Source: Hadesarchaea archaeon (GTDB lineage Archaea > Hadarchaeota > Hadarchaeia > Hadarchaeales > Hadarchaeaceae). Taken from it: a stretch of 13,279 nt of DNA. The notes beneath the pieces were generated by a model that saw only the letters and a program-made list of their open reading frames with translations, ran no database searches and was not told where the DNA came from. Of the stretch, positions 1 through 13,279 are shown one piece after another; the stretch's first letter is position 1; each line of letters begins with the position of its first letter. The stretch spans positions 1 to 13,279 of the forward strand of contig JAUXAS010000019.1 in NCBI GenBank assembly GCA_030619825.1, read 5' to 3'. Position numbers and translations under genes: made by a program.

Positions 1-28
1 ATGGGAAGATAAATAATGGAGACCAAAT

Positions 29-376
29 ATGGAAGAACTTCGTCCACGCGTAAAGCCGGCGAGGAACAGGAAAATCTCTGAGATAAAAATAGGCGATGAG
101 CGCGTGAGGGTAATCGGATTAGTCGTTGATAAGAAAGAGGCCGAGTTCGTGCTCGACGATGGTTCCGGTCGCATCACCGTGGTTTTCGATGATCCAGCAG
201 TGGTTGAGGGTGTGGAAATAGGCTCGAGAGTTCGCGTGTTCGGGACGCCGCTGAACGTTGCCGGTGCCCACGAGCTGCGGGCCGAGATTGTCCAGAAAGT
301 CGATGGGCTGGACCTAGGATTGTATGATGAGGTCAGGCGCGAGGTCAAAAAATTGGAAAGGGAGCTCGAGGGGTGA
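29..376 (+). CDS. Replication protein A small subunit (RPA14/Rpa3-like, single OB fold)
   Basis: 115 aa: KPARNRKISEI..RVRVIG..FVLDDGSG..GSRVRVFG..LRAEIVQ plus a C-terminal helix, as recalled for Pyrococcus RPA14. GGAG SD at 18-21. Lies directly upstream of pcn. Confidence 0.8.
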   Translation: MEELRPRVKPARNRKISEIKIGDERVRVIGLVVDKKEAEFVLDDGSGRITVVFDDPAVVEGVEIGSRVRVFGTPLNVAGAHELRAEIVQKVDGLDLGLYDEVRREVKKLERELEG

Positions 377-383
377 AGTGAAA

Positions 384-1139
384 ATGGTGAGTGTCAGGAT
401 GGCGGATTCGAAGACTTGGAAGACATGCGTGGGCGCGATGGTGAACCTCATCGACGAGGCGGCGTTCAAGTTCACCCCCGATGGCATCAAGATGAAGGCG
501 ATGGACCCCTCGCACGTTGCTCTGTTGGATTTCGAGTTGCCGGCCTCGGCATTCGAAGAGTACAAGATTAAGCAACCAACGACTTTGGGCATAGGTCTCA
601 CTGAGATGAACAAAATCCTTGCACGTGCAAAGGCCGAAGATGAACTGGCCCTCGAGCTCGACGAGGAGAAAAATCGTTTGACCCTCACATTCAAGGGTGT
701 ATCGACGAGGCGCCTCAGCTTGCCACTCATAGATGTAAGCGAGGCAGAGTTGCCTGAGCCAAAGCTTCAGTTCACCGCGACCGCCGATGTGGTGGCGGGG
801 GTGATTCAAGACGGATTGAAGGATGCCGAGATCGTGGGTGATAATGTAAAATTCGAATTGAGTGAGGATGGATTTTTCCTTTCCGCTGAGAGCGATAAGG
901 GCACATCTGAGCTCAAACTGCGCAAGGGCGATCAGGCACTGCCAAAGCTCAGCGTCAAGCAACCGGCGCACGCGATGTTTAACATAAAATATCTCAGCGA
1001 TATGGCAAAGGCAGCTGGGTCATCGGATGTCATCACCATTAACTTGGGCACGGATTTGCCGATTCAGCTGGACTTGCAGGTCGCTGAGGGCAAGGGCAGA
1101 CTGCGGTTCTTGTTGGCTCCAAGGATCGAGGCGGAGTAA
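384..1139 (+). CDS. pcn: PCNA, DNA polymerase sliding clamp
   Basis: Motifs AMDPSHVAL, FEEY and C-terminal LRFLLAPRIE. Start moved from 324 to in-frame ATG 384 (MVSVRMADSK), downstream of the SD GAGGGGTGA at 368-376; 251 aa. Confidence 0.97.
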   Translation: MVSVRMADSKTWKTCVGAMVNLIDEAAFKFTPDGIKMKAMDPSHVALLDFELPASAFEEYKIKQPTTLGIGLTEMNKILARAKAEDELALELDEEKNRLTLTFKGVSTRRLSLPLIDVSEAELPEPKLQFTATADVVAGVIQDGLKDAEIVGDNVKFELSEDGFFLSAESDKGTSELKLRKGDQALPKLSVKQPAHAMFNIKYLSDMAKAAGSSDVITINLGTDLPIQLDLQVAEGKGRLRFLLAPRIEAE

Positions 1140-1211
1140 CTTCACCGGCCTCAACGATTAAATGCGATGGCGTCAAATTATTCCAGAATGAACCGTTGGT
1201 GAGGCTGGCCC

Positions 1212-2492
1212 TTGATCGCTCCCGAGTATGTAGCAACGCTAGATCCGTTTGTAGATGAAGCAAAGAAGCTGGTGGAGACATCACCCCCGCTGGATTCGAT
1301 GCCGCAGGAGATAGTCGACCGAGCCATCGCACGCGTGAAATGGTCGAGCAAGGACATGGTGGTCGAGCCAGATGCTGAGGCAATTCGGGCTGACGTGCTC
1401 TCCTTCTACCTCATGTGTCAGGGTGTGGCCGCAGTGTCGTACCCCTACTCACGTGAGGCCCGCCTGATAAGTGACGCGACAAAGGAAACGATTAAGTATC
1501 GCATGTACGATCTTTTCAAACGCGGTCATGAGGATTCATGTTTGGATGTGGTCAAGCGTTCGCTCAAGCTCGTCCAACTGGAAGGCGGCGATGGGGTCAA
1601 GCTTGGTGGTGTAGAGATCCCACGGGAGGACTTCTACAAGATACGTGACAGACGCCTAGCGCAGGATGGCATAGAAACCATAGACGATCGCCTACTCCCA
1701 CAGTATTTACCCAAGTATGCGGTGCGCTGGACGGACCTTGCGCCCCTACTCAGGCGTCAACGTGCCGAGCTAAGTGTCGAACTAACGAAGCTCTACCTGG
1801 TGAACGGCAGGGCAGTGATCACTCCCCGCGATCTCTGGGACCTTTTTTCAAAGTTCATAGCCGTGCGAGCCGAGGAATACGTGGCATCGGTATACGAGCG
1901 CTTTTCTGACATCGGGGCACCGTCCAAGCGACTTGCCGAAGTTGGCGAGCGCATATCGTCACTTCTGCCTTCGGAGCTCGAACTTCGCGAGAGATTCGCG
2001 CGCGTGCCAAGCGGAAAGCTTCGCCCGGAGTTCTTCCCATCATGCGTGAAAATAGCTATGGGTGGGGTCGGCTCCGGGTTGAGGAACTACGCGATTACCG
2101 TTCTGCTGACGTCATTTCTTTCGTACGCGCGTGCTTCTCCCCCGCCTGCCGCCACTCGGATCGGTGATTTTATCAAGGACATTCCGGTCATTCGGGATGA
2201 GATTGCGGCGCCAATCTTTGAGGCGGCCGAGCGATGCAAACCCCCGTTTTTCAAGGATCAACCCCAGGAAAAGGCGAACATTTACTACCATCTCGGGTTC
2301 GGCATGACAGCCGAGCCCCGTCCGGAGGAGAGTGGAAAATCGAAGTGGTACCGCGTGCCGAATTGCTCGAAAATACAGATGTCGGCCCCGCCGCTCTGCG
2401 ACCCGGATGAGCTCTGTCGCAAAATAAAGAACCCACTTACCTATTACTTCAGAAGATTATCCGAGCACGCGAGGTCGGGCACAGGCGGGTAA
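1212..2492 (+). CDS. priL: DNA primase large subunit PriL (C-terminal Fe-S domain)
   Basis: FFPSCVK..GVGSGLRNYAITVLLTSFLSYAR and WYRVPNCSKI..LC.PDELC..IKNPLTYY with conserved Cys. TTG start with SD GGTGAGG at 1198-1204. Immediately upstream of priS. Confidence 0.95.
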   Translation: MIAPEYVATLDPFVDEAKKLVETSPPLDSMPQEIVDRAIARVKWSSKDMVVEPDAEAIRADVLSFYLMCQGVAAVSYPYSREARLISDATKETIKYRMYDLFKRGHEDSCLDVVKRSLKLVQLEGGDGVKLGGVEIPREDFYKIRDRRLAQDGIETIDDRLLPQYLPKYAVRWTDLAPLLRRQRAELSVELTKLYLVNGRAVITPRDLWDLFSKFIAVRAEEYVASVYERFSDIGAPSKRLAEVGERISSLLPSELELRERFARVPSGKLRPEFFPSCVKIAMGGVGSGLRNYAITVLLTSFLSYARASPPPAATRIGDFIKDIPVIRDEIAAPIFEAAERCKPPFFKDQPQEKANIYYHLGFGMTAEPRPEESGKSKWYRVPNCSKIQMSAPPLCDPDELCRKIKNPLTYYFRRLSEHARSGTGG

Positions 2493-2493
2493 A

Positions 2494-3450
2494 ATGGAAA
2501 TGCATGAAGTAACCCCTGAGGAGCGAAGGCGATTTTACTCTGAAGAATGGAACAAACGCGAGTTGCCCGATTTCATCCTTCACACCCTCTCCCTCCGTGA
2601 GTTCGGGTTCGATCTGGATGGCACAGGGCCAAGCCACCGGTACAATCAGTTCATGACCGTCGAGCAGCTGGCGGAGTATTTACAAAACAGGGCCCCCTAC
2701 TCGGCATTCACCAGCGTCGCACTTTACGAGCAGCCGTCGATGCGGAAGGGATGGATGAAATCCGAACTTGCATTTGACATCGACGCAAAGGACCTCCCCT
2801 TGAGGAGTTGCAGCTGTGCATCCGGGAGCGTTTGCGAACTATGCATCGATGAGGCCCGCCGAATCGCGATGGAGTTCGCTGAAACCATGGGCAAGGATCT
2901 GGGGTTGCACAACATTAACTTTGTATATTCCGGCCGCGGCTTCCACATCCGAGTGATCGACGACGCGATAATGACGCTGGAGCAGACCGAGCGGGCCCAA
3001 ATTGTTGAGTACATCACCGGTGGCGTGATCCCGACCGATGTCACGATGGCGCTCGGATATTCTCAGGTCTTTAGGGAGCGCCTCGCGCGGACCTTTGAGG
3101 GGATGGATGAGCAGCGGCTTTCGAAAATTCGTGGGTTACGAAGGTCCGTGATTCAAAAGCTAATGGTGGAGAAGGAGCGGGCTTTAGGGGCGATACGCAG
3201 TGGAAAATTGGACGAGCTTTCCGAGCTCGAAGGGATTGGCCCAAAAACCTTTCGGCAGCTTTTGGAATTTTTAGTTAGGCTGAACTCGGAATTCACCGAC
3301 GGAAAGGTCACGATTGACACAAAGCGCATCTTGCGTTTGCCATCGAGCCTGCACTCCGGTGTAAGCATGAAATGCATGCTTGTGCGAGATATCGGGCGTT
3401 TCAAATTAGAAGACGCAGTCCCGAAATTTGTACATGAGCGTGGACATTGA
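2494..3450 (+). CDS. priS: DNA primase catalytic small subunit PriS
   Basis: REFGFD, catalytic ELAFDIDAKD, Zn knuckle CSC..VCELC, YSGRGFH and DGKVTIDTKRILRLPSSLH. Confidence 0.97.
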   Translation: MEMHEVTPEERRRFYSEEWNKRELPDFILHTLSLREFGFDLDGTGPSHRYNQFMTVEQLAEYLQNRAPYSAFTSVALYEQPSMRKGWMKSELAFDIDAKDLPLRSCSCASGSVCELCIDEARRIAMEFAETMGKDLGLHNINFVYSGRGFHIRVIDDAIMTLEQTERAQIVEYITGGVIPTDVTMALGYSQVFRERLARTFEGMDEQRLSKIRGLRRSVIQKLMVEKERALGAIRSGKLDELSELEGIGPKTFRQLLEFLVRLNSEFTDGKVTIDTKRILRLPSSLHSGVSMKCMLVRDIGRFKLEDAVPKFVHERGH

Positions 3451-4001
3451 TGGCTGAATTTTCGTATGAGGACGTGAAGCAGGCGTGGTTGGCGGAAAAA
3501 ACTTCACGCGAACTCGTGGAAATCCCAGAGGAATTTTACCAAAATGCAGCCAAGTACGTGGCGCAGCTGAACCTCGAGCTCAAGCATAGCGAACCCCTAC
3601 GAGGGGAGCTGCTAAAGGAGGAACTTCGAGATGTTTTTCGGATGACACAGGAAATCCACCTCTCCCGCGTGCTCAAAGCCATCGATGAGATAGCTCAGGG
3701 GAGGCTGCCGGCCCCCCTGTTGGAACGCGAGCGCCACACGTTCAGCGAGATAAGGCAGAGCTTGGAAAAGCTCTACGCTGAGCTCGTCTCCTCAACGATG
3801 GCTGGAAAGGCGAGGGTTGTGGCGCCTCGTGAAATAACAAATGTGTTATTGATTATGCAGGCTGAGGTTCCACCCATAGTCGGCGACGACCTTCGACAGT
3901 ACGGACCGTTCAAGAGTGGCGAGATAGTTAGCCTGCCGAGGCGTAGTGCCGAGCTCATGGTGAAGCATGGCCTCGCAAGAAAAATAGAGGTCAAGGTTTG
4001 A
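3447..4001 (+). CDS. gins51: GINS complex subunit, Gins51 (A-B domain order)
   Basis: Helical A domain (LVEIPEEFY, LLERER) followed by B domain (VPPIVGDDLRQYGPFKSGEIVSLP..AELMV..G.A). Conserved position between priS and rpl44e. Start is TTG 3447 or ATG 3450. Confidence 0.9.
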   Translation: MMAEFSYEDVKQAWLAEKTSRELVEIPEEFYQNAAKYVAQLNLELKHSEPLRGELLKEELRDVFRMTQEIHLSRVLKAIDEIAQGRLPAPLLERERHTFSEIRQSLEKLYAELVSSTMAGKARVVAPREITNVLLIMQAEVPPIVGDDLRQYGPFKSGEIVSLPRRSAELMVKHGLARKIEVKV

Positions 4002-4051
4002 CTCGACGATATCCTTTTTGGGGAAGAGGCTGAAGTTTTTTAAGGGAGTGT

Positions 4052-4330
4052 ATGATAATCCCAAAAAAACTCCGCACCTATTGCCCATCCTGTAGGAAGC
4101 ACACGAAGCACAGCGTTTCGCAGCTAAAAAAGCACTCCGCCCGCCCGTCAAGTTGGGGGCAGCGCCAGTTCGCCCGTGTCACGGCTGGTTATGGCAGCCA
4201 GCCGAGGTCCGAGCAGAAGAAATTTGCGAAGACATCGAAAAAAATCGTTCTGATGCTCAAGTGCAGCGTCTGCGGGAAGTCCCACCCCCACCGCGGTTTC
4301 AGGTCTAAGGGTGTGAAGTTCAAGGGGTAG
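4052..4330 (+). CDS. rpl44e: 50S ribosomal protein L44e (eL42)
   Basis: IPKKLRTYCPSCRKHT.H, GYGSQP and KTSKKIVLMLKCSVCGK. SD GGGAGTG. Confidence 0.97.
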   Translation: MIIPKKLRTYCPSCRKHTKHSVSQLKKHSARPSSWGQRQFARVTAGYGSQPRSEQKKFAKTSKKIVLMLKCSVCGKSHPHRGFRSKGVKFKG

Positions 4331-4338
4331 GTGAGTAA

Positions 4339-4518
4339 ATGGGAGGAAAACAGCGATCTAGATTTTTGAGGGTCAGGTGCAGCGATTGCGGGAGCGAACA
4401 GTCGGTGTATAGCCATGTTAGCTCCGTTGTCAGATGTAAGGTGTGTAGCAAGACGCTCGCGGTGCCCCATGGTGGGAAGGCGGAGATAAAGGCCACGATT
4501 CTCGAGGCGATGGAGTAG
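4339..4518 (+). CDS. rps27e: 30S ribosomal protein S27e (not in ORF track)
   Basis: Manual translation [59 protein letters not shown] (59 aa, C4 zinc finger). SD AGGTGA at 4329-4334. Conserved position after rpl44e. Confidence 0.96.
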
Positions 4519-4530
4519 GGAGGCGATCAG

Positions 4531-5316
4531 CTGGTAAGGCGCAAGTCGGAGTGGCCAACCATCGATGAGTTTGTCATGTGCACGGTAACGAAGGTCTTCG
4601 CCCAAGGCGCATTCATGACGCTCGATGAATACGGTGGGAAGGAGGGAATGGTCCACGTATCGGAAGTCGCTTCGGGCTGGATCAAAAACATTCGTGATTA
4701 CATTCGAGAAGGGCAAAAGGGGGTGTGTAAGGTTTTGGACGTAGATCCTAAACGAAAGCACGTCGATCTTTCGCTCCGCAGGGTCAAGGATAGCGAGCGT
4801 AGGTGGAAGGTGCAACAGTTGAAACGGGAGCAGAGAGCCGAAAAGCTCCTCGAGCTGGTGGCGGCCAAGTTCGAAAAGAGTCTTGACGAAGCCTATGATG
4901 AAGTAGGCTTTGCGTTGCAAGACAAATTTGGTGATATATACTCAGCGCTCGAGTCGGTTGTGAAGGACAAGAGCGTACTAGCTGACGTGGTTAAGGATCG
5001 GCGCTGGGTGGACGCACTCAGCGAGGTCGCGGCTTCCGCGATAAAGCCACCATCTTATAAGGTCGTTGGTCACCTCGATCTGAGTTGCACATCCTCCAAC
5101 GGCGTCGAGGTGATAAAATCAGCCATGATAGATGCCCGCGACTCCACGAAGGGAAACGAAGTCGACGTGGAGTTATATTACGTGGGCTCGCCGAGATATC
5201 GCATCGAGGTTACTGCCCCTTCCTACAAAGCGGCCGAGAATGCGATGCAGAAGGCAGTTGAGGAAGCCATCGCAGCCGTGGAGAAGGCGGGTGGGAAAGG
5301 GGAATTTCATAGGTAG
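4531..5316 (+). CDS. eif2a: Translation initiation factor aIF2 alpha subunit, probable CTG start
   Basis: S1 domain (GAFMTLDEY, VHVSEVASGWIKNIRD, HVDLSLRRV) and C-terminal YVGSPRYRI..APSYK. The conserved-looking N-terminus (L)VRRKSEWPTIDEFV lies upstream of the track start 4576 and begins at CTG 4531, 7 nt after SD GGGAGG (4518-4523). Confidence 0.95.
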   Translation: MVRRKSEWPTIDEFVMCTVTKVFAQGAFMTLDEYGGKEGMVHVSEVASGWIKNIRDYIREGQKGVCKVLDVDPKRKHVDLSLRRVKDSERRWKVQQLKREQRAEKLLELVAAKFEKSLDEAYDEVGFALQDKFGDIYSALESVVKDKSVLADVVKDRRWVDALSEVAASAIKPPSYKVVGHLDLSCTSSNGVEVIKSAMIDARDSTKGNEVDVELYYVGSPRYRIEVTAPSYKAAENAMQKAVEEAIAAVEKAGGKGEFHR

Positions 5317-5326
5317 GGTGTTGTGG

Positions 5327-5488
5327 ATGAAACTGAAAAAGTGCAAGTCGTGCGGGGCATACACACTTAAGGACGTGTGCCCAAGTTGTGGAGGGCAGGT
5401 GATCTCCCCTCACCCACCAAAATTCTCCCCGCTTGATCCGTACGGCAAATACCGGCGGATGTTGAAAAAGCAGGCAGGGGAAGTGTGA
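5327..5488 (+). CDS. nop10: H/ACA RNP protein Nop10
   Basis: MKLKKCKSCGAYTLKDVCPSCGGQVISPHPPKFSPLDPYGKYRR (53 aa). It is the C-terminal part of track ORF 5132..5488 and follows aIF2-alpha, as is usual. Confidence 0.95.
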   Translation: MKLKKCKSCGAYTLKDVCPSCGGQVISPHPPKFSPLDPYGKYRRMLKKQAGEV

Positions 5489-6252
5489 AGATGAAAAAGA
5501 CAACGGTTAACATCCTCTCGAAGCCCAAGCTCAAGGCGCCGGTTCTGATTGAGGGCTTGCCTGGCATGGGGTATGTTGGGAAGCTGGCGACGGATCACTT
5601 ACTGGAGGAGCTTCACGCCGAGAAATTCGCCGAGCTTCGTTCACCCCACTTTCCCCATCACGTCGTGGTCAAAGCGGATGGCACGCTGAGGCCGCTTAGG
5701 AACGAATTTTACTCTGCACGCACCGACGGCAGAGATGTTGTAATTTTGGTCGGAGATGTACAACCCGTTTCCCCGGAGGGACACTACGAGGTTGTCGAGA
5801 ACATCCTTGATGTTGCCGAGCAGTTTAAAGTGAAGCGGCTCTTCACCCTCGGCGGGTATGCGACGGGTAAGTATTCGAAGACGAAGCCGAGAGTTATGGG
5901 AGTGGGTGACCGTGCACTCTTGGAGGAGCTCCGCACGCGTGGCGTTACGGTGGAGAAGGGCGGAGGGCCGATAATCGGAGCCGCCGGCCTGCTGCTGGGG
6001 CTTGGAAGACTGCGCGGGATGCAGGGGGCATGTCTACTTGGTGAAACCCACGGGATGGTGGTCGATCACCGCGCAGCGCAGGCGGTACTGGAGGTGCTCC
6101 TTGGTGTGTTGGGCATCAAGGCCGATATGAGCGCCCTCGAACGCCGGGCGAAGGAAACGGAGCGCACGCTCGATCGGATTCGAAAGGAGATAGAGCTTCG
6201 CACGCGCAAGGAGCGGCGGCGCGAAGAGGAAGAAGCTTGGTACATCGGATAA
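5485..6252 (+). CDS. PAC2-family proteasome assembly chaperone homologue (Pba-type)
   Basis: LIEGLPGMGYVGKLA, GDVQP, TLGGY, IIGAAGLLLG, CLLGET and C-terminal WYIG. Conserved position after nop10. Start is GTG 5485 or ATG 5491. Confidence 0.92.
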   Translation: MKMKKTTVNILSKPKLKAPVLIEGLPGMGYVGKLATDHLLEELHAEKFAELRSPHFPHHVVVKADGTLRPLRNEFYSARTDGRDVVILVGDVQPVSPEGHYEVVENILDVAEQFKVKRLFTLGGYATGKYSKTKPRVMGVGDRALLEELRTRGVTVEKGGGPIIGAAGLLLGLGRLRGMQGACLLGETHGMVVDHRAAQAVLEVLLGVLGIKADMSALERRAKETERTLDRIRKEIELRTRKERRREEEEAWYIG

Positions 6253-6451
6253 TGATTTTAACTTTTACAGAAGCTGAGTTAAATCATGTTGGAGAGAATG
6301 GGTGAAAGATCAACAATTTTCATAGCGATGGAACTTCAAAAACTGTCATGTGCCCGTTTACGCTAGTTGATGGGCGGTATTTAGAAGTTTAAAATTGGCA
6401 AGATGATTTAAAGAAGAGCCGATAAAGCTGGCACAGTATTTGAGAGGGGAG

Positions 6452-6458
6452 AAAAAAA
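6452..6458 (-). terminator. Oligo-T archaeal terminator candidate for ssb
   Basis: Seven T on the minus strand immediately after the TAA (6461-6459) of the -1 frame ssb tail. Confidence 0.5.
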
Positions 6459-6913
6459 TTAGTACCTTCTTCTACTCCGGTCCCTATCTCCGCCTCTGGA
6501 TCCGCCGCCGTACCTCGGCCTGAACCCTTCGCGCTGCTGCTCCGCGGCGCTGACATCGACTTCCATGTTGACATTTGGTATATCCTTGTCGGTTTTGTCA
6601 TCTTGCCGTATTTCCCGACGTTGAGGTGCATGTGTCCCCGCACGAGCGAGACGTATCCATTCTCTATAGACAGGACATCGCCCTCATTGACCGACCCGAT
6701 CTGATCCTGCCACAGGGAGAGTATAATCGTCCCGGTTTCGTCGCCCACCTTGGCCTCCGCCACCTTCTTTGCTGCTCCGCCGAGTCTGTTGGGGATCTCT
6801 TTTGGCTCCCCGACACCCGTGACCTTCACCAGCACGTTTACTTTATTCGACCTGGGCGTCAGATCTTTTACCTTCGTTATTCCCACTGGGCCCTCTTCTA
6901 TTTTTCCTTCCAT
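6459..6913 (-). CDS. ssb: Single-OB-fold single-stranded DNA-binding protein (crenarchaeal-type SSB) with apparent 1-nt frameshift at ~6593-6596
   Basis: OB fold KVKDLTP..VNVLVKV..VAEAKVGDETGTIILSLW..GDVLSIENGYV..LNVGKYG. The zero frame runs to 6389 in implausible sequence. The -1 frame gives TDKDIPNVNMEVDVSAAEQQREGFRPRYGGGSRGGDRDRSRRRY*, a G/R-rich SSB-like tail (151 aa total). Confidence 0.85.
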
Positions 6914-6943
6914 TCTATCCCTTTCTCCGTTGTGCGGGCCACG

Positions 6944-6951
6944 TATAAATA
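6944..6951 (-). promoter_or_regulatory. TATA box candidate for ssb
   Basis: TATTTATA on the minus strand about 30 nt upstream of the ATG at 6913. No clear BRE. Confidence 0.45.
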
Positions 6952-7007
6952 GTGATGTATGAAACTTTTTTAGTAAATGCTGTCCGATGTATCAAGTTTT
7001 AAGAAGG

Positions 7008-7055
7008 TTAGCACCGTTTCTTTCGCTTCTTCGTTCGCTTTTTGGCCTTTGCCAT
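7008..7055 (-). CDS. Putative 15-aa basic micro-peptide MAKAKKRTKKRKKRC
   Basis: ATG at 7055 preceded by GGGGGGGTGAAAA (SD-like, similar to the pcn start context). TATTTAATA box at ~7102-7110. 10 of 15 residues are K/R. Confidence 0.45.
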   Translation of the reverse strand: MAKAKKRTKKRKKRC

Positions 7056-7281
7056 TTTTCACCCCCCCACATTTTGCTAGCATATCTACATGCTCCATCG
7101 CTATTAAATATCTGCTATTTTCCCGATCTATTTTGGTAATTTTTAATCGATCAATCGTCATTTTTCAGCAATTCATTCCACATTTTTAGATCCAATTTTT
7201 AGAAAACTTTTTGGTCTATATCGGTTTAGTAGAACTTTGTATTAACACATGAGTACAAATCGAAAAATTAGAGGCTGGGGG

Positions 7282-8592
7282 ATGGCGAGGAATAAGAAAG
7301 TAAAGAGAAAGAAAAAGATAAGCAGGCGATTTAAAGTCGCATTAGTTAGCGTGGCGATTACAATAGGAATTGTGGTGCTATTTTTAGTGATAGATTTGGA
7401 TGGAGACGGGCTAAGTAACCTAGCGGAGCTTCAGCATAACACGGCGATGTTTGACTCAGACACAGACGGCGATGGGCTGAATGACGGGCCGGAAGTGAAT
7501 GTTCACAGAACAAATCCCTTGCTCGTTGATACTGATGAAGATGGTTTGAGCGATGAGTTGGAAATAAACATTCATAGGACAGATCCACTGGCTGTAGATA
7601 CAGATGGTGATGGGCTCGACGACGAATCTGAAGTGAACACTTACAAAACCAATCCATTGAACGTGGATATGGACAACGATAATTTGAGTGATTGGTCAGA
7701 AATAATCACTTATGGGAGCAACCCCTTGGATATAGACACGGATGGTGATGGAATTCACGATGGATTGGAGGTAAATGTCTACGAAACAAATCTTCTCGAT
7801 AACGACACCGACAACGATAGATTGCTTGATGGTCAAGAAGTAAATGGGTGGTTCATAACAGTAAATGGTCTAGCTTATCCTGTAACATCGAACGCATTTT
7901 CTAGAGATTCAGATGGGGACAATTTGAGCGATTGGTGCGAGTACACCACTTACCGCTCGGACCCAAAAAGCACGAACACTGACAATGATAGTCTGAGCGA
8001 TCTCTTGGAGATACTTTACGGGACAAATCTTGCCGAGGCATCGAGCGTTGCGCAACCACTCGAGAACGGCCCAGAGTATCCGCATCTGAATTTGGAAATA
8101 GATTACATGGTCGGTCACGCCCCATCATCCGAAGCGATAGGTTATTTCGAATCATATTTTGAGAACGATCTCGGCGTGGAAGTGGAGGTAATTTACGACG
8201 AGATAACTTCGAGCGAGCTAACGGCGGTTGGCGTTTCACTGGATTCGCTCAGCATTCTGGAATTAATTTCGATTGAACAGCACTTTCACGATAACCCCAC
8301 TACTCACCTCTACGTGTTTTACGCGAGGGCACTTGAGGAGAATGAAGCAGGGGGGCTGGCTTCGGGTTCTCACGGGGTAGCTTTGAACGGAGAATACATC
8401 TCAGCAAATATCGCGCGCGAGAGAACTGTTTTGCTTCACGAGGTGGGTCACGCACTTGGCTTGGAGCATTCTGATAACTCTCAATGTGTGATGCAATCGG
8501 GACCGATATTCTTAAACCCAATTTATTGTTACGATACGTGGGCGCAACGCAATCTCTTGGATATTTGGTCGGTGGATGAGCAATGGATTTAA
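7282..8592 (+). CDS. Membrane-anchored extracellular metzincin zinc metalloprotease with Ca-binding DxDxDG (TSP3-like) repeats
   Basis: Basic N-terminus and hydrophobic helix (VALVSVAITIGIVVLFLVI), nine DTDGDGL-type repeats, HEVGHALGLEH (HExxHxxGxxH, nt 8437-8469) and Met-turn CVMQ. Start is ATG 7282 (after GAGGCTGGGGG) or ATG 7249. Confidence 0.85.
   Translation: MARNKKVKRKKKISRRFKVALVSVAITIGIVVLFLVIDLDGDGLSNLAELQHNTAMFDSDTDGDGLNDGPEVNVHRTNPLLVDTDEDGLSDELEINIHRTDPLAVDTDGDGLDDESEVNTYKTNPLNVDMDNDNLSDWSEIITYGSNPLDIDTDGDGIHDGLEVNVYETNLLDNDTDNDRLLDGQEVNGWFITVNGLAYPVTSNAFSRDSDGDNLSDWCEYTTYRSDPKSTNTDNDSLSDLLEILYGTNLAEASSVAQPLENGPEYPHLNLEIDYMVGHAPSSEAIGYFESYFENDLGVEVEVIYDEITSSELTAVGVSLDSLSILELISIEQHFHDNPTTHLYVFYARALEENEAGGLASGSHGVALNGEYISANIARERTVLLHEVGHALGLEHSDNSQCVMQSGPIFLNPIYCYDTWAQRNLLDIWSVDEQWI
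7393..8028 (+). repeat. Nine degenerate tandem intragenic repeats of ~23 aa (~69 nt), consensus DTDxDGLxDxxEvxxyxTNPLxx
   Basis: Visible in the translation: DLDGDGL, DTDGDGL, DTDEDGL, DTDGDGL, DMDNDNL, DTDGDGI, DTDNDRL, DSDGDNL, NTDNDSL. Confidence 0.85.
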
Positions 8593-8609
8593 GGATGAGC
8601 AGAATTATC

Positions 8610-8623
8610 TTAAACTTTTAAAA
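8610..8623 (+). promoter_or_regulatory. BRE/TATA candidate for the endoQ-ferredoxin-GGR operon
   Basis: TTAAACTTTTAAAA about 32 nt upstream of TTG 8655. Confidence 0.45.
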
Positions 8624-8654
8624 CGTTGGGCAGCAACATCGAGTAGGTATCCGT

Positions 8655-9899
8655 TTGCCAGAACTCCAAACCTACCCCGCTGACTTACACATACATTCCA
8701 GATATTCGAGAGCGACTTCAACGAGGATGGTTTTGGACACGATTGCGCAGCAGGCCAAACTCAAGGGACTAGCATTCGTGGGCACGGGCGATGTTTTTCA
8801 CCCGAGATGGTTTGAGAGCATTAAGGCGGAGCTGGCAGAGGTCGCGGAGGGCACCCTCGAGCATCCCCGCTATCACACTCGCTTCATCTTAACGGTCGAG
8901 GTCGAAGACAAACACCGCGTACACCACCTAATTTTTTTGCCCGCTCTCGCCGCCATCGAAAGCGTGCGTGAGGAGCTAGCGAAGCATTCAAGTGACATAA
9001 ATGCAGATGGGCGTGCACGAGTTAACTTGGGTGCTCCCGAGATCGTTGACATAACATTAGCACACGATTGCTTGATTGGTCCTGGGCATGCGTTCACCCC
9101 TTGGACGAGCATGTACAAGGAATTCGACAGCATGCAAGCCTGCTACGGTGATCGAGCCAACAAGGTGAGGTTTCTGGAGCTTGGACTTAGCGCGGATACC
9201 TCGCTGGCCGACCGAATTGCTGAGCTCGCGGACGTTACATTTCTATCGTGCTCGGATGCACATAGTCCGTGGCCAGATAAATTGGGGCGCGAGTTTAACC
9301 GCTTCGAGCTGGCGGAGCCAACTTACGCGGAAATCATCAAGGCTATTAAGCGGGAAAACGGCCGGCGCATTTCGCTGAACATCGGCTTCAATCCGCGGCT
9401 TGGCAAGTATCATTTAACCGCTTGTTCACGCTGTTACGAGCAGTTCACGCTCGAGCAGGCGAAGGCGTCGCGGTGGCGTTGCGACAAGTGCGGCGGGTGG
9501 GTCAAGAAAGGTGTCTGGGATCGTGTCAACGAGCTGGCGAATTACTCTGAGCCAAAACATCCACCCCATCGGCCCAACTATCTCAGAATAGCGCCGCTTG
9601 CCGAGGTCATAGCACTGGCTCTCGGCCACAATGACGCCCACGCGCCCGAGGTTCAATCGCTCTGGGAAAAGCTCGTCGGGCGTTTTGGCAATGAAATTGA
9701 GGTGCTCATCGACGTGCCGGCGGAGGAGCTCGCGAATGTGGCAGGGACAAAAGTCGCGGCGGTGGTTAGGGCATTCAGGGAGGGCGCGCTGAGGGTAATT
9801 CCAGGTGGGGGTGGGCGATACGGTCATCTCGAAATCCCGCTCGAGCTGGCCAAAGCTCAAAAGCTCGGGGGGCAACGTACGCTGGTGGAATTTGAATGA
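8655..9899 (+). CDS. endoQ: Endonuclease Q (TIGR00375 family; PHP domain plus Zn ribbon) with C-terminal PIP box
   Basis: ADLHIHSRYS, KLKGL..VGTGD, EVED..RVHH, GPGHAFTPWTS, ELGLSAD, SDAHSP..LGREFN, LGKYHLTACSRC..CDKCGG..KKGV, PGGGGRYG and terminal QRTLVEF. TTG start. Confidence 0.92.
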   Translation: MPELQTYPADLHIHSRYSRATSTRMVLDTIAQQAKLKGLAFVGTGDVFHPRWFESIKAELAEVAEGTLEHPRYHTRFILTVEVEDKHRVHHLIFLPALAAIESVREELAKHSSDINADGRARVNLGAPEIVDITLAHDCLIGPGHAFTPWTSMYKEFDSMQACYGDRANKVRFLELGLSADTSLADRIAELADVTFLSCSDAHSPWPDKLGREFNRFELAEPTYAEIIKAIKRENGRRISLNIGFNPRLGKYHLTACSRCYEQFTLEQAKASRWRCDKCGGWVKKGVWDRVNELANYSEPKHPPHRPNYLRIAPLAEVIALALGHNDAHAPEVQSLWEKLVGRFGNEIEVLIDVPAEELANVAGTKVAAVVRAFREGALRVIPGGGGRYGHLEIPLELAKAQKLGGQRTLVEFE

Positions 9900-10075
9900 G
9901 CGTGAAGGTTAACGCGGGTGCATGCATCCTATGTGGCGCTTGCTCGGGCGTCTGTCCTGTTAACGCGGTCGAGGTTTCAGTCATCGAGGTACATATCTTA
10001 GACGATTGTACGGAATGTGGGCTCTGCGCCAAGGTCTGTCCGATGGGGGCGATAGTGGTTGAGAGAAAAGTATGA
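9896..10075 (+). CDS. 2[4Fe-4S] ferredoxin (not in ORF track)
   Basis: Manual translation MSVKVNAGACILCGACSGVCPVNAVEVSVIEVHILDDCTECGLCAKVCPMGAIVVERKV* (59 aa) with two CxxCxxCxxxCP motifs. ATGA overlap with the endoQ stop. Confidence 0.95.
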   Translation: MSVKVNAGACILCGACSGVCPVNAVEVSVIEVHILDDCTECGLCAKVCPMGAIVVERKV

Positions 10076-11246
10076 TATCGTGGTGGTTGGAGCGGGCCCA
10101 GCTGGCTCGATGGCTGCACGAGCTGCTGCGCGTGAGGGAGCAAGCGTCTTGTTGTTTGATAAGCGCCGCGAGTTGGGCGTACCGGTACAGTGTGGCGAGG
10201 CCCTGAATGAAGATGTTTTGAAAGAGCTAGACATTAGGCTGGACCCCCGATGGGCACTCAGCAAGACAAATGCGGTGAAGCTGGTTTCGCCCTCGGGCAT
10301 CGAGGTGCGCATAGCCGAGCGGAAGGTTGTCGGCAAGATAGGCTACATCCTCGATCGCAAGATTTTCGACAAGCACCTTACAACCCTTGCAGCTAAGGGT
10401 GGGGCGGACATCGTGGTCGGAACACTAGTCGATGGACTGATTTTAGAGGACGGCAAGCCCAAAGGGGTAAGAGCGCGGGGGACGAACGGCAGGCTTGAGG
10501 TAAGAGCTGAGGTCATAATCGCAGCCGATGGCGTAGGCTCTAGGGTGGCTCGCTGGGCGGGACTAAACACCTATCTAAAATTGGATGACATCGAAACGGG
10601 CGTTCAATTTCAGATGGTGGGAATAAATTTCGAATCCCCCTCGATGATGGAATATTATTTTGGGAGCAAGATAGCGCCCGGCGGGTATTGCTGGGTGTTC
10701 CCGAAGGGCGAGGACATGGCGAACGTTGGGCTGGGGATCCTCGGGAGCCGAGCTGAGCGACGGCCGATCGAGTATCTCCGAGATTTCGTCGCACGTATGC
10801 CCAGCCTCTCGAAAGGGAAAATAATCGAGATAAACGCCGGAGGGGTGCCAGTCGGTGGGCCCATCAAGCAAACGGTGAAGGACAACTTGCTTGTGGTTGG
10901 AGATGCGGCTCGACAGGTGAACGCCTTGACAGGGGGCGGCATCGACTCAGCCATGCGGGCGGGGAATATCGCTGGAGAAGTCGCGGCAAAAGCAGTGGCG
11001 GAGGGTGATACTTCAGAGAAACGGTTGAGCGAATATGAGAAACGGTGGCGCGAGCTCATGGGGAAGCGGCTCGAGCGCTACTTGAAGGCGAAGAACGTGC
11101 TCGTGAGCTTGACGGACGACGATTTGGATCGACTCGCGAAGGCCCTGAGCGAGGTCAAGTTCGATAAAATAAGCCTGACCGACATGCTGAGGGTGCTGAT
11201 AAAGGCGCACCCGAAATTGTTTTGGAAGTTGAAGGGGTTGATGTAA
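10059..11246 (+). CDS. Digeranylgeranylglycerophospholipid reductase (archaeal geranylgeranyl reductase, FAD-dependent)
   Basis: YDIVVVGAGPAG, PVQCGE, IIAADG, APGGYCWVFPKG (PxxYxWxFP) and VGDAARQVNALTGGGI. TTG start overlapping the ferredoxin 3' end. Confidence 0.93.
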   Translation: MREKYDIVVVGAGPAGSMAARAAAREGASVLLFDKRRELGVPVQCGEALNEDVLKELDIRLDPRWALSKTNAVKLVSPSGIEVRIAERKVVGKIGYILDRKIFDKHLTTLAAKGGADIVVGTLVDGLILEDGKPKGVRARGTNGRLEVRAEVIIAADGVGSRVARWAGLNTYLKLDDIETGVQFQMVGINFESPSMMEYYFGSKIAPGGYCWVFPKGEDMANVGLGILGSRAERRPIEYLRDFVARMPSLSKGKIIEINAGGVPVGGPIKQTVKDNLLVVGDAARQVNALTGGGIDSAMRAGNIAGEVAAKAVAEGDTSEKRLSEYEKRWRELMGKRLERYLKAKNVLVSLTDDDLDRLAKALSEVKFDKISLTDMLRVLIKAHPKLFWKLKGLM

Positions 11247-11247
11247 C

Positions 11248-12567
11248 CTAGGGTGTTAGCCTCTTTCTATCTCGTGGAAACAACACGCACTCCCTGATGT
11301 TTTCGATTGCGGTAAGGGCCATCGTTAGACGATCCAGCCCCAGCCCCCACCCCGCGTGCGGAGGAAGCCCAGCTCTGTGGCTCTGAAGGTGCGATTCGAA
11401 GTTCCGCGGGTTCAACCCTTTTTGCTTGAGCTGTTTAACGAGGAGTGCCTCTTGATGAACACGTGTTCCACCCGAAGCCAATTCTATCCCTTTATGCATC
11501 AAGTCGAATGCCTGTGCAAGCTTCGGGTTGTCCTCCTTTGGCATAGTGTAGAAGGGCTTTATTTTCAGCGGCCAATCCACCACAAAATAAGCCCCACCGA
11601 TGAGTTCACCGAGTTTTTTTCCGGCTGGGGTCGGCAGGTCCTCCCCCCACGGGACTTTCACTCCTCCTCGCTCTAATTTTTCGAGGGCCTCGTCGTAGGT
11701 TACGCGCTGGAGTGGCTTCTTTGGGACTTCCAGCTTGTGGTTGAGGGTCTTCAGTTCCTCGGCACATTTTCGTTTGACGTCCGAGAATACTTCAACGATC
11801 AAATCTTCTAGAATTTTCATCACATCCTCAGCAGCCGCATATGCAACCTCGATATCGATCGAAATTGCTTCGTTCAAGTGACGGGGGGTGTCGTGCTCCT
11901 CAGCACGGAAGATCGGCCCAATCTCGAAGACACGATCGAAGCACCCCGTGAGCACCTCCTTGTAGAGCTGGGGGCTCTGGCTGAGGAAGGCCTCACGTTC
12001 GAAATATGAGATGGGAAAAAGCGCGGCACCGCTCTCCGTCGCGGTAGCCACGATTTTTGGCGTGTTGACCTCAATGAACCCCCTTGACACGAGGTGATTC
12101 CGCGCGCTCTGGAGGACTTGGTGGCGGATCTTGAAAATAGCGAGCGACTCGGGGCGGCGGAGGTCCAGGGCGCGAGCATCCAAGCGGGTATCTAGATTAG
12201 CTTTCACCCGCCCTCTCGGATCGAGCGGTAGGGGAACGGAGGCGAGGTTTAAAACCCTGATTTCAGAAGGGAAAATTTCAACGCCTCGCGGTGCCTGCTT
12301 TGCGGCGACCACTTTGCCCCGTACCGCAACCGCCGACTCTTGGGTCAGGCCGTCTATCTTGGCGAGCAGCTTTTTGCCGACTTTGGCCTTTGGTGCCGTG
12401 ACTTGGATGGAGCCGGAGATGTCAGAGAGGATGAAAAATTTGATTCCCCCAAGGTCGCGGACATCTCCAACCCTCCCCATCGCCACGATTTCCTTACCGG
12501 CCAGTTGGGCGGTGACCTCGGTGGAGAGGTGAGTTCGTCGTAGGTTTCCTAATTCATCGAGCTTCAT
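11248..12567 (-). CDS. aspS: Aspartyl-tRNA synthetase, archaeal type, probably non-discriminating
   Basis: [30 protein letters not shown], motif 2 [21 protein letters not shown] and motif 3 [12 protein letters not shown]. Start placed at ATG 12567 (MKLDELG) to avoid overlap with the upstream gene. Confidence 0.96.
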
Positions 12568-12574
12568 AGCAACC

Positions 12575-13078
12575 CTACTCGAATACAACTGTGATGTTCT
12601 TATTAGTTAGTTTCGTTAAGAGGGCTTGAATCCCTTTGACGTTAGCAGGAAGGCGTTTCAAGTGCGGGCGCGGTACCCGTACACGATGTTCTTCCTTTCC
12701 CTCCGAGTAGAGCACGTTGACGCCCAGAACCTTCGCAGGGGTGAGGATATCTTGGGCCAGTTTGCGGGTTTGGGCACCTTCCTCAATCAAGCGGATTTTC
12801 GTCTGGAGCTGATTTTCGAGCTCCCGAACAACTTTGCCACCCACCCCAACGGCGAAACGTATCTCCCCCTTCCCAACCATCAGGACGATCAAACCGCTCG
12901 TGCTAATCGCATGTTTGAAGTTTATTTTTTCCAACCCTCGACGTTTTTGCGCTATCTCAAATAAAGTTCTAGAAATTTTAATATCCAGTTCGGAGATTCT
13001 ACCTTCTTTTAGCTTGTTTTCACATCCTTGGCAGAGGATACCGCTCCTGAGGCACACGTTGCAGATAGGTGTTCGCAA
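12575..13078 (-). CDS. NusA-like KH-domain protein with N-terminal Cys motif
   Basis: TPICNVCLRSGILCQGC, KH-like loop VGVGGKVVRELE and PAKVLGVNVLY. Commonly found upstream of aspS in Euryarchaeota. Start is a TTG at 13078, 13084 or 13090. Confidence 0.82.
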   Translation of the reverse strand: MRTPICNVCLRSGILCQGCENKLKEGRISELDIKISRTLFEIAQKRRGLEKINFKHAISTSGLIVLMVGKGEIRFAVGVGGKVVRELENQLQTKIRLIEEGAQTRKLAQDILTPAKVLGVNVLYSEGKEEHRVRVPRPHLKRLPANVKGIQALLTKLTNKNITVVFE

Positions 13079-13108
13079 ACCCAAGCCCAATAGCCCTTCG
13101 TTCTGGCG

Positions 13109-13123
13109 GTTTAAGGGCTTTCA
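13109..13123 (-). promoter_or_regulatory. BRE/TATA promoter candidate for the NusA-like/aspS operon
   Basis: Minus strand TGAAAGCCCTTAAAC (GAAA BRE-like plus CTTAAA), about 25-30 nt upstream of the TTG starts. Confidence 0.5.
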
Positions 13124-13139
13124 GACTGGGTAAGAGGGC

Positions 13140-13155
13140 AAAAAAAATAAAAAAA
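13140..13155 (-). terminator. Oligo-T terminator of alba
   Basis: TTTTTTTATTTTTTTT on the minus strand, 14 nt after the alba stop. Confidence 0.7.
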
Positions 13156-13169
13156 GAGCGCTGGAGGGT

Positions 13170-13279
13170 CTACTTACTCCTTCCAAGCACTATTTCGACG
13201 GTCGAAACATTGGCCGCGCCGCGCTCGCCTTGAACCTCTTCAGTCCCAATCAAAATGTTTTTCACTTGGAGCCCCTGCA
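13170..13279 (-). CDS. albA: Chromatin protein Alba, 3' part (truncated by window edge; not in ORF track)
   Basis: Manual translation ..QGLQVKNILIGTEEVQGERGAANVSTVEIVLGRSK*, matching the Alba C-terminal pattern IxIGTEE...NVSxIEIxL. Confidence 0.9.
   Translation of the reverse strand, partial: QGLQVKNILIGTEEVQGERGAANVSTVEIVLGRSK

Follow-up and report, generated by a model that had tools for sequence, protein, structure and literature searches.

A CTG start codon at aIF2-alpha in a Hadesarchaeon, probably a tolerated variant, and a family-wide CTG start at aIF1

Some initiation factors control their own synthesis through a weak start. Escherichia coli infC, which encodes IF3, begins with AUU and is under translational autocontrol (Butler 1987, cited in PMC4705826), and eukaryotic eIF1/SUI1 autoregulates through a poor start context (Ivanov 2010, described in PMC4705826). 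In Deinococcus, N-terminal proteomics placed the start of RpsL at CTG and that of DnaA at ATC (PMC2830850). The accessible text of archaeal reviews, PMC4705826 among them, lists only AUG, GUG and UUG starts, and PMC4705826 states the control role of archaeal non-AUG starts as an open question. A literature search that had most subscription journals outside its scope turned up no paper on CUG starts, or on autoregulation through the start codon, for either aIF1 or aIF2-alpha of archaea. The aIF2-alpha gene described here resembles infC as an initiation-factor gene with a near-cognate start, and Deinococcus rpsL as a core translation gene starting at CTG; the Deinococcus starts are bacterial and experimentally shown, whereas those reported here are archaeal and purely comparative. 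Unlike infC, it does not encode a fidelity factor, and its CTG lacks conservation.

The window, a stretch of 13,279 nucleotides from a Hadesarchaea archaeon (assembly GCA_030619825.1, contig JAUXAS010000019.1), contains an rpl44e–rps27e–aIF2alpha–nop10–PAC2 cluster defined by profile matches. The assembly of the source genome (G000) is 89% complete and yields one aIF2-alpha match, indicating a single copy. The best named relatives of this protein are from Hadesarchaea/Hadarchaeota metagenome-assembled genomes (MAGs; 79–95% identity). The features of the cluster are as follows.

4052..4330, forward strand: rpl44e, first gene of the cluster (NF004425, 104 bits against a cut-off of 87), with an ATG start called in G000 and one relative
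4339..4518, forward strand: rps27e (NF001629, 83.8 bits against a cut-off of 70)
4518..4528, forward strand: Shine-Dalgarno (SD) sequence (G)GGAGGCGATC, which overlaps the stop of rps27e
4531..4533, forward strand: CTG start codon of aIF2-alpha, opposite ATG, TTG or GTG in 55 of 61 readable genomes
4531..5316, forward strand: aIF2-alpha coding sequence, 261 residues (NF003064, 320 bits against a cut-off of 252)
4576..4578, forward strand: internal ATG of Met16, the pick of a caller limited to ATG, GTG and TTG
5327..5488, forward strand: nop10 (NF009623, 89.8 bits against a cut-off of 68)
5491..6252, forward strand: proteasome assembly chaperone (PAC2) family gene (TIGR00162, 259 bits against a cut-off of 200, scanned from 5485), with an ATG start at 5491 called in three genomes

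Elsewhere in the window, an AT-richer stretch at 7249–8592 encodes a protein of 447 residues that has a hydrophobic segment at its N-terminus, DxDGDG repeats rich in Asp and an HExxH motif at its C-terminus; it is probably a surface metalloprotease.

The rps27e stop, TAG at 4516–4518, is in frame with aIF2-alpha and lies 12 nt upstream of the CTG, making an in-frame start further upstream impossible. The sequence after it reads GGA GGC GAT CAG CTG GTA AGG CGC AAG TCG GAG TGG CCA. The first-pass annotation of the window had proposed a start at this CTG, had found no in-frame ATG, GTG or TTG between the stop and ATG 4576, and had pointed to an SD motif 7 nt before the CTG; all three hold. ATG 4576 is the first canonical codon after the TAG, 15 codons below the CTG, with the stop five codons above the CTG. 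The motif GGGAGG occupies 4518–4523, and the SD sequence matches the archaeal SD consensus at 9 of 10 positions. The SD duplex reaches −10.8 kcal/mol before CTG 4531, which places it in the top 7% by strength among 554 called starts, and only −2.2 kcal/mol before ATG 4576, both energies being based on an archaeal anti-SD consensus rather than on the 16S 3′ end of G000, which was not found in the assembly or the fetched loci. RNA structure prediction over 4490–4600 gave nothing notable (z +0.83), and a promoter scan with a sigma-70 type model found nothing useful.

Initiation at ATG 4576, yielding a protein 15 residues shorter, is highly improbable despite this being the first canonical codon. 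The matching codon is ATG in 32 of 61 genomes and in 11 of 12 genus members; in G003, however, it is ATA, and the next canonical codon lies 28 codons down. The profile NF003064 is matched from position 2 when the protein begins at the CTG (320 bits) and from position 14 when it begins at ATG 4576 (304.5 bits). Residues 2–257 of PDB 1yz6_A align to residues 3–257 of aIF2-alpha (E 8e-68), with the N-terminal S1 segment included and residues 3–15 paired with residues 2–14 of the structure, in agreement with the earlier view that a start at 4576 would cut into the S1 domain. Codons 2–15 are conserved, each of 11 relatives in the genus differing from G000 by 0–3 amino acids there.

A single base separates the CTG from the TTG of relatives, which speaks for a sequencing or assembly error, raised as a caveat in the first-pass annotation, or for an mRNA in which C-to-U editing restores UUG; we regard both as barely credible. 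Three of four contigs spanning the stretch (X1, X4 and X8) each carry one unplaced differing letter in 501, none of them listed at 4531. The fourth (X6, depth 43.9) is identical over 4300–4580, and G012 and G003 (95% and 90% protein identity) have CTG at the same position. Error is thereby excluded as far as contigs, used here rather than raw reads, and sister species show; any of the runs may be the source sample. Three RNA runs had 7–9% of words matched. We know of no mRNA editing in archaea, which counts against the editing variant. By this comparison, with the codon aligned to the starts of relatives, CTG 4531 is the real start of aIF2-alpha and not an error.

Across the phylum, aIF2-alpha was matched in 62 of 66 genomes and its start was readable in 61, a count that leaves out G004 (a fragment) and second copies. 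The aligned start is TTG in 23, ATG in 22 plus one with ATG one codon up, GTG in 10, CTG in 4 and ACG in 1. Among 42 readable genomes of the family, 16 have ATG and only 5 have a near-cognate codon; in the genus of G000 the 12 readable starts are TTG (8) and CTG (4), with ATG in none. G000, G012 and G003 form one clade among TTG relatives in a single-gene tree (support 0.986). The fourth CTG, in G002, has a TTG directly upstream and is ambiguous. The clade is young: fourfold-degenerate sites are 92–93% identical (109/117 and 103/112) and its length is 0.19 third-position changes per site, so that retention of the CTG requires no selection. Conservation of CTG at aIF2-alpha thus does not exceed neutral expectation (4 of 61 starts, in one young clade and the ambiguous G002). 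Read from this tree, the CTG is one recent TTG-to-CTG change in the ancestor of G000, G012 and G003.

Outside the phylum, 64 outgroup loci, mostly from Methanobrevibacter, gave ATG in 56, TTG in 2, a cut start in 4 and no canonical start nearby in 2. One of the last two, from a Desulfurococcales MAG (G066), has CTG at L130:1501-1503, three codons below a stop; it is the sole CTG among 30 loci of that group, in which ATG (13) and TTG (11) lead. In G044 (L360) an ACG occupies the start position without an upstream canonical codon; contamination in this genome is 8%, and its second aIF2-alpha copy is outside the count. Near-cognate aIF2-alpha starts therefore arose up to four times, in the G000 clade, in G002 (ambiguous), in G044 and in G066. 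From a rough rate based on four events, a single gene with a TTG start is expected to undergo about 0.16 TTG-to-CTG changes across the genus tree, giving P = 0.15 for at least one and, if G002 counts, P = 0.012 for two or more.

To place the codon in its genomic background, starts were called from comparisons of G000 to G001 (0.90 Mb) and G002 (1.19 Mb). The 758 ortholog sets gave 554 called starts: 347 ATG, 105 GTG, 94 TTG and 8 CTG. Two of the CTG calls were dropped, having an ATG 2–3 codons down, which leaves 6 of 554. With this score-based caller, control codons drew 0–9 calls in G000 against 8 for CTG, so raw counts cannot separate CTG from noise, and the estimate that about 1% of G000 genes start with CTG relies on hand inspection. 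A call at window position 3447 (TTG/TTG/CTG) was also dropped, its next codon being ATG, and a strict filter for forced non-canonical starts was uninformative because it dropped both positive controls, aIF2-alpha and aIF1. A blind test took 121 starts that are TTG in two genomes and read the codon of the third, which was CTG at 4 of them: the genes for SepF, an enzyme of homocysteine synthesis, a protein with a PUA domain and one without a name. Six further non-canonical codons each turned up a single time, always next to a canonical start one codon off. CTG also begins the genes for RibB, an ATP-synthase c-type subunit and a class III aminotransferase.

Of 73 starts that are TTG in G001, 2 are CTG in G000, compared with 63 of 384 internal TTG/CTG leucine codons; 68 of the 73 remain TTG. 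Median SD strength rises from ATG (−6.3 kcal/mol) through GTG (−8.1) and TTG (−8.3) to CTG (−10.7). The rarity of the swap at starts and the strong SDs at CTG fit mild purifying selection with SD compensation. Belinky, Rogozin and Koonin (2017; PMC5622118) likewise describe start-codon switches and SD compensation, with weaker starts paired with stronger SDs in prokaryotes and weak selection on start codons. Their UUG-to-CUG count is 1 in 2,468 versus 4 in 121 here, at differing distances, and their set may be based on annotated starts that miss CUG.

Several other unusual starts were seen. CTG starts are common to G000, G001 and G002 at the class III aminotransferase (G000:C70:5700, minus strand) and the ATP-synthase c-type subunit (G000:C9:7365, plus strand), and to G000 and G001 at an unnamed 202-codon protein (G000:C29:73, plus strand). 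A possible ACG start, with a good SD and no canonical codon nearby, occurs at the V-type ATPase I subunit of G002; this gene starts with ATG in G000 and G001 (G001 copy, L332:7471-9609). At G000:C64:34631 (minus strand) an ATC preceded by GGGTGAT is conserved across three genomes; no canonical codon lies close to it, and it may be a start.

Among the initiation factors of G000, aIF2-gamma starts with GTG, aIF1A, aIF5B and aIF6 with ATG, and aIF1 and aIF2-alpha with CTG (2 of 6). A gene for aIF2-beta was not found in the 89% complete G000 assembly; it starts with ATG in G012 and G003. The second CTG gene is as follows.

G000:C93:9361 (L194:1474-1782), minus strand: aIF1/SUI1 gene with a CTG start

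It lies in an rpl29–aIF1–RNase P–rps17 run; GGAGGTG precedes its CTG, and the stop of rpl29, in the same frame, ends 3 nt before it. The first canonical codon below the CTG comes 9 codons later and falls within the N-terminal zinc-knuckle motif, a motif carried by 64% of archaeal aIF1 according to PMC6237735, whose 744-sequence aIF1 table may bear on start annotation. An aIF1 match was found in 65 of 66 genomes, with the start readable in 64. In the family (n = 45, kin not independent) the start is CTG in 34, GTG in 3, ATG two codons up in 5, only ATA or ATC in 2 and unclear in 1; outside it, ATG is found in 19 of 19. The CTG genes span 10 genera. None of the 34 has an in-frame ATG, GTG or TTG upstream before the stop, which lies 1–2 codons up in 32. 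As a control, the invariant Leu10 of the same 34 genes is encoded by CTG 12, TTG 11, CTA 5, CTC 3, CTT 2 and TTA 1, and fourfold-site identity of aIF1 to other genera is 25–59%. At aIF1, then, a weak start lacks a canonical alternative and is conserved beyond neutral expectation.

The CTG is absent from the aIF1 genes of G032, G033, G034, G037 and G057 (L382, L383, L384, L387 and L407), in which an in-frame ATG two codons up overlaps a TGA, probably the rpl29 stop; this looks like a one-base loss restoring an AUG start. In G036 and G050 only ATA or ATC is present in the start region.

In Sulfolobus, aIF1 rejects AUU (PMC4705826). A surplus of the factor could therefore reduce initiation at the CUG of its own gene, rejection having been shown for AUU only. 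From the comparative pattern, we consider it somewhat more probable than its converse that the aIF1 CUG serves as a negative-feedback element limiting synthesis of the factor, and we infer here the comparative signature of infC and eIF1. Like infC, the aIF1 gene encodes a fidelity factor and has a weak start that is conserved; unlike infC, it begins with CUG, its product bears no relation to IF3 and the feedback is putative. As the homolog of eIF1, aIF1 would gain the same negative loop from a weak start, although eIF1 uses an AUG in poor Kozak context and aIF1 a CUG that follows an SD and sits 3 nt past the stop of rpl29.

The first-pass annotation had suggested such a start-codon switch for aIF2-alpha itself, by analogy to infC and eIF1 (PMC4705826). 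The real CTG behind a strong SD speaks for that reading, in which a surplus of aIF2 would reduce initiation at the aIF2-alpha CUG; we nevertheless judge it very unlikely. The start is labile over 61 genomes, with CTG confined to a young clade and the ambiguous G002, and more ternary complex would be expected to aid rather than hamper a weak start. PMC4705826 assigns AUU rejection to aIF1 and does not, in its accessible text, show it for aIF2-alpha. The factor brings tRNA and is dispensable in Haloferax, where its overproduction leaves growth rate unchanged (PMC8576121); it gives no clear negative loop and does not fit the eIF1 precedent. The idea of initiation-factor feedback through start codons is thus unsupported for aIF2-alpha and fits aIF1. 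The CTG is common to three sister species, and the nearest relatives have TTG. Genome-wide, CTG starts are scarce and occur at two initiation factors, and TTG/CTG swaps also affect unrelated genes.

Could the CUG instead have been selected to put aIF2-alpha under the stringency of aIF1, which would then tune both itself and the tRNA carrier? The coincidence of CTG at both genes in G000, G012 and G003, the up to four near-cognate origins at aIF2-alpha, the lack of ATG in all 12 readable genus members and AUU rejection by aIF1 (PMC4705826) speak for it. Yet 16 of the 42 readable family genomes have ATG at aIF2-alpha and only 5 rely on a near-cognate codon; most TTG starts stay in any case (68/73), the remaining CTG genes are unrelated to translation, and aIF2-gamma, aIF1A, aIF5B and aIF6 start with GTG or ATG. 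We find this selected cross-regulation unlikely.

We hold instead that the CUG start of aIF2-alpha, a real one, is most likely a tolerated passenger and not a dedicated autoregulatory switch. Counting against this are the up to four near-cognate origins, the low number of expected swaps, the genus without ATG (12 of 12) and the share of CTG among the G000 initiation factors. One T-to-C transition would have converted the ancestral TTG to CTG in the common ancestor of the three sister species. Initiator tRNA would pair with positions 2 and 3 of the CUG, with a mismatch at the first position and the strong SD holding the complex, and ribosomes that re-initiate after terminating at the rps27e stop, 12 nt before the CUG, may contribute; in Haloferax, re-initiation at 13–14 nt spacing keeps 40–60% efficiency (PMC10666635). 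The result would be a weak-start variant, probably slightly deleterious and tolerated in a lineage rich in TTG starts, with aIF2-alpha at most a passive target of the stringency set by aIF1. In G000, ARAGORN reports two intron-containing tRNA-Met(CAT) genes.

By itself the aIF2-alpha CUG is a modest finding. In these archaea, gene callers limited to ATG, GTG and TTG will truncate both aIF1 and aIF2-alpha. The CUG that aIF1 has across the family offers a direct test of the control role of non-AUG starts, with natural controls in the ATG genes outside the family and the ATG and GTG variants within it, and with the aIF2-alpha CUG as a matched passenger. It is conceivable, if doubtful, that archaea have at aIF1 a start-codon feedback loop, a third version beside those of infC and eIF1, together with a set of CUG genes that follows the level of aIF1. 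That set would include aIF2-alpha, the ATP-synthase c-type subunit and the class III aminotransferase and, if this is true, tRNA delivery would be linked to proofreading.
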